Source of the DNA: Fidelibacterota bacterium
Lineage (GTDB): Bacteria > Fidelibacterota > Marinisomatia > Marinisomatales > S15-B10
Direction: 5' to 3'
Length of the DNA: 64,000 nt
Assembly (NCBI GenBank): GCA_046861655.1
Contig: JBHIAI010000001.1
Span: 32,001 to 96,000, forward strand
Shown here: piece by piece, positions 1 to 64,000 of the stretch
How positions within the stretch are numbered: the first letter of the stretch is position 1
How the letters are laid out: every line of letters starts with the position of its first letter
Position numbers and translations under genes: made by a program
The notes under the pieces: model-generated
Told to the model about the DNA's origin: nothing
The model's input: only the letters and a program-made list of their open reading frames with translations
Database searches by the model: none

Positions 1-1
1 C

Positions 2-2746
2 CATCGATCTCCAGGTCTGGGGGACTACGATGTCCCCTTCTATCCTGAGGGAACGTACCTGCCTGACGTGACCTCTCCCGGTGACTTCCTGGGATTCGAG
101 CTGGGGTCAAGGCCGGTAACCCACGAAGAGGTGCTGGGTTACTTTGAATACCTGAATGAAGCCTTTTCTAACGCTTCCCTGCATACGTATGGTCATACCT
201 ATGAAGGGCGGAGGTTGGTGTATTTGGTGATTACCTCAGAGGACAATTCCCGGGGGTTGGAGGCCATCCGGGAAAGGCTGGGGAAGCTCGCCGATCCCAG
301 GACCCTCAAAAGAGAGGGGGAGGCGGACAGGATTATCAAAACGACGCCGGCAGTGGCCTGGATGGCCTATGCCATTCACGGCGACGAACTTTCCAGCACC
401 GATGCGGCCCTTCAGCTCGCCTACCAGCTCCTGGCGGGAACCGATGCAGTGAGTGAAAAGATCCGGGATAACCTGGTGGTGTCCATCGATCCACTTCAGA
501 ATCCGGACGGCCGTACCCGGTTCGTGGGCCAGCTGGAGCAGGTCAACAGCGCCATTCCCAGCACCGATACCCAGAGCCTCCAGCACCGGGGCATGTGGCC
601 CTGGGGTCGCGGAAACCACTATCTTTTCGATCTAAACCGGGACTGGTTCTGCCTGGTTCATCCTGAGACCAGGGGCAAGGTGAAGGCCATTCTCCACTGG
701 CACCCCCAGCTGGTGGTGGACTGTCATGAAATGGGTGCGTACGACACCTACTTATTCAATCCACCGCGGGAACCCTACAATCCCTTCATGTCCTCCCAGA
801 TCCAGAAATGGTGGGAGGTGTTCAGCCGGGATCACGCGCGAGCTTTTGACCGGTATGGATGGAGCTATTACACCCGGGAATGGAACGAGGAACTCTTTCC
901 TGGATACGGCAGTTCCTGGCCCATCTATCTCGGGGCAGTGGGGATTCTCTATGAACAGGCTGGCGTGGACGGGTCTCAGGTGAAGCGGCCCGATGGGACC
1001 GTCATGACCTACCGGGAGACAGTCCATCATCAATTCATCAGTTCCATGGCCAATCTCACCACCGCCAGTGAGAACCGCCAGGCTCTTCTTCGTGATTATT
1101 ATGAACAGAGGAGGGAGGCCGTCGACTCGGGAGCTCGATCCGGGACCCCGCCCAGACGGGGGGCATTCCTGGTTCCGGCCACGACCAACCAAAGCAGGCT
1201 GGTGGAGTTTGCCGAAACGCTTCAAGCCCAGGGGATCGAAATTCAACAGGCCACAGTACCGTTCAAAGAAAGAGGGGTTGTTTCCCGGGACGGGCAGGAA
1301 ACGAGGGAAATGACGTTTCCGGAAGGAACCCTGATCATACCCCTGAATCAGCCTCACCGCAATCTGGTGGAAGCTATTCTTACGTTTGACATCCGGCTGC
1401 CCACGGCATTTCTGGAAAAGGAAAAAGAGTCCCGCCTGAAGAAAGGGGAGACGAAAGTATACGATGTAACGGGTTGGTCATTGCCCCTGGCCTACGACCT
1501 GGAAACCTACGTCTCCGGATCCGTTCCGAGCGTGAAAAAACGACCGTTTGCATCTCCGGGATGGGAAGGGAAGGTGGTGGGATCTTCTCCTCGCGTGGGG
1601 TACCTTTTTTCCGGGGCGGACGACAGGAGCTATCTAGCCGCTGCCCGTTTTCTTGAGAAAGGGGTCAACCTCTGGTGTTCAAGAAAACCTTTTGAAGTGG
1701 AAGGAAGGGAGTATCCCCGGGGGAGTTTTCTGCTTCGGCTGTCGGCCAATCCGGACCTGGATCGTGATCACGTGGAAGCTGTCGCCCGGGAGGCAGGAAT
1801 TACCATCTATGGAGTGAACACGGGTCTGGCATCATCGGGATCGGACCTGGGCGGAAATGAATTCGTGAGACTGGTCCCACCCAAAATTGCGGTGGTGGCG
1901 GGCTCTCCCATGTCTACCTACAGTGTTGGAGCGGTATGGCACCTCATGGACCACAGGATGAAAATGCGCATTTCCCTCGTTCATGCCATGGACTTGGGAT
2001 CCATGGATCTCAGAAAGTATAACGTGTTGCTGCTGCCCGGTCTCTGGGGAGGTCCCCAGGTCTACAAACGGATTCTGGGCGATTCTGGGATGGATCGGCT
2101 CCGGGATTGGGTCAAGGATGGGGGAACCCTGGTGGCCGTGGGAACGGCCAGCGCCTTTGTTGCCGACACGTCTGTAGCCTTCACAGGGGTGAGACAGAAG
2201 CGGCAGGTCCTGAGTGACTGGCAGAGTTATGAGGCCGCCCTACGGCTGGTCCGGGAAGCGGAGGCACCGATGGTGGACAGTCTGGACGTATGGGAAGCCC
2301 GGATGCCTGAAGAAAAAATGGACAAAGAACCTTCGTTGGAGTTGTCTGAGCTGAAACTTGCGGACGAGACCGCCCGGAAGCTATCTCCCGGTGGGACCAT
2401 TCTTATGGCCAATCTGGATACGGAACACTGGTTGAGCTTCGGCTGCGGCAAGGATGTCCCGGTGCTGGTCAATACGTCGTATGCCTATGTGGCGAAAACG
2501 ACCGAGGTGGCGGCCCGGCTGGCCCCGGCCGAGAGCCTAAGGCTGTCCGGCCTTCTGTGGCCCGAAGCCCGGGACCGTTGGGCCGATACGATCTATGCTG
2601 GCCGGGAAGCGATGGGGAGGGGTCAGGTTATCCTGTTTGCCACTCAACCGAATTTTCGGGGTTACTTCCGGGGAGGGGAAAGAATGCTTCTCAATGCCCT
2701 CATCCTGGGGCCCGGTTTTGGTACTCATACTGGAGTGGAGTGGTGA
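2..2746 (+). CDS. M14 family zinc carboxypeptidase with C-terminal GATase-like domain (5' end outside window)
   Basis: Frame is open from base 2. Motifs IHGDE, NPDG, DLNRDW and DCHEMG are typical of M14 peptidases. Confidence 0.9.
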   Translation, partial: HRSPGLGDYDVPFYPEGTYLPDVTSPGDFLGFELGSRPVTHEEVLGYFEYLNEAFSNASLHTYGHTYEGRRLVYLVITSEDNSRGLEAIRERLGKLADPRTLKREGEADRIIKTTPAVAWMAYAIHGDELSSTDAALQLAYQLLAGTDAVSEKIRDNLVVSIDPLQNPDGRTRFVGQLEQVNSAIPSTDTQSLQHRGMWPWGRGNHYLFDLNRDWFCLVHPETRGKVKAILHWHPQLVVDCHEMGAYDTYLFNPPREPYNPFMSSQIQKWWEVFSRDHARAFDRYGWSYYTREWNEELFPGYGSSWPIYLGAVGILYEQAGVDGSQVKRPDGTVMTYRETVHHQFISSMANLTTASENRQALLRDYYEQRREAVDSGARSGTPPRRGAFLVPATTNQSRLVEFAETLQAQGIEIQQATVPFKERGVVSRDGQETREMTFPEGTLIIPLNQPHRNLVEAILTFDIRLPTAFLEKEKESRLKKGETKVYDVTGWSLPLAYDLETYVSGSVPSVKKRPFASPGWEGKVVGSSPRVGYLFSGADDRSYLAAARFLEKGVNLWCSRKPFEVEGREYPRGSFLLRLSANPDLDRDHVEAVAREAGITIYGVNTGLASSGSDLGGNEFVRLVPPKIAVVAGSPMSTYSVGAVWHLMDHRMKMRISLVHAMDLGSMDLRKYNVLLLPGLWGGPQVYKRILGDSGMDRLRDWVKDGGTLVAVGTASAFVADTSVAFTGVRQKRQVLSDWQSYEAALRLVREAEAPMVDSLDVWEARMPEEKMDKEPSLELSELKLADETARKLSPGGTILMANLDTEHWLSFGCGKDVPVLVNTSYAYVAKTTEVAARLAPAESLRLSGLLWPEARDRWADTIYAGREAMGRGQVILFATQPNFRGYFRGGERMLLNALILGPGFGTHTGVEW

Positions 2747-2781
2747 CCCACATGACGAATCAAGCATGACTGGAGGGAACC

Positions 2782-4089
2782 ATGTCATCCATGGATCGAC
2801 GGGAATTCCTGGGGTCGGTGATTAAACCCGCCGCGGTTGTCTGGGCTGCCGCCGTGTTGACTCCTGCGGGGATGAGCCGGGCCCTGGCTGCAGTGTCGGG
2901 GACGCGGCGAAAGGCCAGTGACCTGGCCGGGGATGAAGCCTTCTGGTTTGAGATCCAGCAGGCGTACACCACTGACCGGAGCTTGATAAACTTGAACAAT
3001 GGAGGTGTCAGTCCTTCGCCGGTAGGCGTCCAGGAGGCCATGAAGCGCTATCTGGATTATTCCAACACCGCGCCGGCTTATTCCATGTGGCGGATTCTGG
3101 AACCCCAGCGGGAAACGGTCCGGCGAAGACTGGCCCGGTTCTTTCAATGTGACCCTGAAGAGATTGCTCTTACCCGGAACGCCTCGGAAGGACTGGAAAT
3201 CTGCCAGCTCGGGTTTGACCTTGAAGAAGGGGATGAAGTTCTGACTACCAACCAGGATTATCCCCGGATGATCAACACCTTCAAACAAAGAGAGTGCCGG
3301 GAAGGCATTGTGCTGAAACAGTTTTCCCTCCCCGTTCCCGCCGAGGACGAGAATGAAATCGTTCACCTGTTCGAGTCCCACATCACCTCCGGAACCCGTC
3401 TCATCTTGATGTGCCATATGATCAACATCACTGGACAAATCCTGCCGGTCAAGAAAGTGGTCCGCATGACCAGGAAGAAAGGTATTCCCGTCATCGTGGA
3501 TGGGGCCCACGCCTTTGCCCACTTTCCCTTTTCTGCCCATGATTTGGACTGTGAATACTATGCTACCAGCCTCCACAAGTGGCTGTGTGCCCCTCACGGA
3601 ACGGGCATGCTGTACGTGCGCAAGGACAGGATAGAAGACCTCTGGCCTCTCATGGCGGCCGAGGAATGCGCCAGTGACGATATCCGGAAGTTTGAGGAAA
3701 TCGGGACCCATCCAGCGGCCAATTTCCTGGCCATCGGCGATGCCCTCACCTTCCACCAGGGCATAGGATCTGCCCGGAAACAGGCCCGGTTGATCTACCT
3801 CCGGGACCGGTGGGCGACACGGCTGAAGGAGTACGACCAGGTCCGTTTGCATACGAGTTTGAAACCGGGTAAGGCCTGTGGGATAGCCACCGTACAGATC
3901 GAGGGTATCGACGCCGAGGCGATTACCCAGCATCTGTGGAAGGCATACCGAATCCTTGTGACAACGATCAAGCATCCTGAGTTCGAGGGGGTCCGGGTGA
4001 GTCCGCATGTCTACACCACCCTGGAGGAAATCGACCGTTTCGCGGAGGCGATGGAACAGATCATTCGACAGGGAATCCCCGAGTCATGA
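2782..4089 (+). CDS. Class V PLP-dependent aminotransferase (cysteine desulfurase/isopenicillin N epimerase-like) with Tat-like leader
   Basis: LNNGG, DGAH and SLHKW (PLP lysine) motifs; N-terminal DRREFL twin-arginine motif; GGAGG RBS. Confidence 0.88.
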   Translation: MSSMDRREFLGSVIKPAAVVWAAAVLTPAGMSRALAAVSGTRRKASDLAGDEAFWFEIQQAYTTDRSLINLNNGGVSPSPVGVQEAMKRYLDYSNTAPAYSMWRILEPQRETVRRRLARFFQCDPEEIALTRNASEGLEICQLGFDLEEGDEVLTTNQDYPRMINTFKQRECREGIVLKQFSLPVPAEDENEIVHLFESHITSGTRLILMCHMINITGQILPVKKVVRMTRKKGIPVIVDGAHAFAHFPFSAHDLDCEYYATSLHKWLCAPHGTGMLYVRKDRIEDLWPLMAAEECASDDIRKFEEIGTHPAANFLAIGDALTFHQGIGSARKQARLIYLRDRWATRLKEYDQVRLHTSLKPGKACGIATVQIEGIDAEAITQHLWKAYRILVTTIKHPEFEGVRVSPHVYTTLEEIDRFAEAMEQIIRQGIPES

Positions 4090-4535
4090 CCTGGGCCTGG
4101 GCAGTCATAAGTCTTTCCCTCCTGGTCATGGCCTTTGCCAAACAGGAGCCGGGGCGTAGAACGATTTCCACCCCCAGGGCCCCGGCGGCCATGGGCCCCT
4201 ATTCCCAGGCGGTTCAGGTGGGAAACACCCTGTATCTGGCGGGCCAGATCGGACTGGACCCTTCCACGGGTGAACTGGTTGAAGGAGGTATCGAAGCCGA
4301 AACCCGCCAGGCTCTCGAAAACCTTGCGGCAATCCTCGATGAGGCAGGGTTTACGTTCGTGGATGTGGTGCAGGTCCAGGTTTTCCTGGCCGACTTGGAG
4401 GACTACGGGGCCATGAACCGGGTGTATGGAACTTATTTTGCCGCCGCTCCGCCCGCCAGGGCTGTGGTGGAAGTCTCGAAAATCCCCAGGAATGCCCAGG
4501 TGGAAATTACGATGATCGCCGTGTCCGGCCGGTGA
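4086..4535 (+). CDS. RidA/YjgF family enamine-imine deaminase with hydrophobic N-terminal extension
   Basis: APAAMGPYSQAV, GQIG, PPARAVVEV and VEI motifs. Confidence 0.9.
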   Translation: MTWAWAVISLSLLVMAFAKQEPGRRTISTPRAPAAMGPYSQAVQVGNTLYLAGQIGLDPSTGELVEGGIEAETRQALENLAAILDEAGFTFVDVVQVQVFLADLEDYGAMNRVYGTYFAAAPPARAVVEVSKIPRNAQVEITMIAVSGR

Positions 4536-4574
4536 GAACGGGTTGACCCTGGGGAGAAAAGAGGAACGGACGTC

Positions 4575-5129
4575 ATGGCCTACATAAGGGTGATTTCCCC
4601 CGAAGGGGCAGAGGGAACGGTGAAGGTGGAGTACGAGAAGGGGATTCGCCGGGCGGGCCGGGTGTCTAACATCTTGAAAATCATGAGCCTGAGCCCTGAG
4701 TCTCTGAAGACCTCTATGCGGTTTTATTTGGCCGTTATGAAGGGGCCGTCAGCGTTGTCGCGGGCCCAGAGGGAACTGCTGGCGACGGTAGTTTCTCATT
4801 CCAACGACTGCTTCTACTGACTTGAATCCCATGGCGACGACTTCCGGGCTGAAGTCAAGGATGATCGGCTGGCCGAACACGTGAAGAGGGACTGGAGGAC
4901 GGCTCCCCTTAGTGAGGCGGACCGGGCCCTGTGCCGGTGGGCGGTGAAACTGACTCTAAGCCCGTCCCAGATGACGGGGGAAGATGTGAACGGCCTTCGC
5001 AAGGCCGGATTCTCCGATGAAGCCATCAGCGACGCTGCCCAGGTGGTGGGGTATTTCAACTACATCAACCGGATCGCCGATGGGCTCGGAGTTGATCCCG
5101 AACCGGAGATGGTGAAGAAAAAGCGCTGA
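4575..5129 (+). CDS. AhpD/carboxymuconolactone decarboxylase-like peroxidase, probable selenoprotein (TGA 4818-4820 = Sec, CxxU)
   Basis: Track ORFs 4575-4820 and 4881-5129 are in one frame and read NDCFY*LESHG...FNYINRIADGLG. The only stop lies at the second Cys of the AhpD CxxC motif, and a hairpin follows it. Confidence 0.85.
4821..4862 (+). promoter_or_regulatory. Putative bacterial SECIS element
   Basis: GACTTC (4839-4844) pairs with GAAGTC (4851-4856) around a CGGGCT loop that starts 24 nt after the UGA and has G at loop position 2. A lower ATCC/GGAT pairing is possible. Confidence 0.7.
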
Positions 5130-5220
5130 ATTTATGGATTGAGCCTTTGGAGTCGACGGTCGTATATTGTTTCAGATTTCCTCCCGGAAAGACAATCTTG
5201 CCTCAGGAGGGTGCACCTAG

Positions 5221-5907
5221 ATGAGCCCTAAGAAACTGATTTCCTTTCTTATCATGTTTTCCTTTCTCTGTTATGATATCGCCTTGGCGTTCGCCCCTCA
5301 AGATGACAAAATCACGATTGCCATCGTGGATTTCAGGAATACGGGCCAGGACATGGATCTCAATTATTTGGAGAAGACTATTCCCGAGGCCATCATCACC
5401 CGGATGGCCAGAGGCGGCCAGCTGGAAATCGTGGAGCGGGCCCGCATGCAGGAGGCCCTCAAGGAGATGCAACTGGGGATGGCCGGAGTGGTGGACGAGC
5501 AGACGGCGGTCGAACTGGGACGGGCGGTAGGAGCCAGCGCGATTCTTCTTGGCAGTTTTGTTTCCATTGGTGAGGTAATCCGGATCAACGCCCGGCTGAT
5601 TGATGTTCAAACCAGTAGAATCATCAAGGCCGAGAGCGTTCAAGGACAGGTGGGAGAGGAGATTTTTGACCTGATGGACCAGATGGCCGAGTCCATGGAA
5701 ACCCAGTTGGTGGGCGAAACAGGCAGAACCGTTCAAGTTCAGCCCATCCCTGTAACCCGGGAAGAAAGGAAGGAAGAAAAGGAAAGAAAGCCTTTGTTCA
5801 GCAGGTGGTGGTTCTGGGCCGGCGTAGCAGTGGCTGGCGGAGTGGCTGTGCTTCTGCTGACCCAGGAAAAGACATCTACAGTGAATATCACGGTCAATAT
5901 TCCATGA
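5221..5907 (+). CDS. CsgG/FlgO/TolB-N-like exported protein with C-terminal membrane segment
   Basis: Signal peptide; IAIVDF, VERARMQEALKE, ELGRAVGA and INARLIDV motifs; WWFW hydrophobic tail. Confidence 0.8.
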   Translation: MSPKKLISFLIMFSFLCYDIALAFAPQDDKITIAIVDFRNTGQDMDLNYLEKTIPEAIITRMARGGQLEIVERARMQEALKEMQLGMAGVVDEQTAVELGRAVGASAILLGSFVSIGEVIRINARLIDVQTSRIIKAESVQGQVGEEIFDLMDQMAESMETQLVGETGRTVQVQPIPVTREERKEEKERKPLFSRWWFWAGVAVAGGVAVLLLTQEKTSTVNITVNIP

Positions 5908-5937
5908 TAACGATAGGGTAGCGTACGGGTCAACACC

Positions 5938-7335
5938 ATGCATTTAAAGCACATCATCTTCTCAGTCATGGCCGTTCTTATGGGTTTTTCTTGTTCACAC
6001 AAAAACCCCCTTGCTGGAGGTGAGGGCGATAGCACGGTGAGCATGGAGATATTGTTTGTGGAGAATGGGTCTCACCTTGGATCTGACGGACTGGGAAAAG
6101 TGGCAACAATTACCGAGGTCACGGTCACGGTGACGGGCCCGGATATGAGTACGGTGACGGAGGCGCTAACGGTTGATTTAGAGAACAATCGGGCTACGGG
6201 TTCTGTCGAGGTGCCCAAGGGTGATGACCGGACGTTCGAGGTGGATGGGGAAGATGCGAATGGGATCGTTCAGTTCAGTGGTTCAGCGACGAAGAACATC
6301 ACGAAGGATACGGAGACAGTGGAGATTGACGTGTCCTGGATCCCGCCCGATCCTGCCGATGTGACCATCTCCAATATCACCAGCTCCACCGTGAACATAT
6401 CTTGGACTGCCACGGATGCTTCCGATTTTTACTTTTATCGTATCCTCCTTTCAACCTCTCCCCAGTTGGATGTTACAGATGATCAGCTTGGAGACGACAT
6501 ATATGATCGTGACGCTACAAGTTGGACTATTTCTGAGTTGACGGACAACACGACCTATTATGTCGCCGTGATTGTAGTGGATACGGAATTGTGGTTCACG
6601 AGTGGTCTGCAGTTTGGTACTCAAAGCTCAATTGTCCAGAGTTTCACTACTGCACAGTCGCTTCTGCTAAGCTATGATGACGATTCCATGGAGTACGTCG
6701 TTTCGACGGAAGGATCAGGATATGGATATTTTGTCTTTTTTACCTGTCCATCCTATCCATGCTATATCAGAGGTACTGGACTCTATCTCCAGGACACCTC
6801 CGACGAGGACGATAACTACCGTTTGGTAATATCAACCAGTGAAAACATCCTGGACCAGGTAGCACCCACCATTGCGGGAGAAGATTGGGTTTGGTTTGAT
6901 ATGGATTTGATTTGGGAGACCCGGGATCAGGGCACTGTAGCAGAAGATTTCATTGCAGGTTTCCAATACACTAAGGACAACGGCTGGCCAAAAATTGGAA
7001 TGGATGACACGTCGCCATCTTCAGGACGGTCATTCAGGTACAACCCCTCTGCGGGCGAATTTGAGACGAGGGACTATGATTTGGGAATAAGAATGATCGT
7101 GGAAATAGGAGGCGGCGGGAGCACTGTGGTTGCCAATCAGGAAGTCCCAACTGAGATTGACAAGAGGTTTAGTATTCGCCCACCGACACTCCTAAGGCAT
7201 ACCAAGGGTCCTGGGGTAGAGCATCGCATAGCTGCAAAAAGACCGGTATTCGGAGGATCATCGAATGGTTCGGAAGCCGGTCATTTATTCGATTCAGCTT
7301 CAACTACAGGGAAGCCTGCCTTGGATAGAAACTGA
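5938..7335 (+). CDS. Lipoprotein with fibronectin type III domain
   Basis: Lipobox-like GFSC; FN3 pattern (ISW...ISELTDNTTYYVAV). Confidence 0.75.
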   Translation: MHLKHIIFSVMAVLMGFSCSHKNPLAGGEGDSTVSMEILFVENGSHLGSDGLGKVATITEVTVTVTGPDMSTVTEALTVDLENNRATGSVEVPKGDDRTFEVDGEDANGIVQFSGSATKNITKDTETVEIDVSWIPPDPADVTISNITSSTVNISWTATDASDFYFYRILLSTSPQLDVTDDQLGDDIYDRDATSWTISELTDNTTYYVAVIVVDTELWFTSGLQFGTQSSIVQSFTTAQSLLLSYDDDSMEYVVSTEGSGYGYFVFFTCPSYPCYIRGTGLYLQDTSDEDDNYRLVISTSENILDQVAPTIAGEDWVWFDMDLIWETRDQGTVAEDFIAGFQYTKDNGWPKIGMDDTSPSSGRSFRYNPSAGEFETRDYDLGIRMIVEIGGGGSTVVANQEVPTEIDKRFSIRPPTLLRHTKGPGVEHRIAAKRPVFGGSSNGSEAGHLFDSASTTGKPALDRN

Positions 7336-7504
7336 GTCACAGTTACTTCTAATCCATCGATCCCAGCCCAGCAGTTACCATTCATACCATTGATAGCGAC
7401 CATGTTGTTCTGTAGATTTTCCCGTCCGTGAGCATGAACGGAAATAGCGTGAGAATAAACTGAACGAGTGGATTTTCCTTAGATAGAAACGGGGGATATT
7501 AATC

Positions 7505-7966
7505 ATAAGAATCTATCTCGTCCAGCACGGTGAGTCCCAGTTCAAGGAAGTTGACCCCGAGCGGGGATTGACGGACAAAGGTAAGGAAGACGTTACCCGG
7601 GTGGCGGCCCTTCTTATCAAGGGGGGTGTTCTGGTAAAGCGGATTCTGCACAGCGGCAAGAAAAGAGCCGAACAGACCGCCCTGTTGCTACAGGACTGTC
7701 TGGCTCCAGGAGGTGAATTCGGTGAAACCGACGGCATTGCCCCTCTTGATTCGATAGAGCCGGTGGCTGAAGAGGTGCAGGATTGGCAGGAAGACACCAT
7801 GCTGGTGGGGCATCTCCCGTTCATGGCAAAACTCGTTTCCCGATTGACTTGCGGGGATGAAGATGCGGCCCTGGTGGAATTCAAACCCGGCTCAGTGGTG
7901 TGCCTGGAACGGCAGGAGACGGGAGCCTGGGTCATGGCCTGGATGGTCCGACCGGAATTGCTTTAA
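7505..7966 (+). CDS. sixA: Phosphohistidine phosphatase SixA (apparent ATA start)
   Basis: In-frame IRIYLVQHGE...DPERGLT, HSGKKRAEQTA and LVGHLP motifs; in-frame TAG at 7484; G-rich RBS-like GGGGGA at 7491-7496. Confidence 0.85.
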   Translation: MRIYLVQHGESQFKEVDPERGLTDKGKEDVTRVAALLIKGGVLVKRILHSGKKRAEQTALLLQDCLAPGGEFGETDGIAPLDSIEPVAEEVQDWQEDTMLVGHLPFMAKLVSRLTCGDEDAALVEFKPGSVVCLERQETGAWVMAWMVRPELL

Positions 7967-8161
7967 CGACAATCTACATTCTTTGACCAGCGGGTGATTT
8001 TTGACAGGTAAGAAAGATGAGCCTTTTAAGATAGAAAAGGACTACAGCCCAATCAAAAATGACGCCCCTGCGCTTGAGAAAGCTCAGGGGCGGCTTATGT
8101 CCCAAATAAGGACCGAGATAGGAAATAGTGGAGGCTGAGAACTGGGGAAGCCGGATTTCAC

Positions 8162-8190
8162 TTGACTTTACCAATGAAGTATAGTATACT
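8162..8190 (+). promoter_or_regulatory. Sigma70-type promoter for the ATPase gene
   Basis: TTGACT-N17-TATACT. Confidence 0.65.
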
Positions 8191-8218
8191 TTGAAGTATA
8201 ATACTTGTAAGTATACAA
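8182..8218 (+). repeat. Left arm of 37-bp imperfect inverted repeat flanking the ATPase gene
   Basis: TAGTATAC-N4-AAGTATAATACT-N5-GTATACAA; its reverse complement occurs at 9631-9667. Confidence 0.85.
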
Positions 8219-8231
8219 ACAGCCATAGGGG

Positions 8232-9629
8232 ATGTTCGTCGACCGAATTAAGGAACTCAGGCATCTGAACCGCGTCTTCAAAGGAGGTGGAGCCCGTCTT
8301 CTCATTGTCTATGGTCGACGGCGGGTTGGCAAGACCGAACTTCTCAGACAATTCTTAAAGGACAAAAAGCACCTGTTTTTTTCATCCGATCTTTCTTCCG
8401 AGCACGAGCAACTCAGACAATTCACGGAAAGGATATATCAACTGACGAACGATTCATTTTTGCAGGAGCAACCTTTTACCTCCTGGGAAGCTTTATTAAG
8501 ATATGTTTTTGACAATGTTGACGATAACGTACCTATCGTCATCGATGAATTCCCTTACTTATGTCTCAGCAATCGTGCGCTTCCCTCCGTACTGCAGAAA
8601 ATCTGGGACGAGAGAGTCTCTACAAGTGAGATCTTTCTTGTGTTATGTGGATCTTACATGAGTTTTATGGAAAAAGAGGTATTGAGTAGCAAAAGTCCGT
8701 TATTTGGGCGACGGTCTGGACAAATGGTTCTCCAGCCGTTGGGCTTTCACGACATCGGCGGTTTTTTCCCTAGTTATTCAATCTGGCAAAGGGTTCACGT
8801 TTATGCGATACTTGGAGGCACCCCGGCTTATCTATTGCGATTCAGTGATAAAAAGACGATAGAGAAGAATATAAAGGATGAGATCTTGAACAAACACGCC
8901 ATGCTTTATAGTGAGCCTCGTTTCTTACTTTTGGAAGAATTGCGCGAACCGTCCACCTACTTTTCAATACTCAGGGCGGTAGCCTTTGGGAAAACAAGAT
9001 TGAATGAGATAGTTCTGGAGACAGGAATAAGTGACAGGCACAAGGTAAACAAATACCTGGCAGTTCTTCGTGAGTTGCACATAATCAGAAGGGAAGTCCC
9101 TGTTACTGAGGATAAACCTCACAAATCTAGAAAAGGCATCTACAAGCTTGAGGATCCGTTTTTCAGATTTTGGTTCCGGTATGTGTTCCCTAACGTCAGT
9201 TATCTTGAGGAAGGTGACATCGATTATGTGTGGACGGAAAAAATAAAGGTTGACCTTGGTAGCTTTATTGGATTCATATTTGAAGACATATGCATACAGC
9301 AGATGAAAAGGCTAAACCGTAATGGTGAACTGCCGTTCAAAGCAAAAAAGATCGGGCGATGGTGGGATGCAAAAGATGAGATTGATATTGTTGCTTTAGA
9401 TGATGCCAGTTCGTACCTGTTTTGCGAATGCAAGTGGACGGGCAGAAAAATCGGATTAGATGTATTGAATCAGTTGCAACATAAGGCAGACAGATTTTCG
9501 GGGGTTACAAGAAGATACTTTGGCTTATGGTCAAAGTCAGGTTTTACTGAACAGCTGCAGGATGTCTCTCGGAAACGGACGGATGTTTTGCTGTTCGGCT
9601 TTCCCACGGTGTCACGTGGAGATCGATAG
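8232..9629 (+). CDS. Archaeal-type AAA ATPase with wHTH and DUF234 (PD-(D/E)XK-like) C-terminus
   Basis: Walker A YGRRRVGKT, Walker B IDEFPY, LGGTP, DPFFRFWF and EIDIV...ECKW motifs; visibly more AT-rich than its neighbours. Confidence 0.9.
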   Translation: MFVDRIKELRHLNRVFKGGGARLLIVYGRRRVGKTELLRQFLKDKKHLFFSSDLSSEHEQLRQFTERIYQLTNDSFLQEQPFTSWEALLRYVFDNVDDNVPIVIDEFPYLCLSNRALPSVLQKIWDERVSTSEIFLVLCGSYMSFMEKEVLSSKSPLFGRRSGQMVLQPLGFHDIGGFFPSYSIWQRVHVYAILGGTPAYLLRFSDKKTIEKNIKDEILNKHAMLYSEPRFLLLEELREPSTYFSILRAVAFGKTRLNEIVLETGISDRHKVNKYLAVLRELHIIRREVPVTEDKPHKSRKGIYKLEDPFFRFWFRYVFPNVSYLEEGDIDYVWTEKIKVDLGSFIGFIFEDICIQQMKRLNRNGELPFKAKKIGRWWDAKDEIDIVALDDASSYLFCECKWTGRKIGLDVLNQLQHKADRFSGVTRRYFGLWSKSGFTEQLQDVSRKRTDVLLFGFPTVSRGDR

Positions 9630-9630
9630 G

Positions 9631-9667
9631 TTGTATACGGAAGAGTATTATACTTACGCGTATACTA
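9631..9667 (-). repeat. Right arm of 37-bp imperfect inverted repeat flanking the ATPase gene
   Basis: TTGTATAC-N5-AGTATTATACTT-N4-GTATACTA, separated from the stop codon by 1 bp. Confidence 0.85.
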
Positions 9668-9803
9668 CGTTATGGGAAAACTTGTTTTCTGGGCGGTTAC
9701 GGCGAAAGACAGCGTCCTTACTTTCACCCCCCAGAGTCCCTAAATTACCGGCCAGTCAAAGGCCCAGCCCTTGACGGGATGGCAATTAGATCGGCGACCG
9801 TTC

Positions 9804-10310
9804 ATGAAAGGTGTTATGACAATTCTTCTTTCAGTGGCGATGGCATCGGGGGGCGATAACAAACTGGCTATCGGAGATCTTGCCCCCGATTTCGCCCTTC
9901 CGGACGAACAGGGAAAGATCCATACCCTTTCCGAGTACAGAGGTCAGAGGGTGGTGGTCTATTTCTATCCGAAAGACGACACTCCAGGGTGCATCAAGGA
10001 AGCCTGCAATTTCCGTGACAATTTTGACCTTTTCGAGAGAGAGAAGATCAAAGTCTTTGGCATCAGCTACGACACTCCGGAGTCCCATGAGAAGTTCAAG
10101 GAAAAATACGACCTTCCTTTCACCTTGTTGAGTGATGCCCATGGAAAAGTGACAAAGGCATACGGTGCCTACAGACCCCTTTTCCCCAAGCGGATCACCT
10201 TTTTGCTTGATGAGGAAGGAAAGATTCTAAGGGTGTATGACAAGGTCAGCGTCACCACGCACGGGGAGGATGTTCTCGAGTTTTATTCTTCCCGCAAGAC
10301 AACCCACTAG
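9804..10310 (+). CDS. bcp: Peroxiredoxin Bcp/PrxQ
   Basis: YFYPKDDTPGCIKEAC motif. Confidence 0.9.
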   Translation: MKGVMTILLSVAMASGGDNKLAIGDLAPDFALPDEQGKIHTLSEYRGQRVVVYFYPKDDTPGCIKEACNFRDNFDLFEREKIKVFGISYDTPESHEKFKEKYDLPFTLLSDAHGKVTKAYGAYRPLFPKRITFLLDEEGKILRVYDKVSVTTHGEDVLEFYSSRKTTH

Positions 10311-12600
10311 AGCCCTGCCCGGTAGTCGCCGGGCTCTTTTTATCCTGTTATCCCTGGTTGTTCTCCTGTCCATCGGCTGGGGGCAGTCGGGAGTCACTGC
10401 CACATTTTCCGGATACGTTCTCCACGGGGAGTCCGGGGAAGGGCTTCCCGGTGCCAACGTCTATTTTGTCGGGACGGACATCGGGACAGCCTCGAACATT
10501 GATGGTTACTTTGTACTGCCGTCTCTTGAGCCGGGTCCCTACACCGTGAGGGTAACCTATGTGGGGTTTGAGCCCGTTCAGGCGGAAATCATCCTGAAGC
10601 GGGGTGAAGGACTTAAACGGGACTTTGAACTGTCGAGGCACCCACTGGAACTCGAGGGTGTGGAGGTCACCGGTGAGAGGCTGGCGCGAAAGGTGAATAT
10701 TCAGGCCAGCCGGGTGACATTGACTACCCGGCAGCTCCAACAGGTGCCCCAGATTGGAGAAGCCGACCTTTTGAGAACGCTGCAGGCGCTTCCCGGTGTC
10801 CTGACGCCCACAGAATTCAGTACAGGGCTTGTCATCCGCGGAGGGAATACAGATCAGAATCTGATTCTGCTGGATGGGATTACCGTGTACAACCCGTCCC
10901 ATCTGGGGGGCCTGTTTTCCAACTTCATTCTGGACGCGGTGAAACAGGCCGATCTCATCAAGGGGGGATTCAACGCCGAGTACGGGGGCCGACTTTCCGC
11001 CGTCCTGAACGTCCGCAGCCGGGAAGGAAACCAGAACCGGTTTGACGGCAAGGCTTCCCTGTCACTCCTTTCCGCCCAGACTACCCTGGAAGGTGCTCTC
11101 GGGACAGGCGCCTGGCTCGTTGCAGCTAGGAGAACCTACTTCGACCAGATTTTCAGAGGAACCGACCTCTATTTTCCCTACTACTTCTATGATGTCCAGG
11201 GGCACGTCTTCCAGGACTTCACGGAGAGGGACCGGCTCTCCCTCAGCTGGTACGTGGGGAGGGATGATCTGACCCTGGAGGATGTGAACCTCACGGCAGG
11301 ATGGGGGAACCAGACATTCAGCACAAACTACCGGAAGCTCTTCGGCCCCAGGCTTATTTCCCACTGGATGCTGGCCGTGAGCCGATTCGACACCCAGTTT
11401 GATCTGGGCGGGGGATCAGGAGTGGCGAGCGTCAACAGCGTCACGGATAAGACGTTCCGTTCGGACTGGACCTACTTCGTCACCCGGGAAACCCAACTTC
11501 GCATGGGAATTGAACTGAAGGATCTCACGTTCATCTATGAGAACACATGGCTCGATAGCGCCCTGTTCAAGGTCGCACAGTCGCCTCTGGAGGGAGCCAT
11601 CTTTGCCAAGGCAAAACGGTGGCTTACCCCCACCCTCATGGTGGAACCGGGAGTGCGGCTCTCCTATTATGAGAATCACCCCACAAAATGGTATCTCAAC
11701 CCACGACTGGGGATCAAGTATCTCCTAACTGCCGACCGGTATGTCAATCTGGCTGCCGGCGTCTACCGTCAGTTCATTGAAACGGTGCAGGACGATTTCA
11801 ATCCCACCATTCTCGATCAGTGGTTTGCCGTGGACCCCTCGGTGGAGCCCGCCTCCAGCCTCCAGTATCTCATGGGATACGAGGAATTCTTCGGCAAGGT
11901 CTACCGTGTTCAGGCGGAGATCTACTATAAGACGCTGGCAAATATGCTCACGTTCATCGAAAACCGGGCCGCGGCCGATGAGGAAATTTCAGACGAAGCC
12001 CTGGATGACAATTTTGATCTTTCAGACGGTTACGCCTACGGATTTGAACTGTTTGTCCAGAAGGAGTTCGGCCGCCTGAACGGCTGGGTCAGCTACGCCT
12101 ATTCCGTTGCCCGGAAAAGACTTCACCGGAAAGAATACTTTACAAACTGGGACAGGAGACACGCCTTCAACATCGTCGGAAACTTCAGGTTGAACAAAAA
12201 GTGGGACTTGAGCCTGAGGTGGACCTACCAGACAGGTCAGCCGTACACCCCCATCCTGGGGTACTACTTTGAAACACTGCCGTGGGAAGCCGAACCCTTT
12301 TACCGGTCCATCCCCGGTGGCAGGAATTCCGTCAGGTATCCCCCCTATCACCGTCTGGACCTGGCGGCGGAGCGGCATTTCAGACTCTGGGGAGTCGAGG
12401 TGGACCTTCTCCTTCAGGTGGTGAACACCTACTGGCGAAAGAATGTGTTCCGCTACGTCTACCACTTCGGCGATCCTCACAACGGTATCGATGATGATCA
12501 CGATGGTCGAATCGATGAACCCGATGAAGGGATCCCCCAGCGCGTACGTGTTACCGTCTTCCCCATTCTCCCCAGTATCGGGGTCAAGGTCGATTTCTGA
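10237..12600 (+). CDS. TonB-dependent receptor with N-terminal carboxypeptidase-regulatory-like domain (start uncertain)
   Basis: LPGANV, DLLRTLQALPGV, IRGG..DQNL and YGGRLS plug motifs; YHRLDL; terminal Phe. Confidence 0.9.
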   Translation: MTRSASPRTGRMFSSFILPARQPTRALPGSRRALFILLSLVVLLSIGWGQSGVTATFSGYVLHGESGEGLPGANVYFVGTDIGTASNIDGYFVLPSLEPGPYTVRVTYVGFEPVQAEIILKRGEGLKRDFELSRHPLELEGVEVTGERLARKVNIQASRVTLTTRQLQQVPQIGEADLLRTLQALPGVLTPTEFSTGLVIRGGNTDQNLILLDGITVYNPSHLGGLFSNFILDAVKQADLIKGGFNAEYGGRLSAVLNVRSREGNQNRFDGKASLSLLSAQTTLEGALGTGAWLVAARRTYFDQIFRGTDLYFPYYFYDVQGHVFQDFTERDRLSLSWYVGRDDLTLEDVNLTAGWGNQTFSTNYRKLFGPRLISHWMLAVSRFDTQFDLGGGSGVASVNSVTDKTFRSDWTYFVTRETQLRMGIELKDLTFIYENTWLDSALFKVAQSPLEGAIFAKAKRWLTPTLMVEPGVRLSYYENHPTKWYLNPRLGIKYLLTADRYVNLAAGVYRQFIETVQDDFNPTILDQWFAVDPSVEPASSLQYLMGYEEFFGKVYRVQAEIYYKTLANMLTFIENRAAADEEISDEALDDNFDLSDGYAYGFELFVQKEFGRLNGWVSYAYSVARKRLHRKEYFTNWDRRHAFNIVGNFRLNKKWDLSLRWTYQTGQPYTPILGYYFETLPWEAEPFYRSIPGGRNSVRYPPYHRLDLAAERHFRLWGVEVDLLLQVVNTYWRKNVFRYVYHFGDPHNGIDDDHDGRIDEPDEGIPQRVRVTVFPILPSIGVKVDF

Positions 12601-13619
12601 TGCGGACAGTGCCTTACCGCCGCCTCATTCTTCTGGCCCTTTTTTGGCTTCCCCTTTCGTGCGAGCTTCCCGTGGAACAGAATCCGTACGAAGACAGGCT
12701 GGTAGTCTTCGGCAATCTCGTGGCCAATGTGCCCGTCCTGGATACCGTGTTTGTCTCCCTCTCCTACAGGATTGAAGAACCCCACCAGGAGGCGGTGAAA
12801 TGGATCTCCGACGCTGACGTCAAGCTAATGACGGGCGATGATTCCTTTCCTCTCTATCCTGTGGTGGGGAAACCTGGCCGGTATCTCGACACCACGTTTT
12901 CCCACATGATTCAACCCAGTATGACCTATCACCTGGAGGTCACCTGGCAGGGGTACGAGGCCAGGGCCACCACTACAGTCCCTGACACCTTTTCTCTCCA
13001 GAGCATACCGTCATCGCAGTGGAGCTGCAACGGTGAGCCCCAGGGGGTACCGGCCATCGACCTGCACATGGATGAGAACACTCCGGAAAAAATCCAGCAG
13101 GCTCTGGTGACCGGCGATTACAGCCGTGTGGCCCTGGACACCGTTGTGTATAAAGAGGGTGAGTGCTGGTCGGCCAGTTTCGCCTCCATTCCTCTGTTCG
13201 TCCTCCAATGGGAGGCGGATACCCAACCTGGGCTGGTACGCATTGTCAGTCTTGCCCTGAAGGATACGGTCACCAATGCCATCGTGGACACCTCCCTTTC
13301 AGCCGCAGCGTTTAAGGGACCCATGTACAGGGATGAGGACGGAAACTACTACCGGCCCAACCCTTTTGTCTGGAATACCACCCGGCCCGAACAGCCCATG
13401 AACTGGATCTATTTCAACTACTATGGTCCTCACCTGATCACCGTTGTGGCCATGGATCAGACTATCCATGACTATTTTCAGGGAGATCCATTTCGCATAA
13501 ACCAGTATGTTCTTCCTGAAGGAAACATTGAAGGGGGATACGGCCTCTTCTCCTCCTCATTCGTTCGCCCTTTTCTCGTCTATGTGGCTCGGGACACGTC
13601 AGACAACGGACGGCACTGA
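12600..13619 (+). CDS. DUF4249-like lipoprotein partner of the TBDR
   Basis: Lipobox-like PLSC; C-terminal GNIEGGYGLF; start overlaps the TBDR stop. Confidence 0.75.
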   Translation: MRTVPYRRLILLALFWLPLSCELPVEQNPYEDRLVVFGNLVANVPVLDTVFVSLSYRIEEPHQEAVKWISDADVKLMTGDDSFPLYPVVGKPGRYLDTTFSHMIQPSMTYHLEVTWQGYEARATTTVPDTFSLQSIPSSQWSCNGEPQGVPAIDLHMDENTPEKIQQALVTGDYSRVALDTVVYKEGECWSASFASIPLFVLQWEADTQPGLVRIVSLALKDTVTNAIVDTSLSAAAFKGPMYRDEDGNYYRPNPFVWNTTRPEQPMNWIYFNYYGPHLITVVAMDQTIHDYFQGDPFRINQYVLPEGNIEGGYGLFSSSFVRPFLVYVARDTSDNGRH

Positions 13620-13636
13620 AGCCTTCCTCAGAAACT

Positions 13637-14551
13637 ATGAAATCCATGGTCATTATCTGGGCTGTGATGTTTATTTTCAACCTGCTGGCATCTTTCACCC
13701 ATATTGCCGGGAAAGAGGCCGTCATGCACGTTTCCCCCTGGGCCGTGGGGTTTTACAGGTTCACCTTAGGGGCGGTGACTATGTGGGGCTTCATGAGACT
13801 GTCCGGCCGCAAGATCGTTCTGGAGCCTTCCGACCGGTGGAGGTTTCTTACTCTGGCCATTCTTGCCGTTCCCCTGAACCAGCTTTCGTTCTTGGTGGGC
13901 ATTCATCACACGCCCGCGTCCCATCCGGCACTCCTTTATGCCACGACCCCGGCGTGGGTTTTTCTCTTTGCACTGGGTCTAAGGATCGAGCGCTGGAGGT
14001 GGTGGAAATGGATGGGGATCGGACTGGCTATGCTCGGGGTCGTGTTTCTTCTGGGAGGTGAGGTTCTCACCCTCCGCGGGGAAGTCGTGGGCGGAGACCT
14101 CATTCTGCTTCTGGCGGTTCTCTCCTGGTCCCTGTACACCGCTCTGGGCAAACCCATCGTGGAGCGGTATGGCGCCCTGGAAACCACGTTTGTTGTTATG
14201 GCGTTCGGTGCCTTAATGTATCTACCCTTTGGAGCCTATCTGGCGGCGACTGCAGACTATTCGGAAGCGGATACGTCGGTCTGGCTCGGTATCGTGTACA
14301 TGGGCGTGGTGACCTCCGGGATGGCCTACTTTTTGTGGTACTGGTTACTTCAGCGGATCCGGCCGTCACAGGTGGCCGTGGTCACCAGCGCTCAACCTCC
14401 CACCACAGCCTTTTTGGCATGGGCGGTCCTGGGGACCGTGCCCACGGGGAACCTGCTTTTGAGTGGAACCTCGATCCTGGCAGGAATCGTTTTGATGGTG
14501 GGCTATGGAGGACCGAAACAGCCAACACGGATTTCAACCAAACCACAGTAG
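13637..14551 (+). CDS. DMT/EamA family transporter
   Basis: About 10 TM segments in two EamA repeats (GDLILLLAVLSWSLYT). Confidence 0.9.
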   Translation: MKSMVIIWAVMFIFNLLASFTHIAGKEAVMHVSPWAVGFYRFTLGAVTMWGFMRLSGRKIVLEPSDRWRFLTLAILAVPLNQLSFLVGIHHTPASHPALLYATTPAWVFLFALGLRIERWRWWKWMGIGLAMLGVVFLLGGEVLTLRGEVVGGDLILLLAVLSWSLYTALGKPIVERYGALETTFVVMAFGALMYLPFGAYLAATADYSEADTSVWLGIVYMGVVTSGMAYFLWYWLLQRIRPSQVAVVTSAQPPTTAFLAWAVLGTVPTGNLLLSGTSILAGIVLMVGYGGPKQPTRISTKPQ

Positions 14552-14560
14552 GGGAGCACC

Positions 14561-15193
14561 ATGCGAAAGCTTTCTTGGATTGTAGTTTTCGGCATCGCCT
14601 TCGGACTGGTGGAAGCGGCGGTGGTGGTGTACTTGCGCTCCATCGGTTACCCCGAAGGGTTCGATTTCGCTGAGGGCAGATTGCCACCCACCATCCTGAA
14701 CACCGAGATTATCCGGGAGGGAGCCTCCATCCTCGCTCTCGTGGCTATAGCAGTTCTGGCCGGCAAAACGGGCCTGGCCAGGCTCGGAGCGTTCATCACC
14801 GTATTCGGGGTGTGGGACCTCTTTTACTACGTTTGGCTGAAGGTATTTCTGGGATGGCCCGAATCCCTCATGGATGGTGATATTCTTTTCCTCATCCCCG
14901 GGGTCTGGGCGGGCCCTGTTCTGGCACCGATTCTGGTCAGTGTGGCCTTTGTGGGCTGCGGCGGATGGATCTACTGGCGGGAGGAAACAGGGCGACCGGT
15001 AAGAACAGGACCGATAGACTGGATCGTGGAGGCAGGGGGCGGTCTGGCGATTGTCACATCCTTCCTGGTCAGTGACATCGTTCCTGGTTCGGAGCCGGGA
15101 CCTGATTACATCTCTTCTTTTCCCTGGTGGCTTTTCCTGGCGGGCTTCCTGGGGGGACTGGGTTATTTCGTGTGGCGGATTTTCCGGCAGTGA
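14561..15193 (+). CDS. Hypothetical membrane protein
   Basis: EAAVVVYLR, WDLFYYVWL and DILFLIP motifs; multiple TM segments; RBS. Confidence 0.8.
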   Translation: MRKLSWIVVFGIAFGLVEAAVVVYLRSIGYPEGFDFAEGRLPPTILNTEIIREGASILALVAIAVLAGKTGLARLGAFITVFGVWDLFYYVWLKVFLGWPESLMDGDILFLIPGVWAGPVLAPILVSVAFVGCGGWIYWREETGRPVRTGPIDWIVEAGGGLAIVTSFLVSDIVPGSEPGPDYISSFPWWLFLAGFLGGLGYFVWRIFRQ

Positions 15194-16623
15194 AGTTTCA
15201 GCTCCGCCATTTATTCCTCCCCACCGACACCGCCCTGTTCAAGAAAGTCCTCACCCTGGCCCTGCCTGTAATCCTTGGAAACCTGAGCCGCGTTCTCATG
15301 AATGTGGTAGACGTGGCTATGGTAGGGCGGCTGGGAGCCCACGCCCTGGCAGCCGTGGGAATGGGAAGCGTCCTTGTCTGGACCGTCCTGAGCTTTGCCT
15401 ATTCCATCCGAACGGGAGTCCAGACCGTCACGTCCCGAAGACTGGGGGAGAAGCGCCTCAGTGAATGTGGGGCCGCTCTCAATAACGGACTCGTTTTTGC
15501 CGCAGGAACGGGAGTGACTTTGTCCGTGGTAGGGTATCTGGGCACCGGCGTGCTAATCGGGTTTCTTCTGGACGACCCCAGTGTCATTCCCCTGGCAGAA
15601 ACCTACACCAGGTGGGCTTTTCTGAGTGTGGTTTTCGTGGTGATTGGGTATGCCTTTCAGGGATTCTTCAACGGCGTGGAACGGACGGCCGTCCATATGG
15701 AGGTGACCGTCATCTCGAACATCTTGAATGTCTACCTCAATGCCGGCCTGATATTTGGAAGTGCAAACCTTCCTGATCTCCTCTCAACAACCCCCCTGGG
15801 AGACCTTTCCTTCCTTGCTGCTTTCTGGACCCCCTTTGCCTTTCCCGCCCTTGGGGTGAAGGGGGCCGCCCTGGCCACCCTTGTGGCTTCCGCCTGGATG
15901 ATGGCCCACTACTTGGTCCGGGCATCTCTACGGGACTTCCGTAAGGGATACGGTGCCCTGACGGGCCGGCTCAACCGGCAGGTCCTCAAACGGGTTGTAT
16001 CCATCGCCGTGCCGCAAGGACTCCAAGAACTGGGGGTTATGCTTGTCTTTGTGCTGTTTTTCAAGATCACAGCCCTGGTGGGAACCCTGGAAGTGGCGGC
16101 CACGGAGGTTGTCTTTACCATTATGCAGGCGTCGTTTCTGCCCGCAGCGGGTTTCGGCATCGCCTGCGCCACCCTGGTGGGGAAGTACCTGGGAGAGAAT
16201 ACCCCGGACCTGGCGGAGGTGACTATCCTGGAATCGGTCCGGTGGTCTATCATCTTTATGGGAAGCATGGGAATTATTTTCCTCCTTTTTCCGAATCAGA
16301 TCCTTTCGTTTTTTACCCGGGATGAAACGGTGATCGAACTGGGTTCGGTGGCATTGAGAATCCTGGGCGTGGTGCAGTTCGCAGACGCCGTGGGCATGAC
16401 CTTGTGGTTCGCCCTGTCGGGAGCCGGCAATACCAAGTATCCCGCCATAGTGGAAATGACCATCGCCTGGTTCATCTTCCTCCCCTCCTGCTATGTTACC
16501 GCCGTCATAATGGACTCGGGTATCCTTGGGTCCTGGATCAGTTTCGGGTTCTATATCACTCTGTATGCCTCCGCCATGGCATGGAAAGTCCTTAAGGGAG
16601 ACTGGAAAACCATCCGAGTGTAA
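15190..16623 (+). CDS. MATE family efflux transporter
   Basis: DVAMVGRLG..ALAAVG, LGVKGAALAT and ATLVGKYLG motifs; GTG start overlaps the upstream TGA. Confidence 0.9.
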   Translation: MKFQLRHLFLPTDTALFKKVLTLALPVILGNLSRVLMNVVDVAMVGRLGAHALAAVGMGSVLVWTVLSFAYSIRTGVQTVTSRRLGEKRLSECGAALNNGLVFAAGTGVTLSVVGYLGTGVLIGFLLDDPSVIPLAETYTRWAFLSVVFVVIGYAFQGFFNGVERTAVHMEVTVISNILNVYLNAGLIFGSANLPDLLSTTPLGDLSFLAAFWTPFAFPALGVKGAALATLVASAWMMAHYLVRASLRDFRKGYGALTGRLNRQVLKRVVSIAVPQGLQELGVMLVFVLFFKITALVGTLEVAATEVVFTIMQASFLPAAGFGIACATLVGKYLGENTPDLAEVTILESVRWSIIFMGSMGIIFLLFPNQILSFFTRDETVIELGSVALRILGVVQFADAVGMTLWFALSGAGNTKYPAIVEMTIAWFIFLPSCYVTAVIMDSGILGSWISFGFYITLYASAMAWKVLKGDWKTIRV

Positions 16624-16764
16624 AATATTTGTCTTTATTATCACGAACCGTAGTCATATATTGATATGGTTCATGATTATGATATATATTTGCTACCCGG
16701 CATGGGTAGGTTACGCAGTACATAGTGCCCGTCCGGCATGTCGTGAAGTCGGGGGTTTACGAGG

Positions 16765-19212
16765 ATGGCGGACTTTCTTTGGCGAACGGTTCTGTCTCTG
16801 GTGGTCCTGAGCGGAGGTGCCGCCGCGCCAACCTCCCTGTCACCGGGTGATGTGGCCATTATCGGGTATAATTACGACAATCCCGATGAATTCGGGTTTG
16901 TGGTACTTGTGGACCTGGATTCGGGGACACAGATCTATTTTACCGACAGCGGGGTGACGGCTGAAGGGACCTTCCGGGGCGGGGAAGGAGCGGTGAAATA
17001 CACGGTTCCTGGTGAGGGAATACCTGCGGGGTCCGTGATTATCTACACCGGTAGCGACTCCAGTTTTGTTCCTGCCAACGATTCACACGTGGGGACCGGA
17101 GGGTTGGCCCTGTCGAGCTCAGGAGACCAGATCATCGCCTTCCAGGGTTCCAGCGCCAGCCCCAGCTTTATCTATGCGCTGAATGCCGAAGGCGAGGGCT
17201 GGCAGCCGGATGCCAACAGTTCAAACGAAACCGCCCTGCCGCCAGGGCTCATCGATGGGTCCACCGCCCTGGCCCTGATGGAAGCGGACAACGGTTACTA
17301 CAGTGGGACCACCAGGAGCGGGACTCAACGTGAGCTCCTGCAGGCTATTTCCCTGCAGGAAAACTGGACCACCAGTAACAGCCGGCAGGACAGCAACACC
17401 TGGCCTTCGTCCTTTGCCGTTTCTTCCTCTTCCTCCGACCGTACCACTGTCCAGTTCTCCTCGTCAGAAGCCACCGTTTCCGAGGGAACATCCTCTTACT
17501 CTTTTTCTGTTTCCATATCCAATCAAAGCCCTTCCAGTCAGACCACGGCAGATGTGGTGTTGACCTCGAATGGGACCGCGACCGGCGGTACGGACATTTC
17601 CCAGTACACCCCTCAGACCGTCACCTTTCCAGAGGACAGCTTTTCTGCCCAGTCCGTGACGGTGTTTCTCATCGACGACTCAGAATTCGAGGGAACAGAA
17701 ACCCTTGTTTTCGAACTCAAAAACGCTGCCGGAGGCAATGAGGCGTCGGTGGGTTCCCCGGATCGGTTCGTCCTGAGCATTCTGGATAACGATCCCCCGG
17801 CTGTGGTCATCAACGAGATTCATTACAACCCCGCCGTGGACCAGGGGCCGGATGACGAACACGAATTCCTGGAATTGTACAACCGGTCACCCTATACCGC
17901 TTATCTTTCGGGCTACAACTTCAGGGAAGGGATCCAACTTACTTTCGGACCTTCTGATTCCCTGGCCCCCGGCTCCTATCTGCTGGTGGCAAAAAGGGCG
18001 GCTACCTACCCGGGGAGCATTGAATGGACGGCCGGGTCCCTGGCCAACGTTGGGGAAAGAGTGGTTGTGGTCACCGGGGAGGGGACCCTTGTGGATTCCG
18101 TGATGTATGCCGGTAGGGATCCCTGGCCCATGGAAGCCAACGGGTCGGGACCGTCCCTGGAACTGGTGGATCCCTGGCTGGACAACTCCCTGGGAAAGGC
18201 GTGGCAGGCGAGCTTTGTGGATGGGGGGACCCCCGGGGGTCCCAACAGTTCAAACTCAGTACCCCGGGCGATGCCGGACTCTTTTTCCACAGGTGAGGAT
18301 CAGGCTCTGGTGGTAGATCCCCCGGGTGTTCTGGAAAACGATTCCGATTCCGATGGTGACATCTTGACCCCATTTATGGTGGGAGCCCCCGTCCACGGGG
18401 GCATGGCCCTGTCATCAGACGGCGGGTTCCAATACATCCCGGATCCCGACTTCTTCGGCCAGGATACCTTTGTGTACGCGGTGCACGATGGGACGGACAG
18501 TTCGTCGCCCGCGACAGGTGTCCTGAAGGTTATGCCCGTGAATGATCCTCCGGATCCGTTCGGTCTGCTGTGGCCGGAAGACAGTTCGGTCATTGTGATC
18601 ACCAGGGATCTTCTGTCCCAGCCGTTCATCATGGGATGGGAATCCACCTTCGACAGGGACGGGGACAGCGTGACGTATGAACTTGCGGCTTCCGGGGAAC
18701 TATCGTTCCTCACCTCCGGGGGCATTCAGGAAAGCCGCTTCGCCATCACGTATCAAGAATTGGTGGACGCCATGGAAGATAGTGACCGGGTGGAGGGGGA
18801 GTGGATCGTATGGGCTTCGGATGGAATTGCCGCACGGGAAGCAGACAACGGACCCTTCCGTTTAACCCTGGATGGCTCCTCGCTGGCCGTTGGGGGAAAA
18901 AAGACAGTTCCCACCGCGTTTGCCCTGTATCCCAACATTCCCAATCCGTTCAATCCTTTCACCGTGATCCCGTATGACGTTCCCCAGGTTTCCACGGTTC
19001 AGGTCGAAGTCTATGATCTCCTTGGCCGGAGGGTTCAGGTCCTGTTTTTCGGAACGCGCCGGCCGGGGACTTACGAGGAAGTCTTCACGGGAAAGAACGA
19101 CCGTGGGATTCCGGTGGCGTCCGGGATCTACATCTGTCGAATGGTGGCGTTTGACCGCGGCACGAAAGAGGTGACATACCGTAGAACCCGGAAACTCGTC
19201 CTCATGAGATAG
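16765..19212 (+). CDS. Secreted modular protein (Calx-beta, lamin-tail, cadherin-like Ig, FlgD/T9SS-like C-terminal domain)
   Basis: DDSEFEGTE, VVINEIHYNP, GTPG, GVLENDSDSDGD and PNPFNP...YDLLGRRV motifs. Confidence 0.85.
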   Translation: MADFLWRTVLSLVVLSGGAAAPTSLSPGDVAIIGYNYDNPDEFGFVVLVDLDSGTQIYFTDSGVTAEGTFRGGEGAVKYTVPGEGIPAGSVIIYTGSDSSFVPANDSHVGTGGLALSSSGDQIIAFQGSSASPSFIYALNAEGEGWQPDANSSNETALPPGLIDGSTALALMEADNGYYSGTTRSGTQRELLQAISLQENWTTSNSRQDSNTWPSSFAVSSSSSDRTTVQFSSSEATVSEGTSSYSFSVSISNQSPSSQTTADVVLTSNGTATGGTDISQYTPQTVTFPEDSFSAQSVTVFLIDDSEFEGTETLVFELKNAAGGNEASVGSPDRFVLSILDNDPPAVVINEIHYNPAVDQGPDDEHEFLELYNRSPYTAYLSGYNFREGIQLTFGPSDSLAPGSYLLVAKRAATYPGSIEWTAGSLANVGERVVVVTGEGTLVDSVMYAGRDPWPMEANGSGPSLELVDPWLDNSLGKAWQASFVDGGTPGGPNSSNSVPRAMPDSFSTGEDQALVVDPPGVLENDSDSDGDILTPFMVGAPVHGGMALSSDGGFQYIPDPDFFGQDTFVYAVHDGTDSSSPATGVLKVMPVNDPPDPFGLLWPEDSSVIVITRDLLSQPFIMGWESTFDRDGDSVTYELAASGELSFLTSGGIQESRFAITYQELVDAMEDSDRVEGEWIVWASDGIAAREADNGPFRLTLDGSSLAVGGKKTVPTAFALYPNIPNPFNPFTVIPYDVPQVSTVQVEVYDLLGRRVQVLFFGTRRPGTYEEVFTGKNDRGIPVASGIYICRMVAFDRGTKEVTYRRTRKLVLMR

Positions 19213-19323
19213 CCCCTGGGGCATTGCCGCCCAGGCCGGTTCTCCAGACGAACCGGAGGAAAAAGTTTTCACCACCGGGCTTGAAGCCCAAAAGGGCCCC
19301 GCGGGTTCGATCTCAAAAATCAC

Positions 19324-19375
19324 TTGACAGAGCTAACTGATAATACTTATACTACTGATAAATCAGAGAGATCAG
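19324..19375 (+). promoter_or_regulatory. Promoter with CTGAT/ATCAG operator-like repeats
   Basis: TTGACA-N18-TATACT; ACTGATAA at 19336 and 19354; CTGAT-AA-ATCAG palindrome at 19355-19366; ATCAG at 19371. Confidence 0.65.
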
Positions 19376-19422
19376 CGAGTTCCGATTCGTTTGGATTTCA
19401 TCTACGTAAGGAGGTTATGATC

Positions 19423-19701
19423 ATGGACAAGGAAGCAAAAAAGATTCCTTCCTCTGGGGTTACCATCGGCTCGTGCACCATAAAGGTGGAATCACTCGTG
19501 ACGGTGGACGAGAGAGGTCAGATGGTCCTGCCGAAGGAGATCAGAGATAAGTTTGGAATCCGGGGAGGAGACAAACTGGCCATCGCAAGCTGTACAGACA
19601 CCGAGGACAACCTAACCTGTCTGTGTGCAGTCAAATCTGACGATTTCGCCGTAAGGATCAAAGATCTTCTCGGTCCCATGTTGAACGAGGTGGTCCCTTG
19701 A
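19423..19701 (+). CDS. AbrB/SpoVT-type regulator resembling the HgcAB-associated (HgcC-like) family
   Basis: VESLVTVDERGQMVLPKEIR..GDKL, Cys-rich; AAGGAGG RBS. Confidence 0.8.
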   Translation: MDKEAKKIPSSGVTIGSCTIKVESLVTVDERGQMVLPKEIRDKFGIRGGDKLAIASCTDTEDNLTCLCAVKSDDFAVRIKDLLGPMLNEVVP

Positions 19702-19741
19702 TCGAGAGTTCAGGCTTCGATACATGCCCGTGGCAACCCGT

Positions 19742-22021
19742 TTAGAATACAATATCAACGATTGAATCTGTGAGAAAAGTGGTAGAGTATTTGACCAGCA
19801 CCGTTCTCGTATCGGTAAAGGGCAGGGCCGGATCGAAGCTGTGGCGGTTGGTGTTGATTCCCTCATTATAAACGATGTACAGGTCGGTCCCTTCCCGGGG
19901 ATTGAACCGGAACCGTCCGTTGAAAACGATGGCGTCGGTGGCGCTGTTGTACTGGATGAACGTGAAAAGAGAAAGGACGGCCGACAGGGTAGTCTTCAGG
20001 CGCAACCGGACAATGTTGGAATCGAACCGCTGATCTCGCTGCGGAAACCGGACCCTGTTGAATTCTACAGATCCACTCGCTTCAAAGTATTTGGAGATGA
20101 CCCACGCCGGAACGGCCCTTAGAGAAAGTCTATGACCATCATAGAACGTGCCCCCATTCAGGTACGTTTCCACCCGGAACAGGCCGCCAAACGGAGATTG
20201 ATAGGAGGCGCTCAGCTCGGTGAAAGTGTAGGTATCAGGGGAGATGAAACTGTCGCTGCTCAGGCGAAATGTATCGGTTATCGACTCATGAAGTAGTTTG
20301 AGTCCCAGGGATGTAAAGACGCCAGATTTTGTTGACCGCCACCATGAAGACCCCACTTCCGCTGATTCTAATCTACCATCGGTGTTGTTTAAGAATATCC
20401 AGCTGAGGAGGGACAATGAGTGGGAAAAAATGGGAGAATCCTCATCCGGAAACCACCCGTAGGAAACCTCATTCCGGAAGAGGGTATAGTTCGTCCGGGG
20501 GACGAACCCCATGCCGGGATTGTAATCCATCCCCTGCCGCGATACACTCAGGTCGAATCCCAGTCCTTCCTTAGTGCGGCGTTCCCAGTTTAGTCGAAAT
20601 CGTGTCGTCGCCAGACTCAGGATGGGCTCGGTGGTTTCCGTGTCCGCTGTCTGGGCCCAGTTCAACGTAAGGTAATCATCGCCAAACAGTCTCAGAATAC
20701 CATCCAGGGCATAGGCGAGGTTTCTGTGGCCATCGGTTCCGATCCGGCTGGTGACCATCCCTCCGGCATAAGAGTACGGGTTCAGTACCTGGCGCCGGAG
20801 TCGTAAGACACCGAAGTTTTCCGATGCAACGGTCACCGTGGAATCCGGTTCCGGGGAGAACGCGGTTTGTGCCGTTTGCATGTTCATGCCACCGATATCC
20901 CAATCACCCAATCGCCCCACCAGGCGCACCCCGCCCAGGATGGGAACCAGTCCGTAGTCTGATAAGCCGATGCTACGGCTGTAGAACAGACGATTGGGGC
21001 CTCCCAGGCTGAAATCGAAAATGGAGGATCGTTCTTGAAAGAATAGTCGCTTCTCCGGGAAAAACAGGGAAAACCGGGTGAGGTTTACCTGTTCGTCGTC
21101 CGCCTCCACCTGGGCGAAGTCCGTATTCAGGGTGAGATCCAGAGTCAGGTTGCTGGAAAGGCTGTACTTAACATCGAGCCCGATGTCACGGGCAGGGTTT
21201 TGTTCCACTGTCCAGGCCGTTTCGTCGTCGTTGAGTTTGGACGATTGTCCGGTACCGCCAAGGGCATACGGCGTGACGTAAAGGGGATTCCTGGAGTAAA
21301 CACCCTCAAGCCGGACCCGCTGGGCTAGGGAGGGTTTCCACACACTCCAGAATCCCCATTTGGGAGATATGGCGGGAAAGGTGACCGTCTCAAACTTCCT
21401 GGCAATGTAGCGCCACGCGGTCAATCCCATGGTGACCTGACCGTCTGTATCCTGAAAACGAAGACTCGAAAAAGGGATTCGCATTTCGGCGAACCACCCT
21501 TGGTCGGTTATCTTGACCGCCACATCCCAGAAGGTATTCCAGCTGACGTTTACGGGGAATTCGCCCTGGGCGTCGTTGAAAACGGCCGCGTCGAATCGGA
21601 TCCCGGCGGGAGTGGTAAAAAACCCGAGACCGTTTTCGTTGTCATTGAAGGTGTCCAGTATGATGCCGAACCAGTCGTTGCTGGGGCTCATGTTGTCCCG
21701 GTTCATGGCTCCTCGCTGGATCCCCTCTGGATCGGAATCATACAGTCGTCCGGCTACGTACAGGTAGTCATCATCGTAGGCCACCAGAATTTCAGTGACT
21801 TCGGACGGATCGAGACCGAAGGTGGGCTGGTTCATGGTCACTTCCAGGGGGTTAATCCGCTGCCAGGCCGGTTCCTGGCTGAATCCATCTAGGGTGACGG
21901 GACCGTCTATCCGGGGAAGGGTCATCACGTCCTGGGCCTGTAACGCCCCGGAAAACAAGGAGCCACAGGCCAGGGTACAGAGAGCGACACTGAGGTGCGG
22001 GAATCGGGATAGGGACGTCAT
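19742..22021 (-). CDS. CBM9-like/DUF5916 outer membrane protein
   Basis: LDTFND, AEMRIPFSSLRF, NTDFAQVEAD and FFPEKRLFF motifs. Confidence 0.88.
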   Translation of the reverse strand: MTSLSRFPHLSVALCTLACGSLFSGALQAQDVMTLPRIDGPVTLDGFSQEPAWQRINPLEVTMNQPTFGLDPSEVTEILVAYDDDYLYVAGRLYDSDPEGIQRGAMNRDNMSPSNDWFGIILDTFNDNENGLGFFTTPAGIRFDAAVFNDAQGEFPVNVSWNTFWDVAVKITDQGWFAEMRIPFSSLRFQDTDGQVTMGLTAWRYIARKFETVTFPAISPKWGFWSVWKPSLAQRVRLEGVYSRNPLYVTPYALGGTGQSSKLNDDETAWTVEQNPARDIGLDVKYSLSSNLTLDLTLNTDFAQVEADDEQVNLTRFSLFFPEKRLFFQERSSIFDFSLGGPNRLFYSRSIGLSDYGLVPILGGVRLVGRLGDWDIGGMNMQTAQTAFSPEPDSTVTVASENFGVLRLRRQVLNPYSYAGGMVTSRIGTDGHRNLAYALDGILRLFGDDYLTLNWAQTADTETTEPILSLATTRFRLNWERRTKEGLGFDLSVSRQGMDYNPGMGFVPRTNYTLFRNEVSYGWFPDEDSPIFSHSLSLLSWIFLNNTDGRLESAEVGSSWWRSTKSGVFTSLGLKLLHESITDTFRLSSDSFISPDTYTFTELSASYQSPFGGLFRVETYLNGGTFYDGHRLSLRAVPAWVISKYFEASGSVEFNRVRFPQRDQRFDSNIVRLRLKTTLSAVLSLFTFIQYNSATDAIVFNGRFRFNPREGTDLYIVYNEGINTNRHSFDPALPFTDTRTVLVKYSTTFLTDSIVDIVF

Positions 22022-22069
22022 TGAAGCTTAAGCAACAAGAGGGTGGAACCCGGCGGGAAAATGTCCCGG

Positions 22070-22960
22070 CTATCCCGAATAAGCAACGCTCTTTTTCCTC
22101 ACCTGAACAAGAACGGCGCCCACTGCCGCTACAATCATTCCCGCACCCTCCTGAAAGGAGATTTTCTCATCGAGGAAGAACCAGGCCAGAATCGCAATCT
22201 GGATCAACATGGTGCCGTTGATGATACTGGACTCCATGGCGGTGAGAGTGCGGAGAGTGAGGTTCCATAGAGTAAACGCAAAGGCAGTGTTAACGGCAGC
22301 CAGCCAGGCAACAAAGGCGAGCCCTTTTAGGCTTATGATCGGCAGGCCTTCCGTAGCAAATCCTGCACTGAGCAAGACAACCGACCCCACACCCATGCTG
22401 ACAAAGGTTACGACCAGCGGGCTGACATCCCGGTTTCTGTTAATGTCCCGTCCCAGTACAGCCGCCCCTGAGTTTGCCAGCACCCCCATTCCCATGACGG
22501 CCAGCCCCAGTCCTTGACTTCCCAAGAATGAAATGGGATAAAAGTAAACCACGATTCCCATGATGAACAGCAGGGCACCCGTCCATTGAAGGAATCGGGG
22601 GATTTCTTTCAGGAGGAAGATGCCCATGACGGCGACGATCAGGGGGGTAAAGTTTAGCAGAAGACTTACGGTAACCGCGGGCAAAAGGGAAAGGCCCACA
22701 AACTGAGCACCCTGGGTGAAAGCGTAGAACACAACCCCCAACAGAAGAAGCTTCCGCCACTGGAGTTTTGTCAGTTGACGTATTTCATTTCGGGTTTTCT
22801 TCCTTAGAACGAAGGGAACAAAGCAGACAAAGGCCAGGGCGTACCGCAGGCCAGCAAAAGAGAGAGGGGGAATTTCGGTAAGACCCCATTTGATGATGAT
22901 GAACGATGTTGACCACAGAAAAGTGACGAACAGGGCCTGAAATACCGCAACTAGCCTCAC
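22070..22960 (-). CDS. DMT/EamA family transporter
   Basis: LWSTSF..IK, PPLSFAGLR and NTAFAFTLWN motifs. Confidence 0.9.
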   Translation of the reverse strand: MRLVAVFQALFVTFLWSTSFIIIKWGLTEIPPLSFAGLRYALAFVCFVPFVLRKKTRNEIRQLTKLQWRKLLLLGVVFYAFTQGAQFVGLSLLPAVTVSLLLNFTPLIVAVMGIFLLKEIPRFLQWTGALLFIMGIVVYFYPISFLGSQGLGLAVMGMGVLANSGAAVLGRDINRNRDVSPLVVTFVSMGVGSVVLLSAGFATEGLPIISLKGLAFVAWLAAVNTAFAFTLWNLTLRTLTAMESSIINGTMLIQIAILAWFFLDEKISFQEGAGMIVAAVGAVLVQVRKKSVAYSG

Positions 22961-23415
22961 TTTTTATCCCTATGGGAGGGGGGACGGACAATGATTTCAA
23001 GGATCTCCCTGGCCTCTTCCTCACTCAGAGCCCTGGCCTCGATCCGAACATCCTCAGGGACCCAGTCTGGAAAGGGGGTCTCTTCCACCGCGTGCTTGCC
23101 CGATGAAGTGTGAAACTCGCGAACGGCCGAAATCCGTTCGGGATCAAGTTTACCGGCTATTCTTACCAGATGGGGCCAAAGGCGCCGGTGGACGTAGGTA
23201 ATTTTTCCGTCTACCAGTCTGCACACAAGGATGTCCGAAGATCTCCTGAGCGCACGGGTCAGGTTGAAGATCTCGTGGCCCTTCGTATGGTCCCACCAGC
23301 TCCCCACGATAGGACCCCCAGCCACCTGCTCGGCGAGGCTGGGGACAAAGGATCGGGCGGATTCGGTGACCACGCCGTGTTTATCGACGAACGCCAGGGC
23401 TTCAGGTTCATTCAC
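22957..23415 (-). CDS. Hypothetical protein (AlkZ-related winged-helix-like)
   Basis: GTG start after GGAGAG; GSWW.H..GHEIF and LVDGKITYVHRRLWP motifs. Confidence 0.65.
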   Translation of the reverse strand: MNEPEALAFVDKHGVVTESARSFVPSLAEQVAGGPIVGSWWDHTKGHEIFNLTRALRRSSDILVCRLVDGKITYVHRRLWPHLVRIAGKLDPERISAVREFHTSSGKHAVEETPFPDWVPEDVRIEARALSEEEAREILEIIVRPPSHRDKK

Positions 23416-23570
23416 TGAATCTCTCCACCGGGAAAAGGTTGGAAAAGTTTGGACCGAAGTTAGGGGAAAGCTTCCATCAGTTTCAATACTCAGGCTGCAA
23501 ACGACGGTCACCCGGCTCGTGCTCATAGGCCAGGGCGATCCATTGAGGCGACCTCGGGAAACCTCCCATA

Positions 23571-24051
23571 TCACTCCAGTACAATATCCCGGGTGCCTCT
23601 CCAGACTCCGTCGTCTCCTCGTTCAAGGGATACGATCCCCGATCCCCCTCGAGCTTCCAAACGCTGGCGGCGGCGTTTCGTCAAAAAGGGATCTCCTTCA
23701 AACATGATGCTGTCAATCCAGTATTCGGGCGTATCCGGTTCTTTAATGGTCACATGAATGTGGGCAGGCTCTGAACCTGTAGGGTAGGTTCCAGGCCGGA
23801 TCGTGTCGATCCTGTATTGGCCATTCTCGTCAGTCTGAAGCCAGCCCCGAAGGTATCCATGCCGCCGGCCGTTTCCTGTCTCATCACCGCGCTTGGCGTA
23901 GATTCCCGCTTGGTTTGTATGGTAGGCGTAGAGGATCCCGATGGGATTGTTCTTGAGTAGTGTCCGGAGACGCCCGACCTGCGGCGATGAGGTACGACAC
24001 AATCAAGGGAATCAGGATATCTCTTTGGGAGAGAATTCTTGAGAAATTCAT
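23571..24051 (-). pseudogene. Intradiol ring-cleavage dioxygenase-like gene, internally deleted and frameshifted
   Basis: The C-terminal YHT..G.Y, LRGW, TIRPG.YP and PAHIH motifs are intact. The RBS, ATG and signal-like N-terminus (24051) are in another frame, and the usual intervening segment is absent. Confidence 0.7.
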
Positions 24052-24225
24052 GGCTGTTTCCCCCAGCGGGGCCAAAACTTATGACGTTAACACGTGTGTT
24101 GCCACAAAGTTTAACCCCACTGCATTCTTCTTGAATCTCACCCTCTGAATCCATAAACTGGCCGGAAGGTTGGGGACACCCTCAATTCCACTTCGCAGCA
24201 ATCTCTTTCACAGGAGGAGACCATC

Positions 24226-25188
24226 ATGAGGAAGCTGGTGTTTACGGGATTACTGGTGGTGATGGGATGTGCCAGTTTGATTCCCCTGAAAGTGGGGCCG
24301 CCGCGAGACATAACGGTTGACGTTACTCCAGAACGGATTGCCAGGGGTGAATACCTGGCCAATCATGTAACGCACTGCATCACTTGCCACTCTGAACTCA
24401 ACTGGGATTTTTACGCCGGTGGACAGCCCCAACCCGGCACCGAAGGCCAGGGTGGGGACCCGATCGCGGAAAACATGGGGATCATCGGGAGTTTTGAAGT
24501 GTTCGCGGGGAACATCACCCCTGCGGCCCTTAATGACTGGACCGACGGCCAGGTAATTCAGGCTATCACCGAAGGGGTAACCAGGGACGGCAGACCGCTG
24601 TTCCCGGTCATGCCGTACAGTGCCTTCCGCATCATGCCCGAGGAAGATGTCTATGCCATCGTGGCGTACTTGCGGCAGCTGAAACCGATCGAGAATCCCG
24701 TTGGCAAAAAGAAGATCAAGCGGATATTGAAACTCGTGGAGCGGACGTTTCCCAGTCCCTGGGACCCTCAACCTCTTCCCGATCCTTCCGACAGGCTGGC
24801 CTACGGAAAGTATCTGGCCACCATCGGAAGTTGCCATGGCTGCCACGACACCTTCTCGAGTTCAGGCAAGCCCATAGAGGGAATGACTCTTGCGGGAGGC
24901 AATGAGTTTGCCCTGCCCGAAGGCGGGACGGTCCGTTCCAGCAACATCACTTCCGATCCGGAAACGGGAATAGGGAACCGGTCAAGAGAGGAGTTCATCG
25001 GACTGTTCAAGTCCTTTCAGAATCCAGTCAAAATGGACGAGATGAATAGACACCAGAATACGGTTATGCCATGGCCGGCCTTCGCCGGGATGAAGGACGA
25101 GGATCTCGGGGCCATCTATGACTACCTCATGTGGGCCGAGCCAGTCAAGAACCGAGTGGAGAAGTATCCAGTTCTCGCGGTACCCTAA
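24226..25188 (+). CDS. Diheme c-type cytochrome
   Basis: CITCH and CHGCH heme motifs; NITP, PVMPY and MPW motifs. Confidence 0.9.
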   Translation: MRKLVFTGLLVVMGCASLIPLKVGPPRDITVDVTPERIARGEYLANHVTHCITCHSELNWDFYAGGQPQPGTEGQGGDPIAENMGIIGSFEVFAGNITPAALNDWTDGQVIQAITEGVTRDGRPLFPVMPYSAFRIMPEEDVYAIVAYLRQLKPIENPVGKKKIKRILKLVERTFPSPWDPQPLPDPSDRLAYGKYLATIGSCHGCHDTFSSSGKPIEGMTLAGGNEFALPEGGTVRSSNITSDPETGIGNRSREEFIGLFKSFQNPVKMDEMNRHQNTVMPWPAFAGMKDEDLGAIYDYLMWAEPVKNRVEKYPVLAVP

Positions 25189-25263
25189 GGGATTATATTG
25201 TGTAAAGGATTCGGATAGGCGGTAGGTTACACGGTACCCGGAGGGAGTGCCCGGGTTCACAAA

Positions 25264-26421
25264 CTAGTCGAACAGTTTCTTGTACTTCCCGTATCCCTCC
25301 GCTTCCAATTCCTCTTTGGGTATGAACTTTAAAGCCGCCGAATTAATACAGTAACGCAACCCCGTCGGAGCAGGTCCATCGGTGAACACGTGTCCCAGGT
25401 GGGAATCGGCTTTCTTGCTTCTGATCTCCGTTCTTAGCATAAAGAGACTTCTATCTTCTTTTTCCGCCAGATTGCCTGAGTCTAACGGCTTGGTAAAACA
25501 AGGCCAGCCCGTTCCCGAATCGAATTTGTCCAGGGAACTGAATAGGGGTTCACCAGAGACGATATCCACGTATATGCCTTCTTTCTTGTTGTTCCAGTAT
25601 TCGTTGCTAAACGGTCGCTCGGTAGCCCCCTTCTGAGTAACCTCGTACTGGAGAGGCGTCAGCCGATTCTTTATTTCCTCATCCGTAGGTTTTTGAAATT
25701 TGGATGACGCCCCCCTTTTCTCTCCTCCCGCCCGGGCGGGAGGGACCGAGGAGGGTGTTGTCTCAACAGAGGAGGTTTTCCTGGATGATTTTCCCCACTT
25801 CTCTTTCAGGAATTCATCCCGGCCTGAGCCTTTGCGGTACCGTTTGTACCCGATAGTGTGCTTCCTGTAGTAATCTTGGTGATAATCTTCTGCTTTCCAG
25901 AATTTGGTGTAGGGGACAATTTCGGTGACGATGGGTCTGTCAAAGAGCCCTGACTTTTCCAGTTCTCGTTTTGATTCCTCCGCCAGGCGCTTTTGTTCCT
26001 CGCTGTGATAGAAGATTGCCGTACGGTACTGGGACCCCCGGTCCACGAAGGACCCTCCTGCATCGGTAGGATCGATCTGCCTCCAGAATATCTCCAGCAG
26101 GTCCGAATACCCCACCTTGCCAGGATCGTAGGTGATCTGAATGGTCTCGGTATGACCTGTCTTACCCGAGGATACCTCCTGATAGGTGGGGTTTTCCTTG
26201 TGGCCGCCGGAATAACCCGAGACCACAGTCCTTACCCCGTCCGTAGACTCAAAAGGGGGCTCCATGCACCAAAAACAGCCTCCGGCAAAGGTAGCCGTTT
26301 CAAGTTTTTGGGACCGCTTTTTCATAGAAAACTCCTGTTTGGGTCCGTCCCCACCTTTAGCATCGGAGCAGCCGGTGAGGACGAGAACGAAACTGACGCT
26401 GAAGAAGAGTACGTATTTCAT
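25264..26421 (-). CDS. msrAB: Peptide methionine sulfoxide reductase MsrA/MsrB fusion, lipoprotein
   Basis: [27 protein letters not shown] and RYCINS motifs; LTGC lipobox. Confidence 0.95.
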
Positions 26422-26657
26422 GCTCACATTTCGAAGGCCCTGCCGCACCTTCAACCAAAGTTAGGATGATTCATCCAGTTTGGCCACGGCAATTGTGAGA
26501 TCTCACCGGCTCCCCTCTTCCCAGAAAGTCATGTCCCCATCCGATAGAAACACTCCAGGTTTCACAAAAAGGTCCCCAAAAAAAGGGGAAAAACCATCGG
26601 GAATCTCTTGACGAGGATCGTGGTACACTGTATTTTCGCGGCCATAATTTGACGACC

Positions 26658-28094
26658 ATGGAGGAACATACACAGCAACCTAAGTCCCAGGAAGTCCTTG
26701 AGGAAGAGGCCTCCAGGGCAAGGAACACTCTGAACGTATCCATCAAGGAAGGGAACTGGTGGGCCATCATGGTGGGTTTTGGGGAATCGTATCTGACAGC
26801 ATTCGGCGAGTACCTGAAGGCCTCCCTCACTCAAATCAGCCTTCTGACTACCCTGCCTCAGGTGATATCCAGCCTGGTGCAGCTCGCCGCCTTCAAGATG
26901 ACAAATCTGATGGCCACGCGCAAACGGCTGGTAGTGACCGCTGCCATGATGCAGTCCGTTACCTGGCTTGCCATCATTGTGATTACGTATTTTGTTCGTG
27001 ATGTCACGCCGCTTCTTGGTTTGGCCGTCTTTTATTTTGTCTGCGGCGCCATGGGAGTGTCGCCGTGGATGTCATGGATGGGGGATCTTGTTCCCGAAAA
27101 ATCAAGGGGGAGGTACTTCGGGAGGAGAAACAGGATCGTCGGTTTTGTCTCGTTCGTGTCTGTTACCGCCGCCGGAATGATCCTGGACCGGCTGTCGAGT
27201 GTCAATCCGTTCAGCGGGTTTGCGGTTCTTTTTTCCATCGCTTTTATAGGTCGATTTATCTCCAGCCTGATGCTGGCAAACCAGTACGAACCCCAGGTCG
27301 AACTCAAAGCTCCGGAATCCTACAGTTTCTTAAGATTCCTCCGGAGGCTTCACAGGGAGGACTATGGCTTCTTCTCCCTTTACATCATGTTGATGATGTT
27401 TGCTGTCTATCTTGCCTCACCCCTCTTCATCGTCCTGTGGCTGAGGGTGTTCGAATTCTCCTACATGAAGTTCATGATTTTGGTCTCCAGTGCCTCCATC
27501 GCCAGCTTTATCACCATGACAGTGTGGGGAAAATCCGCGGATCGCTTCGGGAACAAGAGTGTCCTGGAAGTCTGCAGCTACCTGTTGACGTTCGTTCCCC
27601 TCCTCTGGTTCCCTCTGGGCTACCTTCCCCGGGAGATAACTTTCGTTCTGGGGATAGGAATACAAATCCTGTCTGGATTTTCATGGGCGGGATTCAACCT
27701 GAGTTCTGGCAACTTCGTTTACGATATGGTGACTCCCGAGAATAGGCTGAAATTCATTTCCTACCACACCGCCTTGAAGGGATCCTCCATATTCCTCGGA
27801 GGAATCGTCGGAGCCTTCGTCGCGGGCATCCCCGTTTCCGTTGCCTGGCTCCCTTCGGGCATCTACCTTATTCTTCTGATCTCAGGTGCAGCCAGGGGGC
27901 TTGTGGCCCTCACTTTTGTCGGGAGAATCCGGGAGGCCCGGGAGGTCGTCCGGCGTCCCCCGCTGCTTCGAATGGTCACTGTGGTGCCCGTTCAGGGACT
28001 GTACCTTGAAATAGTGGTGGGGATGAACCGGACTGCCCGGAAATTCCGGCAGGGAATGAGAAGAATCTGGAATCAGACCTCCGCCAGGGGTTGA
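26658..28094 (+). CDS. MFS transporter
   Basis: About 12 TM segments; WMGDLVPEKSRGRYFG and WGKSADRFG motifs. Confidence 0.88.
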   Translation: MEEHTQQPKSQEVLEEEASRARNTLNVSIKEGNWWAIMVGFGESYLTAFGEYLKASLTQISLLTTLPQVISSLVQLAAFKMTNLMATRKRLVVTAAMMQSVTWLAIIVITYFVRDVTPLLGLAVFYFVCGAMGVSPWMSWMGDLVPEKSRGRYFGRRNRIVGFVSFVSVTAAGMILDRLSSVNPFSGFAVLFSIAFIGRFISSLMLANQYEPQVELKAPESYSFLRFLRRLHREDYGFFSLYIMLMMFAVYLASPLFIVLWLRVFEFSYMKFMILVSSASIASFITMTVWGKSADRFGNKSVLEVCSYLLTFVPLLWFPLGYLPREITFVLGIGIQILSGFSWAGFNLSSGNFVYDMVTPENRLKFISYHTALKGSSIFLGGIVGAFVAGIPVSVAWLPSGIYLILLISGAARGLVALTFVGRIREAREVVRRPPLLRMVTVVPVQGLYLEIVVGMNRTARKFRQGMRRIWNQTSARG

Positions 28095-28127
28095 TTCTCA
28101 GCCACTGACGTCCTAAACTCGGTCACC

Positions 28128-29348
28128 ATGGGAAAAACTCGTACCTATCCGGTTCTGATTATTCTGGGGATTATGATCCTTTCTTACAGAGTGGCCGCGA
28201 CTCCTGGCCTGTCATCGAAGCTGGTGGCCCATGGCTTTTCCAAACCGGTCTACGTGACTTCCCACCCGGAAGATCCCTCACGCCTTTTTGTGGTTGAGCA
28301 GAAAGGGGTAATCAAGATCATCGAGAACGGCGAAGTCCTTTCAAGACCGTTTCTTGACATCACTGACCGGGTCCATAACCCCGTGACACCCGGGGATGAA
28401 CGAGGCCTGCTGGGTCTGGCCTTCCATCCTGTCTATCCCGAAAATGGCTTTTTCTACGTCAACTACGTGGACAGGGAAGATCACACCATTATCTCCAGGT
28501 TTCGGGCCCCATCCGATCCAAGGGTGGCAGACCACGACTCGGAGAAAGTTTTGATGAGACTTAAGCAGCCTTTCTCCAATCATAACGGTGGACATCTCGC
28601 CTTTGGACCCAAAGACGGATTCCTGTACATCGCCCTGGGAGATGGGGGGAAATGGGGGGATCCCTTCAATCACGCCCAGACGCTGGATAATCTGTTCGGA
28701 AAGATTCTACGTATCGATGTGGACAGGGCAGACCCCTACGGTATTCCTCCCGGTAACCCCTTTGTTCATGTTGCCGGAGCCAGGCCCGAAATCTGGGTCT
28801 ACGGCCTTCGAAACCCCTGGAGGTTTTCTTTTGACCGGACTACGGGGAACCTGTACATGGGGGACGTAGGTCAGGACACCTGGGAGGAAATCGATGTCCA
28901 GAGGGCTGGCAGCCCTGGGGGTGAGAACTACGGCTGGCGAATCATGGAGGGGAATCACTGTTACAACCCTCCGAAAGACTGTGACACGGAAGGTCTAACA
29001 CCGCCCGTGTGGGAGTACTCCAACGACGCCAACTACATGCGAACCCTCATGGGAAGGTCGCAGTTTGGCGTTACCGGTTGTTCTGTGACGGGGGGGTATG
29101 TCTACCGGGGACAGGCCATGCCTGAACTTCAGGGTACCTACTTTTTCGCGGACTACTGCTCGGGCAACATCTGGAGTTTTGAGTTTTCCCACGGCCGGGT
29201 CACGAATGTTCAGGATAGAACAGCAGAGATTAACCTGGCTGGCGGGGAATTCACAACGTATGTCTCGTCCTTCGGGGAGGACGCCACCGGGGAGTTATAC
29301 GTTGTTGATTATAATGGAGGTGTTTACAGGATCATTCGAGGAGAATAG
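28128..29348 (+). CDS. PQQ-dependent sugar dehydrogenase (GSDH beta-propeller)
   Basis: ERGLLGLAFHP, NHNGG, GKILRIDV, YGLRNPWRFSFD and SSFGED motifs. Confidence 0.92.
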   Translation: MGKTRTYPVLIILGIMILSYRVAATPGLSSKLVAHGFSKPVYVTSHPEDPSRLFVVEQKGVIKIIENGEVLSRPFLDITDRVHNPVTPGDERGLLGLAFHPVYPENGFFYVNYVDREDHTIISRFRAPSDPRVADHDSEKVLMRLKQPFSNHNGGHLAFGPKDGFLYIALGDGGKWGDPFNHAQTLDNLFGKILRIDVDRADPYGIPPGNPFVHVAGARPEIWVYGLRNPWRFSFDRTTGNLYMGDVGQDTWEEIDVQRAGSPGGENYGWRIMEGNHCYNPPKDCDTEGLTPPVWEYSNDANYMRTLMGRSQFGVTGCSVTGGYVYRGQAMPELQGTYFFADYCSGNIWSFEFSHGRVTNVQDRTAEINLAGGEFTTYVSSFGEDATGELYVVDYNGGVYRIIRGE

Positions 29349-29363
29349 GACCGGAGGTTTCTC

Positions 29364-30017
29364 ATGGCATTCAAGAAGCTCGAGTTCCACCCACTCCCGG
29401 AGGAAGAGATGGTTCGGCGATCCATCGAATACCTGCGGGCAATGAAAACAAGAAGAAGCGTGAGAGATTTTTCTGACAGGTCCGTTTCTTTTGAGGTCAT
29501 AAAGAACATCGTAATGACGGCGGCCTCAGCCCCTTCAGGAGCCAACAAGCAACCGTGGACCTTCGTCATCGTGAAAGACCCCAGGATTAAGAAACGGATT
29601 CGCATAGCGGCCGAAAAGGAAGAAAAGGAGAATTACGAGCGCCGGTTTACTAACGAGTGGTTGGACGACCTGAACCTGTTTGGCACCGATTGGCACAAGG
29701 AGTTCCTGGAAATGGCGCCCTACCTTATCGTCGTCTTTAAGCACAGTTTTGATGTGGTAAGCGGGGAGCATCGCAAGAACTACTATGTCAACGAATCCGT
29801 TGGCATTGCCGCCGGGTTCCTGTTGACGGCGATCCACAATGCGGGACTCGTGGCCCTGACCCACACCCCGAGTCCCATGGGATTTCTGGCAGAAATCCTG
29901 AATAGACCGGCCAATGAAAAACCGTTCTTACTCATTCCGGTCGGTTTCCCAAGGGATGGTGCCGAGGTTCCCGTCCTGGATAAGAAAAGTTTCGAAGAAG
30001 TTGCCGTTGTTTGTTAA
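29364..30017 (+). CDS. Nitroreductase family, iodotyrosine deiodinase-like
   Basis: RRSVRDF, APSGANKQPW, EKENY, YYVNESVG and THTPSPM motifs. Confidence 0.88.
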   Translation: MAFKKLEFHPLPEEEMVRRSIEYLRAMKTRRSVRDFSDRSVSFEVIKNIVMTAASAPSGANKQPWTFVIVKDPRIKKRIRIAAEKEEKENYERRFTNEWLDDLNLFGTDWHKEFLEMAPYLIVVFKHSFDVVSGEHRKNYYVNESVGIAAGFLLTAIHNAGLVALTHTPSPMGFLAEILNRPANEKPFLLIPVGFPRDGAEVPVLDKKSFEEVAVVC

Positions 30018-30042
30018 AGGGAGGTCCATGGAGCTTGTTCAT

Positions 30043-30648
30043 TTATGGTTCCCCCGAAGACGTGGGCATCACAATACCCCCCTCACCTCCGAGTATTTCG
30101 CCGTTGCCCTGGAGAAACCACCGGCCAACCAGGGCCGCAGTCGCCGCATCCAGTTCATCTCCCGTCATGGTAGCCGTCAATCCCTCAACACCCATTCGTT
30201 TCAGTCCCCTGAGAAGCCCTTTGAGGTCCCGGTGCTGGCGGGGAAGACCCCACACGTCTTGAGCCGCACCGGGATAACACTCTACCGCCCTGTGCCCCAT
30301 CCCCTCAATTCTCTCCTTGAGAGCTAACCCACGTTCGGTCAACATTCGCATGGGGCCCAGGGTGATAGGAAAAAAGCGAATGCCCCGGCGCCGCAGCTCA
30401 TGGTCACACTCTCGAAAATGCTCACCGGAGCGGTCGTGAATGGTCTTTCGTCCCTTGGGCAGACTCAAAGGGGCATCTATGGAAACCAGCTCTGGCCGTG
30501 CCCGGTCTATGGCGTTAAGGATCTCTTCATCGTCCGACGCCACCTCAGTCGTTGCCATCATACCGCGCAGGAGACATATCCCCGTTGGGCGGCTGGGCGA
30601 GCCTGCAAGATCTACCCCAAGAACGACCATCGTTCTACCCTTTGACAC
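30043..30648 (-). CDS. DUF429 family protein (RNase H-like fold)
   Basis: GVDLA, IDAPLSLP, RECD, ECYP and DELDA motifs. Confidence 0.85.
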   Translation of the reverse strand: MSKGRTMVVLGVDLAGSPSRPTGICLLRGMMATTEVASDDEEILNAIDRARPELVSIDAPLSLPKGRKTIHDRSGEHFRECDHELRRRGIRFFPITLGPMRMLTERGLALKERIEGMGHRAVECYPGAAQDVWGLPRQHRDLKGLLRGLKRMGVEGLTATMTGDELDAATAALVGRWFLQGNGEILGGEGGIVMPTSSGEP

Positions 30649-31226
30649 TATTCAGGGTAGCCGTCGATGATTTCCTTTCGGCGGAAGCAGTCCATGGTAT
30701 GGTCGTTCACCATGCCAGTCGCCTGCATATGAGCATAGCAAATGGTGGAGCCCACGAACTTGAATCCACGCCGGCGAAGGTCTTCACTCAGGGCGTCAGA
30801 CTCAGGGCTGGTTGCCCGGTAATCCTTCAACGTTCTGATTTCATTCACCATAGGTTTACCATTCACAAAACGCCAGATGTAGGCATCGAAGCTGCCAAAT
30901 TCCTCCTGAACCTCGAGAAACTGTGTGGCGTTATGGATCGCGGCCGCCACTTTCAGGCGGTTGCGGATGATGCCGGGATTGTTCAGGAGCGAGTCAACCT
31001 TTGTCTGATCATAGCGGGCAACTTTTTGGGGATCAAACTGATCGAAGGCCTGTCGGTAGGTCTCCCGCTTTCGGAGCACCGTGTACCAGCTTAAGCCCGC
31101 CTGGGCCCCTTCCAGGGTAAGGAACTCGAAGATAAGTCGATCGTCGTGGACCGGGACCCCCCACTCGTTGTCGTGATAGTCGACGTAGTCTTGTTTGTCA
31201 GGATCGACCCAGGGACATCTCACCAT
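30648..31226 (-). CDS. tag: DNA-3-methyladenine glycosylase I
   Basis: YHDNEWG, LEGAQAGLSW, IIRNRLK and GMVNDH..C motifs. Confidence 0.95.
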   Translation of the reverse strand: MVRCPWVDPDKQDYVDYHDNEWGVPVHDDRLIFEFLTLEGAQAGLSWYTVLRKRETYRQAFDQFDPQKVARYDQTKVDSLLNNPGIIRNRLKVAAAIHNATQFLEVQEEFGSFDAYIWRFVNGKPMVNEIRTLKDYRATSPESDALSEDLRRRGFKFVGSTICYAHMQATGMVNDHTMDCFRRKEIIDGYPE

Positions 31227-31379
31227 ACCACCTAAGTTTAGTGAAAAAAGCCCACCCTCGCAGGACTTTCTGCGTAAATTCCGGCGGCTGTGGTGGGACG
31301 GTAGCGAGCGAATCCCGCAAGTGTGCTGAAGAATCTACGGCAGGGATACCGACGAGTACAGTCAGGGGAGAACCAGAAG

Positions 31380-32018
31380 ATGAGCTGTTGTCAGTGTCAG
31401 GGTATTGAGACCTTTTTCAGTGATAAGATGGCCGCCCGGGAACTCAAGCGTTACCGGAAAAAGGGACCTTCCAAAACTACCCGGATGCTCATCGAGGCCC
31501 TTACCACGGAAGGGGTAGATGGGAAGACGCTCCTTGACATCGGTGGAGGCGTGGGGGCCATACAGCATGAACTGATGACATCGGGGGTGTCCAAGGTCAC
31601 GAACGTGGATGCGTCGGAGGCCTACATTCAGGCTGCCAGTGAGGAGGCCCAGCGGCGAGGTCTCGCCGATCGTGTAACCTATCATCACGGAGATTTCGTG
31701 GACCTGGCCGCTCAGATGGAGAAAGCCGATCTGGTAACGTTGGACCGGGTAATCTGTTGTTACGATGATATGGAGACGCTAGTGGGTTTGTCGGCTGACC
31801 GGGCCCGGTGGCTGTACGCCCTGGTGTATCCCCGGGATCGCTGGCTGATGAAGAGTGCTCGTCCCGTAGCCAATCTGTTCTTCCGGATCAGGGGGAATCC
31901 GTTTCGCATATTCGTCCATCCCACCGAGGCGGTGGACGCCCGGGTTCGCAGCCGGGGCCTCCATCCCCATGTTTACCGCAAGACGTTTCTCTGGCAGGTC
32001 GTGGTCTACGTCCGCTGA
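31380..32018 (+). CDS. Class I SAM-dependent methyltransferase
   Basis: LLDIGGGVG, HGDF and LDRVICCY motifs. Confidence 0.85.
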   Translation: MSCCQCQGIETFFSDKMAARELKRYRKKGPSKTTRMLIEALTTEGVDGKTLLDIGGGVGAIQHELMTSGVSKVTNVDASEAYIQAASEEAQRRGLADRVTYHHGDFVDLAAQMEKADLVTLDRVICCYDDMETLVGLSADRARWLYALVYPRDRWLMKSARPVANLFFRIRGNPFRIFVHPTEAVDARVRSRGLHPHVYRKTFLWQVVVYVR

Positions 32019-32050
32019 GGGGGTTTTTCTAGAAGGGTCTTCTTTTCCCG

Positions 32051-32677
32051 CTAGTCCGTCTGTTTCTTCCTGGCGTAGTATCGCCGGACTTTGTCCCGGT
32101 TTCCGCAGTCCTTCATATCGCACCATCGGCGTGACCGGTTTCGGCTCATGTCGAAAAAGAGCCACCCGCACCCCCGGTCGTCCGCGCACTCTCCCACCCT
32201 GTCGATCTTCCCGGAGGTAAGCAAGTCTGCGGCGGAATGGGCTATGGGCCACAATATGCGGTCAAGTCCAGTCCCTTCGTCAAACCACCTCCAGTCCAGG
32301 CCGCCCTTGGTTTGAGTGAGTCTCAGGTGGGGCAGGGCTTCCGATAGGGAAGCATTCAGAATGTTCAGGTCAGATTTTTCTGGTTCGCCACCAGCCGCGA
32401 TTCTGGAGAACATGCGGTACATAGCCTCCCGCAGGGAAATGGCTTTTTCATAAACTTTCTTTGCCGTTGAAGGCCGTTTTTTCGCCTGCTGTAGAAGTCC
32501 TACCACCTCTTGATCTTCCAGAATACCAACATCCCTGGCCCATGACACCAGATCCTCGTAGGTTTGAACGTGCTCCTCTGGATGGTCACTGCTGTGCCAT
32601 TCCAGGGTGTTGGCGAAGTCCAGACAAATCCAGCTTTCCTGCGGAGAAAGGGATTCCTGATCGTTGGGGGCTCTCAT
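32051..32677 (-). CDS. ABATE/CGNR zinc finger protein
   Basis: CLDFANT and C...CGWLFFD.SRNRSRRWCDMKDCGNR motifs. Confidence 0.92.
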   Translation of the reverse strand: MRAPNDQESLSPQESWICLDFANTLEWHSSDHPEEHVQTYEDLVSWARDVGILEDQEVVGLLQQAKKRPSTAKKVYEKAISLREAMYRMFSRIAAGGEPEKSDLNILNASLSEALPHLRLTQTKGGLDWRWFDEGTGLDRILWPIAHSAADLLTSGKIDRVGECADDRGCGWLFFDMSRNRSRRWCDMKDCGNRDKVRRYYARKKQTD

Positions 32678-32717
32678 TGGGGTCGAGAGATTCCTTTTTC
32701 TTTCGAGGCGTTGCGTG

Positions 32718-32764
32718 TAACCATCAAAAAGTACTTGACAGGTTATATTCTTCTTTCATACATT
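32718..32764. promoter_or_regulatory. Inverted repeat overlapping the promoter between the CGNR gene and the arginase-like gene
   Basis: TAACCATCAA-N7-TTGACAGGTTA (32718-32745) contains TTGACA; TACATT lies 18 bp downstream of it. Confidence 0.55.
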
Positions 32765-32892
32765 CACACCAACAAGATGAATTTAGATAGTTATAGAAGC
32801 AGAGTCAAGGATATTCGGGATGTTCCTGAATCATCAGCCGTTTTCCCAGGTTGGATCAGGTCATCCAAGGGAATGAGACGGGACCCCGGCAA

Positions 32893-33801
32893 GTGAGAAG
32901 AATCGGACTTCTTGGCGTTCCCTCTAGTGCCGGGGCAAGACAGAAAGGACAGGAAAAGGGACCTCGGGCGCTCCGCAAGGCGTCGCTGCTTGAGAAGATG
33001 GGTACAACCGGATTGGACATCCATGACTTTGGCGATCTGCCGGAGGTGTCCTACCGGCCCGATAGCGTGAATCCCAGGGGTCAGAATCTGGACCTGGTGG
33101 TATCGGTCGCGAAGAGCGTCTCAGATAGGGTCAACGGGATAGTAAAAGAAGGTTTTTTCCCGGTGGTCATGGGAGGGGACTGCACCATCACCCTGGGAGT
33201 CCTGGATGGGGTAATCCCGAATAAGCCCGGCCTGGGCCTGATCTACTTTGATGGGGATGTTGATATAAACACGCCGGATACCACGGTGTCCGGGATTTTC
33301 GATGGCATGGGTCTTGCGCATATCATCGGGAAAGGAACGGAGCCACTTACCCACTTGGGTACCCGGTATCCCCTCATGCCGGAAAAGAACGTACTACTTT
33401 TCGGCTACAATGAGGAGGCTGGGTTGATGGACGCCTGGGAAAAGGAAACGTTGTCCACCTGTCAAATGATGGAGTACCCTGTGGAAAAAATTAGAGGTAA
33501 GCCCAGAGAGTCCGCCGGACGCGCGGCAGGTGAACTGGCAAGCAAGGTCGATTCCATTCTCCTTCATTTCGATGTAGATGTAATCGATGATGACGACTTT
33601 CCGGTGGCGGATGTCCCTCACCCTGGGGGCCTAACATTCGACGAAGCGATGGAGGCACTTTCTGTGTTCCTATCTTACCAGGAAGTTACGGGTCTGGTTA
33701 TCACGGAATTCAACGCCAACCGGGATGTTCAAGGTTTTCAAGCGGGCAGACTCGTGGAAGCGGTGGTCAATGCATTCGGAACGGGGACCGGGAACCTTTG
33801 A
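32893..33801 (+). CDS. Arginase/ureohydrolase family protein (non-canonical metal ligands)
   Basis: GP.ALR, DFGD, GGDCT, DGDVD, HFDVDVID and ITEFN motifs. Confidence 0.85.
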   Translation: MRRIGLLGVPSSAGARQKGQEKGPRALRKASLLEKMGTTGLDIHDFGDLPEVSYRPDSVNPRGQNLDLVVSVAKSVSDRVNGIVKEGFFPVVMGGDCTITLGVLDGVIPNKPGLGLIYFDGDVDINTPDTTVSGIFDGMGLAHIIGKGTEPLTHLGTRYPLMPEKNVLLFGYNEEAGLMDAWEKETLSTCQMMEYPVEKIRGKPRESAGRAAGELASKVDSILLHFDVDVIDDDDFPVADVPHPGGLTFDEAMEALSVFLSYQEVTGLVITEFNANRDVQGFQAGRLVEAVVNAFGTGTGNL

Positions 33802-33848
33802 CAACCAGATTTGTTTCTAGCTGTCCAATCGTTTAGGAAGGAGCTAAG

Positions 33849-33950
33849 ATGAAACAGATGAGAGTCAAATCAAGACAGGCCGGGGCCGACTGGAGGATCT
33901 TCCTTTTCCTCATAGTCGTGGAACTCAGTCCGTTCTTCTTGTTGGTGTAA
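33849..33950 (+). CDS. Putative 33-aa hydrophobic small protein
   Basis: AGGAAGGAG RBS, then MKQMRVKSRQAGADWRIFLFLIVVELSPFFLLV. Confidence 0.4.
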   Translation: MKQMRVKSRQAGADWRIFLFLIVVELSPFFLLV

Positions 33951-34115
33951 AATGTCTGAAAGCAAAGGTTGAAGATCCGCCACTTTTGGGAAAGGATCGA
34001 CTGGAGTATTTTCTTTCTAACTGGCATCATACCGCAGTACTTGCCGGAACTGTCCCGGCGGCGTTACATGACAGAAGCCCGCCCGTTATGAAAACTTCTG
34101 AGGGGTATCTTTTTG

Positions 34116-36434
34116 TTAGTTCTTGCGAGTCAACAACTTGGCCACTACCTCGCGATCGGAGGTGGGTAGCTCACAGGCATAATTCTCACAGATGTACGCC
34201 GTCGCTTTTCCATCGAGCATTTCCACGGTTTCAATAAAGGGAACATACGAGGCCAGTGTTTCCCTGGCCTTGCCGTCGTCCACAAGCAGAATAATCTTAT
34301 TCGGAATAAAGTGGGAATGGACCTCTTTCAACAGCCCTTTCGTGTCGGGGTTATTGGCCTTGCCGGCGATGATGATCTGCTTCGGCTTTGACAGACTGAA
34401 ATCGAGGGCCACGAGGAATTGTGGTAGTCCTTGGGGGGTGCTCAGTATCCTGCTCCCGAAATAGCGCAGGGATTGATCGGCCAGAGTCGCCCATTCCTGA
34501 TTGTCTGTCATCTGAGACAGCCGCAGAAGGTTTAAGATGGCGATGGAGTTCCCCGTGGGTTCAGCGCCATCGTACCATTCCTTGGTGCGGATAAGGATGG
34601 ATTCATCCGCCCCTGAAATGTCGTAGAACCCACCCTGATCCCTGTCATAAAACAGCTTATTCTGCTGTTCCGTAAGGTCCATAGCAGTTTGAAGCCAGCG
34701 GATGTCAAGGGAAGCTTCATACAGGTCCAGCAATCCCTGGGTAAAGAACGCATAATCCTCCAGATGGGCGTCGTATCTTGACTCCCCGTCGCGATATCGC
34801 CGGAGCAGCTTTTTGCCTTTCCTGTCGTACAGGTTGTCCAGGATAAACTGGGCGGACCGTTCGGCGGCGTTACGGTATCTTTCGTTGTCCAAAACCTGAT
34901 ACGCCCGGGCGAATGCGGAAATCATCAGTCCATTCCAGGAAACCAGTATCTTATCATCAAGGTGAGGTTTCGGTCGGGTTTCTCGCACCCGAAAAAGCGT
35001 TTCCCGGGCACGGGTCAGGATCGATTCCACATCGTCTACCGATAGGTCGAATTTTCTGGCTGTTTCTAGAGGTTCATGGGCTCTGAAGAGGATGTTCTCC
35101 CCTACGAACTCTTCGTGAGGATCGGATTCCGCATTGCCCTTTTCTGTTACCCCATAATGGTAGGCGAACACCTCTGCTTGCGGCGGTAACAAAACCCCGT
35201 CAATTTCACTCTTCTTCCAGGTATAAAAAGCACCTTCTTCCTTTTCGTCCGGTTTTGTGGGGTCCACTGCGCTTTCCGCATCTTCCGCTGAATAGAATCC
35301 TCCGTCCGGGTGGGTCATGTTTCCTAAGACATAGGACAGGACATCGTGAACCACGTGGGCGTAGTATGGATCGTGGGTGATCTGGTGGGCTTCCAGGAAA
35401 GAAATGACCAGCTGGGCCTGGTCGTAGAGCATTTTTTCAAAATGGGGAACGCGCCAGCGGGCGTCAGTGGCATAGCGGTGGAAACCACCTCCCATATGAT
35501 CGTACATGCCCCCGCGGGCCATTTGTTTCAGGGTCTCCAGCGACATATTCAAGGCTCTTTCATCGCCCGTTCGACTGTAGTATCGCAGCAAGAAGTTGAA
35601 CGCCGCCGGCCTGGGGAACTTGGGCGCACTTCCGAATCCCGCAAACTGCGAATCATAGCTTTCCGAGAATGAGTTGAATCCGCGCTCTAATGCGGTGATA
35701 CCCGCGTCGGTCGCCTCCACTTGCGGATCGGCTACGTTGCTGAGATAATCAGCCATCTTCCGGCTGTTGGCTAGAATATCCTGGCGCTGATTTACCCAGG
35801 CCTCGTGAATGGCGGTGAGGATCGTGGGAAAGCCCGGACGGCCGTACCGGGGCTCAGGGGGGATGTAGGTGGCACCGTAAAAAGGCTGAAGATCGGGAGT
35901 CAGAAACATGGACATAGGCCACCCACCGCTTCCCGTCATGGCCTGCAGTGCTGTCATGTACACCCGGTCTACATCGGGTCTTTCTTCGCGGTCCACTTTG
36001 ATGCTCACCACGTAGCGGTTCATCAAGGCCGCAATGGAATCGTCCTCGAAAACCTCCCTTTCCATGACGTGGCACCAGTAACAGGTGGAATAACCTATCG
36101 ATAGAAAGATGGGCTTGTCCTCTCTTCGAGCTTTCTCAAAAGCTTCTTCGCCCCACGGATACCAATCCACGGGATTGAACGCGTGCTGGAGTAGATACGG
36201 ACTTTTCTCGTTGAGGAGGCGATTCGGCTTTTCGCCCTCGGCCAGCTTTCTGGCCACAAGCTCGCGGGCGGTGTTGGCTTTGATGGTTGTGTCTCGAACC
36301 GGGTGCTGGGTTGGGGCGACCTGCGAGGTTCCGGATTCCGTCACGGATCCCGTGGTAAGAGACGGGTCGTTCTTTTTCACGGTCATGGATACTTTCGTGA
36401 TGACGAGTGCGATGACAGTCAGCAGAACAGCCAA
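34116..36434 (-). CDS. Thioredoxin-domain protein, YyaL/DUF255 family (start uncertain)
   Basis: [36 protein letters not shown] and DDKIL.SWNG motifs. Confidence 0.93.
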
Positions 36435-36803
36435 AAGGCGAACCCCAGGGATTGGAAGACGTGCTTTGATGGGATATTCAGAAAAGGGAGTTAATGGCGG
36501 CCGCTTCCCCCCGCCCCTCTTGTCATGGACAGTTCCTTACTGATTGTTCTCAGAATCACGGTCTTTCTCACCGTTGCCCCCCGTCCTTATACGGGCATAG
36601 TTATGATTTCTAAACCAATTCTGCAAGTTCGTTTTGCTGGTCTGAAACTGGGCGAAAGACCAGATCCGGTTCTTCCCAGGCAATGACGCAACACTTTCTT
36701 ATCCGCCCGAAAAAATGGCGGTGCGTCTCTTAACTGGATTCCCCTGAGGAAGGATTTGAAGGGCCGAAGACCCTAGGCGGAGAGGGTCATTCGACGGAAA
36801 CGA

Positions 36804-36962
36804 TCACGAAAAGGCTGTGTCCCTGCGTTCGGTTCTGTCTGTTTGTTTCTTCCGTTCCGGTTGGCTTCTTTTTGGCCTCTTTCTCTTGCTGCGCTCAAAC
36901 CGTTCCCGGATCTCCCGCCTCTTCTCATCGGTCAGCCAGTGCTCACCAGACGGTCCGCTCAT
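36804..36962 (-). CDS. Putative 52-aa highly basic small protein
   Basis: GAGGGG RBS; MSGPSGEHWLTDEKRREIRERFERSKRKRPKRSQPERKKQTDRTERRDTAFS. Confidence 0.45.
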   Translation of the reverse strand: MSGPSGEHWLTDEKRREIRERFERSKRKRPKRSQPERKKQTDRTERRDTAFS

Positions 36963-37137
36963 TCGGCAACCCCTCTTTCCTCAGCACCAGGCCGGCCGGT
37001 ACCGGGCGACAAAAGCGCCTCCTGGCGGAGCCCTTGTGAGCCCACGTCATCCGGCGCTGGGTTTCCAGATAAGAGGTTTGAACCGGTGGAAGTAACGTTT
37101 GGGTATAGGAGAAAGCCTGTGGAGTAGAGGGGAAAGG

Positions 37138-37325
37138 CCCGTATAAGACCAATCCCCCCTGAAGTTCTTGGGTGATTGCGCGAACAAGCACTCCAAGGCA
37201 TCCAAACGGACGCTTCAGGGGGGAATTCCTTCCCGCCCAAGCGGGTTCCAGTTTGGATGCCTGAAAGTGCCGGTCTTCTCATCATCGGGAATGCTCGTTC
37301 GCGCACCTGCAATTTAGTCTACGGG
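37138..37325 (-). ncRNA. Candidate structured RNA (~190 nt; family not recognised)
   Basis: 18-bp stem 37177-37194/37288-37305; perfect 12-bp stem 37196-37207/37251-37262; hairpin 37232-37245; closing stem 37138-37152/37314-37325; crossing 12-bp pairing 37153-37164/37213-37224. All three substitution mismatches are G-U pairs only on the minus strand. Confidence 0.7.
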
Positions 37326-37434
37326 TGTGTTCTTTTCAACATCTGGTCCGCTCACAAACAGTCTGGCTCACCCAGTCTGTGTCTGTCTGTGCTCGGATGA
37401 GCTCCTGGTCCTGTTTGTTCCATACAAAGTTCCA

Positions 37435-37466
37435 AATCTAACACTCAATCTACCGTTTGTCAACGG
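37435..37466 (-). promoter_or_regulatory. Sigma70 promoter divergent from the repressor, with a palindrome over the -35
   Basis: Minus strand TTGACA (37463-37458)-N17-TAGATT (37440-37435); CCGTT-TGTC-AACGG palindrome at 37453-37466. Confidence 0.7.
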
Positions 37467-37520
37467 AATCCTGGTATATGGTACATAGTATTGAACATCA
37501 TCCCCGCCTATATTTTGAAT

Positions 37521-38228
37521 ATGAAGAGAGTAACGGAGGCAGTTAGGGAGCTTTTGAGAACGCCCGAAGCGAGGTCATGGAATCAGGATCTCCTGGCGAA
37601 AAGAATTGGGGTTAGAAGAAACACGTTGTGGCGGTGGAGGCTGGGAAAGGGAAAGCCCCATGAGGGCAACTTGATCAGCCTGGCAGAGGTATTCAAGAAA
37701 GACATCATTTGGAACGATCAGCATACGGAGATTGAGTTTGTTGAACGGACAGTAAGACAGGGAGAGGAGCTCCCCCCGTCCGTAGTGGATCGGTCACCGG
37801 GTGCCGCATGGGAGCGCCCCGATCTGGCGCCTCCGGGACTCCCCGTGGTAGCATGGGTAGCCGGGAGAGCTGAGGGTTTCTTCTCTGAAGATGGATATCC
37901 GGTGGGGAGGGGTGATGAGGAGGTCGCCAGACCCTACGATCTCGAGGATATGACGGCTTACGGCCTGAGAGTACCCGTAAAGAGGGGAGAGGCCCCGGAG
38001 CCCTTTCTGAGGCCGGGAGATAGGGTGATCTGTTCCCCGGCGGCGACCGTAAGGAACCGGGACATGGTGGTGGTCCGGATAAAAGATCAAGCCATTATCC
38101 TCAGGGAAATCCAGTTCGAAGGCGACAGGATTAGACTTGTCAGCTACAATCCGGAATATGAAGACCTGGAATTGGACAAAGATGAATTAAAGTGGGTTCA
38201 CAAGGTGGTCCATATCAAGAAGAAATGA
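37521..38228 (+). CDS. XRE-HTH plus S24 (CI/LexA-like) repressor with substituted catalytic residues
   Basis: HTH NQDLLAKRIGVRRNTLWRW..G..KP; LPVV..VAG; LRV..GEAPEP..PGD; LVSYNPEY. Confidence 0.88.
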   Translation: MKRVTEAVRELLRTPEARSWNQDLLAKRIGVRRNTLWRWRLGKGKPHEGNLISLAEVFKKDIIWNDQHTEIEFVERTVRQGEELPPSVVDRSPGAAWERPDLAPPGLPVVAWVAGRAEGFFSEDGYPVGRGDEEVARPYDLEDMTAYGLRVPVKRGEAPEPFLRPGDRVICSPAATVRNRDMVVVRIKDQAIILREIQFEGDRIRLVSYNPEYEDLELDKDELKWVHKVVHIKKK

Positions 38229-38616
38229 GGGGGGCGAAGGCCGTTTTCGGAGGCAGATTGTACGGTTGGTCGCCAGCCTGATTCCGGATAGGGTACCGGA
38301 AGCGCCTACCACGATTGCGAGAGTGAAGGAAACGAACCCTGCCAGATGAATCGGAGGGAGGGTGTTCCAGTCAGCAACTTTCCTGACCGACCAGAAGATC
38401 ACTGCCAGGCCAATGGCAGAAACCCCGAACTAGCGGAGGTTGAGGGTACCCGCCGCATCGGTTTCGGCTCCGAATGGGGACATGAAAACCGCAGGTGTGG
38501 TTTGGGCAGACAATACCGGTCTGTCCCGCGGCAGCGACGTACAGTCTTTTGTTGTTATGGTCGCGTTATAGGTGGCGTGCATACGAAAGGGTATGAAAGG
38601 GGAGTTTCTGGGGACT

Positions 38617-38826
38617 CTAGGATTCCTTCCGGGTAGACAGACCGAAAAGAGCGTACAGAGGGCAGAAGCTGACAATGCTGGTTACCAGGAACACTACAGC
38701 CAAAATACCCAGGATAATCGTCAGTAGTCCTGAAATGACCCCTGTGAAGTAAAGGGCCGCGACTAGGAGTACGAAGCCAAACCGGATTACGCGGTCAAGA
38801 GTCGACATATTCAGGTTCAATTTCAC
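38617..38826 (-). CDS. DUF2892/YgaP-like membrane protein
   Basis: NMSTLDRVIR...FCPLYALFGLST; AAGGAGG RBS. Confidence 0.9.
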   Translation of the reverse strand: MKLNLNMSTLDRVIRFGFVLLVAALYFTGVISGLLTIILGILAVVFLVTSIVSFCPLYALFGLSTRKES

Positions 38827-38848
38827 CCTACACCTCCTTGCATCGGGT

Positions 38849-38950
38849 TTATGCCCATTGTTGAATAAGAATCGCAAGAAGTGTAACGAGCCCAACACAA
38901 ACGAGGCAGACCAGCGCAAACTTGATGACCTTTGTTCGAGGGGTGTCCAC
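38849..38950 (-). CDS. Putative 33-aa single-TM peptide with CxxC
   Basis: GTG start, MDTPRTKVIKFALVCLVCVGLVTLLAILIQQWA, located between an ECF promoter and the DUF2892 gene. Confidence 0.5.
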   Translation of the reverse strand: MDTPRTKVIKFALVCLVCVGLVTLLAILIQQWA

Positions 38951-38982
38951 CGGGCTCGCCTGCTCTTGCGCCTTCGTTACCC

Positions 38983-39012
38983 TTTAGACGCAAAGAGGTC
39001 CACAAGGTTACA
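38983..39012 (-). promoter_or_regulatory. ECF sigma-type promoter
   Basis: TGTAACCTT-N13-CGTCTAAA, with boxes identical to those at 39885-39914. Confidence 0.8.
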
Positions 39013-39028
39013 TGGAGCGGGACAGATT

Positions 39029-39274
39029 CTAGACTTTCTTATCCCTTTCCAGGAACACCTGCTGTAATCGCTCATACAACCCTTGGCGGCGTCCGGCCGG
39101 GATTCTGCGCTCCCCCTGCTTACGAAAGAGCGATATGGTCCGCTGAGTAGTGTCCAGAACAACCCGGCAGTTTTGACAGGTGGCCAGGTGTTCCCGGGCT
39201 TCGGCGGTTAGTTCCTCATCCAGGTTGTGATCCATATAGTCTGACAGATACTGTATTAGGTCATCACATTCCAT
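39029..39274 (-). CDS. Zinc-finger (zf-HC2/ZAS) anti-sigma factor
   Basis: MEC...LSDY.D..L...EHLATCQNC, directly downstream of the ECF sigma gene. Confidence 0.9.
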   Translation of the reverse strand: MECDDLIQYLSDYMDHNLDEELTAEAREHLATCQNCRVVLDTTQRTISLFRKQGERRIPAGRRQGLYERLQQVFLERDKKV

Positions 39275-39290
39275 ATTAGGCCTCCAAAAC

Positions 39291-39869
39291 TCACACCATT
39301 TCGGCAAAATACGCGGCTAAGTGTTCACGCAACAGAAGGCGGGCGCGATGCAAACGCACTTTCACCGCTCCAGGCGTAATGTTCAATATCTCCGCTGTCT
39401 CCCCAGTCGAAAGTTCCTCAATATCCCGAAGGATAAAGACCGTTCGCAGGGGTACCGGCAAGCCCGTAATGGCCTTGTCGAGTTGGGATTGTGTTTCGGA
39501 TCTGTCCAGGAGCAATTCAGGAGCAGTACTCCAGTCGACGAATATGGCGGGTACGGTCAACACCCCGTCCTGTTTTGTCCCGGCCTCGCTAAGGTGGACA
39601 ATAGGCTTCCGGTGCCGCAGTCTATCCACACTAAGGTTGTGGACGACGCGGTACAGCCATGTGCCTACCCGGGAAAGTCCTTTGAACTGATCCAATTTTT
39701 CGAAAAATCGAAGAAAGGCATCTTGTGCCACGTCTTCCGCCTCTTGCTCATCGCCCAAAATACCGAGGGCCAGACGGAACATTCGGTCGGAGTACATTTC
39801 GAACAGCTGGCGGAAGGCCTCCGCTGAACCGGCCCGCAGTGATGACAGCATCAATTCGTCATCGGCCAT
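39291..39869 (-). CDS. ECF RNA polymerase sigma factor
   Basis: AEDVAQDAF, TWLYRV and ETAEIL....AVKVRLHRAR motifs. Confidence 0.95.
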   Translation of the reverse strand: MADDELMLSSLRAGSAEAFRQLFEMYSDRMFRLALGILGDEQEAEDVAQDAFLRFFEKLDQFKGLSRVGTWLYRVVHNLSVDRLRHRKPIVHLSEAGTKQDGVLTVPAIFVDWSTAPELLLDRSETQSQLDKAITGLPVPLRTVFILRDIEELSTGETAEILNITPGAVKVRLHRARLLLREHLAAYFAEMV

Positions 39870-39884
39870 CAGAAACTCCAGCCG

Positions 39885-39914
39885 TTTAGACGAAGGGAGA
39901 TCCGGAAGGTTACA
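39885..39914 (-). promoter_or_regulatory. Probable autoregulatory ECF promoter
   Basis: TGTAACCTT-N13-CGTCTAAA just upstream of the sigma gene. Confidence 0.8.
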
Positions 39915-40162
39915 ATCGCGCTTCTCATCCGATCATGGACCCCAGGCCACCAAGCTTGAAATCATACCGCTCCAGTCTCGCCTGTATGGTAACAAGTCAT
40001 CCCAACTTGGACTATCCGTCCGCAAGGGAAAATACACGGTTATCTGTAGTAATACATGGGACTTTATCTATGTCTTGCCGATAAATAGGTCAGGCCAAGT
40101 TGTTTTGTATCCTGTGAAGTCAGGTACCGGTCCGGGTCATGAACCATCTGATCGGTACCCCG

Positions 40163-40600
40163 TTACTCGTCTGGCGAACGGTGGGCGGTGGCCTCCTCAT
40201 CGACCCAATCTTCTTCTTCCCACATCATACCCTTTCTGCCCGGCACTTTCCTGGTGGGTCCCGCCCTGTAGAATGAACACAATTTCGGTCCATAGCAAAA
40301 AGTCTCAAACCTATAGCGTCTTTGCTGAGGGTTCCACTGGTCAATGATCATGTCAACGGGCATACGACACCCCCAGACGCAGGCTTGACACTTCTTGGCA
40401 TAGGTCCTTGCATTCAGACGCTGGTGCCCTCGATGTCGGTAGGTAGGCAGATCGGGGGGAACACCATACCATGGAGGGGGATCAGGTGGTTCAGCGCTGG
40501 ATCGTTCTATGACGCTAAGCCGGATGCGGGGCTGAATTGAGGTGACTATGCCTTTCCAATCTACTTTCTCAGACATCACGTCATACAGATGGCGGTTCAT
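40163..40600 (-). CDS. Hypothetical Cys-rich protein, possibly N-terminally truncated
   Basis: C..C.WGC...FCYGP..C pattern and an acidic C-terminus (EEEDWVDEE). Confidence 0.6.
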   Translation of the reverse strand: MNRHLYDVMSEKVDWKGIVTSIQPRIRLSVIERSSAEPPDPPPWYGVPPDLPTYRHRGHQRLNARTYAKKCQACVWGCRMPVDMIIDQWNPQQRRYRFETFCYGPKLCSFYRAGPTRKVPGRKGMMWEEEDWVDEEATAHRSPDE

Positions 40601-40666
40601 GTTGAACGGGCTTGAACGTCTTCCGGCACGATGGTATGTCCACTGAGCCGGCCCACTTGTCGAAAC

Positions 40667-41485
40667 CTAGATATTCTCAAGTAATACCGAAGCCGAATAC
40701 GGAATGATTTCCCCTGTGTTTCTTTCTCTCCATATCTTCTCCGTGTGGGCCGCATTGTACACATGCCACTTCCCCGGGAATCGTTTGGCTATGGATCTCA
40801 GTATACCCATTTCTTTCTCTGAGAGAGGGTCGGCTGTGGTTTCGTCTGCTCTCATTATTTGACTCACTAACTCCCTGTAATTGTTGAGCTGAGGACCAAG
40901 CGGTAAAGCTGCATAGCTGCTTCCAGTCATGCTTCTGCCCAAATCCCTGAATGAGACCATGTCTGTGTACCATAGATACTTGGCTGTGAATAAGAATCTG
41001 TCATTTTCAACCAAAAGCCGCTTTTTCAGGATACTCTCGAGCTCCTTGATCACCAGTTTCAGCCGTGCCATTGAGAACTCTCTGTTTCCAGAGTATTCTG
41101 TTCCCAGGTCTTCACTCGTCAGTACGGTCCGAAGTGCCCTGTCCATGGAACGATTCTGAATTGAACTTCCTTCCCAGCGCTTGATGCTGGCGATTCCGAC
41201 TGAAATCCTTGTTGCGAGATCGCGTTGACTCAATGATCTCTGTTTTCTCAACTCTCTTATTTCATCTCCGGTAAGCAGCCCCACTTTCTTTCGATAGACA
41301 TTCGAAATGGTTTTTTGAATCGCGGTGGTTTGGTCTGTAGTACCTATCTCGATCCCACATCCGGGGCATTCGAAATACTCCGCCTCAATCGTAAAACTCT
41401 CGCCGCGGAACTCGATACTTTCGACCTTTGTGACCAAATTCATCTCACCGTGATCATTGGGGCAGAATTGATGTTGTTTTGTCAT
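40667..41485 (-). CDS. MqsA-like antitoxin (YgiT-type zinc finger, XRE HTH, DUF4065/Panacea-like domain)
   Basis: CP..H...ECPGCG, GLLT..EIRELR..SQRDLA..SIKRWE and KYLWY.D...TG..YAALP.GP motifs. Confidence 0.85.
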   Translation of the reverse strand: MTKQHQFCPNDHGEMNLVTKVESIEFRGESFTIEAEYFECPGCGIEIGTTDQTTAIQKTISNVYRKKVGLLTGDEIRELRKQRSLSQRDLATRISVGIASIKRWEGSSIQNRSMDRALRTVLTSEDLGTEYSGNREFSMARLKLVIKELESILKKRLLVENDRFLFTAKYLWYTDMVSFRDLGRSMTGSSYAALPLGPQLNNYRELVSQIMRADETTADPLSEKEMGILRSIAKRFPGKWHVYNAAHTEKIWRERNTGEIIPYSASVLLENI

Positions 41486-41551
41486 TCTCTGGCTGATCGT
41501 AGCTTTCCATCAAGCTCCTTGTAGCTAGGTCTCGGCAACCACGAAATTTAC

Positions 41552-41567
41552 GGTATCAAATGATACC
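41552..41567. promoter_or_regulatory. Operator-like palindrome upstream of the antitoxin
   Basis: GGTATCA-AA-TGATACC. Confidence 0.65.
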
Positions 41568-41625
41568 ATACAACGAGTGATTTTGTGAAGGCTACCCGCG
41601 AGCCTGTCGCATCTGTTCCGTGCGA

Positions 41626-41880
41626 TCATCTCCGGTTCGAGAGGGCTTGAAAAAACCCTAATAAAGTGATTACGACCGACCAAATAATGTGATTACCCAC
41701 ACCCACACATCGACTGCTGTGCTTATGTAAGGTGCTGCCACCTTTATTTTTTGTTGCAATATACGCCTTTTGTATGCTAACCTTGAAAAAGAACCAAGCG
41801 GGAGTGAGGTAGCGAAGCCACAGGTGAAAAACGAGACCCAACAGGGAGGAAACCATGAGAAACCAATGGGGACCTGACAT
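41626..41880 (-). CDS. Hypothetical two-TM membrane protein
   Basis: 84 aa with two hydrophobic segments; AGGTG upstream. Confidence 0.4.
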   Translation of the reverse strand: MSGPHWFLMVSSLLGLVFHLWLRYLTPAWFFFKVSIQKAYIATKNKGGSTLHKHSSRCVGVGNHIIWSVVITLLGFFQALSNRR

Positions 41881-42051
41881 GGATCACACCTACATACCCC
41901 AGGATATAGCCGTGCTGTGCGACAGGATCGGGGGAGATGAAAATCGTTCTGGAAAAACTTTTCAGGCAGATTTTATAGTAAATTATGTGTATATTTAAGT
42001 ATTATTAATTATATTTTCATTATATGAAACTCTTAATTCTTTAGGTTTGCC

Positions 42052-43296
42052 ATGATTGCCCATGTGGATATGGATTGTTTTTTCGTGGCCATCGAACGGT
42101 TCAAGGACCCCTCCCTGGTGGGGAAAGCCGTGGCCGTGGGGGGGGACCCTGAGAAAGGCCGGTCGGTGGTCACCTCGGCCTCGTACGAAGCCAGGCAGTA
42201 CGGCATCCATTCGGCCATGCCCATGGCCGTGGCCATCAGGCGGTGCCCACACCTTGTGGTGGTGCCGGTGGATTTTGAGCGGTATGACCGGGTCCACCTG
42301 GAGGTCAAGAAGGTCCTGGAATCGTTCTCTCCGGCTGTGGACATGACCTCCATCGATGAAGGGTACGTGGACTTGACCGGCACCGGTCGGCTGTGGGGAC
42401 CTCCCCTGAAGGCGGCAGAGCGTATCAAGTGGGCGGTACAGGAAGCCACGGGTCTCACCTGTACCGTGGGCCTTGCGAAGAACCGGCTGGTGGCCAAAAT
42501 CGCCTCGGGCTGGGCCAAGCCCGATGGACTTCTTCATATTCCACCCCAGCAGGTGGAAAAACTTCTGGCTCCCCTGCCGGTGGAGGCCATCCCCGGAGTG
42601 GGCGAGAAAATGGCCGCTACCTTGCGGTCCCTGGGCCTGGAGAGGGTGGGACAGATCCAGGCGGTGGATGAATCCCTCATGGACGCCACCTTCGGAGCCT
42701 TCGGCCGGAGCCTGTGGCGAGCCGCCCGGGGAGAAGATCCGTCATGGGGGAGAGATCCCGCCAGCCGCATCCCGTCCGGGCGGGACAGGGGTGCGGGACA
42801 CGGGACATCAAGGAAGTCCATCAGCAAAGAGATCACCTTCCCGGTGGATACCACCGACCGCAAGTACCTGGTCTCGGTTCTCCACTATCTTACGGAAAAA
42901 GTGTGCCGAAGCTTACGACAAAAAAGTAGGGCGGCCCGGACGGTGAACGTGAAACTGCGGTATGAAGATTTTGAAACCCGCCTTGCCTCGGCCACGTTTA
43001 ACGAACCGGAAAACAGGGACGAGGCAATCTTTTCATCGGCCTGGCGCTTGATGGAGAAGGCCATTACCCGGCGTGTGGGGATCCGCCTGGTGGGGGTTTC
43101 CCTGTCGAATCTCACCGGGTGTGTCCATCAAACCGACCTGTTTGAGGAAACCGGATGGGTGAAAGGGTGGCAAAGGCTACAGGCGGTGGACCTGACCCGG
43201 GAGCGGTTTGGGTTTAATGCCGTCCTTTCCGGGGAAGCCATCTATCTTCTTGCCTACCCGCCTGACAGGCTCTTCCGACACCGGGGTTCGGTGTGA
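42052..43296 (+). CDS. dinB: DNA polymerase IV (Y family)
   Basis: HVDMDCFF, SYEAR, SIDEGY, AKPDG and IRLVGV motifs; clamp-motif-like QTDLF. Confidence 0.95.
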   Translation: MIAHVDMDCFFVAIERFKDPSLVGKAVAVGGDPEKGRSVVTSASYEARQYGIHSAMPMAVAIRRCPHLVVVPVDFERYDRVHLEVKKVLESFSPAVDMTSIDEGYVDLTGTGRLWGPPLKAAERIKWAVQEATGLTCTVGLAKNRLVAKIASGWAKPDGLLHIPPQQVEKLLAPLPVEAIPGVGEKMAATLRSLGLERVGQIQAVDESLMDATFGAFGRSLWRAARGEDPSWGRDPASRIPSGRDRGAGHGTSRKSISKEITFPVDTTDRKYLVSVLHYLTEKVCRSLRQKSRAARTVNVKLRYEDFETRLASATFNEPENRDEAIFSSAWRLMEKAITRRVGIRLVGVSLSNLTGCVHQTDLFEETGWVKGWQRLQAVDLTRERFGFNAVLSGEAIYLLAYPPDRLFRHRGSV

Positions 43297-43416
43297 ATAG
43301 ATAAATGTCTTGATGAAAGTCCGTCTGGAAGGCATATTCCCGCCGTAGCGGGACAGGTTGTATGGGTGGACATCATATGTGCGATTGTATAAAGGAGACA
43401 AAAGGAGGGAAGTCAC

Positions 43417-43821
43417 ATGCAGCGAGGAAGCGTAAACCGGGTCTTTATCGTGGGGTATCTAGGGTCGGATCCTGAAAGCCGGTACACCGCTGCGGGAACC
43501 GCCACCACGACATTCCGGGTGGCCACCAATGAGTCCTGGCGAGACAGCGAGGGGGAGCTCCAGGAACATACCGAATGGCACCGCTGCGTGCTGTTTGGCA
43601 AAGCGGCCGAGATGGCGAAAGAATACCTGAAGAAAGGCCGTCTGGTGGCCCTGGAGGGGCGTCTGAGAACCCGCACCTGGGAAGATAAAGAGGGTGTCCA
43701 ACGGTCCACTACGGAAATCCGGGGGGATACCTTTACCATGCTCGGCCGGAGAGGGGATACGGCGGAAGAAGCACCCGAAGAAGAGTCGGAACCGGCCAGC
43801 GATGACGATCTTCCGTTTTAA
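43417..43821 (+). CDS. ssb: Single-stranded DNA-binding protein
   Basis: VNRV..VG.LG.DPE, TEWH, EG.L.TR.W and C-terminal DDDLPF. Confidence 0.97.
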   Translation: MQRGSVNRVFIVGYLGSDPESRYTAAGTATTTFRVATNESWRDSEGELQEHTEWHRCVLFGKAAEMAKEYLKKGRLVALEGRLRTRTWEDKEGVQRSTTEIRGDTFTMLGRRGDTAEEAPEEESEPASDDDLPF

Positions 43822-43927
43822 GGCGACCCTTTTTAGAACGCGGCCTTAGCGGGGTGACGAGTTTCAGGCATCCCCGCGGCGATTGCCAGGACCAGACAGA
43901 TCATTTTCAGCCGCAGGTTCTTTTGCA

Positions 43928-44042
43928 GCGCTTTTCTTCTGAAGAAAAGCGCGAGACATCTTTTTCATAGGGAGAACCGACACCCGCGTTTGTCTCGCCC
44001 AGTGACCTTCTCTTGTCGTCCTTCCTTTTCGAAAAGAAGGAC
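43928..44042. repeat. Two related T/A-tract palindromes
   Basis: GCGCTTTTCTTC-T-GAAGAAAAGCGC (43928-43952) and GTCCTT-C-CTTTTC-GAAAAG-AAGGAC (44018-44042). Confidence 0.7.
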
Positions 44043-44171
44043 CCCCGAAAAAGCACCGGGATCGTCAAACAGAAATCGATCTTATTCCTTGAGCTTCGCT
44101 GCGTCCAACCGAGTCTGGATCTTCCTGAGGCGACAAAAAAAAACAAAAAACCAACCTGATACATATCTGTT

Positions 44172-44942
44172 GTGCGCATCCGTCCCCTGTTCATCTGTAA
44201 GAGCCACTACACCTTCCTGGAAGGGATTCACGCCGTTTCCGACCTTGTGGAATTCGCCCGGGACCGGGGTATAACCCCGCTGTGCCTGGCAGACAAAAAC
44301 GGGCTGTACGGCGCCGTGGAATTCCTTACCGCCTGCCGGGACGCGGGGATTCACCCCATCCTGGGGACCGAACTGGTCCAGGGGCCCAGACAGGCAATCC
44401 TTCTGGCCAGGAATCACACAGGCTACGAGGAAATGTCGGAGTGGGTGACCCGACTGCACCTGGACGGACTTCGCATCGATAAGGACCTTGAGGTAGACTC
44501 CCCCAATCTTCTGGTTCTGTGCCGGGATCCGTTTCTCCTTCAGCGCTGGCTCAAACCGGGAAAAAACTCCCTGTTTCCAGCCCTGACTCTCACCAACCGG
44601 CAAGCCTGCCAGACGGTGCTGAACCTTCTCAGCCGGAGACCGTCCCGCCAGGGCGGGACCCGGATCCCCGCGGTGCCGGTGGTGGAGGTCAACCTTCTCT
44701 CCCCAAACGATACATCGCTGTACCGGATGGTCAGCGCCATCCGCCTGGACTGTACGGTCCAGACCCTGCCCACGGAAGACCTGTACCCATGGGAAGAAGC
44801 CCTGGAAAGGCTTTCCCCTGAGATCGAGACCGATACCCCTCCCTATGACCCCCTTCTGTCTGGAACAGACCTCGCCCACCGATGCCAGCTGGAGCTTGAC
44901 GTTAACAGCTATCATCTGCCAGCGTTCACACCAACAGAGTAG
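44172..44942 (+). CDS. Stand-alone PHP domain equivalent to the N-terminus of a DnaE2-type polymerase
   Basis: SHYTFLEG, LADKNGLYGAVEF, HPILGTEL and LLARN.TGY motifs; ends in the linker RCQLEL...YHLPAF followed by TAG. Confidence 0.85.
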   Translation: MRIRPLFICKSHYTFLEGIHAVSDLVEFARDRGITPLCLADKNGLYGAVEFLTACRDAGIHPILGTELVQGPRQAILLARNHTGYEEMSEWVTRLHLDGLRIDKDLEVDSPNLLVLCRDPFLLQRWLKPGKNSLFPALTLTNRQACQTVLNLLSRRPSRQGGTRIPAVPVVEVNLLSPNDTSLYRMVSAIRLDCTVQTLPTEDLYPWEEALERLSPEIETDTPPYDPLLSGTDLAHRCQLELDVNSYHLPAFTPTE

Positions 44943-45044
44943 TCTGCAACCCCCCCCTGCAACCTTATTTATTAAAAAATATGGTGCCATATGTTTAAAA
45001 AACCCTTGAAATATTTGTTCATGACTTATAGAATGTAGAATTCC

Positions 45045-45506
45045 ATGGTAGATGAAAAGGACAGGATCATTCTGGATTTACTCCAGGATAGTGGCCGGAG
45101 GACTGCCAGGGAGGTGGCAGACCATGTGGATCTGTCGGTACCGGCGGTAGGGGAGCGGATCAAGAAACTGGTGGATGAAGGGATTATCGGTGAGTTCCGG
45201 GCGGTGGTGGATCCCAAGAAACTGGGGTACGATGTGACGGCGTTCATCCTGGTGGTGATGGCGTCCTCGGAACATTATGAGGATCTTGTGACGGAGGCGA
45301 GGGGGTCGGATGAGGTGCTGGAATGCCACTCCATCACGGGGGAGGGTTCCCACATCTTGAAAGTTCGAACCCACGATACCTCTTCCCTGGAGGGACTTTT
45401 GAGGGAGATTCAGTCCTGGCCCGGGGTGATTCGCACCCATACCATGGTGGTCATGTCCACCTTCAAGGAAACCACCCGGTTGAAACTTCATCAGAGGAAA
45501 AAATAA
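45045..45506 (+). CDS. Lrp/AsnC family regulator
   Basis: D.KD..IL..LQ, ERIKKL...GII and ECHSITGE motifs; promoter TTGAAA-N17-TAGAAT at 45006-45034. Confidence 0.93.
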   Translation: MVDEKDRIILDLLQDSGRRTAREVADHVDLSVPAVGERIKKLVDEGIIGEFRAVVDPKKLGYDVTAFILVVMASSEHYEDLVTEARGSDEVLECHSITGEGSHILKVRTHDTSSLEGLLREIQSWPGVIRTHTMVVMSTFKETTRLKLHQRKK

Positions 45507-45559
45507 ACCACAGAGGACACAGAGTAGGATCTATAGTTTTTCTCTGCGCTTTCTGTGGT
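45507..45559. repeat. ACCACAGAG-type intergenic inverted repeat
   Basis: ACCACAGAGGACACAGAG ... CTCTGCGCTTTCTGTGGT. Confidence 0.7.
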
Positions 45560-45581
45560 CCCATCTTCTCAAGTTAAAGTC

Positions 45582-46724
45582 ATGTCCAGCGGGGAGGTTG
45601 ACTATGACGTGGTGATTGTGGGGGCCGGGGTGGTGGGACTGGCGGTGGCCTGGGCCCTGGCGAAGAGCAAGGTAACTTCCGTCTTAGCCATAGAGAAAGA
45701 ATCGAGTTACGGCCGGGGGACCTCCGGTCGAAACAGTGAGGTTATCCACTCCGGTATCTACTATCCCAAGGATTCCCTGAAAAGTCATTATTGCCGTGCC
45801 GGGAGAGACGCCTTATACCGATTCTGCCGGGAAAACGATGTATGGCACGCCCGGTGCGGGAAACTGGTGGTGGCTCAGAAGGGACAGGAGAGGGAGTTGG
45901 AGAGGCTTCATGAACAGGCCCTGCGTAATGAGGTTCCGGATACCTATCTCATGGACGCAACGGAAATGGCTACCCTGGAACCGGACGTGTCGGGTAGGCG
46001 TGCCCTCTTCGTGGGATGTACGGGTGTCGTATCGGCCCATGATCTCATGTCGGCCTTCTACCGCCACTCCGTAGAAGCGAACCACGACCTGGTGGTTAAG
46101 GCCCGGGTGGTCGGGGTGGAATCCCGGGGTGACCGGTACGCGGTAGCGGTGGAAGGTCCCGGAGAGGCAACCTACACTGTAACGGCCACCTGGGTGGTGA
46201 ACGCGGCGGGACTCTACGGTGACCGGGTGGCGGCGTTTCTGTGGGGGTCGAAAGAAGCCGACGGCCTGACCCTTCATTACTCCAAGGGATCGTACTTTAG
46301 ACTTTCTTCCCGATGGCGCCATCGCGTTCAACACCTGGTTTATCCCCTGCCGGACCCTGAGCACGATTCTTTGGGTATTCACCTCAGTTTCGATCAGGGC
46401 GGTGCCGTGAGGCTGGGTCCCGATGCCGAATGGCTTGCGGAAAACAGGGAGGATTATACCGTGCCTGAGGACCGGAAAGAGATGTTCTACACGGCCGCAA
46501 AACGGTATTTACCGGGGCTTGATCTTGAGGATTTGAGTCCCGACTTCGCCGGGATCCGGCCGAAACTGGCGGGACCGGATGAAGGCCCCTCTGATTTCTA
46601 CATCCAGCATGAAACCTCCCGGGGATATCCCGGATGGATCAACCTCATGGGGATTGACTCTCCGGGATTGACGGCGGCCATCGCCATCGGCGAGGATGTC
46701 GCCAAATGGATTACGGAAGCATAG
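45582..46724 (+). CDS. FAD-dependent oxidoreductase, L-2-hydroxyglutarate oxidase family
   Basis: VGAGVVG, SGRNSEVIHSGIYY, LVYPLP, AGIRPKL and GIDSPGLT motifs. Confidence 0.9.
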   Translation: MSSGEVDYDVVIVGAGVVGLAVAWALAKSKVTSVLAIEKESSYGRGTSGRNSEVIHSGIYYPKDSLKSHYCRAGRDALYRFCRENDVWHARCGKLVVAQKGQERELERLHEQALRNEVPDTYLMDATEMATLEPDVSGRRALFVGCTGVVSAHDLMSAFYRHSVEANHDLVVKARVVGVESRGDRYAVAVEGPGEATYTVTATWVVNAAGLYGDRVAAFLWGSKEADGLTLHYSKGSYFRLSSRWRHRVQHLVYPLPDPEHDSLGIHLSFDQGGAVRLGPDAEWLAENREDYTVPEDRKEMFYTAAKRYLPGLDLEDLSPDFAGIRPKLAGPDEGPSDFYIQHETSRGYPGWINLMGIDSPGLTAAIAIGEDVAKWITEA

Positions 46725-46765
46725 ACTCGCAACGATAAAACCCACGAACGAAAAGGAGAACAGAC

Positions 46766-48178
46766 GTGACACCGAAGGAATTTTTCGAGTTCTGTAAGGA
46801 AAATCGTGCCGAGATGGTCGATCTGAAGTTTGTGGACCTTTTGGGTACGTGGCAGCATTGTTCATTCCCGATTGACACCCTGGATGAGAGTACGTTCGAG
46901 GACGGCCTGGGATTCGACGGTTCCTCCATTCGCGGATGGCAGGGAATCCACATGTCGGACATGCTGGCGGTTCCCGATCCAGCCACCACGTGTCTGGACC
47001 CCTTTTTCGCGAAGCCCACGGTCAGTGTGATCGCCAATATTGTGGATCCGGTGACGAAACAGGACTACACACGCGATCCGCGTCATGTCGCCCGGAAAGG
47101 GGAACAGTACCTTCGATCAACGGGGATCGCGGACACCTGCTACATCGGCCCGGAGCCCGAGTTTTTCATCTTTGACGAAGTGAGATTTGAGCAGAACCAG
47201 CATACGGGGATGTACAGGATTGATTCTATTGAAGGTGCCTGGAATACAGCCCGCTTCGAAGAACCCAATCTGGGGTACAAACCCAGTTTTAAGGGAGGAT
47301 ATTTTCCGGTGAGTCCTACCGATACGTACCATGACCTGCGCGGGGAAATGGTGTATGAGATGCGCAAGGTAGGAATCATCGTTGAAGCCCACCACCACGA
47401 GGTGGCTACAGGAGGTCAGGGTGAGATTGATATGAGATACGCGCCGCTGTTGAAAATGTCGGACCAGTTCATGTGGTACAAATACATCATCAAGAACGTG
47501 GCCAAGCGGAATGGGAAAACCGTAACCTTCATGCCGAAACCCGTTTTTGAAGATAATGGTAGCGGAATGCACACCCATTTTTCATTATGGAAGGGGGGGG
47601 AACCGCTGTTTGCGGATGACGGGTACGCCGGATTGAGCAAACTTGCCCTGAATGCCGCGGGGGGTATCCTGAAACACGCGCCGGCCATTCTGGCGTTCGC
47701 GGCGCCCACCACCAATTCCTACCGTCGATTGGTTCCAGGATTTGAGGCACCGGTGAACCTGTGCCTGTCGGCCAGAAACCGGTCTGCGGCAGTCCGTATC
47801 CCCATGTATTCGGCGAATCCCAAGTCCAAGCGGCTTGAATTCCGTTGTCCGGATCCCACGTGTAACGGGTATTTGACCTGGACGGCTATGATGATGGCGG
47901 CTATCGATGGTATCCAGAATCAAATCGATCCCGGGAAACCTCTGGATAGGGATATTTACGAAATGAAACCGGAAGAACTGGAAGGGTACCATCATACACC
48001 TGGGTCACTGGAAGAGGCCCTGAAGGCGCTGGAGGATGATCATGAGTTCCTCACAGAAGGCAAGGTCTTTACGGAGGATTTGATTGAGACCTGGATCCGG
48101 TGGAAACGCGATGAGGAGCTAGCGCCGCTGGCCCGGAGACCCCATCCATTTGAGTTCCATCTGTATTACGACGCGTAG
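46766..48178 (+). CDS. glnA: Type I glutamine synthetase
   Basis: [39 protein letters not shown] and RLEFR motifs; AAGGAG RBS. Confidence 0.97.
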
Positions 48179-48219
48179 CTTTGGGGGGTACCGCTCACGC
48201 TATCTTCCCGGTCGTCTGG

Positions 48220-49605
48220 ATGAATAGAAGGTTTCCCGTCGTTGTTCTCCTATTTCATTTTCTGAACTATGCGGCGGGACCGGGACCGCCCCATTCGGTT
48301 CAGGTGCTGGCGGTCAAGACCGTGGTGAACCCGTCAGTGGAAAAACTCATGGCCGCCGCCCTGGCTGACAGTTCTGCCTATGAACGTTTGGCGTATCTCA
48401 CCGATACGTTCGGTCCCCGTTTCAGCGGGACGCGGAATCTGGAAGATGCCATCGACTGGATTCTTTCCGAGATGACGGAAGACGGGTTACAGAATGTTCA
48501 CGGAGAGGGCGTTAGGGTCCCCCGGTGGGTCCGGGGAACCGAGAAGGTGGAACTGTTAGAACCCAGGTATAAGAATCTGGCCATGTTGGGACTGGGAGGG
48601 AGCGTAGGAACCCCTCCCGAAGGAATCACGGCGGAGGTTCTGGTGGTCAAGAATTTTGATGAATTGGCGGCTCGCGCGGATGAGGCGGAAGGGAAGATCG
48701 TTCTTTTCAATGCCCCTTTCACCACGTACGGAGAGACGGTGGAGTATCGTATCGGCGGTGCCAGTGCCGCAGCCAGGGCGGGGGCGGTGGCCAGCCTGGT
48801 GCGTTCCGTGGGACCGTATTCCATGAATACCCCTCATACAGGGGGCATGGGGTACGAGGAGGGCGTTCGCAAGGTTCCCCATGGGGCTATCACCGTGGAG
48901 GACGCCATGATGATTCAGCGGATGGTGAACGGTGGAAAAAAGGTGGTGGTCCGCATGTACATGGAGGCCCATTTTGAGGAAGATGTTCTCTCCCGGAATG
49001 TGGTGGGGGAGATTGTGGGGCGTGAAAAGCCAGAGGAGGTGGTAGTTCTGGGAGGCCACATCGATTCGTGGGATGTGGGGACGGGAGCCATGGATGATGC
49101 GGGGGGATGTGTGGCGGCCTGGGAGGCAGTCAGGCTCATGCACGCGTTGAACGTACGGCCCCGGCGGACAGTCCGGGTGGTGTTATGGACCAATGAAGAG
49201 AATGGGCTCCGGGGAGCGAAGGCTTACCGGGACGCCCATCAGGACGAATTGGGGAATCACATACTGGCCATGGAGTCTGACAACGGCGTATTCAAGCCCA
49301 TGGGGTTTGGGTTTACCGGTTCGGATCGGGCCAGGGGGATGGTGGAGGAGATTGTGAAGTACCTCAAGCCCATCGAGGCCGATTCCATCCTGGAGGGGGG
49401 CAGTGCCGCCGATATCGGTCCCCTTGAAAAGGAGGGAGTTCCCGTCATGTCCTTGAAGGTGGACCGGTCCCGTTATTTCTGGTATCATCATACTCATGCC
49501 GATACGATTGACAAGCTCGATCCCCACGAGCTCAATCTCTGTATCGCTGCCCTGGCGGTCATGGCCTACGGGGTGGCCGACCTCCCCGAGCGCCTTCCCC
49601 GGTAG
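48220..49605 (+). CDS. M28 peptidase (carboxypeptidase Q-like) with PA domain
   Basis: GHIDSWD, MDDAGG, NEE, ESD and YHHT.ADT motifs. Confidence 0.92.
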   Translation: MNRRFPVVVLLFHFLNYAAGPGPPHSVQVLAVKTVVNPSVEKLMAAALADSSAYERLAYLTDTFGPRFSGTRNLEDAIDWILSEMTEDGLQNVHGEGVRVPRWVRGTEKVELLEPRYKNLAMLGLGGSVGTPPEGITAEVLVVKNFDELAARADEAEGKIVLFNAPFTTYGETVEYRIGGASAAARAGAVASLVRSVGPYSMNTPHTGGMGYEEGVRKVPHGAITVEDAMMIQRMVNGGKKVVVRMYMEAHFEEDVLSRNVVGEIVGREKPEEVVVLGGHIDSWDVGTGAMDDAGGCVAAWEAVRLMHALNVRPRRTVRVVLWTNEENGLRGAKAYRDAHQDELGNHILAMESDNGVFKPMGFGFTGSDRARGMVEEIVKYLKPIEADSILEGGSAADIGPLEKEGVPVMSLKVDRSRYFWYHHTHADTIDKLDPHELNLCIAALAVMAYGVADLPERLPR

Positions 49606-49650
49606 TCGGGAGTTCACCCATCACTTAAGGAACTGTTTCACGAGTGTTGA

Positions 49651-49686
49651 ATATGATAGAATTATATTATTATATTATGATATCAT
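49651..49686. promoter_or_regulatory. TA promoter/operator with 8-bp periodic AT repeats
   Basis: ATATGATA GAATTATA TTATTATA TTATGATA TCAT, overlapping and following TTGAAT at 49647. Confidence 0.6.
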
Positions 49687-49702
49687 TTACCGGGAGGATC
49701 CC

Positions 49703-49933
49703 ATGGGAATGACGACATTGAGGCTTTTGGATGACCAGTTAAAGGCTCTGCGGATGATTTCTGCCCGGGAAGGTCAGTCCATGAATGCAATTCTCCGTGA
49801 ATTAGTAGAGGCGTTTCTGGAGGATTATTTTGACAATCTGGCAGCAGACAAGGCCCTTGCGGAGCAGGACAAAGGAGAGTGGACGGATCTGGATGAGTTG
49901 ATGGATGCTGTCCGGCCCAAAGCTTCGGGGTAA
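49703..49933 (+). CDS. RHH antitoxin (RelB/DUF6290-like)
   Basis: TTLRL...AILRELVEAFLEDYFD; GGGAGG RBS; precedes a RelE toxin. Confidence 0.85.
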   Translation: MGMTTLRLLDDQLKALRMISAREGQSMNAILRELVEAFLEDYFDNLAADKALAEQDKGEWTDLDELMDAVRPKASG

Positions 49934-49977
49934 GAAGTCCCGCATCGGATGGGCCCCTTTTCCGGAAAAATTGAGTT

Positions 49978-50235
49978 GTGAATTATCGGGTGCGGCTCGG
50001 CAAACGAGCCGTGAGGCAGTTCCGAAAACTTCCCGCTGGTATACAGGATCGGATGTACGGGCAGCTTTCTCGCCTTGCGGAAGATCCGTTCGCAGGGGAC
50101 GTGGAGAAATTGAGGGGAAAGAAAAACCGTTTTCGTCTCCGTTCCGGACGCTACCGGGCGATTTATGAGGTTGACCACGCCGTGAAGATCATCTCTGTTC
50201 TTGACGTTGGTCACCGCAAGGACATCTATCGCTAG
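49978..50235 (+). CDS. RelE/ParE family toxin
   Basis: KLRG...FRLRSG.YR.IY...VGHRKDIYR. Confidence 0.92.
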   Translation: MNYRVRLGKRAVRQFRKLPAGIQDRMYGQLSRLAEDPFAGDVEKLRGKKNRFRLRSGRYRAIYEVDHAVKIISVLDVGHRKDIYR

Positions 50236-50251
50236 GCATGAAGGAGTTGAA

Positions 50252-51052
50252 ATGGAATACCGGTTAAGTCCCTCAGACCTGACGTTTCTCTATGAAGGGT
50301 GTAAACACTGTTTTGTGCTGAAGGTCAAGCACGGTATTTCCCAGCCCTCCATCCCCATCCCCGGGGTGTTCAGCGTTATAGGAAGGTTGCAGAAAGAGTA
50401 CTATTCGGGCAGGCGAACGGAAGCATTCTGTCCTGATTTGCCGCCAGGGGTGATTGCCTACGGTGAGAAACGGGTAAGGTCGAGCTCCCTGCGTGTGGCA
50501 GGGTCAGACAGTACGTTGTATATCAATGGCCGGTTTGATATCGCGGCGGAGTTTGATGATGGCTCGTTCGGTGTTCTGGATTTCAAAACGGGAAAACCCG
50601 CCCAGGAGAAAACGGATATGTATGCCCGGCAGTTGCACGCGTACACGCTGGCTCTGGAAGACGCTGCGGACGGGTATTTGAGTCTTTCTCCCGTCAGCCG
50701 GCTTGGGTTACTGTATTTCACTCCGGACCGGTGTGAGCATGATGGCGGGACCCGGCAGGTTCTTGAGGGGGAGATGCAGTGGGTGGAGGTCAAACGGAAT
50801 GATGACGGGTTCAGGGAGTTTCTGGACGATGTCGTTACGTTGTTGGATGGATCCCTTCCTTCGCCTGAGGGCGATGCGTGCGACTGGTGTCGCTACCTGG
50901 AGACGGCCGGTAGTTATGGCGGGGGAGAGGATGGGGGAGATATCCCGGACTGTCCGGTATGTGGCAGTGGCATGCGGTTAAGAACCGGCAAGTACGGGCA
51001 GTTCTGGTCCTGCACAAGGTATCCCGACTGCAAGGGCACCCGGAATCTTTAG
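50252..51052 (+). CDS. PD-(D/E)XK nuclease with C-terminal topoisomerase C4 zinc ribbon
   Basis: LSPSDL..C..CF, GRFD...LDFKT, QLHAY, CDWC and CPVCG..M..R.G.YG.FWSC..YP.C motifs. Confidence 0.88.
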   Translation: MEYRLSPSDLTFLYEGCKHCFVLKVKHGISQPSIPIPGVFSVIGRLQKEYYSGRRTEAFCPDLPPGVIAYGEKRVRSSSLRVAGSDSTLYINGRFDIAAEFDDGSFGVLDFKTGKPAQEKTDMYARQLHAYTLALEDAADGYLSLSPVSRLGLLYFTPDRCEHDGGTRQVLEGEMQWVEVKRNDDGFREFLDDVVTLLDGSLPSPEGDACDWCRYLETAGSYGGGEDGGDIPDCPVCGSGMRLRTGKYGQFWSCTRYPDCKGTRNL

Positions 51053-51265
51053 GATTGGGAACGGGAAACTTGTGGAATGGCTTCGAAAGAGTTCGGGTAC
51101 CAAGTGCCGGGGAAAGGGTAATACCCTTACAAGAGGGTAAAAGAAGAGGTAATGCGGGAATGGGCTCAGTCTATGGGAGTGAGCAGATAGACAATCTCAT
51201 CAATAGGCAAAGGCGGACGTCTTAGCAGAGTTGTTGGGAAGACCAAAGGTTGCACATTTGTCTGT

Positions 51266-51392
51266 AACCGTTGACCCTTATACTTTTCTGGATTTGGATG
51301 TCCAAGATGTCCCCGCGCTCAACATGGAAGATAATCTCTTCGAAGGAGATGCCACGTTCTTCTCTTAATTTTTCATTCTTATCGTTATCCAA
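51266..51392 (-). pseudogene. BrnT-like toxin fragment
   Basis: DNDKNEKLREERGISFEEIIFHVERGDILD, then a frameshift to HPNPEKYKGQR; the C-terminus is absent. Confidence 0.7.
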
Positions 51393-51476
51393 TATCAACA
51401 CATCAGAGGGGATCGCCGCTCCCGAAGGTCCGGGAGCGGCAATGACAGGATAGTGGCTACTTAAGGAGCGGTAAGC

Positions 51477-51941
51477 TTACTCTGAAGCCGGGGCTTCCGG
51501 CTGGGGTTCCTCAGGCGCTTCCGGTGCTGCCTCTCCGGGTTTGCCGTAGACCAGGCCGATAGCCAAACCGGCCGCTGCCACCTCCAGGGTGTAGACAAGG
51601 ATCATGACCACGGTGGGGCCAAAGCCCACCGGGAACGCCAGGTCAAAGAAAATCCCGAACGGTATGGCTGCGAAAAGGCCCAGAAAAATGCCAAACCGGA
51701 GCCCCTCGCCCGCAGGCGCTCCCCCTTCGTATCCCTTGGGAAACAGGTAGGCCATGATCAATACCATGGCCAGGACGGCGATCAAGGGCAAGTACATTGG
51801 CCCTTCCATGGATGCTCCTGTTGCTTCCATGACGTTTGTTTCAATGTAGCTCTTGAAGATGAGTTGCTCCAGGATGACATAGGCGACGACATTGCCGACG
51901 AAACCCCCCAGGGTTGCGAGTAGGAATTTCTTAGTGTCCAT
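51477..51941 (-). CDS. Four-TM membrane protein (DUF1761-like)
   Basis: AGGAGG RBS; four hydrophobic segments; EGLRFG motif. Confidence 0.75.
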   Translation of the reverse strand: MDTKKFLLATLGGFVGNVVAYVILEQLIFKSYIETNVMEATGASMEGPMYLPLIAVLAMVLIMAYLFPKGYEGGAPAGEGLRFGIFLGLFAAIPFGIFFDLAFPVGFGPTVVMILVYTLEVAAAGLAIGLVYGKPGEAAPEAPEEPQPEAPASE

Positions 51942-52048
51942 GCTTCACCCTCCTGTGGTTTGGTGATTGCTCAAGGTGGGAGAATTTAGTCTTACTCCGG
52001 GGCCGACGGCAAGCGAAAGTCAAGCTTGTTCATGGTTACCCCTTGCAA

Positions 52049-52080
52049 GTGATATTGTAATATTGTAATATCACGATATC
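52049..52080. promoter_or_regulatory. TA operator palindrome with 8-bp periodicity
   Basis: GTGATATTGTAATATTGTAATATCACGATATC. Confidence 0.7.
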
Positions 52081-52096
52081 AAATGGAGGTTCTTAC

Positions 52097-52306
52097 ATGT
52101 CAGCAACGACGTTGAGACTACCCGAAGAAAAACTAAGAGCGCTTCGTGTGGTATCCAGCCTTCTGAATAGGCCCATGAGCAAGATCATTGAAGGACTGGT
52201 AGATGAGTTCCTGGAGGACTACTACGATCTGAAAGAGGCCGAAGAGGCCCGGAAAGAGGAAGGGACGATTCCCTGGGAGGTTGTGAAGAAGGAACTGGGA
52301 CTGTAG
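52097..52306 (+). CDS. RHH antitoxin (RelB/DUF6290-like), paralog of 49703-49933
   Basis: TTLRL...LVDEFLEDYYD...IPWEVVKKELGL. Confidence 0.88.
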   Translation: MSATTLRLPEEKLRALRVVSSLLNRPMSKIIEGLVDEFLEDYYDLKEAEEARKEEGTIPWEVVKKELGL

Positions 52307-52307
52307 C

Positions 52308-52568
52308 TTGTCCCAATATGGTATAGAGTTTAAGCCGGCCGCCAGACGGGGTATGGCGAAATTACCCCAAGATATACAAAGAAGGATTGGTCAGCAAATT
52401 GACTCTCTGGCCTCCAATCCCCTTCCCCCGGGGGTCAGGAAGTTAACAGGCAGTAAGAATACCTACCGTGTCCGTGTTGGCGATTATCGTATTCTGTATG
52501 ATCTCTACCAGGGCAGATTAGTTGTTCTCATTGTGGGGGTTGGTCATCGTCGCAATGTTTACAGGTAG
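52308..52568 (+). CDS. RelE/ParE family toxin
   Basis: NPLPPGVRKLTG...YRVRVGDYRILY...VGHRRNVYR. Confidence 0.93.
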   Translation: MSQYGIEFKPAARRGMAKLPQDIQRRIGQQIDSLASNPLPPGVRKLTGSKNTYRVRVGDYRILYDLYQGRLVVLIVGVGHRRNVYR

Positions 52569-52569
52569 G

Positions 52570-53088
52570 GTGACAAATTTCTTGGTGACGGGACGGCCCG
52601 GAGTGGGAAAGACCACCCTGGTGGAACAGGTGGTGAAGAGGCTGAACGTGCCGGTGGGGGGCTTTTATACCCGGGAGATCCGGGAGAGGGGAAGACGCGT
52701 GGGCTTTAGCCTCTCCACCTGGGAAGGGCAAACTGGGACCCTATCCCACGTGGAGGTTGAAAGCCCCTTTCGAGTGGGGAAATACGGGGTCAATATCCAG
52801 GTAGTGAACGACATCGGAGTGCCCGCCATTGACGAGGCCGTGGCCAGTGGGAACCTCATCGTGATCGATGAGCTGGGCCGCATGGAACTGTTTTCCAAAA
52901 AGTTTCAACAGGTTGTTCTGGAAGCTCTGGACAGCGAGGTCCCTCTTCTGGGCTCTATCCAGGAACGTCCCCACCCGTTTCTGGATGCCATCCGGAACCG
53001 ACCCGATGTGGAACTGATTCATATCACCCTGGAAAACCGGCATGACCTGGTGAGAGAGATCGTGAGACGGTTAGGAGGCAGGGGTTAG
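52570..53088 (+). CDS. NTPase_1 (HCR-NTPase-like) P-loop NTPase
   Basis: TGRPGVGKTT, GGFYT.EIR, VGKYGV and IDELGRME motifs. Confidence 0.92.
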   Translation: MTNFLVTGRPGVGKTTLVEQVVKRLNVPVGGFYTREIRERGRRVGFSLSTWEGQTGTLSHVEVESPFRVGKYGVNIQVVNDIGVPAIDEAVASGNLIVIDELGRMELFSKKFQQVVLEALDSEVPLLGSIQERPHPFLDAIRNRPDVELIHITLENRHDLVREIVRRLGGRG

Positions 53089-53126
53089 AGCCAGTTGGCA
53101 GTAACAGGCCAGTAACCAGGGACCAG

Positions 53127-53609
53127 TCAGGGGATGTTCTTTCCCGATGGATCGGGACGGGTTGACTGAGATTTTTTCTCGAGCTTTCGGATCCGTTCGA
53201 TCTGTTTCAGATTCCACTCGTCGTCACTGTAGGGAGTGCCAAACCAGGCATCCAGGATTTCCTTTAAGACCGCTTCCGGCGTGGACCGGAGGCTCAAAGC
53301 CAGTACGTTGGCATGGTTCCAGATGCGGGCCCCTTTGGCCGTTTCCGCATCGTGGCACAGAGCCGCCCGGACACCGGGAACCTTATTGGCCGCGATGGAA
53401 CATCCGGTGCCGGTCCAGCACATGACCACGGCCTCATCTGCTTTTTTGTCCACGACCTGCTGAACCGCCTTTTCGGTCACCTCCGGCCAGTCCAGCGATT
53501 CGTCCCCTTCCGGACCGAAATAGATGACCTCGTGACCGCGGGTCTTGAGCTCTTTCAGAACCGCCTCCACCAGGTGGGTCCGTTCATCCGTGCTGACGGC
53601 GAGTTTCAT
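53127..53609 (-). CDS. RpiB/LacA/LacB sugar-phosphate isomerase
   Basis: CWTGTG.SIAANKVPGVRAA and WNHANVL motifs. Confidence 0.92.
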   Translation of the reverse strand: MKLAVSTDERTHLVEAVLKELKTRGHEVIYFGPEGDESLDWPEVTEKAVQQVVDKKADEAVVMCWTGTGCSIAANKVPGVRAALCHDAETAKGARIWNHANVLALSLRSTPEAVLKEILDAWFGTPYSDDEWNLKQIERIRKLEKKSQSTRPDPSGKNIP

Positions 53610-53634
53610 GGGGTAAAATTTAAGCCGCGGGTTG

Positions 53635-53738
53635 GACGAATTACACGGAATATAGGGAACCACGAACGACACGATTGGGAGGCATACGCATTACGAATTA
53701 CGCATCATGCTTCGTCCCTTCGTCAAGCTCAGCATGAC
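53635..53738. repeat. Cluster of short intergenic repeats including a REP-like hairpin
   Basis: ACGAATTACACG/CACGAACGACACG and TACGCAT-TACGAAT-TACGCAT units; TCATGCT...CTTCGTCAAGCTC-AGCATGA hairpin (53705-53737). Confidence 0.6.
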
Positions 53739-53746
53739 AGAAGGGG

Positions 53747-56239
53747 ATGGTCACCCCGAGGCTTTTGCGTGACCTTGAAGCTTTTCCTGTCACCAAGCAT
53801 CCAGTTGAGCGAAGCGAAATGAAAACAAACAGGTCTGCTGAGCTTCTGATCAAGCTCTGCCACCGGGAAGTCCCGAAACGGTATGATCCCATCACCACGC
53901 AAGTATTAAAAAGATTGACCCATGAACTGGACATCATCATCGACAGGGGATACGCCGACTATTTTCTCATCGTGTGGGATGTCGTCCAGTGGGCCAGAAA
54001 AAAGGGCATTCCCGTGGTGGGCCGGGGATCGGCGGCGGGGAGCTTAGTGTCTTACCTGCTGGGGATCACCCCGGTGGATCCCCTCAAACACCGCCTGCTG
54101 TTCGAACGGTTCTTGAACCCCGAACGCCAGGAGCCCCCGGACATTGACATCGATCTGTGCTGGAAACGGCGTGATGACGTCATTGAATACGTGTACAAGC
54201 GGTACGGCAAGGACAGGGTGGCCATGATATCCACCTACAATACCTACAAGCTTCGGGGAGCCGTGAGGGATGTGGCTCGAGCCATGGGACTGTCGGAAAC
54301 GGAAATCAACGGACTGGCGAAGACTCTACCGCGGTCCTTCGAGACAGACGAGGACGAAAACGGAATGTTGCACCCCCCCCGGTCCTCCCTCCAGGGAGGA
54401 AGAAAAGGGGATGTATCCCCTGAGGGCGATGGTCGCTACGGGGAGGTCTTTGCCATGGCCAGACGATTGTTGAACCGGCCCCGCCATATGGGCATCCACG
54501 CCGGGGGAATCGTCATTGCTCCCGACAGGATCACAAAATACGTCCCCCTTCAGCCGTCGACCAAGGGACCCGTGGTCACCCAGTTCGATATGCATGGGGT
54601 GGAGAAGATGGGACTGGTGAAAATCGACCTTTTGGGTCAGCGGTCCCTGACGGTGGTGGCGGACATGGTGAAAACCTTGAAGGGAAAATACGGAATCCGG
54701 TTTGATCTGGACCGCATGCCGGCCATGGATGAAAAGACCAAGGCCCTGGTTCGAGCCGGCCGGACCATAGGGGTGTTTCAGATTGAGTCGCCCGGAATGC
54801 GGGGGCTGCTGAAAAAGCTGAACGTGGATTCTTTTGAGATGATCACCGCCGCCAGTTCGGTCATCCGGCCTGGACCGTCCGATTCGGGGATGCGGCGCCA
54901 TTTCATCCTGCGCCACTACGGGAAAGAGAAGGTACAGACACCCCACCCAGCAATGACGGAGATCTTGAAGGAAACCTACGGGGTTATGCTCTATCAGGAA
55001 GATGTGATCAAGATCGCGGAAGCCATTGCGGGGTGGAGTCTGGGAGCATCGGATAAACTCCGCCGGTCCATGAGCGGGAAAAGGGTGGAAGAGCCGTTCA
55101 TGGAACACCGGGACCGGTTCATCCGGGATGCGGTAAAACGGGATATCAACGTGGATGCCGCCGTAGAGATCTGGCGGCAGATGGAAGCGTTTTCGGGGTA
55201 TGCCTTCTGTAAGGCCCATTCGGCGGCTTATTCGGTGATTTCCGTTCAGTGCGCGTGGCTGAAGGCACACTTTCCGGCGGAATTCATGGCGGCGGTCATG
55301 TCCAATTACGGAGGGTTCTACCATACCTCCTGTTACCTGGAGGAGGCCAGGCGGATGGGAATTAAAATTTTGCCGCCGGATGTGAATACATCTGAACCGC
55401 ATTTTACGGCCCAGGATAAAGTCGGGGGAACCAACGCGACCCCCTGGATACAGGTGGGGCTTCTTCAGGTAAAGTATCTTACCCGGGCCACGCTGACCCG
55501 GATCCTGGAGAAGCGCCAGGAACGCCCATTTGAGTCACTGGAGGATTTCTGCCGGCGGGCAAACCCGTCCTACCGGGAAGCAGAATCCCTCATCCGGTGC
55601 GGCGGATTTGATTGGTTTCCGTACACCCGTCCCCAGCACCTGTGGAGGCTGAAGCTCATTTTCGACAGGATCAAGGATTCGGGAAACCCCTCCGACACCC
55701 ACGAAGAACTGTTTCCTGAGACCGTAAAAATCCAGGGGATGCTGGCGGGAAGATCCCGGCGGTGGACCGGATCCTGGCGCGGCGGGATGGTATGGGAAAA
55801 ACGCCAGTTTCCGGACGTCATGCCGGAGGTGGATTATCCCCTGGAAAAAAAGCTGAGGGACGAACTGGAATTGATGGAACTCACCGTGGAAAAACATCCT
55901 CTGTGGATGTACCGGAATGCTCTGAAGACTTGTTCGGAAAAAGTGGGACCGTTTGTCCATGCCAGGGATCTGGACACCTGCCGGGGGAAACGGGTCAGGA
56001 TGGTGGGATGGATGATCACCACCCGTCAGGCCCGGGCGAAGGGAGGAAAACTGATGCAGTTTCTTTCCTGCGAGGATTTGACCGGCACCTTTGAATGTAT
56101 CCTTTTCCCGGAAACCTACCGGAAATACGGCCGGCTTATCCGTGACCGGGGACCGTATATCATCGCGGGAACTGTGGAAGACGATTTTGGCCACACCCCG
56201 GTCAGGGTGGACAAACTCACCCTTGTTAGACGTCCATGA
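53747..56239 (+). CDS. dnaE2: DnaE2-type DNA polymerase III alpha core lacking the PHP domain (start 53747 or 53819)
   Basis: RL..EL.II, GRGSAAGS, LFERFL, PPDIDID, HAGG, KIDLLG, YAFCKAH and an OB fold; no PHP domain and no intein. Confidence 0.88.
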   Translation: MVTPRLLRDLEAFPVTKHPVERSEMKTNRSAELLIKLCHREVPKRYDPITTQVLKRLTHELDIIIDRGYADYFLIVWDVVQWARKKGIPVVGRGSAAGSLVSYLLGITPVDPLKHRLLFERFLNPERQEPPDIDIDLCWKRRDDVIEYVYKRYGKDRVAMISTYNTYKLRGAVRDVARAMGLSETEINGLAKTLPRSFETDEDENGMLHPPRSSLQGGRKGDVSPEGDGRYGEVFAMARRLLNRPRHMGIHAGGIVIAPDRITKYVPLQPSTKGPVVTQFDMHGVEKMGLVKIDLLGQRSLTVVADMVKTLKGKYGIRFDLDRMPAMDEKTKALVRAGRTIGVFQIESPGMRGLLKKLNVDSFEMITAASSVIRPGPSDSGMRRHFILRHYGKEKVQTPHPAMTEILKETYGVMLYQEDVIKIAEAIAGWSLGASDKLRRSMSGKRVEEPFMEHRDRFIRDAVKRDINVDAAVEIWRQMEAFSGYAFCKAHSAAYSVISVQCAWLKAHFPAEFMAAVMSNYGGFYHTSCYLEEARRMGIKILPPDVNTSEPHFTAQDKVGGTNATPWIQVGLLQVKYLTRATLTRILEKRQERPFESLEDFCRRANPSYREAESLIRCGGFDWFPYTRPQHLWRLKLIFDRIKDSGNPSDTHEELFPETVKIQGMLAGRSRRWTGSWRGGMVWEKRQFPDVMPEVDYPLEKKLRDELELMELTVEKHPLWMYRNALKTCSEKVGPFVHARDLDTCRGKRVRMVGWMITTRQARAKGGKLMQFLSCEDLTGTFECILFPETYRKYGRLIRDRGPYIIAGTVEDDFGHTPVRVDKLTLVRRP

Positions 56240-56388
56240 CGGGAAACCTTACCGGGGGGCTCTAGAAGGGGGACGGACGGGAAGGATCGGAAGGGACGAG
56301 GCCGTGAACCTGTTCATTGTTCGCGGCCGTTGTCCTTTCTATATTTCACCGCTTAGATGAATCTCCTCACGGCGTGCACCACCGATCC

Positions 56389-58842
56389 ATGAAACCCTGG
56401 GTTCAGATCAGCCTGGTTCTGGGAGGGATCATCCTGGTTGCGGTCCTTTTCGCATGGATCTACCTGGATTATCCCCTTCCCCAGTACGAGGGGGAACTGA
56501 CTCTCGGGGACCTGGAACGCCCTGTCGAGGTATTCTTTGATGACTATGGGGTACCTCATGTGTACGCGGACAATGAACACGATCTTTTTCTAGCAGCTGG
56601 CTACATCGCGGCCCGGGAGAGGCTGTTTCAGATGACGGTCAACGCCGCGGCGGTGCAGGGAAAACTGGCGGAATTGTTCGGTGAGGACGCCCTGGCCGAA
56701 GACATATACTTGAGAACCTGGGGGATACCCAAGATGGCCAGGATCCTGGCAGACAGCATGGCCCCGGAGGCGAGAACCATTTCCGGCTATTTCTGCGATG
56801 GCATTAACGCCTACATCGATGAGGTCAAGGGGAAACTGCCTGTGGAGTTCAAGCTTCTCGGTATCCAGCCCCTCCGGTGGGAACCGGCCCACGTGGCCGG
56901 GATGGTCCGGCTGATGGGACACAATCTTACTTCTTCGTGGAAGCCGGAGATTGTTCTGGGGCAGGTGGCCACTATTTTCGATGAGAAGAAAGCCAGGGAA
57001 GTATGGCCCGCTCATCCTGAAGGGTATCGACTGGGGTCCACCGATGGAGAAGAACTTTATGGCCTGTTGGGTACCGCTCTGATGGAGAGGGACAGAAGCG
57101 TCAGGAACATCCTGGGGATGGCAGGAGATCACCTGGGGTCCAACAACTGGGTGATCTCCGGAGCCCGGACCGCCAGCGGAAAACCCATTCTGGCCAACGA
57201 TCCCCATCTTCCATACTCCCAGCCGGCTACCTGGTACGAAATGCACCTGGTGGGGGGACGATTCAATGTGAGCGGGGCGTGCCTGGCCGGAATCCCCGTT
57301 CCGGTCCTGGGACAGAATGGGGCCTGCGCCTGGGGGTTTACCAATCTCATGGTGGATGATGTGGACTTCTTTGTGGAGACCGTTGATCCAGAGGATCCGA
57401 ACCGGTACCTCCATGATGGTGTGTGGCTGGGTATGGATCTCCGGGAAGAGACCCTGTCCGTCAAAGGAGGGATGGATACCACCGTGACCATCCGGGAAAC
57501 AATCCACGGCCCGGTCATTTCAGATATTCACCCCCTACTGAGGAATGGGGACCGAGTTGTTTCCATGCGGTGGTCGGGGCACGATGTGAGCGATGAGATT
57601 TACGGTCTTCTTCAGCTCACCCTGATGAGGAACTGGGAGGATTTTTCCCAGGCCGCCCGGTCCTTCGGAACTCCGGGACAGAATGTGGTCTATGCCGACA
57701 CAGCAGGCAACATCGGGTGGCGGCCCTTTGCCCGGATTCCGATCCGGAAGGGAGGAGCCACGGCGATGCCCGTATCGGGAACATCATCGGAATGGGACTG
57801 GAAGGGATACATCCCCTTCGACGAGATACCCTTTGTGCTGAATCCTCCATCGGGACTCATCGCAACCGCCAACAACAAAGTCTTCGATGATTCCTACCCT
57901 TATTACGTGTCGGACTTCTGGCAGGATCCCTCCCGGGTCAACCGGGTCTGGGAGTTGATCGGGGATGAAGACGCCATCACCATGGACATGGTGAAGAAAA
58001 CCCAGACCGACGTGGTGTCTCCCTTCGCCCGGGAGGCAGCCAGGTATTTTGTGGAGGCGTTTAAGACCGAAACCATATCCCCCCGTCCGGAAGGGCCGGA
58101 AAGTCAGAGGTTGGAAAAGAGGAATCTGGAGAGAGCCGTAAAGCTTCTGGATGGGTGGGATGGTGACCATTCGGTTGAATCGGCGGCTGCGGCCGTATTC
58201 AATGCTTCCCTGTCCCGGTTGTTCGAGAATCTTTATGGCGATGAAATGAGACTGATGGGGGAGGGGTTCTATGAGGGGTGGTTGAGCCTTCCCAGTTTGC
58301 CCACGAAAGACCTGCGCCGCATTCTGAGGGGAGGTTCCTGTTCATGGTGTGATAACATCGAAACCAGGGATAAGGTGGAAGGGGTGCAAGATCTTCTGAG
58401 ACGTTCTCTCCAGGAGGGAGTGAGAGACCTGGAAAGAGCTCTGGGGCCTGATCCGGCCAACTGGGAATGGGGTCGGCTTCATACGGTCACTTTTGAACAT
58501 CAAATCGGCCGGGTCAGTGCGATCCTCGAATTCGTGTTTGATTTCAACGTGGGGCCCTATCCGACGGGGGGAACGGTTACCACCATAAACAAGGGGGAAT
58601 TCCGGTTGTATGACCCTTATGATCAGGTAGTGGGGCCTTCGTTCCGGCGAATCGTTGACTTTTCCGATCTTGACCGGACTCAGTTTATCCTTCCCACCGG
58701 CCAATCGGGACTCCCCAAGAGTAACCACTATGATGACCAGGTGTCGTTGTACCTTTCCGGGGAATACCGGACGACCTTTTTCAACCGCGAGACTATACGA
58801 CAGGCCGGCTTTCAACATCTTGTTCTGTCCCCCGGAAGCTGA
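56389..58842 (+). CDS. Penicillin acylase family (S45) Ntn hydrolase
   Basis: D.YGVPH, ERLFQM, GSNNW, ANDPHL, TANN and PTGQSG motifs. Confidence 0.93.
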   Translation: MKPWVQISLVLGGIILVAVLFAWIYLDYPLPQYEGELTLGDLERPVEVFFDDYGVPHVYADNEHDLFLAAGYIAARERLFQMTVNAAAVQGKLAELFGEDALAEDIYLRTWGIPKMARILADSMAPEARTISGYFCDGINAYIDEVKGKLPVEFKLLGIQPLRWEPAHVAGMVRLMGHNLTSSWKPEIVLGQVATIFDEKKAREVWPAHPEGYRLGSTDGEELYGLLGTALMERDRSVRNILGMAGDHLGSNNWVISGARTASGKPILANDPHLPYSQPATWYEMHLVGGRFNVSGACLAGIPVPVLGQNGACAWGFTNLMVDDVDFFVETVDPEDPNRYLHDGVWLGMDLREETLSVKGGMDTTVTIRETIHGPVISDIHPLLRNGDRVVSMRWSGHDVSDEIYGLLQLTLMRNWEDFSQAARSFGTPGQNVVYADTAGNIGWRPFARIPIRKGGATAMPVSGTSSEWDWKGYIPFDEIPFVLNPPSGLIATANNKVFDDSYPYYVSDFWQDPSRVNRVWELIGDEDAITMDMVKKTQTDVVSPFAREAARYFVEAFKTETISPRPEGPESQRLEKRNLERAVKLLDGWDGDHSVESAAAAVFNASLSRLFENLYGDEMRLMGEGFYEGWLSLPSLPTKDLRRILRGGSCSWCDNIETRDKVEGVQDLLRRSLQEGVRDLERALGPDPANWEWGRLHTVTFEHQIGRVSAILEFVFDFNVGPYPTGGTVTTINKGEFRLYDPYDQVVGPSFRRIVDFSDLDRTQFILPTGQSGLPKSNHYDDQVSLYLSGEYRTTFFNRETIRQAGFQHLVLSPGS

Positions 58843-58878
58843 CCAGACCGATGATGGAGCCGGTCCTGATGGCGTCCT

Positions 58879-59655
58879 ATGGATGTTAGTCGTTTGTATG
58901 CCAAGGGACCCTTGAAGATCGGGCACCGGGGAGCTCCAAAGGGGGCGCCGGAGAATACCGTCGCATCGTACCTGAAGGCACTGGAGGCGGGTCTTGACGC
59001 CATCGAAATAGACGTGATTGCCACCCGGGACGGCAGAGTTGTCTGTTCCCACAATCACGATCTAGAAAGGGAGACCAGCGGCAGCGGGTATATCCATCAG
59101 ATGACATACCAGGAACTCAAAGACGTGGATGCGGCCGTAAAGTTCCCTGAGTTCTCCCCTTCCAAGCTTCCCCTCCTGGAAGAGGTCCTGGATGCCCTTC
59201 CCGGTGATTGCGTTCTGGACATCGAGATCAAGGCCACCGGTTTTGTTGATATCAAGGCGGCCCGGAGCGTTGCCAGGATAATCCGCCGCCGTAACCTGTA
59301 TCACCGGGTCATAGTATCAAGTTTCCACCCTTTGGTGGTGGGAACGATCAAGTGGATGGACCGACGCATCCCTACGGCCTACCTATGGACAAACAGGGAC
59401 CTTGTCCCTAAGTACTTGAGGAAACCGAGATTCTTAAGACTTCTTCACCCCGATTTTTTCCACCCGGAGGCCCACCTGGTAAGCGAGAACCTTATCCGGT
59501 CGGCCCGGAACCGGGGGATGCGAGTGAACGCCTGGACTGTGAATAACCGGCCGGCCATGGAGTGGCTCCTGAAACTGGGTGTGGACGGACTCATCTCGGA
59601 TTTTCCCGAGCTCATGCACCAGGCGGCAAAAAACGTGGGAGAGATATCCGGATGA
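58879..59655 (+). CDS. Glycerophosphodiester phosphodiesterase
   Basis: GHRG, PENT, EIDV, IEIK, WTVN and GVDGLISD motifs. Confidence 0.93.
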   Translation: MDVSRLYAKGPLKIGHRGAPKGAPENTVASYLKALEAGLDAIEIDVIATRDGRVVCSHNHDLERETSGSGYIHQMTYQELKDVDAAVKFPEFSPSKLPLLEEVLDALPGDCVLDIEIKATGFVDIKAARSVARIIRRRNLYHRVIVSSFHPLVVGTIKWMDRRIPTAYLWTNRDLVPKYLRKPRFLRLLHPDFFHPEAHLVSENLIRSARNRGMRVNAWTVNNRPAMEWLLKLGVDGLISDFPELMHQAAKNVGEISG

Positions 59656-61445
59656 AACCTAGATCATGGGCATGGGCAGTCTTCGCTGCCATCCTCGCAA
59701 TGGGCTGGTCTTCCCGGGACGAGACGAAGATCACCTCGTGGGAACTACGGGAACACATCAAGTCCCTGGCATCCGATGACATGGAGGGCCGAAGGGCGGG
59801 AACCCGGGGAGACAGAAAAGCTGCCCGGTATCTTACCCGGGCCTTTCGCTCCTACGGTCTCGATCCTGTGGGGAAAGGACAGCACTCCCTGAGGTCCCCT
59901 TTCACTTTTACCGCGGGAGTTGAATTGGGGAGAAGAAATGCGTTCCGGATCGAGACAGGGGGAGAACTGAAAGCTCTTCGCCTGGGGAAGGACTTCCGTC
60001 CCCTTGGGTTTTCTTCCTCCGGTGAGGTAGAGGGCCAGCTGGTGTTTGCCGGGTATGGCATTGTGGCCGGGGAAATGGGGTACGATGACTACGGCCCGGT
60101 GGAAGTGGAGGGAAAGGTGGTGCTGGCCCTTTTCTACAGTCCTGATGGGACGAATCCCCACGGAGAATTTGGTCCCTACGTACCGGCCCGGCGCAAAGCC
60201 ATGACCGCCCGGGAGAAGGGGGCGGCTGCCATCATCCTGGTGATGGGGCCCCGGGAGGATCCCGATCCGGACTATCTCATGGGTCTGTCCCACCACCAGG
60301 GTGCCGCGGATTCGGGAATCCCGGTGGTGACCGTGACTCAGCGCCAGGCGAATGAGCTTCTAAGCCTGGCAGACAGGGATTTGGCGGAGGTACAGGACCG
60401 AATACATGAGACCCGCCAGCCCCAATCTTTTCACATCCCTGTCCAGGTTTTCGTGAAGACCTCCCTGGAGAAGGTCGAGGCCAAAACCTGGAATGTGGTA
60501 GGGATGGTGAAGGGATCCGATCCTGAGCTGGCAGACGAGTACGTCGTTGTTGGCGCTCATTACGACCACCTGGGTTGGGGTGGGGAGGGATCCCTGGCAC
60601 CCGATACGGTAGCGATTCATAATGGAGCGGACGACAACGCCTCCGGAACGGCGGGACTTCTTGAACTGGCGGAATGGTTCTCCGGCCACCCCGGGAAGCG
60701 GAGCATTATTTTTGCCGCTTTTGGTGCGGAGGAACTGGGTCTACTCGGATCGACTCACTTCGTGAATGATCCTCCCGTCCCTCTGGAAAATGTGGTCGCC
60801 ATGTTGAATATGGACATGATAGGGAGAATGGAGGATTCCACCCTGGTAGTGGGGGGCGTGGGGACTTCATCCATCTGGAAGGATCTGGTGAACGACAGGG
60901 CCGGGCCTCTTGGCCTGAGCCCCAAGTTTGATGATCCGGGCTATGGTTCCAGTGATCATCAATCGTTCTATCTGAAGGACATTCCGGTGCTGTTCTTTTT
61001 CACAGGGATTCATGACGATTACAGCCGTCCATCGGACGACTGGGAGAAGATCAATATCCCCGGGGAAGAACGGATCGTGCGGCTGGTTCGCGATGTGACC
61101 CGGGAGGTGGCCACGAGAAAGGAAACCCCCAACTTTGTGAAGGTCGAGCGAGCCCAGCCTGTCCGGGGTGGATTCCCTGTTTATCTGGGAACCGTTCCCG
61201 ATTACAGCGCCACCGACGTAGAGGGGATGAGGCTCGCCGGTGTCCGGGAGGGCGGTCCCGCCCATCAGGGGGGCCTTAGGGGAGGGGACATCATTGTGAG
61301 GTTCGGCTCCAAAGATGTAAAGAATATCTATGATTTCATGTACGCTCTTCAGGAAGCCAGGGCAGATGAGCCTGTTTCTATTACGGTACTCCGGGAAGGG
61401 AAGGAGCGGGTCCTGGAGGTCACGCCCGCCAGAAGGAAAGACTAG
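59652..61445 (+). CDS. M28 aminopeptidase with PA and PDZ domains
   Basis: LASDDMEGR, GAHYDH, GADDNASG, AEE, NMDM, SDH and YLGTVPDY motifs. Confidence 0.92.
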   Translation: MKPRSWAWAVFAAILAMGWSSRDETKITSWELREHIKSLASDDMEGRRAGTRGDRKAARYLTRAFRSYGLDPVGKGQHSLRSPFTFTAGVELGRRNAFRIETGGELKALRLGKDFRPLGFSSSGEVEGQLVFAGYGIVAGEMGYDDYGPVEVEGKVVLALFYSPDGTNPHGEFGPYVPARRKAMTAREKGAAAIILVMGPREDPDPDYLMGLSHHQGAADSGIPVVTVTQRQANELLSLADRDLAEVQDRIHETRQPQSFHIPVQVFVKTSLEKVEAKTWNVVGMVKGSDPELADEYVVVGAHYDHLGWGGEGSLAPDTVAIHNGADDNASGTAGLLELAEWFSGHPGKRSIIFAAFGAEELGLLGSTHFVNDPPVPLENVVAMLNMDMIGRMEDSTLVVGGVGTSSIWKDLVNDRAGPLGLSPKFDDPGYGSSDHQSFYLKDIPVLFFFTGIHDDYSRPSDDWEKINIPGEERIVRLVRDVTREVATRKETPNFVKVERAQPVRGGFPVYLGTVPDYSATDVEGMRLAGVREGGPAHQGGLRGGDIIVRFGSKDVKNIYDFMYALQEARADEPVSITVLREGKERVLEVTPARRKD

Positions 61446-61632
61446 TCAAAACCCTGAGTCCTGTCGCCTGGTACTGAACGCCTTCTGGGCACCCGGACAG
61501 TAGTCATCGGGGCGAAGGGTTGCCATCTCATCCTCTGCTTGACCCCGACTATCATGCCCGGTTAAGGGTGTATTGGTCAAATTGTCTTTTGAAAGGTGAG
61601 AATGGGCGGATAATTTACACGATAGCCCAAAA

Positions 61633-64000
61633 ATGAAAGCCAACAACGAAAAGATTGTGGTCCGGGGAGCCCGGGAGCATAATCTCAAGAACATAGACGT
61701 AGAGATTCCCCGGAACCGGTTTGTGGTGATCACGGGCCTTTCGGGATCTGGAAAATCGTCTCTGGCCTTCGACACGATCTACGCCGAAGGTCAGCGCCGC
61801 TACGTAGAGTCCCTTTCGGCGTACGCCCGGCAATTCTTGAGCCGCATGGAGAAGCCCGACGTGGAGTATATCGAGGGACTGTCTCCGGCCATTTCCATTG
61901 AACAAAAAGCTGGCTCCAGGAATCCTCGGTCCACGGTGGGGACCGTCACCGAGATTCATGATTATCTCAGGGTGTTGTACGCCCGTGTGGGAACCCCTTA
62001 TTGTTGGGATTGTGGGGATCCCATCCGGCGGCAGACGGTCCAGCAGATTGTGGACACCGTTCTGGCATTTCCTAAAGGGTCGAAGCTCCAGATCCTGGCC
62101 CCGGTAGTGCGGGGGCGAAAAGGACGGTACAAGGACCTGTTCAATGAGCTGTCCCGGGAGGGATTCGTCCGGGTCCGGGTAGATGGGAAAATCCGGGATA
62201 TGTCCCGCCCGGGCGGGATCATCCTTCACAAGGACAAGAAGCACGATATTGAGGTGGTCATAGACAGAATCATTCTTGAGGAGGGCGTAAAGGAGCGTCT
62301 GACCGAATCGGTAGAGCTGGCGCTCAAGATCGGTTCCGGTCTGGTCGTGGTTAACCGTCTTCCCAAAGAGGAGCACATCTTCAGCGAACTGTTCGCGTGT
62401 CCCAAGTGCGGGAACAGTATGGAGGAGCTCTCTCCCCGGATGTTTTCGTTCAACTCTCCCTATGGGGCCTGCAAGACCTGTGATGGATTGGGGTCCCGGA
62501 TGGAAATCGATCCCGATCTTATCGTGCCGGACAAACGCCGGTCGCTCATCAAGGGTGCCATCGTTCCCTTGGGTGAGCAGCCCCGAGGAAGCTGGTACAG
62601 TTCCATCTTGAAAAGTCTGGCCAGCCATTATGGATTTAGTTTCACCACCCCCTGGTACCATCTCCCTTCCCGGGCGAGGGAGGTATTGTTGTGGGGAACG
62701 GGGGATGATCGAATCCGAATGCGGTACAAATCCGAGAGGTTCTCCGGCGAATACTCGGGCGGTTTTGAAGGTGTTGTTCACAACCTGGAAAGGCGGTATC
62801 ATCAGACCCGTTCCCACGGGATCCGGGAATGGATTGAGCGGTTTATGAGCATGCGAGCCTGTCCGGACTGCGGGGGTGCCCGGTTGAGAAAAGAGAGCCT
62901 GGCTGTGAGGTTGGGAGACATGTCCATCGGGGAATTGTCCCGGTTGTCCGTCAAGGACGTGGCCGAATTCTTCAGGACCGTCAAGCTGACTGATACTCAG
63001 AAGCAGGTAGGAAGACAGGTGCTGAAAGAGGTGCGGGACCGTCTCCAGTTTCTCATGAACGTGGGGCTCGATTATTTGACCCTGGACCGGTCGGCCTCCA
63101 CCCTTTCCGGTGGGGAAGCCCAGAGAATTCGCCTGGCCACTCAGATCGGTTCCCAGCTGGTGGGAGTGCTGTACATTCTGGATGAACCCTCCATCGGCCT
63201 CCACCTCCGGGACAACAAGCGACTGATTTCCACCCTGGAGAGACTCAGGGATTTGGGGAACACGGTTCTGGTGGTGGAACATGACCGGGAAACCATTGAG
63301 TCCTCGGATCACGTGGTGGACCTGGGCCCAGGGGCAGGAGAAGCGGGAGGCAAGGTGGTTTTTGAAGGGTCCCCTGAAGCTCTGGCGGGGTACGGAAAGT
63401 CCATCACGGGTCTTTACCTGTCGGGGAAGCGGAAGATTGCTATTCCGGGGTCAAGACGCAAAGGGTCGGGGAAAGTGCTGAAAGTCTTCGGGGCGGAGGG
63501 GAACAATCTGAAATCGGTGGATGTAGAGTTTCCTCTGGGAAGACTCATCTGTATCACGGGTGTATCGGGTTCAGGGAAAAGCACGCTTGTGAACGAGACG
63601 TTGTATCCCATCCTGGCCCGGGAGCTCCAGGATTCCAGAACCTACCCACTTCCGTATGAAGGGATTGAAGGTTTGGCATACCTGGACAAAGTGGTGGATA
63701 TTGATCAGTCCCCCATCGGCCGTACTCCCAGGTCCAATCCCGCCACCTACACGGGAGTTTTTACTCATATCCGGGACCTGTTTGCCAGGTTGCCCGAGTC
63801 CAGAATGAGGGGGTACAACCCTGGCCGGTTTTCCTTCAACGTAAAAGGGGGACGGTGCGAGGCATGCCATGGTGACGGCATCATCAAGATTGAGATGCAT
63901 TTTCTTCCGGATGTTTACGTACGATGCGAAGAGTGCAAGGGCTCCAGGTATAACCGGGAGACCCTGGAGATCACCTACAAGGGCAAGGACATTTCCGACG
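61633..64000 (+). CDS. uvrA: Excinuclease ABC subunit A (3' end outside window)
   Basis: Translated by eye: [41 protein letters not shown] and GVSGSGKST. Confidence 0.97.

Follow-up and report, generated by a model that had tools for sequence, protein, structure and literature searches.

The window, a stretch of 64,000 nt from a Fidelibacterota bacterium, carries on its minus strand a real structured RNA that is one member of a wider family without Rfam match. As read from the sequence, its fold is a rod (helix P1, a variable bulge and helix P2) with an internal loop at the tip, both strands of which pair with the RNA's own 3′ tail. We consider the family new and undescribed, and a new variant of leader-RNA control. 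With moderate confidence we interpret it as a cis-acting, default-off leader RNA (attenuator), which resides on a portable module of promoter plus RNA and sets the expression of the next gene.

The window RNA and its relatives

A sequence-only reading of the window had proposed an unrecognised structured RNA of ~190 nt, capable of forming a pseudoknot, at 37138..37325. On the minus strand this region has a minimum free energy of -92.5 kcal/mol (z = -6.3), equalled by 0 of 200 shuffles; the z value of the plus strand is -5.2. All pairings described in that reading were found again in the sequence. Among them are an 18-bp stem (37177-37194/37288-37305), with two G-U pairs that exist on the minus strand only, a perfect 12-bp stem (37196-37207/37251-37262), and a 12-nt complement (37213-37224/37153-37164), which forms the crossing helix B:B′ discussed below. 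The closing stem (37138-37152/37314-37325, with a third G-U pair) and the pairing of the bulge AAGACC with GGUCUU are likewise present, but neither is conserved in the family alignments, and the same holds for the proposed CCCGC/GCGGG apical hairpin. An ORF running from AUGAUG through the RNA was dropped as not conserved.

The sigma70-like promoter TTGACA-17-TAGATT, divergent from a repressor gene, was located as claimed at 37463-37435 on the minus strand, and a related genome (G003) has a similar TTGACA-17-TATATT. A second sigma70-like promoter, TTGAAA-17-TAAATT, lies at 37339-37311 on the same strand, immediately before P1, with a probable start near 37305. The 5′ arm of the closing stem thus consists of spacer and -10 box of this promoter, so that only transcripts started at the upstream promoter could fold into the stem, and the RNA is ~160 nt long (about 37305-37145). 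The claim of a novel, structured minus-strand RNA therefore stands with corrected boundaries and without its closing stem. Between the two promoters lies a 23-codon ORF (37346-37417, minus strand), possibly the remains of a cro-like gene; the corresponding region of G003 is longer by about 320 bases and has a 32-codon ORF that is unrelated.

An equivalent promoter (TTG-N-17/18-TANNNT) stands just before P1 in 19 of 20 members and in all five members added later; the 20 members were anchored on the -10 box, so that independent evidence comes from the -35 TTG alone. In every one of the 25 members (20/20 and 5/5) the tail is followed by a U-rich tract (4-8 U per 10), which gives an RNA length of about 145-165 nt across the family. 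In the window copy this tract, the candidate termination point, is weak (37143..37152; 5 U in 10).

Searches with Rfam 15 returned 0 matches for the whole window at the gathering threshold, none over the RNA region at E <= 10 and, at E <= 1, none at the RNA of 10 member loci, the models of small self-cleaving ribozymes included; the RNA thus keeps its unrecognised status. Identity with 6S, SRP, RNase P or tmRNA was rejected, as no model matched and the corresponding genes of the window's genome (G000) lie elsewhere: a 6S candidate just under the cut-off (45.4 bits), a partial SRP RNA at a contig end, RNase P (270 bits) and tmRNA. In the portion of the literature reached by our search no description of the RNA was found, nor any mention in the accessible part of PMC11109978; the supplementary motif sets of published surveys lay outside this search and could hold it.

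Copies were gathered by BLAST, three rounds of covariance models and a pattern scan of 185,579 species genomes, in which 14 of the 16 matches were real and two (L045, L046) were non-members. The family amounts to 25 full copies in 14 genomes, with up to six per genome (G364) and the window element as the single copy in G000. Occurrence is patchy: with the covariance model, 14 of 151 genomes of the class scored E <= 0.01, and two that did so (G016, G370) are non-members on inspection; in another class, 1 of 30 genomes scored. Carrier records are labelled Neomarinimicrobiota/Fidelibacterota or 'uncultured bacterium', apart from one bin labelled Planctomycetota. Its three copies may be mis-binned or transferred; 40 relatives of this bin yielded no member and one weak match (L141), which has neither promoter nor pocket. 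Pattern scans of viral contigs matched only non-members, as did a single metagenome scan with a pattern that was too strict at the 5′ end, and BLAST of phage and plasmid collections gave nothing relevant.

Four further copies are broken. In G001, a genome of the same genus, a deletion (L006:480-560) fuses the start region of the repressor gene to the 3′ half of the RNA and removes both promoters and the pocket; it is either genuine or an assembly artefact. In L043 the 5′ end is replaced, in L064 the 3′ half is missing, 1.3 kb upstream of a full copy, and L095 has the 3′ half only, behind an apparent transposase end.

Rod, pocket and crossing helices

In the window copy (minus strand throughout) the 5′ strand of P1 (37288..37305) is followed by the one-sided bulge of ~25 nt (37263..37287), where the family varies most (mean identity 0.23), and by the 5′ strand of P2 (37251..37262). 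Above P2, GGA (37247..37249) pairs with UCC (37210-37208) to form P3, whose register differs among members. The apical pocket then consists of segment A (37234..37241) on its 5′ side, the cap hairpin P4 (GGAA-GGAA-UUCC, 37222..37233) and the C-rich segment B (37213..37224), which overlaps the 3′ strand of P4. The 3′ strands of P2 (37196..37207) and P1 (37177..37194) lead into the tail, made up of A′ (37167..37174) and the G-rich, Shine-Dalgarno-like B′ (37153..37164), directly followed by the U-rich tract. A′ pairs with A (37241-37234 with 37174-37167; one C.A mismatch in the window copy) and B′ with B; the A:A′ helix is absent from the sequence-only reading. Given the parallel order A..B..A′..B′, a single strand pairs both sides of the internal loop.

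Covariation was evaluated in a 17-copy alignment built with MAFFT, blind to structure. Two-sided changes were found in 11 of 14 pairs of P1, 4 of 9 pairs of P2 and 6 of 8 pairs of A:A′; the scores of P1 and A:A′ were reached by 0 of 500 shuffles, and when all column pairs were scanned without bias, P1 came first and A:A′ second. B:B′ showed a two-sided change in 1 of 11 pairs, six being invariant. A tree-aware count gave strong support to P1 and P2 and no information on the nearly invariant B:B′. For A:A′ it was borderline, with 5.0 double changes on the same branch versus 2.3 (p about 0.05) and, when a conservative null was applied to the changes that keep pairing, p 0.17. We therefore take the divergent copies to settle the fold. 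In L065, L075, L104, L121, L124 and L125, B and B′ are altered together wholesale. All five copies outside model training, found only by the last covariance model, which contains no pseudoknot pairs, keep both helices (p <= 0.008 versus shuffled tails), and the swapped helix order is much weaker in them than A:A′/B:B′. Moreover, the cognate A:A′ and B:B′ duplexes of the 25 copies beat all 20,000 partner permutations, and the same result was obtained with 13 representatives of <60% identity; the duplex windows of this test were chosen by us, and the p-values are overstated, since the members are kin. The pseudoknot suspected from the single sequence is thus borne out for the family, and homologs covary, in P1, P2 and A:A′ within the 17-copy alignment and in B:B′ among the divergent copies.

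In the modelled stems of the minus strand, G-U pairs outnumber A-C oppositions by 43 to 13. The P4 cap (4-5 bp) has some two-sided changes, in a model-fitted alignment only. Two further hairpins were rejected: a long local A:B hairpin predicted by RNAalifold (two-sided change in 0 of 10 pairs) and an early hairpin between P1 and the bulge, spotted by eye, which exceeded controls in only 3 of 20 copies.

Genomic setting and downstream platform

The genes that follow the 25 copies belong to 14 unrelated families: PEGA-type lipoprotein, PLD-like nuclease, DUF1232, PDC-S30, CsgG-like, Fib_succ_major, Ig-like, weakly LPP20-like, and unannotated proteins including the 52-aa ORF of the window. The PEGA lipoprotein, downstream of some copies, is absent from the viral contigs searched. 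By a crude rule, signal-peptide-like starts occur in 13 of the 25 downstream ORFs (8 of 14 families), compared with 186 of 770 genome ORFs (24%). The RNA family resides mostly on integrative islands. According to Pfam and PADLOC, 15 of the 25 copies lie near genes for an integrase, recombinase, excisionase, RadC, DUF932 or defence (type I RM, Avs2, Nsn, TIR-caspase, PDC-M71, HigB, Fic); two more stand behind genes clearly related to RadC, outside the scanned proteins, a tRNA gene is found within three loci, and two copies in G028 have core-looking neighbours. In one island type (L115:4173-9851, L116:795-3131, L117, L104), a resolvase, a beta-clamp-like gene and RadC/JAB immediately precede the RNA, and the cargo behind it differs from copy to copy. 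Near-identical RNAs stand before different genes (L031 versus L050), indicating that promoter and RNA behave as a portable module.

In the window, the RNA's neighbour on the plus strand is a CI/LexA-like repressor gene (XRE-HTH plus S24 peptidase, 37521..38228). The earlier suggestion that the RNA occupies the place of a cro gene was not supported, given that among 31 related genomes this repressor turned up in three (G000, G001 and G003), where it adjoins the RNA, and that the RNA itself occurs in 14 genomes next to unrelated genes and behind its own promoter; the repressor is a local neighbour. Behind the repressor gene, ~400 nt (38230-38620) hold several hairpins and no convincing gene, have no Rfam match and are not conserved in G003. 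Farther along are a minus-strand gene with MqsA-like zinc-finger, HTH and Panacea (SocA-like) antitoxin domains (40163-41485), followed by a 145-aa ORF without Pfam match, and, ~4 kb from the S24 repressor, a cluster of DinB/IMS polymerase, ssb and a stand-alone PHP-domain ORF (42052-44942).

On the other side of the RNA, 23 of the 25 copies have a Shine-Dalgarno sequence plus ATG on the same strand within 150 nt, by a permissive test that in L052 took a short ORF preceding the actual gene. Many copies also contain, after the U-tract, a second complement of the tail, B″ (often B″A″). This tail:downstream pairing was better than shuffles at p <= 0.05 in 8 of 20 copies. When the tail was made unavailable in the computation, the predicted Shine-Dalgarno accessibility dropped by 0.21 on average (-0.004 with shuffled spacers), and the effect was above control in 17 of 18 copies, G003 and L030 having been left out as they are without called start. 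The held-out copies gave effects of 0.46, 0.53, 0.18, 0.11 and 0.00; L027, L038, L065, L075 and L104 showed none. Before any loop penalty, the computed energies favour the pseudoknot by 20 kcal/mol at the U-tract and by 14 in the long leader, as would be expected of a poised switch. With penalties of 10, 15 and 20 kcal/mol these crude energies favour it at the U-tract in 25, 22 and 16 of the 25 copies, respectively, and in the long leader in 19, 12 and 2; as the penalty value is not fixed, the ranking for the long leader flips.

The window copy is an atypical, weak example of this platform. Its B″ (37128..37135, minus strand) is short, the tail:downstream duplex is no better than shuffles (p 0.69), and the Shine-Dalgarno effect lies within controls (0.17 of them as large). 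The basic 52-aa ORF (36804..36962, minus strand; AGGGG Shine-Dalgarno at 36974-36970) starts 190 nt after the tail; in G003 the distance is 277 nt. It is rich in Arg and Lys and conserved in G001 and G003, has no Pfam match and no homologue in a database search, and its product could bind RNA. The earlier idea of a two-state switch thus holds at the level of the family, backed by the accessibility test, the held-out helices and the permutations, but its control over the 52-aa ORF is weak in the window copy.

Attenuator reading, alternatives and known systems

According to the attenuator reading, the transcript would fold into the P1-bulge-P2 rod, with the internal loop (A, B) at its tip capped by P4. 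As the tail emerges, first A′ and then B′ would be captured by the two pocket strands, yielding a three-way junction similar to the omega junction of H/ACA RNAs. The resulting B:B′ helix of 10-12 bp abuts the U-tract and would act as a terminator helix in place of a local hairpin, with most transcripts ending at ~160 nt. In transcripts that pass the U-tract before capture, the tail would pair with B″ and leave the Shine-Dalgarno sequence free (ON); later capture of the tail would release B″, which would then cover the Shine-Dalgarno sequence (OFF). Sequence comparison establishes the promoter motif, the rod, both crossing helices, the U-tract and the downstream same-strand ORF, and the masking of the Shine-Dalgarno sequence and the energies of the states come from computation; transcription, termination, the order of events and the trigger are what we infer within this reading. 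The RNA most likely switches the following gene on and off, in many cases a gene for a surface protein or for defence that belongs to a mobile island.

A helix formed with a non-adjacent strand can trigger intrinsic termination; in the part of the literature covered by our search, no description of intrinsic termination by such a helix was found. Topology may limit the formation of 8+12 bp on a closed loop as long as the polymerase retains the 3′ end. A pairing chain B > B′ > B″ > Shine-Dalgarno is consistent with the nearly invariant C-run and G-run. Since they are explained by this chain, and no aptamer-like unpaired core is apparent, the switch is most likely set by folding kinetics or by an RNA or protein occupying the pocket, and not by a metabolite. 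The searches made for an input (a second tail target, an antisense promoter, a bulge target) found none. A role of the bulge as a guide was rejected: it has a 17-nt perfect antisense match to an ORF of G000 contig C16, and 4% of random windows do equally well. The mRNA of this 87-aa ORF (L136:843-1103) therefore holds the complement within chance; in G003 three sites match the bulge guide with one mismatch.

An extended version of the attenuator reading strikes us as speculative and rather unlikely. It would hold that the H/ACA-like two-sided pocket, by capturing the RNA's own 3′ tail, makes both a terminator without hairpin and a threaded 3′ end that is proof against nucleases, and that the released short RNA, or the RNA of an incoming element acting on the pocket or the variable bulge, switches on defence and surface-protein cargo across several islands of one cell, as a new class of bacterial regulatory RNA.

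Likewise rather unlikely is a dual RNA resembling P4 CI or IsrK, of which a short terminated or trimmed form would act in trans, its free pocket capturing nascent tails of the same or sister islands, with autoregulation or cross-island immunity as the outcome and a burst of expression on entering a naive cell. In its favour are three segments complementary to one another, as in seqA/CI/seqC, and a predicted short form next to a read-through form, as in IsrK (both comparisons from the part of PMC4825925 available to us), together with up to six copies per genome with near-identical tails and the 15 copies near mobile-element or defence genes. Against this, the tail lies only 2-5 nt from P1, so that capture in cis should win; G000 contains no second exact tail, no antisense promoter is conserved (2/20, at different places), a common downstream gene such as kil, icd or ant is missing, and the two G028 copies have core-looking surroundings.

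We regard as improbable that the RNA is a stand-alone small RNA gene (protein decoy, dsRNA or DNA mimic, head-to-tail multimer), in which the tail in the pocket merely terminates and protects the 3′ end and downstream genes are expressed by incidental read-through. This would agree with the own promoter and U-tract of the members, with downstream genes of no common pathway, and with a rod (P1+P2, ~30 bp) whose structure is conserved beyond the need of a simple attenuator. The proximity of a same-strand ORF in 23 of the 25 copies argues against it, as does the computed anti-Shine-Dalgarno behaviour of B″ above shuffled controls in 17 of 18; nor does any protein gene accompany all copies.

The chances of an orphan riboswitch, sensing a signalling molecule or ion to control surface and defence genes, appear slim. 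Its position in a 5′ UTR, the pseudoknot and the computed alternative pairings of an expression platform would suit this, together with the enrichment of signal-peptide-like starts by the crude rule (13/25 versus 186/770). However, the invariant columns of the 17-copy alignment lie in or beside pairing segments, no conserved unpaired core of aptamer type is apparent, no Rfam riboswitch matched the window or the 10 member loci, and the 14 unrelated downstream families form no coherent gene set.

Very improbable, finally, is an element acting as DNA (MITE, attC-like site, retron msr-msd or decayed palindrome): the RNA's recurrence within single genomes, its mobile surroundings and the internal breakpoints of four broken copies recall one, and some P1 arms (GCTAAC/GTTAGC) presumably resemble attC ends, as we take the long closing stem to resemble retron a1/a2, but compensatory changes, the strand bias of G-U pairs (43 versus 13), a conserved promoter in fixed orientation to the next ORF, a non-conserved attC core and the single copy in G000 oppose it. 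Integron attC sites have conserved RYYYAAC/GTTRRRY ends and follow each cassette; here the P1 ends vary freely with covariation, and there is one full copy per locus, upstream of the gene. As to retrons, no RVT family was detected among 88 + 44 flank proteins (88 of 137 listed ORFs, and 44 from a second ORF listing). RVT_1 had no match in three of five carrier genomes, one of them a single contig, and lies away from the RNA in the other two; reverse transcriptase genes unlinked to the RNA were noted at L119 (G000 contig C80) and L120.

The family also has wider significance. It is supported by covariation and missing from Rfam, and should the B:B′ helix terminate transcription, it would show that in nature a long-range pseudoknot helix can take the place of the hairpin in intrinsic termination. 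As the promoter-RNA module precedes no fewer than 14 unrelated families of genes, most of them on integrative and defence islands, it may show how islands set the level or timing of new cargo. With a short RNA and a sigma70-like promoter, each step is open to tests in vitro or in E. coli.

To our knowledge, pairing of a tail with both strands of an internal loop is otherwise known only from H/ACA guides binding trans substrates. In the omega junction of H/ACA RNAs, one strand pairs both sides of the internal loop to give a three-way junction with the adjoining stem (PMC6800473, as far as its text was available), and by analogy the order A-A′/B-B′ would be geometrically equivalent to this guide-substrate arrangement. 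On pairing alone, the bipartite contact with both loop strands is found here too, yet the 'substrate' is the RNA's own tail, the junction sits on the proximal stem, each helix is longer, with 6-12 bp, and the host is bacterial; the alignments contain no conserved H or ACA box, and the partner is a tail in cis, not a substrate in trans. With 6S RNA the family shares the long rod, a similar size, a central bulge and an own promoter, but its bulge is one-sided, its tail forms a pseudoknot and it has no 6S score.

In pseudoknot riboswitches and attenuators, and in ColIb-P9 repZ, pairing between a loop and a downstream strand decides on termination or access to the ribosome-binding site. In repZ, translation is switched on by the pseudoknot, which an antisense RNA blocks. 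The pseudoknot of our family would be the off state and would also supply the terminator helix, and its crossing helices are two in number. The C4 RNA of P1/P7 has three complementary segments that control termination. In P4 immunity, according to the part of PMC4825925 available, a structured RNA on a mobile element likewise controls termination through three mutually complementary segments. Membership in this P4 CI/P1 C4 group, once considered for the window RNA, was not supported, as the Rfam models match neither fold nor sequence and no trans target was found, the tail having no second exact one in G000. The logic is similar: a small structured RNA on a mobile element, with three complementary segments (pocket, tail and B″, the last weak in the window) around a termination point at the U-tract. 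Those RNAs are processed and act in trans on flanking targets, whereas ours has an upstream pocket predicted to capture the adjacent tail in cis, a different fold and no common downstream gene. IsrK of Gifsy-1, a SeqA homolog, exists as a short terminated form and as a read-through mRNA whose ribosome-binding site is masked by alternative structures (PMC4825925, same part). A short form plus read-through with a masked ribosome-binding site is what we predict here; the two RNAs have no sequence or model match, and activation in trans by the short form, as demonstrated for IsrK, is hypothetical in ours. In the way it would work, the RNA is thus nearest to P4 seqA/CI/seqC, IsrK and pseudoknot switches such as repZ, and is a member of none of them.
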